This document shows, piece after piece, positions 1 to 64,000 of a stretch of DNA of 64,000 nt; position 1 is the stretch's first letter; the number at the start of each line of letters is the position of its first letter. Source of the stretch: Mustelus asterias (lineage: Eukaryota). A model generated the notes under the pieces. That model saw only the letters and a program-made list of their open reading frames with translations. It was not told where the DNA came from and ran no database searches. The stretch is from NCBI RefSeq assembly GCF_964213995.1, contig NC_135818.1, positions 74,772,001 to 74,836,000 of the forward strand, read 5' to 3'. The position numbers and the translations under genes are program-made.

Positions 1-382
1 GCGGCAGAAATGCTTTTTTTCTTTTTTTTGAAAATTAAGGCCTGGATTTTTGATCCCGGGACAGCGGTACCAGAGTTGGGATGTTCCCCAGCTCCACCAA
101 CCCAACCCAGGAGAAAGTGGCCTGCAAGGGGTGGCAGGGTTCCTGAGGAGCAAGACTGGGCAACTCCAGAATGAGTGCGGAGTATGCTGTGATGATGGGC
201 AGTTGTGAAATAGGTCACACAGCAATAATCCAGTAATGGCTTCTGTCAGCAAATCGAATGTAATAGAAAACAATAATTTTTTTACACTTTTGTTCAGAGT
301 TAAAGGGCAGGAGTTTTAACAGCTCCCTTTGACAGTTCATCTTGAGACTTATTTTTCCAGCTCACTTTGACGGGACCCCTTG

Positions 383-686
383 GAAACATAGAATCCCTAC
401 AGTGCAGAAGGAAGCCGTTTGGCCCATTGAAACAGCACTAACAACAATCCCACCCAGGCCTTATCCCGTAACCCCACGGATTTACCCTGCTAATCTCCCT
501 GACACTAAGAGACAGTTTAGCATGGCCTATCAACCTAACCCGTGCATCTTTGGACTGTTGGAGGAGACCAGAATACCCAGAGGAGACCCACACAGACACG
601 TGGAGAACATGCAAACTCCACACAGGCAGTCACCCAGTCCCCTGGCGCTGTGAGGCAGCAGTGCCAACTGCCGTGCCACCGTGTCA
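383..686 (-). mobile_element. HE1-type V-SINE with CR1/HER1-type tail (type A)
   Basis: Minus-strand tRNA-like head, V-domain core TGGAGTTTGCATGTTCTCC and tail ...CCTTCTGCACTGTAGGGATTCTATG. Confidence 0.9.
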
Positions 687-979
687 CCTTGATTCAGGCC
701 TGTCCCGCCATTTTCTCTGCGACCGAGAAGCTCCCCGTGGTGGCAAAAATCCATGTAGATGTTTGGGGTGGGCATTTGGAAACTTCTAGAAAGACTCCGG
801 CAGCCAGATTTTGCCAAGTGAAAGCAATCCATACCGGAAATGATCGACTGCTTATACCAATCACTCACAAAGCAGATTGCGTGCAACAAAGCAAAGTATT
901 TGAATTTCATCAATAAAAAAAGATTACAAATCTATCGCTTGCAAGGCCCAATATTTAGATTTGGAGATGTCTCTGGGGT

Positions 980-998
980 GGCACGTGCCTATATTTAG
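980..998. promoter_or_regulatory. Adjacent palindromic E-box (GGCACGTGCC) and MEF2 consensus site (CTATATTTAG)
   Basis: Exact motif matches at 980-989 and 989-998 in repeat-free sequence; function untested. Confidence 0.3.
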
Positions 999-1142
999 CT
1001 CTGAAACACTCATTTCATTTCAGTGCAGTCAATAAGATCAGAAAGCTGTCTGGTATTCGATTAATAAAGACCAGATGAAGCAAAAGCCAGCGCAAGGAAG
1101 ACTTGAGAGAGTGCGGGCAAGTAAAAAAAAAAAATTACTTAC

Positions 1143-1300
1143 AGAAAATCAGCCAAATAATAAACAGAAGCGAACGTTAAATGCAGCCTTGCTGTGACCA
1201 AACTCTTGAGCCACAGCAAGGCAGTTTTCAGAAAACGCGATAGGCCAGTGGCGCTGGGGTGAGGAAAGATTCTTCAAACTGGAGATGCCTTTCTTTTCAC
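1143..1300 (-). other. Candidate non-coding (5' UTR-like) exon of a minus-strand gene leaving the window to the left
   Basis: Acceptor CCTTTTCTTTAAG|G at 1301/1300, donor CT|GTAAGT at 1143/1142, upstream donor GA|GTAAGT at 1444/1443; unique sequence with several CpGs; stops in all three frames. Confidence 0.3.
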
Positions 1301-1837
1301 CTTAAAGAAAAGGTACTCTGGCCCGCACGTAACCCAAACATCTTTTGTTTTCTATTTTTCTTTTGTCCTTTGCCGGAAAAAAAAAAGACGCTAAGTAAAA
1401 AGTGAAGTTGTGACTGTCGTTTTTTTTTTCCCTTCTGACTTACTCAATTTTTCTGAACTAGATGCCAGACCACATCTGAAGATTTGCCGAGTGTGCTCAG
1501 CCTTCCTTGCATTCTCTCGCTCCCCTGCTCCCCCTCACCCCCACCCAGACTCCTGTTAACCCCTGTGAGACCACGGTGGCCATAGTTATCCTGGTAAATC
1601 CAACTAGGTCCTCAGCCCTTTGAGGCCTGGGATGGCTTTGCAGCTTTGGGGACCTCGGAGGGTTATTTTAATGAGCAGTCGAAGCTGGGGCGACTTTTCA
1701 ACTGGATAAGTCAGGGCAGATGACAAAAGTCATTTTGTTCAACTTTGCTCATGCCTCTGGAATTTACTCACTTTCTCCCATTGTGATGTCAAACAGTTTG
1801 TTGAACGATTCCACAATTCCTCCATCCTATTGCTCTA

Positions 1838-2181
1838 TTCATGGGTCATGGGTGGCACTGGCTGGCCAGCGTTTATTGCCCATCCCAGTTACCCAAGGGT
1901 AGTTGAGAGTCAACCACATTGCTGTGGTTCTGGAGTCACATGCAGGCCAGACCAGATGATGACAGCAGATTTCCTTCCCTAAAGCGCATTAGTGAACCAG
2001 ATGGGTTTTTATGACAATTGGCAATGGTTTCATGGTCATCAGTAGATTCTTAATTCCAGATATTTTTTTATTGAATTCAAATTCCACTATCTGTCGTGCC
2101 GGGATTTGAACCCGGGTCCCCAGAACTTTAGCTGAGTTTCAGGATTAATAGTCTCGTGGTAATATGACTGGACCATCGCCT
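1838..2181 (-). mobile_element. tRNA-derived SINE family 2 (CR1-like tail)
   Basis: Head GAGGCGATGG...GGTTCAAATCCC, body GGAAGGAAATCTGC...GTGACTCCAGA, tail GATGGGCAATAAA..CTGGCC; several copies in window. Confidence 0.85.
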
Positions 2182-2452
2182 CAGAAGTCTGTTCCAACCT
2201 GTGTGTGAAGAATAGCTTCCTGACATCAGTCCTGAATATGTTATTCATTAGTTTTAGGTTTTTTGTCATGTAGTCATGCTCCAGAAATACGTAGAAACAG
2301 GAAGATGACACGAGCCCTTCAAACTGTTCCACCATTCAATGAGATCATGGCTGATCTTAATCTTAACTCCAACCACCTGCCTTTGCTCCATATATCTTAA
2401 AACTCTCGGCGAGAAGAAAATTAAACAACCTCAGATCGAACAATCTCATCTA

Positions 2453-3337
2453 CAGGCAGTCCTCGACTTTACGATGTTTGAGTTACAACGAACAGCATTC
2501 CCATCGGTTACAACTTGACACCCCATTTTCAACTTTACAACATCAGTTTTGACTTTACAATGCCAGCATGTTCACATGTGCGTTTGATGCTCTGTGCTGC
2601 CCATCTATTCAACTGGGCAGATCACACAGTCTTTATTGGATTGGAAATGAGTGTTTCATTTTGTAAAATGTTTTGGTGCAACCATCATGATTTTAATACA
2701 TTTATAATCTTTAATGTCTGCTCAGACTCATAGAATCCCTACAGTACAGAAGGAGACCATTCGGCCTGTTGTGTCTGTACTGACTGGAATCCCACCCAGG
2801 CCCTATTCCTATAACCCCACGCATTTACCCTGCCAACCCCCCGACACTCGGGTCAATTTAGCGTGGTCAATCAACCTAACCGGCACATCTTTGGACTGTG
2901 GGAGGAAACCGGAGCGCCCGGAGGAAACCCGCGCAGACACGGGGAGAAAGTGCAAACTCCATACAGTCAGTGACCTGAGGTTGGAATTGAATCTGGGACC
3001 CCTGCACTGTGAGGCAGCAGTGCTAACCACTGTGCCATTGTGCCGCTCATACTCACAGAAATTCAAGGTTAAATAGGCAACAGTAATTGAATGACTTCAC
3101 TATATCCTCACACACTAACCAAGGAACTTGTGCTAAGGCGTGCAGTTGCCACAGCAACTTGACAGGACAAGAGTTGAGAGCATTTAACACGGCCGAGTAC
3201 CCCACAAACGATTGGTTCAGGAACCAAACCCACATTTACACCATTGTTCCTGAGGGAAAATGGGTCTGAGTTGCAATGTTTTGACTTACAACCTGGATTT
3301 CAGCAACCAATTGTGTCCTTTGTCCAAGGACCACCTG
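2453..3337. mobile_element. Tc1/mariner Tigger-like non-autonomous DNA element interrupted by an HE1 SINE
   Basis: TA|CAGGCAGTCCTCGAC left end and degenerate inverted right end GTCCAAGGACCACCTG; splits a minus-strand CR1 3' fragment that resumes at 3338. Confidence 0.6.
2727..3045 (-). mobile_element. HE1-type V-SINE (type A)
   Basis: Head, V core and CR1-type tail. Confidence 0.9.
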
Positions 3338-3502
3338 AACTGTTCTTTTGGGGGAAACAGTTCCACATTTTGACCACCCTGTGCATGCAGAAGGGTTCCC
3401 TAAATTCTCTCTGAAATATTGGGCTCAATTTCCCTTTTACTAGCCTTTTTTCACCTGTTGCACATTGTATGCTATCTTGCTTGCCTCTGTAATTTAAATA
3501 GT

Positions 3503-3770
3503 AGCATGGTGGCACAGCGGTTAGAACTGCTGCCTCACAGCACCAGGGACCCGGGTGTGATTCCTAGCCTCGGGTCACTGTCTGTGAGGAGTCTGCACAT
3601 TTGCCCCGTGTCTAAGTGGGTTTCCTCCCACAGTGCGAAAGACGTGCTGGTTAGGTGCATTGGCAGTACTAAATTCTCCCTCAGTGTACCCGAACAGGCA
3701 CCGGATTTTCACAGTAACGTCATTGCAGTGTTAATGTAAGCCTAATTGTGACGCTAATAAAAATAAATTT
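3503..3770 (+). mobile_element. V-SINE with alternative tail (type B)
   Basis: V-SINE head followed by TCTCCCTCAGTGTACCCGAACAGG...GTGTTAATGTAAGCCTA.TTGTGAC.CTAATAAA. Confidence 0.85.
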
Positions 3771-3869
3771 GAAAACCTGAAACAATTTCCAACTCTGTCG
3801 GTCCTAAAAGCAGATTGCAAAATTCTGCTTTAAGCATTCAAAACAAAATTGCTGTCTCGAACCTATCTG

Positions 3870-4420
3870 GCTCATGGAAGCAGGAAGAGCCATTCAGCCC
3901 CTTGAGCTCATTGTACCATTCAGTTACATCATGGCTGATCTGCATCTGAACTCCATCTAAAAGCATCGCTTCTGTCACCCTTAATAATCTTACCTGACAA
4001 TGATCCATCAATCTCAGTCTTTTAATTTTCATTTAATTCCCAGTCTCAACAGAATTTCAAGAGAGCGAGTTCCAGATTTTGGCTGGAGAAATGTTTTCAA
4101 CATCAACCCTGAGCAACTGAGCTCCAAAGTACAGGTCCCACCACACCCTCCCCCCCCCCCCCCCCACTGAACACACACACACCCCCCACTGCTGGCCCCA
4201 CCAACACCTGCCCTTTCTCAGGACTCTCCCATCAGAAGAAATAGTTTCTTTTTATCTACTTATCTAAATCCTATAATCATCGTAAACACGTCAATTAAAT
4301 TACACCTTAATCTTTTATATTCAAGATGATACAAGCCTAGATTTTCCAACCTGTCTTCGTAATTTAATCTTTATAGTCCCTGTGTTATTCTGGTTGAATC
4401 TGCTGTCCTCCTGGCTATGA
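3870..4420 (-). mobile_element. Degenerate CR1 LINE 3' fragment
   Basis: Similar to the better-preserved CR1 3' ends at 43627-44143 and 47184-47537. Confidence 0.65.
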
Positions 4421-4593
4421 CAAAGGCACAAGAGTCCAACATATTTCATTGACATGCACTGTGAAACAGACTGTTTGTAATGATCCTCAAAAATAACCCC
4501 AATCAAAGGTAAAGTACATTTTTTAGTCAGCAGCCACGAGTACTGCTACTTGGATATAACTGAGCAACCAGGGTCACCTGACATAAGATTCTC

Positions 4594-4929
4594 ATTCATC
4601 CGTGGGACACAGGCGTTGCTGGCTGGCCAGCATTTATTGTCCTTGAAGGGCAGTTGAGAGTCAGCCACATTGCTGTGGCTCTGGAGTCACATGTAGGCCA
4701 GACCAGGTAAGGAAGGCAGATATCCTTCCCTGACGGACATTAGTGAACCAGATAATGGTCCGACAATGGTTTCATGGTCATCAGTAGATTTTTAATTCCA
4801 AATATTATTTTTAATTGAATTCAAATTTGACCATCTGCCATGGCGGGATTCGAACATAGGTCCCCAGAATATAGGCTGAGTTTCTGGATTAATGGCTTAG
4901 CGATAATACCACTCGGCCATCGCCTCCCC
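4594..4929 (-). mobile_element. tRNA-derived SINE family 2
   Basis: Near full-length match to 1838-2181; head GGGGAGGCGATGGCCGAGTGG, B-box GTTCGAATCCC. Confidence 0.85.
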
Positions 4930-4989
4930 TGCACAGGATGCAACGGAATCAACCAGAAATTAATTTGTTTTTTCTGTTCACTGCTTTTT

Positions 4990-5418
4990 GATCTGATTTG
5001 ATTTACTATTGTGATATGTATTGGGATACAGTGAAAAATGTGGTTTCTTGTGTGCTATGCAGATGAAGTATACTGTTCATAAAGTACATAGAGGAGAAGG
5101 AAAGGAGAGGGCGCAGAATATACTGTTACAGTCACAGATGGGTTGTAGTGAAAGATCGGCTTAATATAAGTCATGATGGCAGCAGGGAAGAAGCTGTTCT
5201 TGAGTCAGTTGGTACGTGATCGCAGACTTTTGCATCTTTTTCCCAATGGAAGAAGATGGAGGAGAGTCTGTCCGAGGTGCGTGGAGTCCTTGATTATGCT
5301 GGCTGCTTTCCCGAGGCAACGGGAAGTGTAGACGAATGGATGGGGGGCTGACTTGCATGATGGACTGGGCTTCGTTCACATCCCTTTGTAGTTTATCGCG
5401 GTCTCGGTCAGAGCAGGA
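4990..5418 (-). mobile_element. Rex1/Babar-like LINE 3' fragment
   Basis: Matches 49905-50635; tail (ATCAA)n. Confidence 0.8.
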
Positions 5419-5422
5419 TGAT

Positions 5423-5500
5423 TCCAGACCTGCTGAGTATTTCCAGCATTTTTTTGCCCTTATTTGAGATTTGCAGCATTCACGGTATTTTGCTTTTGTC
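5423..5500 (+). mobile_element. Penelope-like terminal repeat fragment
   Basis: CAGACCTGCTGAGTATTTCCAGCATTTT...CAGCATTCACGGTATTTTGCTTTT matches the right arm of 13630-13888. Confidence 0.6.
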
Positions 5501-6808
5501 TTCTAAATAATAGGTCTACTTGGAAGAAAAACTCAAAGTAAGAGTTGCAAGAGGTTCACACCCCGTTCTGCGCACGCAGGGACAGATCAACCTTCCAGTT
5601 TGATTATAATTCTCTTCATGACTCCAAACCCAGAGAGCAAAAGAGACAGGAGGTTGCACAGATTTTCCATTGACATCTAAATGGAAATCTGGAAGTCACT
5701 CCCTCAAAACCCTGTGAAACTGGTGGCGGGACAAGCGGAGTGGAGGGGTGGGGGAGGGGTTGGGGGGGTGGGGGGAGGTGGGGAGGATGGGGTCGGGTTC
5801 AAATGAAAATTTCAGGACTGAGATTGTTAGCTTTCTGTCAGGTAAGGGTATTAAGGGTTACAGAAGCAAGGTGTATGGATGGAGTTAAGATACACATCAG
5901 CCATTCATTAATGAATGCCCAGATGGCCCGCTCACCGCTCTGGCGATTTAAGAAGAAAAATCGAAAGCAATCCTCCAGATTCTTTCTCTCAAATCAGGAA
6001 AATCTCTAATAAACACAAATGAAAGAAGAAAGGGAAAAAAAAATCAAAGAGTTTGAGCTTTTATTTATTATTGATAAACTGAGGCAAAGACCGAAAGTCC
6101 ATAATGCAACACATGAACAGGGTTGAAAAGAATAGGGCAGGACGTGAAGAAAATCAAGAAGCAGGGATCAGATGTCACCAAACTTGAAGTTTATACACGG
6201 AAGGGAGAATTGAGATCCGAGGTTTTCAGAAAGAACGGATTAGACTAGAGGTCGTTTCAATGGGTCTTGACTTCCACAGATTAGGAGCGCAAATATTCTT
6301 GCACTACAGCGGCACTGCAGCAACCTACACAATGACAAGATGGAACTGTTGCCCTTTCCGTTGAAGGTCATGTCGATTTTAACCCTCTCCACATGCCCCG
6401 CAATGATGCCTGGTAAAGGGGTAAAATTGGGTGAGTCAAATTGCTGCCATCGGGCTATTCCGTTGCCCCCCCCCTTCCTGTCAGTCAAAGCTCCTGGAAG
6501 TGCCGCTCTCATTGAATTCGCCGTCTGACAGTTGCAGCACTTAGCTGGCGCAATATTAATTTTGTACAAGTGAATCGGACCTGATCATCAAAGGTTGGAG
6601 CAATTCTCTTTTATTGTCGCAATCGGCACACCAAACTGGGTAGCCGATTTGTGGACCACCTCCGCTCAGTACACAAGTGTGTGATCCAGAGCTTCCCATT
6701 TCCCCACCCTCCCACACTGATTTCTCTGCCCTCAGCACCCTACACCGCCCAACATGAGTTTGAGGAACAAGACCTAATTTTTGATTCATGTATTTTGCAA
6801 AACATCTG

Positions 6809-6948
6809 GGGCAGGATTTTCCCGTCCCGCCTGCCACAGGAATCGTAGTGGCCGGGAGTGGGCGGGGGGGGGGGAAACATGCAAAGGTCCGTTGACCTCG
6901 GATGAAAATTTCCGGCTTTGGGGTGAGCCTGGCTGGAAAATCCCGCCC
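6809..6948. mobile_element. PIF/Harbinger-type MITE
   Basis: TIRs GGGCAGGATTTT / AAAATCCCGCCC, 3-bp TSD CTG. Confidence 0.8.
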
Positions 6949-7299
6949 CTGGACTCAGCATTGAGTTCAGCACTTGGAAATGTAACACAGCTCAGTGATA
7001 ACAGTACTGGGCTAGTGAGCCAGTGATCACAAGTTCAAATTCCCCCATGGTGGGCTGCTCAATAAATCTGTTCAGTTGTGGGCTAGCGCCAACTAATGAC
7101 GATAAAAGTTGCTGAATTGTTTTTCTGAGGAAGAGCATGTAGAGTTATGAGGAGAGAGAGCAGGAGAATGGGAATTGCTCAGTCCTTGAGCCAATGCAGA
7201 CCTGATGGGCTGAATGGTCTCCTCTGCATTGGAACAATTCTGTAATTCTGATTCTAATTTTGGATCATAATCTTTGCCACAATATTTTTTTTTTCAGCA

Positions 7300-7612
7300 G
7301 CAGCTGTTGGTAATGATTCTGCTAAACACCTCCTCAAGGCCCACCTTTTGTGTCATTACTTGTCTCAATACCATCTTCTCTTGCCTTGCACGGTCCTCAT
7401 TTCATCATTTAATCTCTCCTGCCTTCCATTCCACCACAGACATTCCTTAGCGTTCTCCTCCCCTACCTCCACACCACCCCCACACCCTCCCACTTACCTT
7501 GCCTCTTTACTTATTTTAAACCGACTACATCTGCAACTATTCCCAGTCTGACAAAAGTTATCATCCTGAAACGTTAACTTCGTTTCTCCACAGATGGTGT
7601 CTGACTTGCTGG
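7300..7612 (+). mobile_element. Penelope-like 3' terminal repeat with decayed hammerhead motif
   Basis: Pyrimidine-rich tract then CTGACAAAAG...GAAACGTT...CTCCACAGATG, as in 13771-13830. Confidence 0.55.
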
Positions 7613-8150
7613 ATGGAATTTTATGTGCTGGCAGGATTGTAGGATGGAGAGTGAGCGTAATATTCCTTTGATGAGCTTTCCATCTGTCTGCCACAACCTC
7701 TCTGCCATTTTACACTTGGAAGGGCAAGGCCTGGGCCGGCCTATCCACTCTTGCTTCCACTGAGGCCAAGCTATTGACCACTTAAGGGTCATTTCCCACC
7801 CAACCTCAATTTTCAGGCCCTCAGGAGGAGTTCTGGGGTAAAGGTGGAACTTGAAAATAAACTGGGTTCAGGACTTGGGTGGAGACCTTCAGCGGCCTTC
7901 TTCTAACATCAGTTTTCCCTTTACCCATACCCCCTCAACCCCCCGCTCCACCGTCCCCACCCCTCTGTCCTCTCACCCCGCAGTCTCTCCAGCAACACCC
8001 CCAATGTCCTGCTGTCCACTCTCCTAGACCCCACCTACCCTCCCTGCCCTAAGATCCCCAAACATTACCTGGCACTTGACTCCTTGGACTCAGGGTCTGG
8101 GGACTGTCTGCAGCCCCAGTCCCGTCGACTGCAGCTTCTGGTGCCCCTCG
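7612..8150. mobile_element. Longer GC-rich non-autonomous DNA transposon fragment (Harbinger-like)
   Basis: GGATGGAATTTT end; reverse similarity to 60185-60870. Confidence 0.45.
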
Positions 8151-8884
8151 AGCCTGTTCCACCACTCAGTTACATCATGCTGATTTTTATCCTCAACTCC
8201 ATTTGCCCATTTTGTTTCTGCATCCCTTAAAATATGACATGCGTGTATGAAGACCGTGCATTATTTAAGCAACATACCAGCGCTCTAATCCAGTTAGCCT
8301 GAGCAAAGTCCAAACAGCAAGCTGGGAAATTATCTGAAAATAAGTTTCAACTGAAGTTTTCCCAGCTCGTCATCTGAGGTCACATAGTGCCACAAGGGTC
8401 AATCGCTGACATATCCATGGGATTTTGTTTGCCTCGCCTGCAGTCCAGCTCCTTTGAGCCACCCAGCGAACATTGAGGATGGCACAGCCAGACTGCTCAG
8501 AATGGATAAAAGAGACAAAGGCCTTCCAAGCACATCAGCCTGTGTACATTTTCATTGTGCGCTCTAACTATGAATGCATCAGGAAATAATATGATTCTAC
8601 TGAGCTGTTCAGGCTGCAATGCTCAACAGTTTGCGGGTGTCACTGTTTTCAATAAATTCAAGATTGTTTTTTTGTTATAATTTTAAGCCTTAGTGTGAAC
8701 ATTGGCTTCCCATTGAGGCCTGGATTATGTCTGAATCCGAAAGCCAATGCATGCTATTGCTGTGCTTATTGCTTATATTATCTCAGAAATGTCAACAGGC
8801 ACAGGAGAGCTGAAGAAAGCTATTGTTCAAATGACGAAAAGGATTTACTGATTGCGATTGTAAATAATTGTTCTTTTCTTATCT

Positions 8885-9895
8885 TCCTTCATGAGATGTG
8901 GGCATCACTGGCTAGGCCAGCATTTATTGCCCATCCCTAATTGCCCTTGAGAAGTTAGTGGTGAGCCGTCTTCGTAAACCGCTGCAGTCCATGTGGTGTG
9001 GGTACACCCATTAGGGAAGAGGTTCCAGGATTTTGACCCAGCAATAGTCACAGAAAGCTGATATAATTCCCAGTTAGTATGGCACAGGGCTTGAAGGGGA
9101 ACTTCCAGCTGGTGGTGTCCCCATCTGTCTGCTGCCCTTGTCCTTCTAGATGGTAGAAGTCATGGGTTTGGAAGATGTAGCCTGAGGAGTCTTGGTGAGT
9201 TCTTGCAGTGCATCTTGTAAATGGTACACACTGCTGCTGTCGTGAGTCAGTGGTGGAGGGAGTGGAGTTTGTGGATGTGGTGCCAATCAAGCGGGGCTGC
9301 TTTGTCCTGGGTGTTGTTGAGCCTCTTGAATGTTGTTGGAGCGACATCCATCCAGGCAAATGGGGAGTATTCCATCACACTCCTGACTTGTGCCTTGAAG
9401 ACTGTGAACAGGCTTCGGGGAGTCAGGAGGTGAGTTATTTGCCACAAGCTTCCTAACCTCTGCCCTGGTATTGTAGTCACAGTATTTATATGGCTAGTCC
9501 AGTTCAGTTTTTGGTCAATGGTGACCCCCAGGATGTTGACAGTTGACCAATGGTGATGCCATTGAATGTCAAGGAGTGATGGTTAGATTCTGCCTTGTTG
9601 GAGATTATCATTTCCTGGCACTTGTGTGGCACAAATGTCACTTGTCACTTGTCAACGCAAGCCTGGACATTGTTCAGGTTTTGATGAATTTGGACATGAA
9701 CTGCGTCGGTATCTGTGAAGCCTCAAATGATGCTGAATATTGTGCAGTCATCAGTGAACATCCCTGCTCCTGACCCTGTGATGGAAGGATGATCATTGAT
9801 GAAGATGGTTGGCTCTACGACACTACCCTGAGGAACTCCTGCAGTGAGGTCCTGGAGCTGAGATAATTGACCTCCAACCGCCAGAACCATCTGCA
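8885..9895 (-). mobile_element. CR1-group LINE 3' part (decayed RT); likely partner of SINE family 2
   Basis: Translated fragments AGVPQGSVV..MFTDDCTIF and FKAQVRSVMEYSPFAW; tail GATGGGCAATAAATGCTGGCC. Confidence 0.85.
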
Positions 9896-10094
9896 GGGAG
9901 TTGGAATTGCCATGGAGGGGGAGTTTCATGACTAGACATGAAACCAAATCTGAACCTCCCATAACTCAAGTGCACTGCGAAGAGTTCATATTCCAAGTGC
10001 TGCTTTAAAAGGATAAAGAAAAGACAAGGTGGGCAAGGATGTGAAAAGAGAATGTCCGCCATGCTATCTTTCCTATATTGGGTGATTGATATCA

Positions 10095-10825
10095 TTTGAT
10101 TTGATTTATTATTGTCACATGTATTGGGATACAGTGAAAAGTATTATTTCTTGCACACTATACAGGCAAAGCATACCATTCATAAAGTACTTAGGGGAGA
10201 AGGAAAGGTGAGGGTGCAGAGTATAGGATGAGATTTTATGGCCTCACTCAATCCGAAACTGTAAAATCCCACCAGAGGTCAACGGAACTTGCCATTGTCT
10301 GCCCCTCGCCCACTCCGATTCCTATGGCGGGCAGGGCGGTCAAATTCCAGCGATAGTGTTGCAGTTACAGATAGGCTGTAGAGAAAAATAAACTTAATAC
10401 AAGGGTAGGTCCATTCAAAAGTCCAATGGCAGCAGGGAAGAAGCTGATCTTGCGCCAGCTGGTATGTGATCTCAGACATTTGTATCTTTTTCCCAATGGA
10501 AGAAGGTGGAAGAAAGAATGTCCGGGGTGCGTGGGATCCGTGATTATGCTGGCTGCTTTTCCGAGGCAGTAGGAAATGTGGACAGAGTCAATGGATGGGA
10601 GGCTGGTTTGCATGATGGACTGGGCTGCATTCTTGATTTGATTTGATTTGATTTATTATTGTCACATGTATTGGTTCACAGTGAAAAGTATTGTTTGTTG
10701 CGTGCTTTACAGACAAAGCATACCGTTCATAGAGAAGGAAACGAGAGAGTGCAGAATGTAATGTCACATTCACAACCTTTTGTAGCTTCTTGCGGTCGTG
10801 GTCAGAGCAGGAGCCATACCAAGTT
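10095..10825 (-). mobile_element. Rex1/Babar-like LINE 3' fragment carrying a MITE and a nested second Rex1 tail
   Basis: Matches 49905-50635; nested tail ~10634-10767 flanked by CATTC direct repeat. Confidence 0.8.
10226..10352. mobile_element. PIF/Harbinger-type MITE
   Basis: TIRs GGATGAGATTTT / AAATTCCAGCG, TSD ATA; removing it restores the LINE tail. Confidence 0.8.
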
Positions 10826-11053
10826 CATTGAACATTTTTGCAGCACAGGTCTATTCAAGACTGAGATTGATATATTTCTGAATACTAATCAAGGGATAAG
10901 GAGATGTGGTGAAGTTTGACGATGATATTATTGAATGGAGGTTCCAGAGCCTGTCTGGCCCACTCTTGCTCTTATTTTGTATGTTCTTGTGCTTTGCAGA
11001 CATGTGGGTGAAAGAGTTGGCATTGAATGCCCAACCCTGTTCAGGCTTAGCTA

Positions 11054-11435
11054 ACCTGATTGAGGTGTACAAGATTATGAGGGGCATGGACAGGGTGGAT
11101 AGGGAGCAGCTGCTCCCCTTAGCTGAAGGGTCAGTTATGAGGGGACACACGTTAAAAGTGAGGGGTGGGAGGTTTAGGGGGGATTTGAGGAAAAGCATTT
11201 TTACCCAGAGGGTGGTGACGGTCTGGAATGCGCTGCCTGGGAGGGTGATGGAGGCGGGATGCCTCACATCCTTTAAAAAGTACCTGGATGAGTACTTGGC
11301 ATGCAATACATTCAAGGCTATGGGCCAAGTGTTGGCATGTGGGATGAGGTGGGCAGGTTAGGGCCTTTCATGTGTTGGTGCCGACTCGATGGGCCAAAGG
11401 GCCTCTTCTGCACTGTAGTATTCTGTGATTCTATG
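11054..11435 (+). mobile_element. CR1/HER1-like LINE 3' end
   Basis: LIEVYKIMRGMDRV...FTQRVVTVWNALP C-terminal ORF2 motifs plus tail. Confidence 0.9.
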
Positions 11436-11675
11436 AACTTGTCAGCATGGGGGCCAAGAATTAGGGTTGCCAATTCAGGGTACACATGTTTCGTGTGGTA
11501 TGGATCATGAGGGAAATGGGGTCATTCATCACGTGTCCTTCCACCCTGCCCAGATAAACTGCCTTTGTTCTTCTAACTCCAATACTTTAATAATAACAAG
11601 AGGTAATAAAAAGGGTTTAAATTTTTGTCAGCTTTTAGGTTGTTTTCTCCTGGATTGCTCACTTATCTCCAACAG

Positions 11676-12202
11676 TCATAGAGTCGTACAGCGCAGAAAA
11701 GACCCTTTGGCCCATTGAGCCTGCACCAGCAATAACTACAACTAAGGTTACGCTAATCCCATTTTCCAACACTTGTCCTATATCCTTGAATGTTACGATG
11801 TTGCAAATGCTCATTCAAATACTTTTTAAAGATTGCAAGGTTTCCGGCCTCCACTACCTTCCCAGGCAGTACATTCCAAACTCCCACTACACTCTGAGTG
11901 AAAAAACGTTTTCTCAAATCCCCTCTGAATCTCCGGCCCCTTGCCCTAAAACTATGCACCCTCGTGATTGACCCCTCAACCAAGGGGAACAGCTGCTCCC
12001 TACTCACCCTGTCCATACTTCTCATAATCATATACACCTCAATCATGTCCCCCCCTCAACCTTCTCTGCTTTAGAGAAAACAATCCAAGCCTATCCAGTT
12101 TCTCCCTATAGCTCAAAAGCTCCATCCAGGCAACATCCTGATGAACCTCCTCTGTACCCTCTCTAGTGCTATCACATCCTTCCTATAGTGAGGTGACCAG
12201 AG
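11676..12202 (-). mobile_element. CR1/HER1-like LINE 3' end
   Basis: MIEVYMIMRSMDRV...FFTQSVVGVWN. Confidence 0.9.
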
Positions 12203-12307
12203 GAGTCACATCTTTAATTCCGGGAGACTGCAGGACATCCACCCCATGGGGCTGTGCTTCTTTAATTCAGCTTCCTCCAGGATAGGTGCCGTGCCCCATT
12301 TTTGCCT

Positions 12308-12610
12308 GGGTGGTATGGTGGCACAATGGTTAGCACTGCTGCCTCACACTGTCAGGGACCCGGGTTCGATTCCCGCTTGGGTCACTGTCTGTGCGGAATC
12401 TGCACTTTCTCCCTGTGTCTGCGTGGGTTTCCTCCGGGTGCTCCGTTTTCCTTCCAAATCTGAAAGACGCGTTGGTTAGGGTGCATTGGCCGTGCTAAAT
12501 TCTCTGTCAGTGTACCCGAACAGGCACGGGAGTGTGGCGACTGGGGGAATTTCACAGTAACTTCATTGCAGTGTTAATGTAAGCCTAATTGTGACGCTAA
12601 TAAATGAACT
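12308..12610 (+). mobile_element. V-SINE type B
   Basis: Head, V core, type-B tail. Confidence 0.9.
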
Positions 12611-13037
12611 AATTTAGCTGCATGGTTGCTGCTTAAACTCCTGCTGTGGATGTCCTTGAAAAGGATGATGAAGGGATTGTTGAGACCTGCAATGAAAGTC
12701 AAACTCTTTAGTGGCCGGGCCCATGTTGAAATTTGCAGGCAGAGGGGCCTGTGTTTTGAAAGGCTGAGCTCCAGTCTTCATGCATTCCAGCACATCACTC
12801 CTGTACTTCATGGGATCTGTTACAATAGGTGAAACAAAATGGTGAGTGATCAGTGAGTTGACCCAGAAAATCTCTCTTGCAAATCGATCTGCAGATCACT
12901 GGCAGGCAAAAATCTGGTTTGCATTGGCGCAACAGTAGCGCAACTGACCCAATGGAAATCCTCACGTTTGTCTTTAACACTGTATCATGATAAATGTCAA
13001 CCACAAGACATGGAATGGATCAATATCCTACCGCAGA

Positions 13038-13450
13038 AGAGACGATGGCCTAGTGGTTTTATCGCTGGGCTATCAATCCAGAAACTCAGCTAATGTTCTG
13101 GGGACCCAGGTTCGAATCCTGCCGCAGCAGATGGTGGAGTTTGAATTCAGTAAAAAATATCTGGAATTAAGAATCTACTGATGACCATGAAACCATTGTC
13201 GATTGTCAGAAAAACCCATCTGGTTCACTAATGTCCTTTAGGGAAGGAAATCCTTACCTGGAGTGGACTATATATGATTCCAGAGCTGCAGCAATGTGGT
13301 TGACTCTCAACTGCCCTTGGGTAACAATGGATGGGCAATAAATGCTGGCCAGCCAGTGACGCCCATTTCCCACGAATGATGTGACTCAAGAGCCACAGCA
13401 ATGTGGTTGGCTCTCTACTGCAACCAAGGATGGGCAATAAATGCTGACCA
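13038..13450 (+). mobile_element. tRNA-derived SINE family 2 with duplicated 3' part
   Basis: Full copy followed by a second GTGACTC..AGAGCCACAGCAATGTGGTTG...GATGGGCAATAAATGCTG. Confidence 0.85.
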
Positions 13451-13629
13451 CGGGGATTCCAAAGTCGGTTCCAGATGAGGGTCCTGACCACACATTTACT
13501 GTAACAAGGCTTGCCCACCCAGCCAAACCGGCTGCCTCTGGGCCTGCTATCTAATTAAGGAAGGGTTCCTGATGTTGGTGGCTCTGACACCTCAGCAGTG
13601 CCAATGGGAGACAGGTTGGTAATCTTGGG

Positions 13630-13888
13630 CAAAAAACAGAAAAATGCTGGAAAATCTCAGCAGGTCTGACAGCATCTGTGGAGAGAGAGTAGAGCCAACA
13701 TTTCAAGTTTAGATGATCCTTCATCAGAGCTGGGTCGTCTAGAGTCAAGCTATGTCATCTAGACTGAGCTCTGATGAAGGGTCATGCAGATTCGAAATGT
13801 TGGCTCTACTCTCCCTCCACAGATGCTGTCAGACCTGCTGAGATTTTCCAGCACTTTTCTTTCAGATTCCAGCATCCGCAGTATTTTG
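13630..13888. mobile_element. Palindromic Penelope-like mini-element with hammerhead motifs on both strands
   Basis: Inverted arms; CTGATGA (13771-13777)...CGAAA (13793-13797); 13-bp TSD TGGTAATCTTGGG at 13617-13629 and 13889-13901. Confidence 0.75.
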
Positions 13889-14426
13889 TGGTAATCTTGG
13901 GGCTGCTTTCAAGTTGATAAAGTAAAAGTAAAGTATTTTGGAGCTGGCAATCAGAGGAGAAACCCTCCCTGAGGTGGCACGGGGTCTTTGGCTCCTGTGG
14001 GCACAGGGAGATTGGCTCCATTAAACTGACAGACACCCAATATGGCGGCAGCTGGGAGGGGACAACACTGCTAGCGAAATGCCAGTGGACCTAACCTAAG
14101 AATCGACCCTAAGTGGGTCCTTAATTATTTAACTTGGCTGTTGGTCCCACCACTTGGCTGGGAAAATCCTGCGACAAAGAATGGAATGGAACAATGTTAA
14201 ATACAGAACAGGGAGTGAATCAAAATACACCAGCACTTATCAGAAACACAAGTGGAATGGACCACAGTGTTACAGCAAATGTCAGATACAAATCATGGAA
14301 CGGATCAAGCTTTTACTGTGAGCATCTGGTACAAAACATACAAAATGGATTAACTTGCTGCACCTATAGCTTCAGATAAAATGTACTTATTAGTCACAAT
14401 TAACACTGCAATTAAATTACTGTGGA

Positions 14427-14722
14427 GGCACAGTGGCACAGTGGTTAGCACTGCTACCTCACCTCGTCAGGGACCTGGGTTCGATTCCCGGTTTGGGTCA
14501 CTGTCTGTGCGGAGTCTGCACGTTCTCCCCGTGTCTGCGTGGGTTTCCTCCGGGTGCTCCGGTTTCCTCTCTCAGCCTGAAAGACGTGCTGGTTAGGTGC
14601 ATTGGCCATGCTAACTTCTCCTTTAGTGTATCCGAACAGGCGCCGGAGTGTGACGACTAGGGGATTTTCACAGTAACCTCACTACAGTGTTAATGTCTGC
14701 CTACTTCTGACACTAATATACT
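14427..14722 (+). mobile_element. V-SINE type B
   Basis: Head, V core, type-B tail. Confidence 0.9.
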
Positions 14723-14724
14723 TA

Positions 14725-14964
14725 AAATTTCCAAGTCGCCACACTCCGGCACCTGTTCGGGTACACTGAGGGAGAATTTAACATGGTTAATGCACCTAAC
14801 CAGCACGTCTTTCAGACTGTGAGAGGAAACCGGAGCACCCGGAGGAAACTCACGCAGACACGGGGAGAACGTGCAAACTCCACACAGACAGTGACCCAAG
14901 CCAGGAATTGAACCTGTATCCTTGGTGCTGTGAGGCTGCAGTGCTAACCACTGTGTCACCATGC
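14725..14964 (-). mobile_element. V-SINE type B, 3'-truncated, tail-to-tail with the previous copy
   Basis: Reverse complement of 14427-14670. Confidence 0.9.
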
Positions 14965-15380
14965 GATAGAAAAGGTAGAATGGATACTTTACTCCCTCAC
15001 AATTTTCTAGTATTGTTAGAGACACATAGTTAGCTGCAACTGATATTTGATCAACATAATCACTGTAATGCCCTGAGTAATCGTGATTCAACAGCACTGA
15101 AGATAATAGGAGTTTGATCCTGTGTCTGGGTGTGTACCTACACGAACAGGAATGTTTGATAACTGGAACCAAAGCAGGGAAAATTCAACAGGCTGAAAAT
15201 TGGAAATATTTTGCATATATGTAATGTTTTTAATGGTAATATCGCTCAGGAAAGCATGGTTAAATGGCTGGGTTTGGCACAAAAACAGCCAGGACAGGAA
15301 CATCGCAAGCCATCTCAAGGCAAATAGATTAAGAAAGCAATTTGTTCATCTTTGCTCACCCGTCCAGAATTAAAAACCCA

Positions 15381-15488
15381 GGGTGGAATTTTCCCATCGT
15401 AGCAGGCAAGACAGGACCATGCAAAGGTCCGTAGACCTCGAGGAGGGACTTTCTGGTCTTGGGGCGATGTGGCTGGAAAATCTCGCCC
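15381..15488. mobile_element. PIF/Harbinger-type MITE
   Basis: TIRs GGGTGGAATTTT / AAAATCTCGCCC, core GGTCCGT.GACCTCG. Confidence 0.75.
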
Positions 15489-15559
15489 CTAATATTGAAA
15501 GCAAATAGATACTGTTGATCATACTTTGGGCAAAGAGGTTCTCCCTGATATCATTTCCA

Positions 15560-15860
15560 ATGGTGCAGTGATTAGCACTGCTGCCTCACAGCGCCAGGGA
15601 CCCGGGTTCGATTCCCGGCTTGGGTCATTCACTGTGCTGGGTCTGCACGTTCTCCCCGTGTCTGCGTGGGTTTCCTCCGGGTGCTCCAGTTTCCTCTCAC
15701 AGTCTGAGAGACGTGCTGGTTAGGTGCATTGGCCATGCTAAATTCTCCCTCAGTGTACCCGAGCAGGTGCCGGAGTGAGGCGACTAGGAGATTTTCACAG
15801 TAACTTCATTGCAGTGTTAATGTAAGCCTACTTGTGACGCTGATAATAAATAAACTTTTA
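15560..15860 (+). mobile_element. V-SINE type B
   Basis: Head, V core, type-B tail. Confidence 0.9.
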
Positions 15861-16003
15861 AAAACTCTGCCTCCTCCCACAGATCACTCTCTGGCTTACA
15901 ATGTAGTCACCTCCTATTCCCTATGCACTCTGTCTTGTTAATATACGTGTGGAGATAATTTTCACTTTGCATGATCGTGTGAAACATGTATTGATTCTGA
16001 CTC

Positions 16004-16184
16004 GAAAACAGAAGATGCTGGAAAATCTCTGCAGGTCTGTCGGCATCTGTTGAGAGAGAATAGAGCCAACATTTTCGAATTTGGGTCATCCAATCTCCAC
16101 AGATGCTGTCAGACCTGCTGAGAGTTTCCAGCATTTTCTGTTTTTGTTTCTGATTCCAGCATCCGCAGTAATTTGCTTTTATCC
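16004..16184. mobile_element. Palindromic Penelope-like mini-element (centre deleted)
   Basis: Same arms as 13630-13888; 12-bp TSD TGATTCT(G/A)ACTC at 15992-16003 and 16185-16196. Confidence 0.75.
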
Positions 16185-16253
16185 TGATTCTAACTCTTTT
16201 TAATCTCTCGATTTACATTTCCATTGAAGTCACTGGTTTCGCACAATTACTAA

Positions 16254-16592
16254 TGCAGTGGTTAGTACTGCTGCCTCACAGCGCCAGGGACCTGGATTCA
16301 ATTCTGGCCTCGGGTCACTGTCTGCATGGAGTTTGTATGTACTCCCCGTGTCTGTGTGGATTTCCTCCAGGTGCTCCAGTTTCCTCCCACACTCCAAAGA
16401 TGTGCGGCTTAGGAGGATTGCTAAATTGTCCCTTAGTGTCCCAAGATGTGTGGATTTGCGGGATAAATATGTGGGGTTACAGGCAGAGGGCGAGTGTGGG
16501 CCTGGCTAAGATGTTCTGTCAGAGAGAGGGTGCAGACTCAATGGGCCGAATGGCCTCCTTCTGAACTTTTGGGGTTCTATGATTCTATGGCT
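16254..16592 (+). mobile_element. HE1-type V-SINE (type A)
   Basis: V core and tail ATGGGCCGAATGGCCTCCTTCTG...TTCTATGATTCTATG. Confidence 0.9.
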
Positions 16593-17089
16593 CTAACAGA
16601 ATCGAGGTTTGTGGGGATTGGGCTGGAGTGTGGAGTTGAGACAGAAGATCAGCCATGGCTGATTAATTGATTGGCAGACCATGTTCGAGGAGTGCTTTGG
16701 CTTACTCCTGTTCCTGTTTGTAATGTCCTTACATCCTTACGGTTTTCCGAGAGGAGGAGTATTCAGATAATAATGTTAACCCTCTCCTTTGAGAAACATT
16801 TATCCATCCCTGCAGCTCTCCTTCTGGCTGGTTGCAGATATGTGGGCAAAAATAACCTGGTAATGCTGAATGTGATAGGAGATACAATCATATCATTATG
16901 TCATTGTGTGCAACCATTACAAACTCCTCCAATCAATGTTGAATAAAAATAACTCTTACAAGGTACTTCACCGTACTCTCAATGCCCCTATCAATTAGAT
17001 CGCTGTGTAAATGGTAGCGGCTTTGTGAGAAAACCATTTTCCTTTTAACCATTTCCAGAATGGAAACTCAGCCGTCCATATCTTAATTC

Positions 17090-17810
17090 ACACCATTTTC
17101 CTTTCACCCTTCACTCCCAATGCTCACTGACCTACATTGCTTCCCAGTCAAATAGTACCTTGATTTTAAAATGCACACTGTTTCTTATCAAATCCCTCCT
17201 TGCTTTGTCTGTCTCTATCCAACTCGAACCTTCTGCAGTCCTCCAGCCCTCTGAGATCGTGAAGCTCCTCCAATTCTTGCCTTCTGTGCATCCTTGATTC
17301 TATTTGCTCCCCCTTGCAGTGGCCCAGACACTAAACCCTGGAATTTCATACATCTTCATCTCTCCTCCACACTGTCCTTTGTTAAGAGACTGCTGAAAAT
17401 GATCTCTTTGACCAAGCTTGTTGTCATCTGTCCCAATATCTTGTTCTGAGACTTTGGGTAGGAAATTTTCCCAAACCACCCACCACGGGAATCATACAGG
17501 CCATGCAAAGATCCATTGACCTCGGGTGTGGGATTTTCCGGTTTCGGGGCGAGCGCAGCCGGAAAATCCCACCCTTTGGCTGGAATGTCACCACCCTCCA
17601 CACCGGCTGGATTTTCCCATCCCGCTGCAGTGAACAGAGATTTGGTTGGGCGCCAAATTCTCCAACCACACTGCAGCGACAGCGTGCCGTGAATGGCCGG
17701 TAAGATCGCGCCTGTAGCCTCAGATTTTGTTTTGCTAATCACTCCTGCAATGTGCCTTAGGATGTTTTACCACATTGACGACACGATATAAATGCAATTG
17801 TTATCATTAT
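17090..17810 (+). mobile_element. Decayed L2-like LINE 3' end
   Basis: Ends ...GGATGTTTTACCACATTGA...TATAAATGCAATTGTT; similar to 26641-26858. Confidence 0.55.
17456..17712. mobile_element. Two abutting Harbinger-type MITEs of different subfamilies
   Basis: 17456-17574 and 17578-17712 flanked and separated by TTT / TTT / TGT. Confidence 0.75.
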
Positions 17811-18721
17811 TGTGACTACGTCTGTCTGGGAAGATAGATTTTACTAATGATTTGCTATTCGATTCATTAGGTATTGTGGGCTGGGTGGGGGTGAGGTGAA
17901 GCTGGGTGATGTTCAGAATGTTCGCTGAGGTGTCCGACATCTCTTCGTTTACAGTCCATCCGCCTGGTGGAGACTACCTGACATTGAAAGCCGTGGCGAA
18001 GGAGGAGTGGTGAAAAATCTGAAGAAAACGTAAACAAGTCAAACTGGCATCCATTTTACAGCTGTACTTAATTTCCCACTGCTTTAAACTTCCAAAGGCC
18101 TAAGGAAATTCTGGTTTCACTTATCCACTCTGAGGTATTTTGGGGGTTTTTTTTCGATTCTTCAATTAAGCGTTTAAAACATAACTTCTATTCCTACATG
18201 TTAATAAAAAATTATCGTAATTTTTCTATCACCTACTTCATTGAGAACCTACAGCTTTTTTAAATTTTAAAACACAATCGTTATTTTTTTCCCCCTAAAA
18301 ATTATTACTTTAGAAATGCTGCTACCAATCATGCGGGATTCATGTTTTGAAATCCGTCTTTTTACGCATTTCGTTCGCAAATCAACTGTTTTCATTACCT
18401 GCTCCCAATTCCTTCATTGCCTCTCTCTCAGTTCGCCTTTTTTTCAACATCTGCTCTCACATTTCTAACTCTCTCAATCCCAGAATGTCCAATCTCAACT
18501 CTTTCAAAATCATCTCCCTCAATTCACTTTGTTTACCCCCCTTCATCTCAATTCCCACCTCCTCAATTTATGCTCCCTCACTTCCTGCTCTGACAACCCT
18601 CACTTCCACTCTCCTCTATCCTCAGTTTGCCCTCCCTCAAAGCCACTGGTTCATTCTCCCTCATTCTTTCCGTGCACCCTCAGCCCTGCCTCAACATAAA
18701 TCTTGAATTAAAACTCCTAAC

Positions 18722-19205
18722 GGTAACCATGAAACCATTGTCAATTCTTATGAAAATACATCTGGTTCACTCATGTTCTTTAGGGAAGGAAATCTGCCAT
18801 CCTTACCTGATCTGGCCTTCATGTGACTCCAGAGCCACAGCAATGTAGTTGACTCTTAACTGTCCCCTCTGAGACACTCATTTCAAGGCCCAATTAGGGA
18901 TGGGCACTGAGACAACTCACCAAGGCTCCCTACAATAGCACTTTCCAAACCCACAACCTCTACCACCCTGAGTAACAATAGCAGCAGATGCATGGGAACA
19001 CCACTGTAAGTTCCCCTCCAGGCCATGCACTGTCCTGATTTGTTACTGGATCAAAAAACTGGGAGCTTCCCTCCCAACAGAACAGTGGGAGTACCTACAT
19101 CATGTAGAGTGCAGCAGTTCAAGAAGTTGCCTCACCGCCACCTTCTCAAGGGCACTTAGGATGGGAAATAGCTGCTGGCCTTGGCAGAAATGCTCATGTC
19201 CCATA
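18722..19205 (+). mobile_element. SINE family 2 3' half followed by a CR1-group LINE 3' fragment
   Basis: Matches 13180-13340, then the reverse complement of 8890-9200. Confidence 0.7.
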
Positions 19206-19369
19206 AAGCGGGTGGCATGGTGGCACAGAGGGGGGAGTCAGGATATTGAATTAGATGATCAGCCATGATCCAAAATGAATGGCAGAGCTCGATGGGCCAA
19301 AGGACCTACTCCTGCTTCTAGTTTCTATGTCAAAGAAAAGCACATCCAAATGATCCAAAATCTTCTCTT

Positions 19370-19612
19370 TAATAAGTTTCCATAACTTTACCCAAGGCGG
19401 GCAGCAAACTCATTTTTCTGTAGTTTCCCATATCACTTTTGCTACCTTCTTTAAAAACAGGAGTAACATCTGCCTCTCTCCAGTCCCCAAGCACCTTTCC
19501 AGTGTTCAGTAATTTCTGGAAGATTTCGATCAGGATTCCTGCAATTTCCTCCCTCGTTTCCTTAAGGAGCCTTGGGATGCATATTATCTGGCTCCTGAGA
19601 TTTATTGAAGTT
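19370..19612 (-). mobile_element. CR1 ORF2 fragment
   Basis: PRLLKETREEIA...DWREADVTPVFKEG...GNYR. Confidence 0.8.
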
Positions 19613-19818
19613 TGCACTGCTGGTTGGCAATTTTGCTGGTGATACTGTGAAGAATGTCACAACTTGCTTGTGCAACACCCTCAAGTTCCCCTTTCCGATC
19701 AAGTAGATAAATTGTCCCCCCTTTAGCAAATCATTGTGTTATCCACCAGGCGCACTTTAATTTAAGTTCAGATAGAGTTGGAATGTAAATTGGATCTTCA
19801 TACTAAAGCAGATACATT

Positions 19819-19935
19819 GGCTAAAATTTTACCGGGGTAAAATCGGGGCGGGTGAGGCTCACAGAACAGAATTCTCCGTTGGCTTCAGGCGGGATTTTAC
19901 CAGCCACGTCTGATTGAGGTCATAAAATTCCGGCC
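19819..19935. mobile_element. PIF/Harbinger-type MITE
   Basis: TIRs GGCTAAAATTTT / AAAATTCCGGCC, perfect TSD ATT. Confidence 0.8.
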
Positions 19936-20708
19936 ATTATATTTCAAAATCAGAGATATTTTTTAGATTAAACTCAGATTCCAAATCAGATGCATGGCTT
20001 GAGTAAAACAACTGATGATTTTATATTTAATTATAATTATCACCTTGTTTTAACTCGGATGAATTTATACAATAATTCTGGGATGTTTTGATTCTGAGCC
20101 AGGGATATTTTCACATTAAAATTCGTTCGAAATCAAACATTTTTTAATCCAAAATCAAACACTTTCACGTGATATAAATCTGATATCTCAGAAGTCAATC
20201 TTCAGACCAAACTATAAAGTAAAGCGAGCTACAGTTTTATAGGTGAAAGGAAATAAACCTTGGTTCTCTTTGTTCATCTCTGGACTTTCTCCTTATTAAC
20301 GTCATTTAAATTCTCATCAATATAAGAGAAGATAATTCCACTTGTGGGAGAGTCTAACAGTAGATGCTATAAATGTATGATAGTCATTTATAAATTCACA
20401 AAAGAATTCAGGGCAGCCTCCTTCACGGTTGGAATGTGGGAATTGTGATCGTGTAGAAGTTTAGGCAAATTGTTTGGATGCATTTCAGGTGGAGCGTGAG
20501 GGAGAAGACAATAGATGGACATATAAATGGGGGAAGTGGAATATAGTGGCAGGAGGCTTGTATAAAGACAACCGTAGACCTGTTCATCTCTCTCTGAGCT
20601 TTAAATGTACACCTTTTATGAACAGGATAAGTCACATCTCATCTTGCACTGAGGATTGGATGCAACCTGATATCTCTCCAAAGAAGCACTCCTGATTAAT
20701 CCAGAGGT

Positions 20709-21012
20709 GGGCGTCACAGTGGCACAGTGGTTAGCACTGCTGTCTCACAGCACCGGGGACCCAGGTTCGATTCCCGGCTTGGCCACTGTCTGTGCGGAGT
20801 CTGCACGTTCTCTTCTTGTTTGCATGGGTTCCCTCTGTGCGCTCCAGTTTCCTCCCACATTCCGATAGATGTGTTGGTTATGTGTTGGCCGTGCTAAATT
20901 CTCCCTCAGTGTACCCAAACAGGCGCCAGAGTGTGGCGACTGGGAGATTTTTACAGTAACTTTATTGCAGTGTTAATGTAAACCTACTTGTGACACCAAT
21001 AAATAAACTTTA
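20709..21012 (+). mobile_element. V-SINE type B
   Basis: Head, V core, type-B tail. Confidence 0.9.
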
Positions 21013-21338
21013 AATGTTAATTCCTGAGAGACGTTCAAAAAAAGGGAGAGACTGGGTGGTGTCATGTTTTAGCACATCACCATATTGCTCTGAATGTTCG
21101 GCTTGTATCCAGAAAGGAGAGAGTGGGAATAAATGGGCCATTTTCAGGTTGGCATCCGGTGACGAGTGAGATGCCAGGAGGATCAATGCTTGGGCCCCAA
21201 CTACTCAAAATCCATATCAACGACTTGGCTGTGGGAATTAAATGTAATATCTCCAGATGTCACAAAACCAGGTGGGAGATGGAATACAATGTGGAGAAAT
21301 GGGAGGTTATCCACTTTGGCAGGGAAAACAGGAACACA

Positions 21339-21474
21339 GGCCGGAATTCTCCAATGTCGTTCACCCTGCCACTGCTGCAGGTGAGATTGGAGAATTTGGC
21401 ACTCAGCCAAATCTCCATTCATAGAGGCGGGACCAGAGAATCCCAGTCACAGTCGAGGTCGGAGAATCCTGGCC
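21339..21474. mobile_element. Harbinger-type MITE (second subfamily)
   Basis: TIRs GGCCGGAATTCTCC / GGAGAATCCTGGCC; flanks ACA/ATG are consistent with an ACG TSD decayed at the CpG. Confidence 0.75.
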
Positions 21475-21589
21475 ATGGGGCATTTCTTAAATGGTGAGAG
21501 GTTGGGAGGTGTTGAACTTCAAATAGGTGTTCTTGTTCATGAGTCACTGAACGCTAACATGCAGCTACAGCAAGATGTTGGCCTTTATA

Positions 21590-22452
21590 GATATAGAAAC
21601 ATAGAAACTAGAAGCAGGAGTAGGCCATTCGGCCCTTCGAGCCTGCTCCGCCATTCATTTTGATCCTGGCTGATCATCGAAGTCAATATTCTGATTCCCC
21701 CTCTTCCTCTCATATCTCTTTAGCCCCAAGAGCTATATCTAATTTCTTCTTGAAATTAGACAATGTTTTGGCCTCAACTACATTCTGCGGTAGTGAATTC
21801 CACACATTCAATACCCTCTGAATGAAGAAATTTCTCCTCACCTCAATTCTAAAAGGTTTACCCCTTATCCTCAAACTACGTCCCCTAGTTCTTGACTCCC
21901 TCATCATTGGGAACATTCTTTCTGGATCTACCCTGTCTAAACCAGTTAGAATTTTATAAGTTTCCATGAGATCCCCTCTCACTCTTCTAATCTTCAATGA
22001 ATAAAGTGCTAACCGACATAGTCTCTCATAGAATCATAGAATCATAGAAACCCTACAGTACAGAAAGAGGCCATTCAGCCCATCGAAGCTGCACCGACCA
22101 AAATCCCACCCAGACCCTACCCCCACATCCCTACATATTTTACCCACTAATCCCTCTAACCTACTTATCTCAGGACACTAAGGGCCAATTTTAGCATGGC
22201 CAATCAACCTAACCCACACATCTTTGGAGTATGACAGACCTGCCATCCCAGGAATCAGCCTGGTAAACCTTCACTGTACTCCCTCTACAGCAAGGACATC
22301 CTTCCTCAGATAAGGCCACCAAAACTGCACACAATACTCCAGGCGTGGCCTCCCCAACAGCCTATACAATTGCAGCAACACATCCCTATTCCTATACTCA
22401 AGTCCTCTCGCTATGAAGACCAACATACCATTTGCCTTCTTTACTGTCTGTT
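21590..22452 (-). mobile_element. CR1 3' end inserted antisense into CR1, itself containing an HE1 tail (22027-22228)
   Basis: KKANGMLVFIARGLEY..RPRLEYCVQFW and RGDLMETYKILTGLDRV motifs. Confidence 0.9.
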
Positions 22453-23125
22453 GTACAAAAGGATTTGAGTACAAGAGTAAAGATACCCTACTGCAATTAT
22501 GTAGAACCTTGCTGGGATCATACCTCAAGTACTGTGTACAGTTTTGGTCTCTTTACCGAAGGCAAGATATACTTGCCATAGAGAGAATGCAACAAAGGCT
22601 CACCAGACTGATTGCTGTGCTGGAGGAATTGTCCCATAAGGAAAGATAAAATACGCAAAGACTCTATTCCCTGGAGTTTAAAAGAAGAGGGGTGATCTCA
22701 TTTAAACACTCAAAATTCTCACAGGGCTCGACAGGGTTGATAGGAACAAGGGAACATAGGAATTAGGAGCAGAAGTAGGCAATTCAGCCCTTCAAGCCTG
22801 CTCCGCCATTCAGTCAGATCTCTCTTGATGCAAGGATGGTGTTTCCCCTGGCTAGGGCTGTTAAGAACTAGGGGACAGAATCTAAGAATAAAGGCCAAGC
22901 CATTTGGACTGAGATGGGGAGGAGGTTCTCCACACAGTGGGTGATAAATCTTTGGTATTTTCTGCCCCAGACACTCAGTTGTTGAGGATGTTCAAGACTG
23001 AGATTGATAGATTTTTACATGTTAAAACCATTGAGGGATATTGCAGGAAAATGATGTTGAAATAGAAGATCAGCCATGATCTCAATGAATGGTGGAACAG
23101 ACTCAAAGGGCTGAACGGCCTACTC

Positions 23126-23432
23126 ATAGAATCATAGAATCCTACAGTGCAGGAGGAGGCCATTTGGCCCATTGAGTCTGCACTGACCACAATCCCACCC
23201 AGGCCCTATCCCCATAATGCCATGCATTTACCCGAGCTAGCCCGCCTGACACTAAGGGGCAATTTAGCATGGCCAATCCACCTAACCCGCACATCTTTGG
23301 ACTGTGGGAGGGAACTGGAGTGCCCGGAGGAAACCCACGCAGACACGGGGAGAACGTGCAAACTCCACACAGACAGTCAACAAAGCCCTGGTGCTGTGAG
23401 ACAGCAGTGCTAACCACTGTGTCGCCGTGCCG
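23126..23432 (-). mobile_element. HE1-type V-SINE (type A)
   Basis: Head, V core, CR1-type tail. Confidence 0.9.
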
Positions 23433-23774
23433 CCTACTTCTGCCCCTATTGTCCTTATGTTCTGTTTCAGACAGCTGAGACTTCCTTATGATAAGAGCTC
23501 CTAAATTATTGAGAATAGATATTCAAACATTGCTCATATTGCAATATAGGTTATTACTTCATTAACAATCTCATTCAGCGAAGAATGATTAGGAATATCA
23601 CACGATACATAGGAGTTGTCCAACTGAGGTTGGGTTTAACGATCTAATCGACACAAAGTAATGGGGGGTTTATTCTACATCGAACAATCTATGTGGGCTT
23701 AATGCATGCAGATAAAGTAAGTCTTATATTTATCATTTTTCTCACAATCATTTGTATCATGGATAGTGCATAGT

Positions 23775-24167
23775 GAATCATAGAATCATAGAATCATAGA
23801 ATAGAATCATAGAATCATAGAATAGAATCATAGAATCCCTACAGTGCAGAATGAGGCCATTTGGCCTATTGAATCTGCACCGACCATAATCCCACTATTG
23901 TCCTATCCCCACAACCTCAGATATTTACCCCACTAATCCCTATCTCTATAACCCCTGTATTTATCCTACTTGTCCCTCTGCCACTAAGGGACAATTTAAC
24001 ATAGCCAATGCACCTCACCTGCACATCTTGGGACAGCTGGTGGAAATCCACACAGACACAGGGAGAATGTGCAAACTCCACACAGACAGCGACCTGAGGC
24101 CAGAATTGAAGCCGGGTCCCTGACATTGTAAGGCAGCAGTGCTAACCACTGTGCCACCATGCCGCCC
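23775..24167 (-). mobile_element. HE1-type V-SINE with expanded (GATTCTAT)n tail microsatellite
   Basis: (ATAGAATC)n at 23775-23837 followed by the SINE body. Confidence 0.9.
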
Positions 24168-24284
24168 GAGTGACTTTCTACTTTTATGTCGAAAAAGCTG
24201 GCAGCCATTTTGAAAAAATATCCCATGTTTGACAATAGGAGGAATGGCCAATTGGTTTAAATTTTTGTGGAGTGTTGCTGTTGA

Positions 24285-24845
24285 TTAATGAGAGGATATT
24301 GGTCAGGACACAAAGAGAACCTGCCACTCTTCTTCAAACAGCCAGATAGAAACACTACAGTGCAGAAGGAGGCCATTTGACCATCGAGTCTGCACCAACA
24401 ACAATACCACTATTGTCCTATCCCCACAACCCCAGACATTTACCCCACTAATCCCTCTAACCCACACATCCTGGGACAGTAAGGGACAATTTAGCATGGC
24501 CACTCAACCTAACCGGCACATCTTTCAGACTGTGGGAGGAAACTGGGCCACCCAGAGGAAACCCACGCAGACACGGGGAGAGTGTGCAAACTCCACACAG
24601 ACAGTGACCCGAGGCCAGGAATCGAACCCGGGTTCCTGGAGCTGTGAGGCAGCAGTGCTAACCACGGTGCCACCGTGCCGCATGGGCACTTCAACCTCTA
24701 CCTGAAGGCTGATAAGGCCCAAATCCCAAGAATGGCCCCTCTGACAATGCACGGCTTCATCAGTGCTGCAGTGGATTGCCAATTTAGATTGGAATAGGGT
24801 TGAATCTCTGAGTGGAGAACAAGGGTGCCACCAAGTGAATGAAGC
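24285..24845 (-). mobile_element. Decayed DeuSINE (SacSINE1-like) split by an HE1 SINE
   Basis: Reverse similarity to 51570-51800 on both sides of 24346-24681. Confidence 0.5.
24346..24681 (-). mobile_element. HE1-type V-SINE (type A tail)
   Basis: Head, V core, CR1-type tail. Confidence 0.9.
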
Positions 24846-25489
24846 TTAAAATGTTCCTTATGCCTGAATTCCCTCACCTTGATAAGCAAACACCTTAAGC
24901 TCCTCCAGAAAAAAACTCCATTAATTTAACAAACAACTTGTCATTTACGTGGCCCCAGTAAGCAAAATAAAAGTGCAACAGCCTGGAATCAAGAGATAAA
25001 TGTATACTGGAGGAAATTCCTCAACAGAGATGAAATTCTCCGAGCAGACAGTCTTCAGATACTGAACACCACACAGACTGGCACATTGTGAATCAGATGA
25101 CTGTACTAAAATATGATTACATGATTAATAAGAAACTCAGCAAAAAATAGCCTGCCACTGTAAATGAGTACCTGCTAAAAATAAACACTCTGTCAAAGAA
25201 ATTACGAATAATAAGTAAAAACAGATTTATTTGAATAAGGAGCAGAATCCTGCATGCATCATATTGATTCTGACAACAACTCGGATGGACAGGAGCACAG
25301 AATTTAAAACTTATTATGCATGCTGAATCTTCAGCTGCAATAGCACCTTCCAAACCCATGACCTCTACCACCTAGAAGCATGCCAAAATGTGGGTGAAAA
25401 AAAAAGACTAGTGAAGATAAATGTAAGTCCCTCACAGTCTTAGACAAAAGATTAGAGAACAAGGCAATGGCAGAGCAATTAAACATCCT

Positions 25490-25800
25490 GTGTTATAGGG
25501 AGAGGTTGGCCAGGCTAGGACTTTATTCCTTCGAATGTAGGAGAATGAGGGGTGACCTTACTAGGTGTATAAAATCATGAGGGGCTTAGATAGGATGAAC
25601 GCACATCGGCCAGAATTTTACCGGCCCGCCCAACACGGGAATCAGAGTGGCGGAGGGACAGAGCACGGGAAGATCCGTTGACCTAGGTTGGGATCTTACG
25701 GTTACAGGCTGAGCGAGGTCATAAAATCTCGCCTATTGTCTTTTTCCCAGGGAAGGAGAATTGAAAACCAAAGGGCATAGGTTTAAAGTAAGAGGGGAAA
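25490..25800 (+). mobile_element. CR1 3' fragment containing a Harbinger MITE (25608-25734)
   Basis: YRERLARLGLYS..RRMRGDL-type sequence; MITE TIRs GGCCAGAATTTT / AAAATCTCGCC. Confidence 0.8.
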
Positions 25801-25952
25801 GGAGAGGGTGCAGAGTGTTACAGCCACAGCTAAGGTGTCGAGAAAGATCAGCTTAATATATGGTAGGTCCATTCAAAAGTCTGATGGCAGCAGGGAAGAA
25901 GCTGTTCTTGAGTCGGTTGGTACGTGTCCTCAGACTTCTGTACCTTTTTCCA
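25800..25952 (-). mobile_element. Rex1/Babar-like LINE fragment
   Basis: Matches 50020-50175. Confidence 0.75.
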
Positions 25953-26027
25953 GTGGCCGGAATTTTATTGGTTGTTCTTTCCCCCCGCTTTCCAACTGTT
26001 TTTTTTCTCATGCCTGAATTTCAATGC

Positions 26028-26640
26028 TGTGGTGAGCCATTGTTGGTTCCCACCAGGTAGTGCTGAGCCAGGGTCTGGCCAGTACTATGAGTCTGTATAT
26101 ATGTTACTGTTGGGGTTAGGGTTGGGCTGTTCTACATGTTACTGTTGGGGTTAGGGTTGGGCTGTTCTATCTATAATATAGTTCTTATGGTACATCCCAG
26201 TCGGGCTCCGCTTCCTGGGAGAGGTATAAAGGACACTGCTCTGTCTGGGACCCTTTAGTCTGGGATCGTGTATTATATATGGTAGCTCTATTGTTGTAGT
26301 CAATAAAAGCCTTTATTTCCTCGAGTACCTCTAGCCTCGTGAGTTATGTCGCACATCAATTTTATTGACTACAACAATAGAGCTACCATATATAATACAC
26401 GATTCCAGACTAAAGGGTCCCAGACAGAGCAGTGACCTTTATACCTCTCCCAGGAGGCGGAGCCCGACTGGGATGTACCATAAGAACTATATTACAGGTA
26501 GAACAGCCCAACCCTACCCCCAACAGTAACATGTAGAACAGCCCAACCCTAACCCCAACAGTAACATATATACAGACTCATAGTACTGGCCAGACCCTGG
26601 CTCAGCACTACCTGGTGGGAACCAACGATGGTTCACCACA
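26028..26640. mobile_element. Fold-back element: complete Gypsy-type LTR (26028-26358) plus inverted U3-R copy (26360-26640)
   Basis: 281-bp inverted arms, 51-bp loop, TGTGGTGA...TCACCACA ends, TSD AATGC (26023-26027, 26641-26645), TATAAA at 26225, AATAAA at 26302; homologous to the LTR at 41125-41442. Confidence 0.85.
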
Positions 26641-26858
26641 AATGCTCTACCATTTGCGGCTATGCCTTCAGCAGCCCTAAGCACCTAAACCTCTCCACCT
26701 CTCCCTCTTTCTTCCTGTAGTATCTAAAACCTACCTCCTCGCCACCTGCCCCAACACTTCCTTGTGCGACTCGGGTGTCAAATTCTATTTGCTGACACTG
26801 CTGTAAAGGGTCATGGGACATCTTACTCTGTTGAAGGCACTGTGTAAATGCAAGTTGA
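26641..26858 (+). mobile_element. L2-like LINE 3' end (host of the fold-back element)
   Basis: GCCTTCAGC...AAAACCTACCTC...GGCACTGTGTAAATGCAAGTTG. Confidence 0.6.
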
Positions 26859-26861
26859 GAT

Positions 26862-27152
26862 GCATGGTGGCACAATAGTTAGCCCTGCTGCCTCACAGTG
26901 CCAGGGACCCGGGTTCGATTCCCGGTTTGGGTCACTTTCTGTGCAGAGTCTGCATGTGTCTGCATGGGTTACCATCGGGTGCTCCGGTTTCCTCCCACAG
27001 TCCGATAGATGCGTTGGTTAGATGCACTGGCCATGCTCAATTCTCCCTCAGTGTACCCGAACAGGCACTGGAGTGTGGTGACTAGGGGATTTTCACAGTA
27101 ACTTCATTGCAGTGTTAATGTAAGCCTACTTGTGACACTAATAAATAAACTT
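26862..27152 (+). mobile_element. V-SINE type B
   Basis: Head, V core, type-B tail. Confidence 0.9.
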
Positions 27153-27173
27153 ATAACACGTAAAGACGAGATG

Positions 27174-27411
27174 TCACGGCGATTCTCCATGTAAGCAATC
27201 GCCAAAATCTTGCCGCCATGCACACCGGCGGGATCTTACGATCCCATCGACAGTGCACCCCCGCCACGGATTTCCAGGTGGCAAGGGGCCCATTCAACAG
27301 GAAACCCTGTTGGCAACATTGGGACCATACGATCTTGTTGCCAGGGGAGCGGGGCACGGCCTCCCGCCGCCATGGCGAAACACACCGCGGAGAGTGAGGA
27401 AAATGCAGCCC
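27174..27411. mobile_element. GC-rich Harbinger-like non-autonomous element
   Basis: Ends GGCGATTCTCC / GGAAAATGCAGCCC resemble the MITE TIRs. Confidence 0.5.
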
Positions 27412-28261
27412 ACTCTATCAAAAATGGGTGCCTGGTTGTCAAAGCTGGGTCTGCTTATGGGAATGGTGGACATGAGGGGGGAAAATATTGGTTGGGGAGA
27501 GTCCAAACTGTAGTAGCCTCACATCATTTTCCTTTCCTTCGCAGGCGAGGTAATGGCGGAAGAGATGCAGAAGCAGAAAGTTATGTGGAAAAATCTGTCA
27601 TATTTTGTTGCTGCTGTTTTATTCTGCCCATGCAGCCTCCTGCCCACGCAGAATCCAGCACCATAATGCTCCTGACACTCGCCTTAGTCTCTGGGAGACT
27701 CTGAATGAGAAACCTGCACATTCTCCACTGTGAGATTGTTATTTGGTACCTCACGCACACATCGTCAGTGAAATGATCCTCCACTGGGGTGCACAATACG
27801 GTGCATATTACAGTCTGCTTGCTCTGTGCTGAGGGAGGCTAAAATTAAAAAGATGGTCCCAGCTTCAAAGCTTAATGTAAAAATGCAGCTTTCCTGCGCC
27901 CACTTTAGTATCACTTAGTGCTCAGTGAGAGTTCAGTTGATAATCCGATACTGCGCCTCAGGCCTCACCTGCTGAGGGCCCAGCTAACATGTTTCTGGAC
28001 TATTCTTGCAAGAATCAATCAACCGAGTTTCCATATAGCCTCAAAGAATTGAGAAAGCAGGTTAAGCGTCACCAGAGGCAGATGTTTAATCAACTTGTAA
28101 AACATCAGCACAACACAGTCAGTTGCCTGTCGGAGAGAGCAGTGAGGTTCTTCAACTTATCTCTTGTTTCAAACTTTCTGCAGGTTTTGGCCGTAGAGTG
28201 TTACGTTCTTCTGCCTCTGATGGGTGACCCTGTACAGGAGGGAGGATCCTGCTGAGATCCA

Positions 28262-28571
28262 GTTTAACGTTTTTATTTATTAATCACAAGTAGGCTTACA
28301 TTAAGACTGCAATGAAGTTAATGTGAAAATCATCTAGTCGCCACACTCCGGCGCCTGTTCGGGTAAACTGAGGGAGAATTTAGCATGGCCAATGCACCTA
28401 ACCAGCATGTCTTTCGGACTGTGGGAGTGAACTGGAGCACCTGGAGGAAACCCACGCAGACACGGGGAGAACGTGCAGACTCCGCACAGACAGTGGCCCA
28501 AGCCAGGAATTGAACCTGGGTCCCTGGTACTGTGAGGCAGCAGTGCTAACGTCTGTGCCACCATGCCGCCC
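28262..28571 (-). mobile_element. V-SINE type B
   Basis: Full-length head to tail. Confidence 0.9.
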
Positions 28572-29053
28572 GCGTAGAGTGAGTGTAGCTCAGAAGTCTG
28601 CATCTGGATTGAACAGCTGTAATGAATGCTGCAAAACTGACCAGTGCAGTTGGAAGGAGTTCAGAGAAACAACCGTCTCAAACCTGATAGATTTCCTCCT
28701 TGAAATAATTCAAGGTCAATTGTGAAGGTTGGTTAGTCCATCCGAGAAAATCTAGTTTAACTGCTGCATTGTAGATGAAACCACTATTATTGTGGTTGTG
28801 ATAGTTCGCGATAATATTTTAAGTCCAGCAGGTGTTCTGTTGAATATACAGGAATAGCCAAGGCAACAACAGGCGGAATCTTTCTTTCTTTTGCTCTCCG
28901 TCCCTCTTTCTTCTTCCTTTCCCAACACTTCTTGCCCTTTCCTCTCCCCCAACTTCCGCCGCTTTATTAAAATTTCTGTCCCAATTCTCCTCCTTCTCTC
29001 ACCTGACTACAAAACAACAACAAAGTTACTGATTGGCAGTGAAGCTCTTTGAG

Positions 29054-29380
29054 ATCATAGAATCCCTACAGTACAGAATGAGGCCATCTGGCCCATCGAG
29101 TGTGCACCCACTCTCTGGCAGAGCATCTCACTCAGACCTATCCCCGTAACCTCACGTATTTATCCAGCTAATCTTCCTAACCTACACATCTTGGGACACT
29201 AAGGGACAATTTAGCGTGGCTAATCCATCTAACCTAAGCATCTTTGGACTGTGGGAGGAAACCGGAGCACAGACATGGGAATAGCATGCTAACTCCAAAC
29301 AGACAGTCACCCAAGGCTGCAATTGAACCCGGGTCCCTGGCACTGTGAGGCAGCAGTACTACCCACCGTGCCACCATGTC
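29054..29380 (-). mobile_element. HE1-type V-SINE (type A)
   Basis: Head, partial V core, tail. Confidence 0.85.
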
Positions 29381-29465
29381 CTGTGGTCGTGAATGTAATT
29401 CTTTCACCTCCTGTTCTCTCCTGCCGCTTCTCCCACTGTCCCCTTTTCTCTCTTCCTCCTCTCTT

Positions 29466-29635
29466 AGAATCATAGAATCTTGACAGTATAGAAGGAAGCC
29501 ATTCTGATCACCGAGCCTGCACCGACAACAATCCCACCCAGGCCCTATTCCTGTAACCCCACCTATTTACCCTGGTAATCCCCTTGACACTAAGGGGCAA
29601 TTTATCATGGCCAATCCACCTAACCCACACATCTT
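29466..29635 (-). mobile_element. 5'-truncated HE1 SINE
   Basis: Tail half only. Confidence 0.85.
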
Positions 29636-29716
29636 ATGAAATTGCAGAGTGTGTTTCCTCCGGACAATGACTAGTGATCTTCATATGTGCTCACACCATT
29701 TTATTTTCCACTCCAG

Positions 29717-30175
29717 TTATTGACAGAAAGAGTTTTACCCTTCTCATTATATATATGTAGAACAAAACAAGGAGGGAAACAATTTAATATTTATTACATT
29801 GCATGCAGGGCAATGCGTCGGGTGGCAGGTCTTCATCTTCAGAAGTTATTCAAACCTTACAACCATCCAGTTGAATTACTGGCTCATAATCATTCCCAAG
29901 TACCTATTATTCTCTATCTGATAAACATATGGTACGAGGGATCCTTTACTCCTGAGAAATACCAGAATATCTTAAAACAGCTTCTTAGATCTGGATATTC
30001 TGTCAATTGCACAGAAGACCATCACAGCGCACGTATGCCCATGAGTTCTGGGTCTTTTGCATTTCTGAAAGTTCCAGTCACTTATTACCACCGGTGGGAA
30101 TTACCGCATTTATTATTTTCTGAAATCATACAGGATGGACCAGTGCATGAACAAGTGCGGATGATTCTAGTTTAG
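29717..30175 (+). CDS. Candidate coding exon of unknown product (152 aa to stop)
   Basis: Stop-free frame in AT-rich unique DNA, preceded by in-phase acceptor TTTTATTTTCCACTCCAG; no recognisable protein family. Confidence 0.25.
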   Translation, partial: LLTERVLPFSLYICRTKQGGKQFNIYYIACRAMRRVAGLHLQKLFKPYNHPVELLAHNHSQVPIILYLINIWYEGSFTPEKYQNILKQLLRSGYSVNCTEDHHSARMPMSSGSFAFLKVPVTYYHRWELPHLLFSEIIQDGPVHEQVRMILV

Positions 30176-30539
30176 AAAATCAGGTTTCTCTTTCAGCGGC
30201 AGGGTATCAGGCTGGCGGGCCTGGAGGATGTTGTCAGAGACAACAAAAAGGTTGTTTGGAAACACTTTCTTTTCTTTCACACGCAAAGAAAATTGATGAA
30301 ACTACTGGAAATGCGAGGTGAAAACTGAAAGGATGCAGGAAGTCCACAACAGGTACAACAGTGTCTGACAGAAGAAAGGGGAGTTTAATGAATTGCGGAC
30401 AACCTCTCCTCAGAACTGAAAAATAGGAGGATTCCTGCTCTCCCTGGCTCTAAACTGAATTCAATAAAAACAAAATCTGTTGGAGACGTCAAATGGTCCC
30501 ATTAAGGTCCACTGGTTAGGATATAGATGAATCCAAGAA

Positions 30540-31690
30540 GAACATACAGCACAAGAAATAGAATCAGGAGTTGGCTACCAGGCCCTTCAAGCCTGTCCCG
30601 CCATTCAATACCATTATGGCTGATCTATGCCAACCTCAACTCCTTTTCTGTACCATTTCCCCATAGCCCTCTATTCCTTTATCCACCTCCACTTTAAATA
30701 CTTCCAATGATCCAGCCTCCACCGCCCTTTGGGGCAGAGAATTCCAGAGATTCACCACCCTCTGCAAGAAGAAATAACCACGTACCTTCGCTTTAAATGA
30801 CTGGCCCTTTATCTTATAGCTATGTCCTCTTGTTCGAGACTCTCCCACTCGTGAAAACATCTCACCGTCCAACCCTGTCAAGCTCCTTCAGGATCTGATA
30901 TGTTTGAATAAGGTCACCCCTCAATCAAAGTTTAAAGTTTATTTATTAGTCACAAGTAAGGCTTACATTAACACTGCAATGAAGTTACTGTGAAATTCCC
31001 CTAGTCGCCACAGTCCGGCGCCTGTTCGGGTCAATGCACTTAACCAGCACGTCTTTCAGACTGTGGGAGGAAACCGGAGCACCCGGAGGAAACCCACGCA
31101 GACATGGGGGAGAATGTGCAAACTCCACACAGACAGTGACCCAAGCGGGAATCAAACCCGGGCCCCTGGCGCTGTGAAGCAGCAATGCTAACCACTGTGC
31201 TAACATGCCACCCCAATCTTCTAAACTCCAGGGAATACTGACCCAGACTATTTAGTCACCCTTGATAGGACAATCCATTCACCCATTCGTCCAGGCTTGA
31301 AGGGCTGAATGGCCTACTCCTGCACTTATTTTCTATGTTTCTATGTTTATCCCAGAAATTAGCCTGGTGAATCTCCTTTGAACTGCTTCCAATGTTGCTA
31401 TATCCTCTTAAAGGTAAGGGGATTAAAACTGTACATAGTAACTTCATTGCAGTGTTTATGTAAGCCTTACTTGTGAGTAATAAACAAACTTTAAAAAAAC
31501 TTTTATAGGGTGTTGGTGAGGCCTCAGCTGGAACAAACTCCAATGAATACAAGCTTAACTGATTTAGTCTCTCCTCATATGACAGTCCTGACATCCCAGG
31601 AATCAGCCTGGTAAACCTTCGCTGTACTCCCTCTGTAGCAAGCACATCTCTCCTCAGATAAGGACATCAAAACTGCACACAATACTTTCT
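30540..31690 (-). mobile_element. Cluster of CR1 3' fragments with nested SINE pieces
   Basis: RTRGHSYKIKG..FFLQRVVNLWNSLP and EGVQRRFTRLIPG motifs. Confidence 0.8.
30928..31212 (-). mobile_element. V-SINE type B
   Basis: Head, V core, type-B tail with internal deletion. Confidence 0.9.
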
Positions 31691-32013
31691 CATAGAATCA
31701 TAGAATCCTACAGTGCAGAAGGAGGCCATTCAGCCCATTGAGTCTTTACCAGCCACAATCCCAGCCAGGCTCTATCCCCACAACTCCATGCATTTATCTG
31801 AGCTAAACGCCCTGACACTAAGAGGCAATTTAGTATGGCCAATCCACCTAACCCACACACTTTTGGACTGTGGGAGGAAACTGGAGCACCTGGAGGAAAC
31901 CCACGCAGACACGGGGAGAACGTGCAAACTCCACACAGACAGTGACCCAAGCCAAGAATTGAACTCGGGTCCCTGGTGCTGTGAGGCAGCAGTGCTAACC
32001 ACTGTGCTACCGT
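31691..32013 (-). mobile_element. HE1-type V-SINE (type A)
   Basis: Head, V core, tail. Confidence 0.9.
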
Positions 32014-32789
32014 TCCCAAGTCTGCCTGATTAATGTGGCATCTGCTTCCCATTGGAGGTAGTGTTGTCTTGACTCCATGAGCACCCTACTTTCTTCTTCC
32101 ATTGACTTTCTCATCAAGATGTGGAGTGCTAAGGACATTGGAGAGTGGAACAGTTTGCATTGGAGAAGGGTCGCCCTCCCAACATAAGCAATAACATGGA
32201 TCACATGCAGTGTCAAACACAGCCCTCCAAGGACTAATGCTTCACAATAATTGCCCTAAATCACACTTGCATCCAGGAGCTGGGTAAGATGCTGAGTGAG
32301 GTGCAGACTTGATGGGCTGAATGGCTTCTTTCTGCACTGGAGAGAATCTATGGTGTTTTTATTTTGAACTTGCGCAATCATTGATTTTGATTTGATTTAT
32401 TACTGTCACATGTATTTGCATTTGTGCTTTTTCAGATGCCGGAGTCTCTCATTTGCACTTGCAGTTAAAATAAAAACAGATACAGATTAAATAGGAGGAG
32501 ACAGCACATTAGTAGCACCTCTTGGAGCACAGGGAAGCTGTTCAGTGGGAAGGGGTGCAATTGTTACTTTAGTCCAATCAGGGAGAAAGACCTGATCATG
32601 CAAAAGTATTTTGAATGAGCTATTAAAATATTCTCAGAGCGGTTTGGTACTTTTATTCCAGTGGGATCTTGACTAATTTGATCGAGAAATTTAAAGGTGC
32701 AATTATTGTACACAGAATTAAAATGGAGATATGGCAACATGCTACAAAATGGTCATTTTTAAAAGCATTTGATATTTTAAAATTAATTC

Positions 32790-33710
32790 AAGAGACAGGA
32801 GCAGGAGCAGAGCACACACCCCAGCGAGCCTCCTCCACCATTCAATATGATCAGGGCTGATCTTGGGCTTCAACTCCACTGTTCAACTTACTCCCCATTC
32901 CACCAGAGACCAAAAATCTGTCTATCCAATCCTTAAATGCATTCAATGATGGAGCATCAATGCCCCACTGGGATAGAGTATTGTCTCGCAATCCTTTGGG
33001 TGAAATAATTTCTTCTCATCTCAGTCCTAAGTGATCAGACCCATATCCTGTGATTATGCCCCCATGTTTTAGACTCCCTTACCAGTGGAAACAATCTCTC
33101 AGCGTCTATCCTATCAAGCCATAGAACCATAGAAAAGTTACAGCACAGAAGGAGGCCATTCAGCCAATCTTGTCCATGCCAGCCCAAGAACAGCCCCTTC
33201 AGAATCTTACATGCTTCGATGAGAATAGAATCAGACAATTTGCTCGGCCTCTCATCTTAAGGCAATCCCCTTATCCCGGGTTCAATTTAGTGAACCTTAT
33301 CTGTACTGTCTCCAATGCAAGTATCCTTTCTTTAATATGGAGGTCAAAATTGCACACATCTTAGCTAAATCCTGCACAATTGTAACAGGACTTCTTTATT
33401 TCTGTATTCCAATCCCCTTGCAATAAAGGCCATCATGTCATTTGTCTTCCTAATTGTTTGCTGTACCTGCATGCTAACTTTCTGGGTTCCTTGCACAAGC
33501 ACACCCATGTCTCCCTGAAAGTGAACATTAACAAGTTTTACATTTACTCGTTTTACACTTGAAAAAATTTCTATTCTTGCGAACAGAGTGAATAACTTTG
33601 CATGAACTCACATTATACTCCATCTGCCATCCCATCTTGTTGCCCACCCACGTAACCTGTCTATGTCTCTTTGCAGCCTCTCTGTATCCTCCCCGCAGCT
33701 TACCTTACAC
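32790..33710 (-). mobile_element. Decayed CR1 3' part
   Basis: DRIDAERLFPLVRESKTWGH; matches 35460-36030. Confidence 0.8.
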
Positions 33711-33800
33711 AAGGGAATGAAATGAAGCAGCATTTGTATGCAGATATTGTATGGTCCAGGCAATCCTTACAATTGAATTCTTCAGTCATTGGAAGCAATA

Positions 33801-33924
33801 GCCATCGGAATTCTACCGCTCTACCCGCCACGGAATTGGAGCGGGTGAGGGGCGGACAACGGAAATGTCCATTGACCTTGGGCGGGAATTTCTGGTCTCG
33901 CTCAAGCGAGGCCATGAAATCCCT
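33801..33924. mobile_element. PIF/Harbinger-type MITE
   Basis: Core GTCCATTGACCTTGGGCGGGAATTT, flanked by ATA. Confidence 0.7.
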
Positions 33925-33927
33925 ATA

Positions 33928-34148
33928 AGCTCAAGAACAGCTTGTTCCCTGATGCCATCAGACTTTTGAATGGATCTACCATGTATTAAGTTGATCTGTC
34001 TCTACACCCTAGCTATGACTGTAACACTGCATTCTGCACCCTCTCCTTTCCTTCCCTATATACGGTATGCTTTGTCTGTATAGCGCAAGAAACAATACTT
34101 TTCACTGTATACTAATACATGTGACAATAATAAATCAAATCAAAATCA
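33928..34148 (+). mobile_element. Rex1/Babar-like LINE 3' end
   Basis: Tail TACATGTGACAATAATAAATCAAATC. Confidence 0.85.
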
Positions 34149-34289
34149 ATGATTGCGCAAGTTCAAAATAAAAGCACCATAGATTCTCTCCAGTGCAGAA
34201 AGAGGCCATTCAGCCCATCTTAATCAGCATCTTACCCAGCTTCTGGATGCAAGTGTGATTTAGGGCAAACAAGATTACAGTAAGTGTTT

Positions 34290-35450
34290 GCAATTTAAGG
34301 AGCTTTGGCTAAGAATCGTTGAGCAAGGGGCTAAGCTACAGACTCTGTGATACATCAGGGAGGGGGAAAATTACGCTAACATCTTTTTTCCTGAAAGTGG
34401 TCACACCTTTAGAATAGGGTTGTCTGATTTGGTCAGTGGTCAGGGACAGAAGGGCCTGACTGCAAGTCAAGCAAGTAAGGAGACTGAGAAGGTAGAAGTG
34501 GCGGAAGCTCAGCCCTTGCAATTGTTCAACAGGTTTGAGGTTTTTGCAGCTTGTATGAGAACAAGAGCTGCAAAGTGGATGAGGCAAAGTGACCATGGCA
34601 CCATGGTACAGGAAGCCATTCAAAGAACAAAGAATAAAGAACAATGAAAATTACAGTACAGGAACAGGCCTTTCGGCCCTCCAAGCCTGCACTGACCATG
34701 CTGCTCGTCTGAACTAAAGCTCCTCACCATTCCGGGGACTGTATCCTCTATTCCCATCCCATTCATGTATTTGTCAAGACTCCCCTTAAAAGTCAATATC
34801 GTATCTGCTTCCACTATCTCCCCCGGCAGCGAGTTCCAGGCACCCGCCGCCCTCTGTGTAAAAAACTTGCCTCGTACATCTCCTTTAAACTTTGCCCCTC
34901 GTACCTTAAACCTATGCCCCCTAGTAATTGACTCTTCCACCCTGGGAAAAAACTTCTGACTATCCACTCTGTCCACACCCCTCATAATCTTGTAGACTTC
35001 TATCAGGTTGCCCCACAACCTCTGTCTTTCCATTGAGAACAAACCAAGTTTCTCCAACCTCTCCTGATAGCTAATGCATTCCACGCCAGGCAACATCCTG
35101 GTAAACCTTTTCTGCACCCTCTCCAAAGCCTCATTCATGCAGAGGGAATGAACAGAAATGTTGTGATGATAGGGGACAGCACAATCAGAGGTATCTACAC
35201 AGTTCTCTGCAGCCAAGAGCATGAATCTAGGCAGTGGTGTTGCATTATTGTTGTCAGGATTTGGGACATCTCCTCTGGGCTGGAGAGAAGCGTGCAGTGA
35301 GAAGGAGAGGATCCACTTGTCATGGTCTGTGTGGGTACCAACAACATAGTTAGGATTAGGAAAGAGATTCTGATGAAGAATTATGATCAGATGGGGCTAA
35401 ATTCAGAAGCAGAAACACAGAGGTAATAATCTCTGGATTATTTTGTAATC
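34290..35450 (+). mobile_element. Decayed CR1 ORF1 (SGNH esterase-like) interrupted by an antisense CR1 3' end
   Basis: PLQLFNRFEVF, VVMIGDSTIRG and VCVGTNNI motifs. Confidence 0.7.
34623..35131 (-). mobile_element. CR1 3' end with 6-bp TSD
   Basis: ALERVQKRFTRMLPG...FFTQRAAGAWNSLP; TSD CATTCA at 34617-34622 and 35132-35137. Confidence 0.9.
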
Positions 35451-35456
35451 CATGGT

Positions 35457-37107
35457 TTTCACCCGCCAGTGGAAACAACTTTCCTGCTGCTATCTTATCT
35501 ATTCCCTTTATAATCTTATATGTTTCTCTAAGATCTCCCCTCATTCTTCTGAATTCCAATAGGTATAGCCCCAGTCTATTCAGTCTCTCCTCATAAGCCA
35601 ACCCTCTCAACTCCGGAATCAACCTAGTGAATCTCCTCTGTACTCCCTCCAGTGCCAGTATATCCTTTCTCAAGTAAGGAGACCAAAACGGTACACAGTA
35701 CTCCAGGTGTGGCCTCTCCAGCACCTTATACAGCTGTGATATAATCTCACTGTTTTTAAACTCCATCCCTCTTGCAATGAAGGACAAAATTCCATTTGCC
35801 TTCTTAATTACCTGCTGCACCTGCAAACCAACTCCTTGAGATGCCTGCACAAGGACACCCAGGTCCCTCTGCACAGCAGCATGCTGCAATTTTTTACCAT
35901 TTAAATAATAGTCCATTTTGCTGTTATTCCTACCAAAATGGATGACCTCACATTTACCAACATTGTACTCCATCTGCCAGACCCTCGCCCACTCACTCAG
36001 ACTATCTATATCCCTTTGCAGACTTTCAGCGTCCTCTCCACACTTTGCTCTTCCACCCATTTTAGTGTCATCTGTGAATTTTGACACGCTACACTTGGTC
36101 CCCAACTCCAAATCATCTATGTAAATCATAAACAATTGCGGTCCCAACACTGATCCCTGAGGCACACCACTAGTCACTGATCGCCAACCAGAAAAACACC
36201 CATTTATCCCCACTCTTTGCTTTCTGTTAGCTAACCAATTCTCTATCCATGCTAATACATTACCCATAACACTGTGCACCTTTATCTTATGTAGCAGTCT
36301 TTGGTGCGGCACCTTGTCAAATGCCTTCTGGAAATCCAGATACATCACATCCACAGGTTCCCCATTTCCACTGTACATGTAATCTTCTCAAAGAATTCCA
36401 CCAAATTAGTCAAACATGACCTGCCTTCATGAACCCATGCTGCGTCTTACCAATGGGACAATTTATATCCAGATGTCTCGCTATTTCTTCCTTGATGATA
36501 GATTCAAGCATTTTCCCTACTACAGAAGTTAAGCTAACCAGCCTATAGTTACCTGCCTTTTGTCTACCTCCTTTTTTAAACAGTGGCGTCACATTTGCTG
36601 TTTTCCAATCTGCGGGAACCACCCCAGAGTCCAGCGAATTTTGGTAAATAACCACTAGTGCATTTGCTATTTCTCCCACCATCTCTTTTAGTACCCTGGG
36701 ATGCATTCCATCAGGACCAGGAGACTTGTCTACCTTTAGCCCCATTAACTTGCCCAACACTACCTCTTTCGTGATAATGATAGTTTCGAGGTCCTCACCT
36801 GCCATAACCTTCCTGTCATTGATTTTTGGCATGTTATTTGTGTCTTCCACTGTGAAGACCGACACAAAATATCTGTTCAATGCCTCGGCCATTTTCTCAT
36901 TTCCAGTTATTACATCCCCCTTCTCATCCTCTAACGGACCAATGTTTACTTTCGTCACTCTTTTTCATTTTATATATTTGCAGAAACTTTTGCTATCTGT
37001 TTTTATATTCTGAGCTAGTTTACACTCATAATCCATCTTACCTTTCTTTATAGCTTTTTTCATGGCTTTCTGCTGACCTTTAAAGATTTCCCAATCCTCT
37101 AGGTTCC
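35457..37107 (-). pseudogene. CR1/HER1-like ORF2 reverse transcriptase, truncated and frameshifted
   Basis: ORFs 36410-36958 (KSPGPDGMHPRVLKE, NYRLVSLTS) and 35356-36378 (YLDFQKAFDKVPH, GVPQGSVLGP, KFTDDTK, RPHLEYC). Confidence 0.95.
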
Positions 37108-37811
37108 CATTGTTGTCGGTGCAGGCTCGATGGGCCAAATGGCCTCCTTCTGCACTGTAGGGATTCTGTGATTCTATGAATAGAAAAAGAGTGAGAGAGC
37201 AGGGGGAACAAATGTTACACCAAAGTGGCAAAGATGCCAGCAAAGCACAATTTCCCTGGGATGAGAGTTTTGACACATATTGGTGCAATGATGCCAGCTG
37301 CATTAGCTAAATTATGAAGCAGAAGTGAACTGCAAGGAGTGGCCCTGTATTTTGTCTTGGAGCAGAGGTGGCATAAAAATTGTTGGCTTGAAGCTTGCAT
37401 TCATTTTTTTTTTAATTAAACAGTGCCACTAATTGAAAAATAATGGGTTGGGGACCCAAATGCTCAGGAAGTAAATGTACTGGATGATGCAATTCTGATT
37501 CATGCAACCCAGGAATGTAACTCTGCTGTGAGGGTCAGGATCGATGGAGCCACCCATGAGGGTTCGCTCCCACAAAACTTCCCAGTGCGGGTGCATGATG
37601 CAAAAGGAAGAGCAAAGGTTTGAGATCATTTCTTGCTTTGGAAAAGACTCCATAAGTAAAGCGTCGACACTGAAACCTACATTACATTTTTTTTGCTTCC
37701 TTTTAAATCTTAAAAGCAGGAGTGAATGGTTTTAGTCTGAGTTAAGTTGGTCTGTTAGAGGTGTGAATGATGACATTCCGTATTGTTCATTGTGACTACC
37801 CCAAACTGCAA

Positions 37812-38255
37812 AAGAACAAAAAACAAAGAAAAGTACAGCGCAGAAACAGGCCCTTCGGCCCTCCAAGCCTGCGCCGATCATGATGCCTGCCCAAACTAAA
37901 ACCGTATGCACTTACGGAGTCCGTATCCTTCCATTCCCATCCTATTCATGTATTTGCCCAGTTGCCCCTTAAATGACGCTATCATACCCACTCCCACCAC
38001 CTCCCTGGGCAGCGCGTTCCAGACATTCACCACCCTTTGTGTAAAAAGCTTGCCTCGCACATCTCCTCTAAATTTTTCCCCATGCTCCTTAAACCTATGT
38101 GCTCTCGTACTTGACTTTTCTACCCGAGGAAAGAGCATCTGACTATTCACTCTGTCCATGCCACTCATAATCTTGTAAACCTCTATCAGGTCACCTCTTA
38201 ACCGCCGTCGTCCCAGTGAGAACAAACCGAGTTCATCCAACTTCTCATAGCTAAT
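37812..38255 (-). mobile_element. CR1 3' end
   Basis: LGLFSLGRRRLRGDLIEVYKIM. Confidence 0.9.
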
Positions 38256-38468
38256 ATTAAGTTCCTTTGCTTGATCTGTGACCTTCTGGAAACATAGAAA
38301 CTAGAAACAGGAGGAGACCATTTGGCCCTTCGAGCCTGCTCCGCCATTCATTTTGATCTTGGCTGATCATCAAATTCAATCTTCTGATCCCACCTTGTTG
38401 CCTTCCCCCAGCCCTCCACCCCCCACCCCAACCCCCATATCCCTTCATCCCCACAGAAACATTGTTCA

Positions 38469-38596
38469 GGGCGGAATTTTCCAGCCACGCTCGTCCCAAA
38501 ACTGGAAAATCCCACCCAAGGTCTATGGACCATTGCATGGTCCGCCCACCCACCAGCTATGATTCCCTTGGCGGATGGGACGGGAAAATTTTAACC
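38469..38596. mobile_element. PIF/Harbinger-type MITE
   Basis: TIR GGGCGGAATTTT; reverse match to 44470-44596. Confidence 0.75.
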
Positions 38597-40134
38597 AGAA
38601 AATTTGAAGTATAACCCTCCTAGGCGATACATTCGCAGAGTTGCCTTTCAGTTTATTAGGAAGTCCACATTCAGTGATGGACCTTTGTGTTGCCCATGGC
38701 TAGAAAAAAGCGGGAGCAAATTGTAACAATTCTTTACCTGAAGGATAAGACTAACATCCCATAATCACTCCAAATAGCAACTGCTCATTGAGAATCTTCT
38801 TCTCTGATTGAGAATCTTCTTCTCAAGAACCCTGCATCCAAAGAGCCAGCATGAGTTTTTCAAAGCAACATTGTCCAGGGTTGCAAACAGCCTTACACAG
38901 AACATTAAACTGTGTTCCTCATTCAATTACTTGTGGATTTGCTGGATTTTTCCAGCATCATTCATTTTTCACTCAACTGCCTGCAGAATTTGTTTGATTG
39001 ATTCAGATTCAGCGATGGAATAGGGGATCGTGAACTTCTGGGAATATTTGACTGTTTCCGCGCACTCTGCATGCCATGGACCTTTGTGTGTTCACCAAGT
39101 TCAGCGCTATTAAGGGCAGGTGGAGAGTGCCAGTTTTCCACTCCGTCCATGACGTTCTTCACCTCAATGGTGAGTAAAATAGGGAATGATGCAAAACCAG
39201 CTTCCCTTCCATTTCCTAACATGGAGGGTGAGGTTAAAATTGACCCCTACAGTTGCTTTTATGTAAAAAAATACACATGGCACTATATCATATGTTACCG
39301 CACAGAAGCAGGCCATTCGTTCCAGCAGTTCTATACTAGTGTTTCCATGCCACTCTCGGGAAGTCGTCTATTTTCCGTTGTGAGGAAGTGAATGCAATGG
39401 GTTAATGCTGAGTTTGTTGAAGCTGTACAGAAAAGTTGTGGCACTGTTTTCCAGTGCTGTCCCTTTACTTGCCTCTATACGGTTAATCGCATTCATGACT
39501 TGGTGCCTGGAGTGCTTTAGTGATAATATTAATATCAGCATTCATTCCGGGGATAATTTTATTTTTGCAGAAAGAATTGTGAATTTTGGGATATTAGACT
39601 GGCAATGAGATATTGCATCATGTCAAAATTTTCAATATCATTCATTCTGAGCCAACCTTGAGAAAATGAGCTACAGACCTCCAGCGTACGGACAGTGCAG
39701 CAATTCAATGCATGGACAGTGTCCTCAGCTGCTGCACTGAGGCAAAGTGGACACGGTCATTATATGGAAGCTACAAGCATCTTTGACAAACTATCTTTGG
39801 GGATTAGAGTCGCTGTCATCTCTTTCCACTGTTACTTTGTAATATTGTCATTTCTTGCTTCTGTAAAACTCCCTCTCTTCATAATGAGGGGGTGTTTGCT
39901 GATCAGATTTATTCGCTGGAATTTTATGACTCCCCCAGCCCACTCAAACCCCTCCCCTCACCCCCCCCCCCCCCCCCCCCCCCGCCTCTCTCTCCACCAC
40001 CCAGCCCCCTCTACTTGGCATCAGACTGGCAGGCAGGGGAGGCATAAAATTGGGGGGGAGGCGGTGGTTAGTGGGAGGTGCGATGCCCATCATCTCCCCA
40101 TCTCTGCTGGCATTTTACCAGTGACCAAGTGGAG

Positions 40135-40249
40135 GGGGATTTTCCGGCCATGCACGCCCCATGACCGGATAATCCCACCCAAGGTCTTTGCATGGTCATG
40201 TTCCGCCGGCTATGATTCCTGTGGTGGACGGGAGGGGAAAATTTTGTCC
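40135..40249. mobile_element. PIF/Harbinger-type MITE
   Basis: Matches 38469-38596. Confidence 0.65.
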
Positions 40250-40529
40250 TAGGTGTCATGTGGCCCACTCAAATTGGGCCACCACAGCCCTGAAATGGAC
40301 ACTTTGCCAGTCACGCAAGTACCTCCCTCCTGCTGCCTCTGGTATCTTACCAGTACTAGGATATGTCAACACCATGTGGTGAGGCCACTGGTTTGTTTGA
40401 CCAACCTCGGCACAACCACACCACTTACCTGCAGGCTTAGCCTCCTCTATGACCCTTCATCAGGGACTGACTGCAGGCCCATCACTGGCCATCGTCCCTG
40501 GTGGCGCTGATGGGACAGGAGAGATGCAA

Positions 40530-40740
40530 ATCATCATACAGTTGAATAGGTCAGCATTGAGTCTGGGGACAGCAGTCCCACTGAGCTGGATAACAGAAGA
40601 GGAGCATTGGAAGAGGATGTTGTGGCCAGCCCTGTGAAGAGACGCAGTGAGGTTGAGGAGGGTGAGAGATACAGACAATATACAGACTCAGTATTGGTGT
40701 CAGTTAAAGCTTTTGGCTGCTCCCAATACATTCATACAGC
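40530..40740 (-). mobile_element. Decayed L2-like RT fragment
   Basis: LLNLTASLHRAGHNILFQ..LSGTA resembles the L2 motif LLDLSAAFDTVDHxIL..LSGTAL. Confidence 0.5.
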
Positions 40741-40870
40741 AAAGGTGTGCCCACACACAGGAATGCACACAGGGGACAGCATAGGTTCCTGATAGGTTGT
40801 GGGGAATTTTAACATGGAATGTGTGGGTTTGGGGGTGCTAGTAGGCGGTTTAATTCATGGAACGTAATCT

Positions 40871-41124
40871 CAAGTTTACTTATTAGTGTCACAAGTGGGC
40901 TTACATTATCACAGCAATGAAGTCACTGTGAAAATCTCCAAGTTGCCACACTCCGCACCTGTTCGGGTACACCGAGGGAGAATTTAGCATGGCCAATGCA
41001 CCCAACCAGCACGTCTTTCAGACTGTGGGAGGAAACCAGGGCAACCTGAGGAAACCCACACAGACAGGGATAAAATGTACCAACCCAACACAGACAGTGA
41101 CCCAAGGCCGGAATCGAACCCGGG
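40871..41124 (-). mobile_element. V-SINE type B, head interrupted by an LTR
   Basis: SINE sequence stops at GAACCCGGG exactly where the LTR end begins. Confidence 0.85.
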
Positions 41125-41875
41125 TGATGCGTGACAATCAAGCACGAGGTACAAGGCTTCAGCAATTGAAGGCTTTTATTGACAAACAATGGAACTATCT
41201 AAACACGAGTACACCATTCCAGACTGGAGGGGTCCCGCCTGAGCAGAGGGTCTTATACCTCTCCCAGGAGGCGGGGCCCGACTGGGATGTGCCATAACAG
41301 CATCCACCACAGGTATATTAATCCCACAGTGTAAACACCCTAGCCCAACAACAACATTATAACAACCCCACAGTGTCAACCCCCTAACCCAACAGCAACA
41401 TTAGAATAACCCCACAGTGGTAACCAATGATGGTTAACCACATTCACCCCTCCTTTGAAAACAAAGGCCGGTGGGGTGCGAAAACAGACTACATATATAC
41501 AAAATCTACAAGTCCAGACGGTCTGGAGGACCGCACCGACGCTGTGACCTCCTCAACACCGGTTGTGACACCGGAGCAGGTGCTTGCGGTGGCGTTCTCT
41601 CCAAATCAGCGTCTGGCTGTCCCCTCGAGGACTCACGGGCCGGTTGACCCTGGTGAAGCGGTGGTGCAGGGGATCCCGGTACCGTCTGTGGTGGCGCCGA
41701 TCTCCGAGTCTCAGGCAAGCTGTACATGGGAGTATAACTGTTATGCACTGGTCCCGGTGCTGACCGCGCCACGTCCGGGGAAGAAATAAGTGATAGGGGA
41801 TTTGTGACAGGGGGTATGGGAGTGACAGGAGTTGCTACATCCCCTGCGGGCGCCAGGTCTCGAATCGAGACTGTG
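41125..41875 (-). mobile_element. Gypsy/Ty3 retrotransposon 3' end: pol C-terminus, PPT and 3' LTR (41125-41442)
   Basis: TVSIRDLAP...PVLRRSQRRCGPPDRLDL*; PPT AAAGGAGGGGTGAA then TGTGGTTAACC...CGCATCA with TATAA and AATAAA. Confidence 0.85.
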
Positions 41876-42887
41876 GGGGGAGGCGGGCCGGGGGGGGGGG
41901 CGGTTGGACCACGCAAAGGTCCATTGACTTCAGGTGGGGTTTTCCAGGTTTGGAGCGAGTGCAGCTAAAAAGTCCTGCCCAATGGATCAGGCAGGTACAA
42001 TTTTGACTTTTAAAAAGCATTTAGACAGTGACATGGGTAAGATTGGTATGGAGGGATATGGACCAAATGCGGGCAATTGGGATTAGCTTAATGGTAAAAA
42101 CTGGGCGGCATGGACAGGTTGGGCCGAAGGGCCTGTTTCCATGCTGTAAACCTCTATGACTCTATAAATTGCAACAAGTAGACTTTTGGACTTAATCAAT
42201 ATTGTGAAGTCTTTTCACTCAATTAGTGAGAAATTGGAAAAGTGTATTTACTCAATCATTGCTAAAATGTTTGGAATCATTTCCCAGGTTGGATAATAAA
42301 TGGAAAAACATTGGGAGACATGCGAAGCATAGCTAAATGCTAGAATAACAATTGTTGCAATGTGTTTTACAATGCAATGCTGATTTCTGGAGAACAGTCC
42401 CTGGGTGCTTCAATCCCAGCATTTGCATGTTAACCTCGTGACATTTTTCAACAGGCGCTGGGTAGAAGCAGAACTGATGTGTCCAGGAATGACATATGAG
42501 GCCCCTTTTCTACTGTTGGTGCAACATCAGTGAAGCACTTTATATTTCTAAATGCAGTTGATGGCGAGAGAGCCATCTGTCTGATGACATTTGCAGCTTT
42601 CAAATGTGATTCCTTTAAGGTACTTGTCCATTCTCATGCTCTAATTTAGCGGAGTTCACTTGTTAGTTCTCATTAAGGTTCAGTATACTTGGTTCCCGGC
42701 AGGAGCTCTCACCAGGAGTAACAGTGCATATGAATGAACACTATTTGGTTTCAACTTCAATAAACTCTGTTGTGTAAATCTTTCACACTATTGTCACACT
42801 AGCACCAAAACATCATTTTCCAGATAGCACTGTATCTTTAGCAGCCCGGTCCCTAGTTCAGCTTGAATTCCTGGCTCACCAGTTATA

Positions 42888-43200
42888 GGGGTGGCACGGT
42901 GGCACAGTGGGTTAGCACTGCTGCCTCACAGCGCCAGGGATGCGGGTTCGATTGCCGACTTGGGTCACTGCCTGTGCAGAATCTGCGCGTTCTCCCCGTG
43001 TCTGCGTGGGTTTCTTCCGGGTGCTTCGGTTTCCTCCCACAGTCTGAAAGACGTGCTGGTTAGGGTGCATTGGCCGTGCTAAATTCTCCCTCAGTGTACC
43101 CGAACAGGCGCCGGAGTGTGGCGACTGGGGGATTTTCACCGTAACTTTATTGCAGTGTTGATATAAGCCTATTTGTGACACTAATAAATAAATAAAAATA
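42888..43200 (+). mobile_element. V-SINE type B
   Basis: Full-length. Confidence 0.9.
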
Positions 43201-43626
43201 AAATAAAATATTGACTTGGGTTTGAAGTGAGGCACACGGCAATCACTGTGGGTAGGGCAGAAAATGTAAATAATGCAGGGTGGGTGAATAGAGCATGTCA
43301 AATGACCTTGCTTTGCTGTGATATTCTTACGCATTCTGCATATATGTGGAGCATTCAATAAAAATATCAGTTTTGAATTCATCAACAAGGACTAATTGCA
43401 GACTGGGATGCATCTCCAGAATATTTTATGATAAATCAGAGCAGATTTATTTTGGTCGATTAAACATCTCCAAGGGGAGAACTCGTGTTAGTGATACTCA
43501 GTTCACAGCAACAGCATTAAGTTATCTCATTGAGCTCTCCTGCCTTCAAACATCAGCCCCACAAAACACCTTTGATTGGGTCACCTAATGATGTGATCAT
43601 ATCAGATTCCGATGTTCAGTCTCCGA

Positions 43627-44143
43627 ATAGAAACATAGAAGATAGGAGCAGGAGGAGGCCATTTGGCCCTTCGAGCCTGCTCTGCTATTCATTGCAATCA
43701 TGGCTGATCATCCAACTCAATAGCCTAATCCCGCTTTTTCCCCATAACCTTTGATCCCATTCTCCCCAAGTGCTATATCCAGCCGCCTCTTGAATACATT
43801 CAATGTTCTCGCATCAATTACTTCCTACGGTAATGAATTCCACTCTTTGGGTGAAGAAATGTCTCCTCACCTCCGTCCTAAATGGTCTACCCTGAATCCT
43901 CAGACCGTGACCCCTGGTTCTGGACTCCCCCACCATCTGGAATATCCTCCCTGCATCTATCCCGTCTAGTCCTGTTAGAATTTTACAAGTCTCTATGAGA
44001 TCCCCCCTCATTCTTCTGAACTCCAGTGAAAACAATCCTAACCTAGTCAATCTCTCCTCATACATCAGTCCTGCCATTCCCGGAATCAGTTTGGTAAACC
44101 TTCGCTGCACTCCCTCGAGAGCAAGAACATCCTTCCTCAGAAA
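43627..44143 (-). mobile_element. CR1 3' end
   Basis: QRRFTKLIPG..RRMRGDLIETCKILTG. Confidence 0.9.
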
Positions 44144-44341
44144 CGGAATGGAATAGATGCTGGCCTCTGTTGTGTCCCAGGCCCAGCAGCATGGCAGAGA
44201 TGGAGTAAGTCAGATGAAGGTTATTAATCAAACATAAAATAAGCGATAAAAAGTTACATAGAGGCTAAAATATAATCACCACGGCATTGATAATGTCAAA
44301 TTGGTACATAGTTAGCAAGTAGCGAAGGGAAAATAGGAAAG

Positions 44342-44793
44342 TAGAATCATAGAATCCCGACAGTATAGAAGGAGGCCTTCAGCTCATCGAGCCTGCACAG
44401 ACAACAATCCCACCCAAGTCCCATTCCCGTAACCCCATGTATTTACCCTGCTAATCCCCCTGACACTAAGGGACGAATTTTCCCGTTCCGCCCGTCACGG
44501 GAATCGCAGTGGGCGAGGGGCGGACCATGGAAAGATCCATTGATCTCGGGTGGGAATTTCCAGTTTCGAGGCGATCACGGCCAGAAAATCCTGCCCTCAG
44601 GGTCGATTTAGCATGGCCAATCCATCTAACCTGCACATCTTTTGGAGAGTGGGAGGAAACCGGAGCACACGGAGAAAACCCACGCAGACACGGGGAGACT
44701 GTACAAACTCCACACAGACAGTGACCCAAGACTGGAATTGAACCCGGGTCCCTGGTGCTATGAGGCAGCAATGCTAACCACTGTGCCACCGTG
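44342..44793 (-). mobile_element. HE1-type V-SINE containing a Harbinger MITE (44470-44596)
   Basis: SINE is contiguous after removing the MITE; TSD TAA/TCA. Confidence 0.9.
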
Positions 44794-46401
44794 TAGAGAT
44801 ATTGGAAAAGAACAGGCAAAGTTTACGATTTTAAAACCTATTTAAACTTTTATTTTAACAGTGCTTATTATAACAGGATAATATTAGTCCAGCAGTAGTA
44901 AAAATATCAACAGCGTAGTGGCATAATTTCTTTCGTGAATATTTTCCATCACATTATATGAGCTGTGAGTGCGAAAATAACAGTTGATCCAGGAAAAGTA
45001 GAATTCCCTGGAGTTGCTAGAACCTTGCTCATCAATAGATAAGGCCATGTTGCTGTGGTTAATTTTGGGAATCTTGCCTTAAAAGGACACTGGAAGATTT
45101 GGAGGCAGTCCAAAGAAGGGCTACAGGAATAATTCTGAGACTTAATGTGTTGTCCGATATTATCAGGTGAGTGCTTAATGCATATGCATCAAATTCCCCT
45201 ATCCCTTATTTTAATGAGGCATTAGCACATTCTAAATGGCTTAATCCATCCGTTAAATGAGTGGACAAAGGAAGTTGATATGAACACATTAAGCATTTGT
45301 ACAATGATATCCCGCATTATAATTTCCAGGTATAAGTTACAAAGAGAGAGCTTCTGGAAAAAAGTGAAGATCACCAGCACCGGTGATTATAAATCACAAG
45401 ACCTTGAATGTAAGCTAAAGGCCTGAGGCTTAATTTCATTCCTAACCAAAACCAGTCACACTGGAGTCACTCTATTAGTTTAAATTGAGTACAGCGTTCC
45501 TCTCATCAAATAAGAAGAATGGAGCTCAAGTGGGTTGTTCCTAAGTTCTAGAATTCCCCATAAATTTCTCAATAGTCTCCAATCCTAGGGTCAAATAAAC
45601 CAGGCCTGAGAGCTTGAGTCAAGAGGAGGTTTCGTGCTAGAGTAGATGTCAGGATTAGGTCTATGCAGCCATTTTAACATTTGTCCCAGAGCTATCAGAC
45701 TCTAGCAACACGAAGAGTTAACCTCCAAGATGGTCAAACTATTACAAAATCTTTTCTGACAGATTATGCAGGACTTTATTTTTTACTAAGAATACCCAAT
45801 ACATAAACTGTCACAACCACAACAGTTAAATGTGCATATATGAATAAGTAGGGCATACAAAACCTTCAAAATAGCTGTGGTTAGTGGCTAGAGGAATTAG
45901 AACTTGCCTTCAAGCTAAAGTGATAATAGCTGCCATACTGAATTGCCACATTAGCTTGACTGAATCATTTTCCCACACTAGGCCGCACAGATTTCATTTA
46001 CTGAATGGAAATTATGGCCATGTTTGAGAGAGAAAAAAAGAAATACAGAAACAGGCATTCATCTTAAAACAAACCTATAATTTAACTGGCGTCGGAATGT
46101 TTGCGGCCACAGTTTATTTAACAGTGATAAAATGCACATGCTTGTTAAACCAATGTTGCCACAGACCTTATTCCACATAATAAGCCTTAGATAAGGTGGG
46201 GGGTGGGGGGTTACAGTGAGTCCTTGAAGGTTCTAAAAATGCCCAGTCTTCCATGCAGCTGTTAATGCTGCAGATGTATGTGAGGCGAGCTTTTGGTTCT
46301 TGGGGGGGGGGGGTTTACAATTGGGAGAGTTAGTGGAGGTCAGCTATTGACTGTCAGTCTTTGGATTATGGCAGATGACCTGCACCATTGCATGATAACA
46401 T

Positions 46402-46705
46402 GGGTGGCATAGTGGCACAGTGGTTAGCACTGCTGCCTCACAGCACCAGAGTCCCAGGTTCAATTCCAGCCTCGGGTCACTGTCTGTGTGGAGTTTATAC
46501 GTTCTCCCTGTGTCTGCATGGGTTTCCTCCCATAGTCCAAAGATGTGCGGGTTGGGTGGATTGGCCCTGATAAATTGCCCCTTAGTGTCAGGGGGGCTAG
46601 CTCGGGTAAATGCATGGGGATAGGGCCTGGGTGGGATTGTGGTCAGTGCAGACTCGATGGGCCGAATGGCCTCCTTCTGCACTGTAGGATTCTATGATTC
46701 AATGA
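46402..46705 (+). mobile_element. HE1-type V-SINE (type A)
   Basis: Head, V core, tail. Confidence 0.9.
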
Positions 46706-47183
46706 CTGAAACTCATCCTCAGTTTACATGGATTGAATTAGATTGAATGCACAGCACAAAAAAAAACATTCCAGAAAACTAGACCTAAAGCTGGTGTTCA
46801 TGCACCAAACCCCTCTTAATCCAACGCCATCAGAATAACCTTCCATTCTTTTCTCCCACGTGTGTTTATTGACTTTCTTCTCAGTTCGAGCAGCTCATTT
46901 TTAAAAAATGGTCAGATAAAATCTTTGATCTGGCTTTATACTGCGTTATAGGTGAAAGCACAAGGCCCGTAATATAGGCCAAAACTGAGGTGAATATAAG
47001 GAGAGAAGGTTCACTGAGCGGTGATGCTGAGTTTCAGTTTTGAAAGCCTAGAGGCTGGAAGAGGAACAGAAGGCTGAAGGAATTTGATAAGCGTGAGGTC
47101 CCGGAGGAGGGAGAGAAGAACAATGTTATTGATTTTGAGTATTATTTAGATTCCATTTATCTTAATATTTTCAAAGATACCTA

Positions 47184-47537
47184 ATAAGACCATAAGATGT
47201 AGGAGCAGAATTAGGACATTTGGCCCATCGAGTCTGCTTCGCCATTCAATCATGGCTGGTACGTTTCTCAACCCCATTCTCCCGCCTTTTTCCTTTTTTG
47301 ATCCACTTACCAATCAAGACCTATCTCTCTCTGTCTTACATACACTCAATGAACTGGCCTCCACAGCCTTTTGTTGCAATGAATTCCACAGATTCACCAC
47401 CCTCTGGCTGAAGAAATTCCTCCTCATCTCGGTTCTAAAGGGTGGTCCCTTTACTCTGAGGCTGTGCCCTCGGATCCTAGTCTCTCTGACTAATGGAAAC
47501 ATCTTCTCCACGTCCACACTACCCAGGCCTTTCAGTC
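47184..47537 (-). mobile_element. CR1 3' end
   Basis: RGHSLRVKG..FFSQRVVNLWNSL. Confidence 0.9.
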
Positions 47538-47633
47538 TTCCAATGATATTCTGTGAGCTGTAAAAGCAACTCAATTAAATCAGCATTTGGATATGCCTAA
47601 CATTGTTTATTAATAAGTTGGCCCCACATGTTT

Positions 47634-47795
47634 AAAAGAAAGACTTGCATTATGTCGGTATTTCACGAGTCCAGCATATTCCAAAGCCCTTTACAACTAA
47701 GGAAGCACTTTTGAAGTGTAGTCACTGCTGTAACGTCAAAAACGGAGTAGCCAATTTGCACATAGCATGCTCCCACAGTGCGATAATGACCAGGT
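47634..47795 (-). mobile_element. DeuSINE/L2-type tail fragment
   Basis: Minus strand ...CACTTCAAAAGTGCTTC...GCTTTGG...TGCAAGTCTTTCTTT. Confidence 0.55.
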
Positions 47796-48329
47796 ATTCT
47801 CTTTAACAATTTAGCGTTGACAGATTGATGAAGTTTTGTCTTGCAGGAAAACTTTTTTTCCTCTTATCGATTACTTCAAATCAGTCCGACACAATGCAAG
47901 GCATTAAAAAGGGTGTGGTAAACACAGTTTTGCTTCTCTGAGATAAAGCATGGTTTTCTTATCTCCAGATATTAATGATCTCCCAAAAATTGAAATGCAG
48001 CTCCTGTAACGAATGCTGTAAACCTGATCAGCAATGACTTGCCAGAGTCTGAGAGCATTATTACCACTGGGCAAAGTAAGCCCTCAAACACTTCGGAGTT
48101 TCCAAACTCCAGTTAGAAAGCTGGAAGCTGATGAAACCCAGCCATCAAAAGAGACAAAAGGTCTCTGCTGCAATTTCCCTTGCCACATTCCTGTCTGGGA
48201 ATTAAAATCCTGAGCCCCATGTCGTTCAGGATAAAGAAAGATTTGCATTTATATGGCGACTTTAACATCTTCAGGATGCACCGAAGTCCTTCACAGCAAA
48301 TGAAACGCTTTTGACAAGCAGGATAAGTA

Positions 48330-48753
48330 TAAGACTGCAAGAAACTACAAAAAGTCGTGAAGGTAGCCCAATCCATCACGCAAACCAGCCTCCCATCCAT
48401 TGACTCTGTCTATACTTCCCGCGGCCTCAGAAAAGCAGCCAGCATAATTAAGGACCCCACGCATCCTGGACATTCTGTCTTCCACCTTCTTCCGTCGGGA
48501 AAAAGATGCAAAAGTCTGAGGTAATGTACCAACCAACTCAAGAACAGCTTCTTCCCTGCTGCCATCAGACTTTTGAATGCACCTACCTTGCATTAAGTTG
48601 ATCTTTCTCTACACCCTAAGCTATGACTGTAACACTACATTCTGCACTCTCTCATTTCCTTCTCTATGAACGGTATGCTTGTCTGCCCAAGAAATAATAC
48701 TTTTCACTGTATACTAATACATGTGACAATAATAAATCAAATCAAATCAAATC
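48330..48753 (+). mobile_element. Rex1/Babar-like LINE 3' end
   Basis: Matches the reverse of 49905-50340; (AAATC)n tail. Confidence 0.85.
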
Positions 48754-49284
48754 AGATAAAGCTAGCAATCAAATTTATTTACTGATTACAGAGAAGCAAA
48801 TGAAAACAGCAGAACATTGCTGGTCCAAATGCTTGCGAAACAGAAAGATTGTATCAATGGCCCACATGTTCACTGGCATCTTCTGCAAAACAATTCAAAA
48901 TCTGCCAAACTGGTGAAGGACGCTGATGCTTATTGACTTCCTGAAATGATTTTTGTACATGGGTGTATCGATGTTCTTGCCCCCCGGCACCGAGCCTTGC
49001 TGTCACCCATAGACATAACCAAAACAGATTCTAGGACAGACTGCTTGATGCATCCACTCATCAAGAGGCCTCTGGATACAGAGCTGTCAATCAAGTCAAA
49101 TCAAAGGGACAGTGCATTGGCTGCATAGCACAACACAAAGATTTGCCAATTGCACCTGGCGTAGGCCGTACATATCTAAATAATTTTTTGACAAAGCATA
49201 ATATGATTTAGCTATAAGACAGGTTCACCAGGTCCTGCCTAAACTGCAACTCAAACCCCCTGGCGTGTAGCTTGTGGATATATT

Positions 49285-49866
49285 TGGCTCTAATGCTGCA
49301 ACTGTCCAGGACCTTGGTGAGACCACATTTGGAATATTGTGTGCAGTTCTGGTCACCTCACTATAAGAAGGATGTGGAAGCGCTGGAAAGAGTGCAGAGG
49401 AGATTTACCAGGATGCTGCCTGGTTTGGAGGGTAGGTCATATGAGGAAAGGTTGAGGGAGCTAGGGCTGTTCTCTCTGGAGCGGAGGAGGCTGAGGGGAG
49501 ACTTAATAGAGGTGTATAAAATGATGAAGGGGATAGATAGAGTGAACGTTCAAAGACTATTTCCTTGGGTGGATGGAGCTATTACAAGGGGGCATAACTA
49601 TAGGGTTCGTGGTGGGAGATACAGGACGGATATCAGAGGTAGGTTCTTTACGCAGAGAGTGGTTGGGGTGTGGAATGGACTGCCTGCAGTGATAGTGGAG
49701 TCAGACACTTTAGAAACATTTAAGCGGTTATTGGATAGGCACATGGAGCACACCAGGATGATAGGGAGTGGGATAGCTTGATCTTGGTGTCAGATAAAGC
49801 TCGGCACAACATCGTGGGCCGAAGGGCCTGTTCTGTGCTGTACTGTTCTATGTTCTATGTTCTATA
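49285..49866 (+). mobile_element. CR1/HER1-like 3' end
   Basis: LVRPHLEYCVQFWSPH...RGDLIEVYKMMKG; (TGTTCTA)n tail. Confidence 0.92.
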
Positions 49867-49904
49867 ATCCTCCATTGTGGATCAAAATAGGAGTGTTTCC
49901 ATCT

Positions 49905-50635
49905 TTATTTGATTTGATTTATTATTGTCACATGTATTGGGATACAATGAAAAGTATTGTTTCTTGCACGCTATACAGACAAAACATACCGTTCATAGAG
50001 TTCATAGGGGAGAAGAAAAGGAGCGGGTGCAGAATATAGTGTTGCAGTTACAGATAGAGTGTGGAGAAAGATCAGCTTAATATGTGGTAGGTCCATTCAA
50101 AAGTCGGATGGCAGCAGGGAAGAAACTGTTCTTGAGTTGGTTGGTACATGTTCTCAAACTTTTGTATTTTTTTCCCTGCAGAAGAAGAGTATGTCCAGGG
50201 CGCGTGGTTGTCTTTAATTATGCTGGCTACTTTCCTGAGGCAGCGGGAAGTGTAGACGGAGTCAATGGATGGGAGGTTGGTTTGAGTGATGTACTGGGCT
50301 ACGTTCACAACCCTTTGTAGTTTCTTACGATCTTGGACAGAGCAGGAACCATACCAAGTTGTGATACATCCGGGAAGGATGCTTTCTATGGTGCATCTGT
50401 AAAAATTGGTGAGAGTCCTAGCGGACATGCTGAATTTCCTTAGCCTTCTGAGAAAGTAGATGCATTGGTGGGCTTTCTTAACTATAGTATCAGCGTGGAG
50501 GGACCAGGACATGTTGTTGATAATCTGGACACTTAGAAACTTGAAGCTCTCGACCATTTCCACTTCATCGCTGTTGATGAAGACAGGTGCATGTCCTCCA
50601 CTATGTTTCCTGAAGTCGATGACTACTTCCCTTGT
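49905..50635 (-). mobile_element. Rex1/Babar-like LINE 3' part
   Basis: ORF VESFKFL..KKAHQCIYFLRRLRKF..LTNFYRCTIESIL..CITTWYG is typical of the Rex1-group C-terminus. Confidence 0.88.
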
Positions 50636-51105
50636 TTGATATTAAACAATTTAAAAGCAACCACATTGTTGCACATCCAGCAAAAGTCAGAAGGACTTAA
50701 ATTACATAATGTTGTGCTTCACTAAACAGAACATATGCGACTGGGAGGTTGCTGATATAACACCTTGAAGAAGGGAGAGAAGGATAAGCTAGGTAATTAG
50801 AGACCATTTAAGTCTAACATCTGCTGTGCTCTAACTCTAGACTCAAGAATTAATGCTTACATTAATGAACATTTAAGTTGGATGAGATAATCAAGGAATA
50901 ACCATCGGAGATCTGGCAACAGAAAATGTTGTTCAGCCAATTTAGCAGAATTTCTCTGAAAAAGTGTCAGATTGTTTAGAAGAAGGATATGCAGGGGTCA
51001 AAATTCCTTGGAACACAAGCCAATATTGATCCCATTGTTGTGTGTGGGCCTTGCAGGTGCATCCATTTAGCACAGCAATAAATGCCACTATAGCTAAGTA
51101 GGGAG

Positions 51106-51405
51106 TGGTACGGTGGCACAGTGGTTAATACTGCTGCCTCACAGCGCCAGGCACCCGGATTCAATTCCTGGCTTGGGGCACTGTCTGTGCGGAGTCTGCA
51201 CTTCTCCCTGTGTCTGCGTTTCCTCCGGGTGCTCTGGTTTCCTCCCACAGCCCAAAAGACGTGCTGGTTATGTACATTGGCCATGCTAAATTCCCCCTCA
51301 GTGTACCCGAACAGGTGCCGGAGTGGGACGACTAGGGATACCTCACAGTAACTTCATTGCAGTGTTAATGTAAGCCTACTTGTGACACTGATAAATAAAC
51401 TTTAA
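51106..51405 (+). mobile_element. V-SINE type B
   Basis: Head, V core, type-B tail. Confidence 0.9.
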
Positions 51406-51569
51406 AACTTAAATGCCTACCTGGCAATGTGTGTTTTGGTGCCCTCCCGCTGCAGGGAAAGTGCGGAATGCCCAGTTGGTCAAACTCTCAAGGTATGCCA
51501 GCTCCCAGCAAAGCTGTTTGAACAGCAACCTCTGATATAGGAAAACCCTGTTCCTTGTGGCATTTACAT

Positions 51570-51800
51570 GGTGTCAGTTGTGCTTCAGTGGTAGCACCCT
51601 CACATCTGAGTCAGAGGATCATGAGATCAACTCCCACACCACAGACCTGAGCACATAATATTGGCTTACGCGACAGTGCTGTCCGCAGGGAGTACCGCAC
51701 TATCAGAGCTTCCATCTTCTGGATGGGATGTTTAACCAAGGCCCTGTCTTCCCTCTTGCTTGGATGTAAAAGAACCCATGCTACTATTTGGAGAACAGCA
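51570..51800 (+). mobile_element. DeuSINE (SacSINE1-like), decayed
   Basis: tRNA-like head then Deu-domain-like TCTTCTGGATGGGATGTTTAACCAAGGCCC...GATGTAAAAGAACCCATG. Confidence 0.6.
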
Positions 51801-52639
51801 GGCAAGTGCGTTCCAGGCACCTGCCACTCTCTGTGTGAAACTTTTGCCCCTCACATCTCCTTTGAGCTTTCCCCCTCTCACCTTAAGTGCGTACGATAAA
51901 ATTTATATAATTGCACCCCTAGACCTCAATTCTCATCATCTTTTCTGTAGATAATTTTGGCTGCATCCAAAATTTACTCTCATTAGCCAACATTTCCTTC
52001 CTCCCAGAAGTTACCACCTCACTTTTTAATCACGCTGAATTTCTTCCAACATCAATCTGCCCATTCTACAAACCCTTCCTTATCCTCCTGAAGTCACTCA
52101 CGGTCTTGAATGGGGCCCCCTCTATAAACAAATCCAGATCATGTGTAACCATTGAGGAGAGCTCTGAGCCCTTTTACTGTTCCCTGGATGATGCCACTAT
52201 GTAGGAACATAGGCACAGGAGCAGGTCACTCAGCTCGTGAAACTGTTTCAACATTCAATTAGATTATGGCTGATTTGCAATTTAAATCTAGCAGCCCACA
52301 TTAGTGCTTTAACCCTTGTTACTCTTGGCTAAAAAGGCTGAGATGAAGAAATATTGAAGAGAAATTGTTTTAAAGTGTAGGAGAATGAAGCAAAGACTTC
52401 CTCGAGGTGGGAAAGTCATTCAACAGTTGGGGAAGTGCCCTACAGTTAGCTTTATTGAACTTGGGAATTGGTGCATGGCCTGAGAAAATCAATGGAACTA
52501 GAACTAAAGTGAGAGGTGGGGTTATCACTCTCAAGAAGTCAATAAATATGGTCCCCCCCCCCCTTTCTCTTTGCATCTACTTAAAGCAAGTGCTCAGATA
52601 GACAGTTACATCTCTCTGTAGTGCCTTGTTTCATCTGTT

Positions 52640-52950
52640 AAAGTTAAAGTTTATTTATCACTGTCACAGGTAGGCTTGCATTCACACTGCAATGAAGTTA
52701 ATGTGAAAATCCCCGAGTCGCCACACTCCAGCACCTATTCGGGTACACTGAGGGGAATTTAGTATGGCCAGTGCACCTAACCAGCACATCTTTGGACTGT
52801 GGGACGAAACCGGAGCACCCAGAGGAAACACACGCATACAGAGTGAGAACGTGCAAACTCCACACAGACAGTGACCCAAGCCGGGAATCGAACCCAGGTC
52901 CCTGGTGCTGTGAGGCAGCAGTGCTAACCACTGTGCCAACATGCCACCAT
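52640..52950 (-). mobile_element. V-SINE type B
   Basis: Full-length. Confidence 0.9.
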
Positions 52951-53790
52951 ACAGAAGAGTCTAAGATCATCTAAACTTAGTAACCAGATTTGGTTTATAG
53001 ATTAAATAGTTCTGGGCTTCACAGAATGGAAAAGGAAAGTTGAATGTGTGCTGTAAGCCTTTGGAATTCGGCACATTGTATCATAAACTCCAATGCTACA
53101 TAAGAAGAACTGTGGGAGACTGTTGGCCTAGTTTGAGGTCAACGACCACGTAGATTGGGCAGATAAGAGACATGTGTGTGCAAGAACAGATGTCTACAAC
53201 ATTCACTGAAAAGTCTTGTCTGGAACAAAAATCCCCTAAAAAGCTGTTATGCAAAAAAAAACTTTCAGTGTGGTTAACAAGGTTTGGTTTCTCTTGAGTT
53301 GGTTTGGTTTCTCTTGAGTTTTTTGCATTCATCAATGTGAAGGGAAAACAGAGCCAGAGAATGGAACATTGGAGCTCTTATCTACATGGCATCTCATCTC
53401 AATGAAAGGATCCTGCAGAGGTCAGGCTCATTACAGAGATGGTTTCAATCCCCCACCCACTTTACAAAGCACGAGCACCTCCATGTACTTGCCCCTCACT
53501 CAAACTCAAAAAACCCAATCTACATGGCCGTTGACTTCAAACTAGGCCAACAGTCTCCCACAGTCCTTCTTACATAGCATTGGAGTTTATGATACAATGT
53601 GCCGAATTCCAAATGCTCACAGCACTCATTCAACTTTCCTTTCCCACTCTGTGAAGCCCAGAACTATTTAATCTATAAACCAAATCTGGTTACTGAGTTT
53701 AGATGATGTTCGACTCTTCAGTGTGGTGGCACAGTGCAGCCTCACAGCACCAGGGGTCCGTGTTCGATTCCTGGCTTGGGTCACCATCTG

Positions 53791-54409
53791 GGTTTAAGTT
53801 TATTTACAAGTCACAAGTAGGCTGACATTAACACTGCAATGAAGTTACTGTGAAAATCCCCCAGTCACCACACTCCGGCGCTTGTTTGGGTAGCACGGTG
53901 GCACAATGGTTACCACTGCTGCCTCACAGTGCCAGGGAACCGGGTTCGATTTCCGGCTTGGGTCACTGTCTGTGCGGAGTTTGCATGTTCTCCCCGTGTC
54001 CGTGTGGGTTTCCTCCGGGTGCTCCGGTTTCCTCCCACAGTCCAAAGATGTGTGGGTTAGGTAGATTGGCCATGATAAGTTACCCCTTAGTGTCGGAGGG
54101 ACTAGCAAGGATAAATGTATGGGGATAGAGACAGGGTGAGATTGTGGTCGGTGCAGACTCGATGGGCTGAATGGCCTCCTTCTGCACTGTAGGGATTCTA
54201 TGATTCTATGTTCGGGTACACTGAGGGAGAATTTAGCACGGCCAATGCACCTAACCGACACTTCTTTCGGACTGTGAGAGGAAACCGGAGCACCCGGAGG
54301 AAACCCACGCAGACATGGGGAGAATGTGCAAACTCCACACAGACAGTGACCCAAGCCGGGAATCGCGCTGTGCGGCAGCAGTGCTAATCACTGTGCTACC
54401 ATGCCGCCC
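53791..54409 (-). mobile_element. V-SINE type B with a nested antisense type-A HE1 (53893-54208)
   Basis: Direct repeat TGTT(T/C)GGGTA at 53883-53892 and 54209-54218 flanks the nested copy. Confidence 0.9.
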
Positions 54410-55010
54410 CTTTGAAATTTGTTATTTAAGTTACACGCAATCCTTAAAGCCTTCTCAACTTCCAGCACAGTTACTGAATTGGTGCTTGTAACACAATCTG
54501 CAGAGTTCCATATTGGGCAAATTCTGACACACATTTTATCTGTGTATAAATAAGAAAACTGTCTTCATTCAGAGGGTTCTGAGGCTTTGGAATTCCTCAC
54601 TCTGGGTGGCTGTGAATGGCACAGTCACAGAATATATACAAGCCGCTGAGATCAATGGATTTTTGGTCTCTGAGACAAACAAGGAATATGGGGATTAGAC
54701 AAGAGAGTGGAGCTGAGGTTCAGGTTTAGCCCTGATCCTGGTGAATGTGTGACAGGGGAATGATGGCCCACATTTGCTTCAATTTCTGATGTTCTGGCCA
54801 CATCTTTTAAGGTCCGGATTTACTAAATTTGGATTCTCTTTGCTTCAGAGATGCCAAATCCCTTTTTAAAAATAATTAGCCACATGTATGTGTGGGAGGG
54901 CATACTTTTAATGTCAGAGCTTTCATCTCTCAACATCCCAGTAGCTAACAGGAAAACAAGCTGAGGCATTGGAAGCAAAGCAACAAGGCTGATTAAAATA
55001 AGCCATTCTT

Positions 55011-55325
55011 CGTAGAATCCCACCAGGACAGAAAGAGGCCATTCGGTCCATTGAGTTTGCACCGATAACAATTCCATCCAGGCCCTAACCCCATGCATTC
55101 ACCCTAGCTAGTCCTCCTGACACTAAGGAGCAATTTAGCACGGCCAATCCACCCAACCCGCACATCTTTGGACCGTGGGAGGAAACCGGAGCACCCGGAA
55201 GAAACCCTCGCAGTCACAGGGAGAATGTGCAAACTCCACACAGACAGTGACCCGAGGTGGGAATTGAACCCAGATCCCTGGGTGCTGTGAGGCAGCAGTG
55301 CTAACCACTGTGCCACCGTGCCACC
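55011..55325 (-). mobile_element. HE1-type V-SINE (type A)
   Basis: Head, V core, tail. Confidence 0.9.
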
Positions 55326-55855
55326 CTTATTTTCCTGATTTTCTTGATGAACCACGCTGAAGGAAGGTGCCTATTCTCTAGTGTCTAGGGTCTTAGTGCA
55401 GGGAAAGTATCTGAGCTAGGCAGGCTGTTTCTATGTAGCTGCTACACTGAAGTTTCTTGGGAAACGATGATAATGTAATGGAGGGCTTTGTAAATCATAT
55501 CGGTGTTTATCACTCCATTCCAAAACTTCACAGTGGAAACTGTGTTGAGGAGAAAATGATTTCACTTCGAAGGAGCTCAGACACTTAAAGACAATTAGAT
55601 GTCGTGGAGGAAACATATTATAGATGTCAAGATGATGTCATGTGTAAGCAATGATCTTACGGAATCATAGTAGCAATTTTTACATACAAAATATCTTCTG
55701 TGTTTATAGAACATAATGGAAAATGTTTACCTATCAGCTTTAAGGGCGATCTTAAGTGTTGCCCACCTGAAATTGGCACTGTTTGAATATTCTCATGGTT
55801 CCTTTTGCGAGCTGCCATAGAGAAATGTTTGAATGTTGTCGAAAAGAGAGACACG

Positions 55856-56315
55856 TTGCTGAAGCTTTTGGTTTTGCACTCACCAGGACAAATGCAAGAA
55901 TTCCAAATTTCAAACCATTGCAACAATTTATACCACAGGGGAGAAAGGGTCCTCACTGGTTGGCAAAGTTGGCTCTAATAGTCCAAGGCATTGTCAAGGG
56001 AGAAGGCAACAGGGAACGGCACCCACACTTCCGGTTAATTCAGGTTGTTAATGACCAATTTAACATAATCAGCCAAGTTCATAATGCGGCTCATTTATGC
56101 TTGCTGGAAGTGACATCCATTCATACACAGGGACCCATCCTCTGTAAACAAAAACAATGTGTTCCAACCTTGTGCCATTTTTTGGATTTCCCTGGAAGTA
56201 TGGGTAAGCATGGGGAAAGAACTGCCTATTTCCTATGGTATAAATTGTTGTGGCCATTTGAAATTTGGCATTCTTGTGTTTGTCCTGATGAGAGGCAGGA
56301 CTAAAGGTTCAACAA
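55856..56315 (+). mobile_element. Penelope-like element 3' end (second family) with inverted terminal repeat
   Basis: FNIISQ..AHLCLLEVTSIHTQGPILCKQKQ resembles the PLE GIY-YIG C-terminus; CTGATGAG at 56285; inverted arm 55856-55945. Confidence 0.65.
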
Positions 56316-56346
56316 TAAGTTATATTCAAGAAAAACATCTGTTTAT

Positions 56347-56825
56347 GGGGAGACAATGACCTAGTGGTATTATCGCTGGGTTATTAATCCAGAAACATAG
56401 CTAATGTTCGAATCCCGCCAGATGGTGGAATTTGAATTTGATAAAAAATATCTGGAATTAATAATCTACTGATGACCGTGAATCGATTGTCAGAAAAACC
56501 CATCTGGTTCACTAATGTTTGGACAGTTACATGGGTAAGATGGCTACAGAGGGATATGGGCCAAACGCGGGCAATTGGGACCAGCTTAGTGGTTAAAAAA
56601 AAAGGGTGGCATGGACAAGTTGGGCCAAAGAGCCTGCTTCCATGCTGCAAACCTCTATGACTCTATGTCCTTTAGGGAAGGAAATTTGCCGTCTTTACTT
56701 GGTCTGGCCTACATGTGACTCCAGAGCCACAATGATGTGGTTGACTCACAACTGCCCTCCAAGGGCAAGAACTGATGGGCAATAAATGCTGGCCCAACCA
56801 GTGATATTCATGTCCCATGAATAAA
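56347..56825 (+). mobile_element. tRNA-derived SINE family 2 with a nested CR1 tail (~56518-56666)
   Basis: SINE resumes at TGTCCTTTAGGGAAGG after the insert. Confidence 0.85.
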
Positions 56826-57509
56826 TTTTTTAAAAAACTTTCTTTGCATAAAATATACCACCAGTCTACTCAGGCAAATCCAGCTGTAGCCTGATGCCAA
56901 AGTCCTTGGCAATACCTGGTATAGTGACAGGCATGATGGGCATGCCATGTCTAGCTTGACCTGACCCAGGGACAACAAAATGGGAGTGGGGGGGGAAGGA
57001 GGGTTGTGGGGGAGCAGTAGCTGAGCTGGACCCTGTGATCAAGTTGCTAATAATTCAGCATACATTTTCTTTTGAAGGAATGAAAGAGTCCTGATTTACA
57101 TTTCATTAAATAGAAATAAAACATGCAGCTCATTTAGGCCTCATCAAAAAGACAAAATAATAAATGTGCTTAGGCTCCCAATGATTGTAATACTTCAAAC
57201 TCTATAGTCCTCACTAACGGCTCCAGGCCAGTTGACTGATATTGTGTGAAGGTCCTTCTATTAAAACCATAATGAGTCATTTGGAAATGACAGGACTTTT
57301 AAAACTGCTATTCCGCCCCTCTGATATACGACAAGCTGGCTTAATGCTGAGGCCTGTTGCTAAATTGATGAATTTAAAGTAAGCCGTGTCTTGTTGCAGA
57401 TTTACTAATGTTGCAATATTCTTCTCAAGTGTGACTGAAGTTCCACTTAACTGTTCCACACCTTAATACGTGGGTTTAGACTAATCAAATAACACCATTA
57501 TTTTGGGGC

Positions 57510-57792
57510 AGCAGCACTGCTGTCTCACAGCGCCAGGGAACCGGGTTCGATTCCAGTCTTGGGTGCAAACTGTGTGGAGTTTGCATGTTCTCCCCATGTG
57601 TGCATGGGTTTCCTCCCACACTCCAAAGATGTGCGGATTATGTTGATTGGCCGTGCTAAATTGCCCTTTAGGGTCATGGGAGTAGCAGGGTAAATACGCA
57701 GGGTTACAGGAAAAGGACCTGGGTGGGATTGTTGTCAGTGCAGGTTTGATGGGCTGATTGGCCTCCTTCTGTACTGTAGGGATTCTATGACC
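57510..57792 (+). mobile_element. HE1-type V-SINE (type A)
   Basis: V core and tail. Confidence 0.88.
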
Positions 57793-57934
57793 ATTGCCCA
57801 CCAGGTGGATTCTGTTACTGCCCGAACATAAAATAACCAACTCCAAAACTTCTGTTGTCACCTTATCGAGGTATATGACAGGAGGCAGCCATGCACAGTT
57901 GAGACCTTTATGATGTCCCTTTTTTAAATTTATA

Positions 57935-58272
57935 AGTGGGACATGGGTGTCGCGGGCTGGCCAGCATTTATTGCCTATCCCGAGTTGCCCTTGGAGGGCA
58001 ATTGAGAGTGAACCGTATTGCTGTGGATCTAGAGTCACATGTTGGCCAGACCGGGTAAGGAAGGCAGATTTCCTTCTCTAAAGGACATTAGTGAACCAGA
58101 TGGGTTTTTCTGACAATCAACAATGGTTTCATGGTCATCAGTAGATTCTTAATTCCAGATTTTTTTTATTGAATTCAAATTCCATCAGCTGCCAATGGTG
58201 GGATTTGAACCCAGGTCCTCAAAATGTTAGTTGAATTTCTGGATTTGTAGTCTAGCTAGGCTATTGCCTCGC
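57935..58272 (-). mobile_element. tRNA-derived SINE family 2
   Basis: Matches 1838-2181. Confidence 0.85.
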
Positions 58273-58394
58273 CTAGTAATATTACTGGTGTGTTCAGGGT
58301 TAAATTATTTTATTTAAGGTGGGATCCAGTCACCTTTCTGATGGGTGAGTGGTCTGGGATTCCCCTGCATGTGTAGATTTCACAGGTGCACCTT

Positions 58395-58710
58395 TCTGAT
58401 TGTTTCACAGCTTGGTATGGCTCCTGTCCTGTCCAAGACTGCAAGAAACTACAAAGGGTCATAAACGAAGCCCAGTCCATCACGCAAACCAGCCTCCCAT
58501 CCATTGACTCCGTCTACACTTCCCACTGCCTCGGCAAAGCAGCCAGCTAAATGAAGGATCCCATGCACCCCAGACATACTCACTTTCACCTTCTTCCATC
58601 AGGTAAAAGATACAAAAGTCTGAGATCACCTACAAACCAACTCAAGAACAGCTTCTTCCCTGCTGCCATCAGACTTTTGAATGGACCTACCTTATATTAA
58701 GTTAATCTTT
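58395..58710 (+). mobile_element. Rex1/Babar-like LINE fragment
   Basis: Matches 48330-48600. Confidence 0.8.
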
Positions 58711-59314
58711 ATATTAAGTTAATCTTCTGACAAAGTTTTGATTCCCAGTCAGATCAACCCCGGAGGAAATTTCTAGTGTACGTCTCTATTCTTCTAAGAA
58801 CAGCAAGTAGACATGTGTTTCGCACTTGCTCTATCACTTCCAACTCTCAGGGAATGAAACAAGACCATGTTCTGCAATCTAAACTCCAACGATTAAAAGG
58901 GAAATTCTGCAGAGAAATTCACCTCCAGTAAAAGCTGCACAGAGCTGGATTCATGCTGTTTGATATTAGGAAGGAACTGGCTATATTGTTCTTGTGTCTT
59001 CGTACACTACCTTAACAATTGGTATAACCCATTCGGCTTAACAGCTCATTAAGATAGCAGACAGAGGAATTTGATACCAGCATGTTAACACATTCATTAC
59101 TAATTTGCACAGCGCGATTTCAACCCATATTTGATGAAAAAAAAAGTGTTGTTTGGGAGGAAGAAAACTGCATTGCAAAGTTTTCAGACTTGCAACATCC
59201 TGCAATCCTTTTGGTGCCTCTTGTTAAGTAGTTGATGCCTGGCTGCAGTAATGGGACACCAGCGTTTGAGAACTGAATGATCTTGCCCTTGTCACCGATC
59301 AGATTAAGTTCAGG

Positions 59315-59458
59315 TTTGATTTGATTTGATTTATTATTGTTACTTGTATTAACATACAGTGAAAAGTATTGTTTCTTGCGTGCTATACAGACAAAACATA
59401 CTGTTCATAGAGAAGGAAACGAGAGAATGCAGAATGTACTATTACAGTCATAGCTAGG
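59315..59458 (-). mobile_element. Rex1/Babar-like LINE tail
   Basis: (TTTGA)n TTTATTATTG... Confidence 0.8.
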
Positions 59459-59755
59459 GGTTGTGTGTGGAGTTTCTAGTTTGTTAATATTAGATTACAG
59501 GTGTGTGAAATTTGTTTCACTATTTATTACATTTTTTTTAATACACTTCCTTGCCGCTGCACATGGTTCTCTCACACTGACAGCTCCGGAGCATTTGGAT
59601 GCGGAGAGAGGCTGTTGCTGAAGTCCGGTTTCTTTTTCCGTAGGTTTCCCCGTTAAGGGTCTCCAGACACAGCGAAGGTGGAATGGAAATGGAAATCTAA
59701 AAATCGACACATGAAAATTCCAATGTGGTTCTCCCACTCTCCAGCTGTAGCTTTG

Positions 59756-60115
59756 AATCGTAGAATCCCTACTGTGCAGAGAGGCCATTCAGCCCATCCA
59801 GTCTGCACACACTCTCTGACAAAGTATTACACCCAGGCCCACTGCCCCACCCTATCCCTATAACCTCACACATTTACCATGGCTAATCCAACTAATCTAC
59901 ACATCTTGGGACACAAAGGGGCAATTTAGCATGGCCAATCCACCTAACCCGCACATTTTTGGACTGTGGGAGAAAACCGGAGGACACAGAGGAAACCCAC
60001 ACAGACACGGGGAGAACATGCAGACTCCACATAGACGGTGACCCAAGCCGGGAATCGAACCCGGATCCCTGGTGCTGTGAGCCAACAGTGCTATCCACTG
60101 TACCACCGTGCCACC
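59756..60115 (-). mobile_element. HE1-type V-SINE (type A)
   Basis: Head, V core, tail. Confidence 0.9.
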
Positions 60116-60184
60116 TTCAAGGAGGTTATGATGAACTTATACAAGACTCAAGGTCGACCTCAGCTGGAATATTGTGACAGAAGT

Positions 60185-60870
60185 CTCTCCTCTGAGAGGG
60201 ACTGGCAAATCTGCATGGCCACGTCAACTCTAGTCCCAGTAGTGCCAGTGGCAGCAGTGGCCAGGACTGAGCTAAAAGCAATCCCCAGATTGTAAGTCCC
60301 GGAGTTAAGGGCCAGTTAAGTACAGGGGGCTCTCATGGTGGGTGGGTTGGTAAGGCCTGGGAAGGGTGTGGAGAGTGGGATTGGAGGTCTTGAAGGAAAA
60401 GGCCAGGAGAGGCCGGAGCACCCATGAAAGGGGCAAGCAATCATAAGAACAAGAAGCAGGAATAGGCTATTCAACCCTTCGAGTTTTTGGGAGGACCCCT
60501 GATGTATAAAGAGGGACCTTGAGGGAGCTGCAATCCAAGGCCAAAAGCCACCAGCCATTCCCCCCCCCCACCACCCTCCACCTCTCCCCCCGACCACCAC
60601 CCCCCACGAGCCTGAACTCTTCCTCAAAACCTCAAAATTGAGGCCAGGCCCTTCAATTATCAATACTTAAGAGCCTCAATTGGTGTGAGGGCAGGCATGC
60701 CACCTTAAATCTCTCCGCCACCCAGCACCTCATCCACTCGCCCATAAAAGTACAGGTTGAGGGTGAGTGAGGCTGGGGCAGGGGGGTGGCACAGGAAGAT
60801 TGCCTGCGGAATGTTATGAGCCCATCCCCCACTTGCAAACCCACAAGTGGTGGACCGTAAAATTCTAACC
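60185..60870. mobile_element. Longer GC-rich Harbinger-like non-autonomous element fragment
   Basis: Ends GTAAAATTCTAACC; reverse similarity to 7612-8150. Confidence 0.45.
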
Positions 60871-61829
60871 ACGGTATTGATCAAGAAATATTATAGCCTC
60901 ATTGCAGGCAAAAATCATGAGTTCAGTGTGGGCACCCAGTTCCAAGCAAAACCTTCCAACCACCCCTACCTACCAGTCATTGTTCGTGTTAATGCATTGT
61001 ATCTCAAGTGCCATTATTCTAACTAAATTAAACACACCATTCAATTCCTTTATTCAATTTTCATTTTACGCAGACTCACACAATTTAACCGACAATGGGC
61101 AATTGTCAATCAGCCACGGTTGCCAAGATTAGGTTGGGGGTTGCAAAATAATAGCAAAAACAAACAATAAGAGTGTTACAACAAATAAATTTAAGGTGTG
61201 TAGGTGGAAGAGGAAAAAATAGAAGAAAGAGCAGACTTACACAATTAAACATATGGAACTAGTGATAAAGATAAGCACATTTAAGTAGTAAAGTTCTGCA
61301 TTTACAAGGGAGTTGTCCCAATCACCTGGTATAAATACAGCAAATGATCAACTAAACCTATGGAGAAACAGTTTAAATAGCACTCTTTACCCATTTATGC
61401 TGTTTCTCCAAGGGTTTCAGTGACAGGAACATGGAAACATTGAAATATCTACAAGACAGAAGGAGGCCATTTGGTCCATCATGTCTGACAAATGAGCTCT
61501 TTCCAACCTTCAGTTCCAAGCATTGGTTGTGTGGCTCATGGCACCTCAAATGCTTATCTCAGTGTTTTTTTCAAATATGATATGAATTTCTACATCTGCC
61601 ACCCATTCAGGCAGTGATCTGTCACTGATGTTGTGACAGATGATTAGGACATTCTCTGCGCCCAGGGTATCGGGTAGCCTTTTAAGCTTTTAGGACAGGA
61701 ATTGTTTCAGGGGTGGGTGGGGGGGAGGGGGGAGCAGATACACTTGAGTAAAAGAGCCTGCAAAGTGGCATTCACATCACAGGGCTGAATAGTGCATGAT
61801 ATCAATGTAATATTGTGAAACTGAACTCA

Positions 61830-62425
61830 GCATAGAGTATAAGAGCAAGAAGAAGATGTGGTTAGGCCACAGCTGGAGTACTGTGTGACGTTCTGGTCAC
61901 CTCACTAAAGGAAGGATGTGATTGCACTGGAGAGGATGCAGAGGAGGTCCACCAGGATGTTGACTGGGATGGAGCATTTGAGTTATAAGGAGAGGCTGGA
62001 TAGGTTTAGTTTGTTTTCTTTAGAGCAGAGAAGGCTGCGGGGGAGGGGACATGATTGAGGTGTATCTGATTATGAAGGGTATGGACAGGGTGAGTAGGGA
62101 GCAGCTGTTCCCTTTTGTTAAGGGGTCAACACAAGGGGACATAATTTTATGGCAAGAGGCAGCAGATTCAGAGGGGATTTGAGAAAAATAAATTTCACCC
62201 AGCGGGTGGTGGAAATCTGGAGTGCACTGCCTGGGAAGGTAGTGGAGGCCAGAAGCCTTACAACCTTTAAAAAGTATTTGGATGAGCACTTGAAACATCG
62301 TAAAATTCAAGGATATGCGAGTTGGAAAATGGGATTTGCGTGAATGTAGTGGTAGTTATTGTCAGTGCAGGCTCGATGGGCCAAAGGGCCTTTTCTGCGG
62401 TGTACGACTGTTATGACTATGACTC
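61830..62425 (+). mobile_element. CR1 3' end
   Basis: RPQLEYCV.FWSPH..., FTQRVVEIWSALP. Confidence 0.88.
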
Positions 62426-64000
62426 TTAATCCTTTCCAAACCAAAAGAAATTTTGGTAAACCGATTTTCCTGCAGAGACCTGCCGGGTCTTTTCCTGATA
62501 CTAAAAATGTTGGCTTTCAATTATACAATAACCCATCTGATTCCTGCCTTCGTTAAAATCCAATGGGTTCTGACAATAACGAATGAATTAAGAAGTCAGA
62601 TTAATTTGCAAATTTAACTGGTAATGGAACCCTTTAGTGGGGTGGGGTCGGGGGCGAGGGGGGGAGAGGGGGTGGGAATGGAGGGGCATCTTGGAGATGT
62701 TACTCTCATGTGATATGTTGTTCCTCTAAAGGATACACATTGTGCATGATCTGGACAATACAGATGTTTCTCAACAGGGGTCATATTTTCCTGATATCAC
62801 CTCCTCTCCACTATTGCCATCCTTTAACCTGGTCACAAATATATTTGTACCAGAAAACCTGAGTAAGTCATCATGTCGTCATGACACCTCCTTACCAGCA
62901 CATTTGCAAGCAGGAATTTCTATCACATAGGCAAGAGCATTGTATTTTTTTCGCTCTCTCACTTTGTATGTCTGACTTGTAGAGAAACTTGCTGCGCTTC
63001 TTGAAGATCCTAGCATCTCTTGTTCCATCGCATAAATATTGAACTAGATGCTTGCTCAGACTGCTCCCAATAGGTCGCCAGGGCACAAGTGCAGGCACCT
63101 TCCGAGCATTAATGAGATTTCTTTGAAGCTGTAAAAAGGCTGCATTGATCGGTCTGTTCTTGGATGTGATACTTTAGCCTGCGCGCTGAATGCTGGAGTG
63201 CCTGAGATCCATATCACACAGCCTTTCATCCAACCCCTTCATTTTAGTTGCTTGGCCACCCATCCAATCTTTACCCATTTGGTCCCAAAGGTCACAAGCT
63301 GATTGTGCCTGTTACCATGACAACAAATGCGCTGATCTAAAGTATCGTAACTGGGCCAATTTTTTGCATTTCAAACATTGCGTGCGAATTTGCAGACGAA
63401 GAGCAAATGCTTTAAGATATAGTAATAAAGTGCAGATGCATAAACCTATTATTGTTTCCTTCAGTAAACACTTCAAAACAAATCTGCTTCTGTCTTAAAG
63501 CATTCACAATAGGTCTCAATGAGGTCAACAAAAATTACTAGCTTCCTTTCTTATTCTCTCTCTCCATCTCTTTAGATGTTCATTGACTGAAGACATAGTT
63601 TCCAGGTGAGAACATGGTCAGGTAACCTTCGCCTGAATCACTGGCACCGAACAGCAGCCTTCAACTTAAGTTCTGGCCCCAGGGGCGGCTCGCTGTCCAG
63701 TTTTCCTGTCCTTTCCTGTCAAGAATTGTTTGACCTGGGCTGAGAACATTTCTTTAGCATGGATGTTCACTGCGCTGGCTATCACATGACAGCAAGAACC
63801 TGCAGCCTTTAATCTTCAAACATGACAATATGCTCGTTTATTTTCTTCATTGATAATATTGCGAACTGTATGTTGATTTCCTAAAATGTTAAGCTGCATG
63901 GGATAGATGCTGACTCTGCGATTGTGTGAGCTCATGAATACTTGTCATCCCACCCAATTTTTATTTCCATCATAGAAGTGGAAAATGGCTCGCTAACTCA

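What the first reader, a model, noticed from the sequence alone, without database searches (positions are those of the whole stretch)
26028..26640. LTR-derived fold-back element inserted as one unit (two outward U3 ends, 5-bp TSD)
Seen: two 281-bp inverted arms (26028-26308, 26360-26640) around a 51-bp loop, with about 8 substitutions by manual count and no indels. The ends are TGTGGTGA...TCACCACA, flanked by the direct repeat AATGC, and the L2-like host sequence rejoins across the site. 26028-26358 is a complete LTR (TG...CA, TATAAA, AATAAA) homologous to the Gypsy 3' LTR at 41125-41442. The inverted copy begins exactly at the poly(A) signal, so the loop is the U5-containing end. Known: Gypsy integrases join TG...CA ends and make 4-6 bp TSDs, and ordinary solo LTRs are not palindromic. 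Inference: the palindrome existed before integration and was inserted using two U3 att ends. It could be a one-off fold-back product of reverse transcription, or a MITE-like non-autonomous family mobilised by an LTR-type integrase. It carries convergent TATA boxes and could make a long dsRNA hairpin.
Basis: partly seen in the sequence, partly recalled or inferred. Interest (0 to 1): 0.8.

Follow-up and report, generated by a model that had tools for sequence, protein, structure and literature searches.

The report
Folded-back retrotransposon end inserted whole
A 613-base DNA palindrome is one end-repeat of an abundant jumping gene joined to a mirror copy of itself and inserted as one piece, most likely a rare copying accident caused by the element's primer site pairing with its own repeat.

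Summary
Confirmed: two 281-bp inverted arms (8 substitutions, no indels), a 51-bp loop and a 5-bp TSD. The left 331 bp is a complete Ty3/Gypsy-type LTR of a very abundant family; the 3' LTR at 41125-41442 is only a ~68% relative. New clue: in another species, the one laid contig covering U5 matches 14 bases past the LTR end into the junction, then diverges (chance <=6e-4). So the family's own post-LTR leader probably complements the 13 nt ending in its poly(A) signal, a self-primer-like site. Best reading (0.58): plus-strand cDNA ending in that site folded back, was extended to the U3 end, became double-stranded and was integrated through two U3 ends. That contig's letters were not visible, the hairpin-to-duplex step is inferred, and the locus itself was not confirmed in independent data. 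A MITE-like family is not supported: junction copies are at most ~0.3-0.6% of LTR depth (rough). The scan found a similar LTR palindrome in a fungus, and candidate self-priming animal Gypsy elements, on other DNA (unchecked notes). Ten paper searches listed no description of this structure.

The parts
26023..26027 (+). left copy of 5-bp target-site duplication (AATGC)
26028..26358 (+). complete Ty3/Gypsy-type LTR (TG...CA; U3-R-U5)
   Evidence: end-to-end alignment with 3' LTR 41442-41125 (68%); boundary 26028 shared by X1 record 7
26028..26308 (+). left arm of the palindrome (U3 and R up to the poly(A) signal)
26101..26170 (+). 35-bp tandem duplication inside U3, mirrored in the right arm
26225..26230 (+). 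TATA box; initiator-like site about 32 nt downstream (A 26257) gives the inferred transcription start
   Evidence: same spacing in the 41125 LTR; start site inferred, not mapped
26296..26308 (+). 13-nt R segment ending in the poly(A) signal (AATAAA 26302-26307); inferred pairing partner of the primer site
   Evidence: mirror of 26360-26372
26309..26359 (+). 51-nt loop: end of R, U5 to CA 26358, and one spacer base A 26359
26359..26372 (+). junction; inferred copy of the family's post-LTR leader (1-nt spacer plus 13-nt primer-site-like complement)
   Evidence: X8 record 32 aligns ungapped 26244-26372, then runs on 212 nt unlike; chance estimate; its letters were not shown
26360..26640 (-). right arm: inverted copy of R-U3, ending exactly at the U3 terminus
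26641..26645 (+). right copy of the target-site duplication (AATGC)
41125..41442 (-). 3' LTR of a related Gypsy subfamily (reference, not part of the element)
41443..41456 (-). polypurine tract before that 3' LTR
41509..41880 (-). truncated C-terminal tail of a Gypsy pol/integrase
   Evidence: (E 2.2e-4 to a stingray protein)

Best explanation
A dead, probably rare by-product of reverse transcription of an abundant shark-type Ty3/Gypsy family. (1, shown) It is a complete LTR, one spacer base and an inverted R-U3 copy inside one 5-bp TSD. (2, inferred from one contig) In intact family members the bases just after the 5' LTR complement the 13 nt that end in the LTR's own poly(A) signal: a self-primer-like site that could also hide the 5' poly(A) signal. 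(3, inferred) Plus-strand cDNA (U3-R-U5 plus a copy of that site) therefore ends in a tail that pairs with its own R; reverse transcriptase extended it back to the U3 terminus, which fixes both the axis and the exact outer end. (4, inferred, weakest step) The fold-back became a linear duplex with two U3 ends, either as a pair of such strands or as a full-length cDNA with the inverted tail that later collapsed by LTR-LTR recombination. (5, inferred from termini and TSD) The family's integrase inserted it. Without an internal region or PPT it cannot retrotranspose again; it has since decayed by 2.9% between arms. If transcribed from either arm it would form a long hairpin against its own family.
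For: Exact U3 termini plus TSD (chance ~1e-3). Geometry of 1 nt spacer and 13 nt complement meets the operational self-primer criterion of PMC6317226 (>=10 bp complement starting 0-5 bp after the LTR). Last-bin depth in X8 (0.4) equals exactly one base of that contig; read the same way X1, X3, X5 give 4.9, 6.4 and 11% of U5 depth, a plausible share of 5' LTRs. Both arms share letters that are in the minority in the family (26256: other letter in 89% of X1 depth; 26062: 57%), so they come from one template. About half of Tf1 cDNA keeps a single-stranded PBS tail that anneals to complementary DNA (PMC11042837); self-priming fold-back of strong-stop DNA is a known side reaction for the minus strand of HIV-1 (PMC6088434).
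Against: The letters of X8 record 32 were not shown: 7 differences in 129 nt, only 3 placed, and the 212-nt remainder is unseen, so it is not proven to be the internal region. Its alignment stops one base before 26373, the mirror of 26295 where that contig has a variant, so it might be a second fold-back or nested junction instead (although no strand-changing joint and no run over the end is listed for X8). Only 32 of 64,728 pieces and 40 of 88 difference rows were displayed. The inferred start site (about 26257) puts the paired segment at +40 to +52, not at +1 to +11 as in Tf1. A fold-back yields a hairpin with one duplex end; the route to two ends is not shown. Differences are lopsided, 7 private to the left arm against 1 to the right (p 0.07; 3 of the 7 polarised only with the distant LTR, 1 only from loose ends). 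The best runs hold only 0.54 and 0.51 of the words, between the family-only (0.37-0.45) and empty-site (0.67-0.71) expectations: the locus is not independently confirmed.
Confidence: 0.58

Rival explanations
1. Post-insertion inverted duplication: a normal solo LTR or provirus was already here, and a replication or repair template switch copied R-U3 backwards and returned at the LTR/TSD boundary.
For: A 26359 could be the first base of the TSD; the two ends share CA and 5 of their last 7 letters; a self-complementary leader would also offer the first switch in a provirus; arms come from one template.
Against: The second switch must fall exactly on the U3 terminus and resume exactly at the TSD, which integrase explains without coincidence; mutations private to the left arm are not carried into the right arm, so any copying was early.
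Confidence: 0.13
2. One-ended auto-integration: integrase joined the U5 CA end into the R region of the other LTR in opposite orientation, the product was integrated through two U3 ends and later reduced by LTR-LTR recombination.
For: The LTR is complete to its CA at the junction; auto-integration into the opposite strand is documented for LTR retrotransposons (PMC7197481 passages).
Against: Does not explain the extra base 26359 or the 14-nt run-on of X8 record 32; the documented products are circles with scattered target sites.
Confidence: 0.12
3. A small non-autonomous TIR family: the palindrome arose once and is re-mobilised as DNA by a Ginger-like transposase or by the Gypsy integrase.
For: Termini fit the TGTNR pattern shared by Ginger and Gypsy; if all last-bin depth came from junction contigs it would be 961, 96 and 28 in X1, X3, X5, above the depth of single contigs (about 25 in X1), so some tens of copies are not excluded.
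Against: That ceiling is only 0.27-0.63% of U5 depth, and in X8 no contig passes 26372; one copy in 64 kb; TSD is 5 bp, not the 4-bp Ginger1/Ginger2 type; no excising enzyme was shown.
Confidence: 0.08
4. Assembly or chimeric-read artefact.
For: No listed contig bridges either outer junction or the inner junction by 31 nt on both sides; no genome is held.
Against: Arms differ at 8 sites, at 3 of which the left arm has a letter nearly absent from the family; a fold-back chimera gives identical arms and would not resume at a 5-bp duplication.
Confidence: 0.04

Closest known systems
Solo LTRs of Ty3/Gypsy (Metaviridae) elements; here a compact PR-RT-RH-IN clade with members in rays and catsharks
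   Same: TG...CA LTR with TATA box and AATAAA, 5-bp TSD, very high copy family
   Different: The TSD flanks two U3 ends; 282 extra bases (spacer plus inverted R-U3) follow U5
Tf1/Tf2 and the Tf1/sushi self-priming group (PMC7175516, PMC6317226, PMC11042837; passages read)
   Same: Inferred complement of an LTR segment directly after U5; a PBS tail on plus-strand cDNA that can anneal
   Different: Paired segment would be the poly(A) signal inside R, not the first 11 nt; no chromodomain among the Pfam lists of 120 relatives; self-priming untested here; integrated fold-back products not seen in the passages read
Self-primed strong-stop hairpins of HIV-1 (PMC6088434, passages)
   Same: Strong-stop DNA folds back and is extended by reverse transcriptase
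   Different: Described for the minus strand in vitro as a dead end; here plus-strand geometry, and the product was integrated
Ginger1/Ginger2-Tdd DNA transposons and their non-autonomous copies (PMC2836005, passages)
   Same: TGTNR...CA inverted termini of about 280 bp, Gypsy-type integrase chemistry; that paper proposes TIRs arose from LTRs in opposite orientation and calls the route unclear
   Different: No transposase, 5-bp TSD of other sequence, TIRs are recognisably U3-R, no evidence of excision or of a family
Auto-integration inversion circles (PMC7197481, passages)
   Same: LTR end joined to inverted element sequence
   Different: Those are circles with dispersed junctions, not chromosomal insertions with a TSD
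Head-to-head mini-LTR palindrome in a fungus (scan note e1-7146264, unchecked)
   Same: Two inverted LTR pieces inside one 5-bp TSD, similar size
   Different: Other kingdom and element type; I could not inspect it

Membership tests
Ty3/Gypsy LTR (origin of the sequence) | TG...CA termini, TATA box, AATAAA | tested here: met
Ty3/Gypsy LTR (origin of the sequence) | homology to an LTR preceded by a PPT and a Gypsy pol end | tested here: met
   68% to 41125-41442; remnant hits P0001 at E 2.2e-4; its relatives are PR-RT-RH-IN proteins, best solved match Ty3 Gag-Pol. The link is two-step and the first step is weak.
ordinary solo LTR | TSD directly flanks U3 and U5 of one LTR | tested here: not met
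   TSD flanks U3 and inverted U3; U5 is internal
Tf1/sushi-type self-priming elements | >=10-bp complement of the LTR starting 0-5 bp after the 5' LTR | tested here: inconclusive
   geometry 13 bp / 1 bp; one contig of X8 runs 14 nt past the LTR end, letters not shown
Tf1/sushi-type self-priming elements | primer is the first 11 nt of the transcript, released by RNase H | not testable with these tools
   TATA and initiator-like spacing suggest +40 to +52 instead; needs start-site mapping
Tf1/sushi-type self-priming elements | chromovirus lineage (chromodomain integrase) | tested here: not met
   0 of 120 listed relatives carry a chromodomain accession (accession recalled); no tree was built
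Ginger / non-autonomous Ginger | TIRs with TGTNR termini | tested here: met
   (pattern is shared with Gypsy LTRs)
Ginger / non-autonomous Ginger | 4-bp TSD (CCGG/CCGT, or RTATAY target); 5 bp only in TDD-4/5 | tested here: not met
   5-bp AATGC
Ginger / non-autonomous Ginger | TIRs shared with a transposase-coding partner | not testable with these tools
   no genome held
MITE | many dispersed copies with the same structure and distinct TSDs | tested here: inconclusive
   1 copy in the window; ceiling 0.27-0.63% of U5 depth in 3 of 4 runs and none past 26372 in the fourth; depth is not a copy number
DIRS1-like elements | inverted terminal repeats without TSD, tyrosine recombinase (recalled) | tested here: not met
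   5-bp TSD and Gypsy-type LTR

The most novel reading that the evidence does not exclude
LTR retrotransposons whose primer site pairs with their own LTR repeatedly shed integrase-competent, two-U3-ended palindromes with a fixed axis. These would be a built-in route from LTRs to terminal inverted repeats (the unexplained step in the proposed LTR-to-Ginger transition), a seed for MITE-like families, and ready-made hairpin loci that silence the parent family. This shark-type family would hold several to tens of independent examples.
Probability: 0.25. Interest if true: 0.75.

Novelty: new variant of a known kind. Interest (0 to 1): 0.5.

Why it matters
It looks like a genomic fossil of a reverse-transcription side reaction usually regarded as a dead end, showing that a Gypsy integrase can insert a substrate with two U3 ends. 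It points to a primer site that pairs with the element's own poly(A) signal in a vertebrate non-chromovirus Gypsy family. PMC2836005 calls the conversion of LTRs into TIRs unclear and suggests two chance insertions in opposite orientation; a primer-driven fold-back would do it in one step, and this can be tested by counting palindromes and their axes in self-priming versus tRNA-primed families. If it is a single accident, the biological effect is small.

Tried and rejected
No genome is held for this window, so copies could not be counted. Exact LTR patterns: 0 hits in metagenome and viral contigs; a second pattern gave 15 loci, 15 of 15 with matches of only 20-33 nt, treated as chance. Protein-led locus searches for the clade's 5' LTR and primer site: 0 of 12 and 0 of 36 candidates in viral contigs, 1 of 214 in genome contigs, and that locus had no tblastn hit to two full-length pol proteins. 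Pfam: 0 families for 2 of 2 proteins. Rfam: 2 sub-threshold matches to one miRNA family, due to the hairpin. Runs: 20 listed, no RNA holder listed; I laid 4 of 20; the small-share runs that I did not lay are no evidence. The stretch laid (25700-26394) held only 35 nt of the right arm and none of the right flank, so an empty-site skip could not appear. No contig covered 25964-26011 in 4 of 4 runs, which the tool says proves nothing. Host-site continuity: no window copy spans the joined flanks. My first reading (integrase auto-integration, 55%) was lowered. A tRNA-type PBS with partial complementarity was considered; a recalled PBS motif was not found in any listed paper and it remains possible inside the best explanation. 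Two nested independent insertions were rejected because they cannot leave one TSD around two U3 ends and the arms share minority letters. The mirror look-up used a wrong constant and its letters were discarded; mirror positions are 52668 minus the position, from the arm coordinates. Earlier-finding look-ups: empty; one search gave an unrelated prokaryotic MITE.

Full report
1. Observation. The window holds arms at 26028-26308 and 26360-26640, 281 nt each, 51 nt apart, the longest of 576 inverted pairs. They differ at 8 positions with no indel (JC 0.029). AATGC flanks both ends; chance about 1e-3. The RNA folds at -567 kcal/mol, z -56 against 20 shuffles. There is one copy in the 64 kb. The claim that L2-like host sequence rejoins could not be tested: no other copy in the window spans the joined flanks. 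It agrees with my recollection of shark L2 ends, which is recall only.

2. What the sequence is. 26028-26358 aligns end to end with the minus-strand LTR at 41442-41125, at 68%. That LTR follows a polypurine tract and a truncated proline-rich ORF. The ORF hits a stingray protein (1 hit among 6,360 candidates, E 2.2e-4) whose 566 relatives at E<=1e-20 (120 listed) carry protease, RT, RNase H and integrase domains and include ray and catshark proteins. One of them has Ty3 Gag-Pol as best solved match (E 6e-63). So the palindrome is built from a Ty3/Gypsy-type LTR of a related subfamily; the exact clade was not placed. TATAAA is at 26225, an initiator-like site near 26257 and AATAAA at 26302. The junction reads LTR end (CA 26358), one base (A 26359), then the complement of 26308 backwards.

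3. Public runs. No genome is held. Twenty runs hold part of 25900-26800, the best 0.54 of 79 words. Expected shares are about 1 for the whole locus, 0.67-0.71 for an empty site with family words, and 0.37-0.45 for family words only, so the locus itself is not shown in them. I laid 4 of 20 runs (three organisms, contigs only) on 25700-26394 at 88% likeness: 36,634, 18,860, 9,105 and 99 records. The tool showed 40 of 88 difference rows, 24 of 637 loose ends and 32 of 64,728 pieces. Results: (a) summed depth over the LTR is 1e5-1e6 in X1 against about 20-35 for most listed single contigs, so the family is very abundant (rough; depth is not a copy number). (b) X1 record 7 starts exactly at 26028. 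(c) At 26170, 26212 and 26233 at least 99.8% of X1 depth has the right arm's letter; at 26151 the right arm's letter is not listed. With the distant LTR and loose ends the split is 7 left to 1 right (p 0.07). (d) Both arms share minority letters at 26256 and 26062, so they come from one template. (e) No strand-changing joint is listed. A random flank matches 10 or more of those 14 letters with p 6e-4. (g) Depth in the last bin (752, 75, 22, 0.4) can be read as contigs that stop at 26372 (4.9, 6.4, 11% of U5 depth; exact for X8) or as true junction contigs (at most 0.27-0.63%). The table cannot separate these for X1, X3, X5.

4. Mechanism. Result (f) says that LTR end plus the first 14 junction bases exists without the palindrome in another species. 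The simplest reading is that it is the normal 5' LTR plus leader: one spacer base and 13 nt complementary to 26296-26308, the segment ending in the poly(A) signal. This meets the operational self-primer criterion of PMC6317226. In Tf1 the primer is the first 11 nt of the RNA (PMC7175516) and about half of the cDNA keeps a single-stranded PBS tail that can anneal to complementary DNA (PMC11042837). A plus strand U3-R-U5-spacer-site thus ends in a tail that pairs with its own R; extension runs to the U3 terminus, where the template ends. This predicts the observed axis, the extra base, the complete U5 in the loop and the exact outer end. Self-priming of strong-stop DNA is known for the HIV-1 minus strand as a dead end (PMC6088434). 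What is not shown: the letters of record 32, whether the site primes or only hides the poly(A) signal, and how the hairpin became a two-ended duplex. Against: the inferred start site puts the segment at +40 to +52; record 32 stops next to 26373, the mirror of one of its own variants, so it could be a second inverted junction; the 7:1 asymmetry is unexplained. Confidence 0.58. Rivals: post-insertion template switch 0.13, one-ended auto-integration 0.12 (circles are the documented product, PMC7197481), re-mobilised TIR family 0.08, artefact 0.04.

5. Comparison. It works like an aberrant cDNA of a self-priming LTR element; it is not an ordinary solo LTR, not a Ginger (TSD differs, no transposase; PMC2836005; PMC6839031), not DIRS-like (recalled features), and not shown to be a MITE. 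PMC2836005 states that the route from LTR retrotransposon to DNA transposon is unclear and suggests two LTRs in opposite orientation. [quoted passage not shown] PMC5445492 describes a different hairpin at the primer site of fungal Copia. PMC3601003 gave LTR motif conventions. PMC6238403 had nothing on primer sites. For all eleven papers I saw matched passages only, no whole text and no supplements; supplements and Repbase-type entries may describe this family's primer site. Ten searches (listings and abstract starts) showed no paper describing a TSD-flanked fold-back LTR with two U3 ends; the library lacks most subscription papers.

6. Earlier scan notes (unchecked leads, not support). e1-7146264 describes a similar head-to-head LTR palindrome in a fungus. 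e1-7857539 and e1-8031974 describe animal Gypsy elements whose primer site pairs with their own poly(A) signal. I saw these two after recording the same inference (notes); a sequence look-up did not tie them to this clade.

7. Verdict. Real, cleanly bounded, and best explained as a rare fold-back insertion that exposes a self-complementary primer site. New variant of a known kind; interest 0.5. The bold reading, a recurrent primer-driven LTR-to-TIR conversion, has probability 0.25 and interest 0.75.

Noticed in passing
window 52942-53159 and 53514-53731: A second long inverted pair: 218-nt arms, 16 mismatches, 354-nt spacer, each arm reaching into the 5' end of an outward-facing SINE. Old inverted duplication or a TIR element; no TSD determined.
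   Followed up: partly
window 41125-41960 (-): 5'-truncated Gypsy remnant: integrase tail, PPT and complete 3' LTR, abutting SINE sequence after CA; no matching TSD seen at the truncated end.
   Followed up: partly
window 14428-14964: Two SINE copies tail to tail, 241-nt arms with 34 mismatches, 55 nt apart; ordinary independent insertions likely.
   Followed up: partly
window 35356-36964 (-): LINE (CR1/L2-like by recall) ORF2 pieces of 343 and 184 aa, broken into two frames.
   Followed up: no
window 26028-26308 versus 26360-26640: Seven of eight arm differences appear private to the left arm (p 0.07); could be chance, biased repair of the hairpin, or conversion of the right arm by family members.
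   Followed up: partly
window 26101-26170: 35-bp tandem duplication in U3; the family is highly variable here in all four runs.
   Followed up: no
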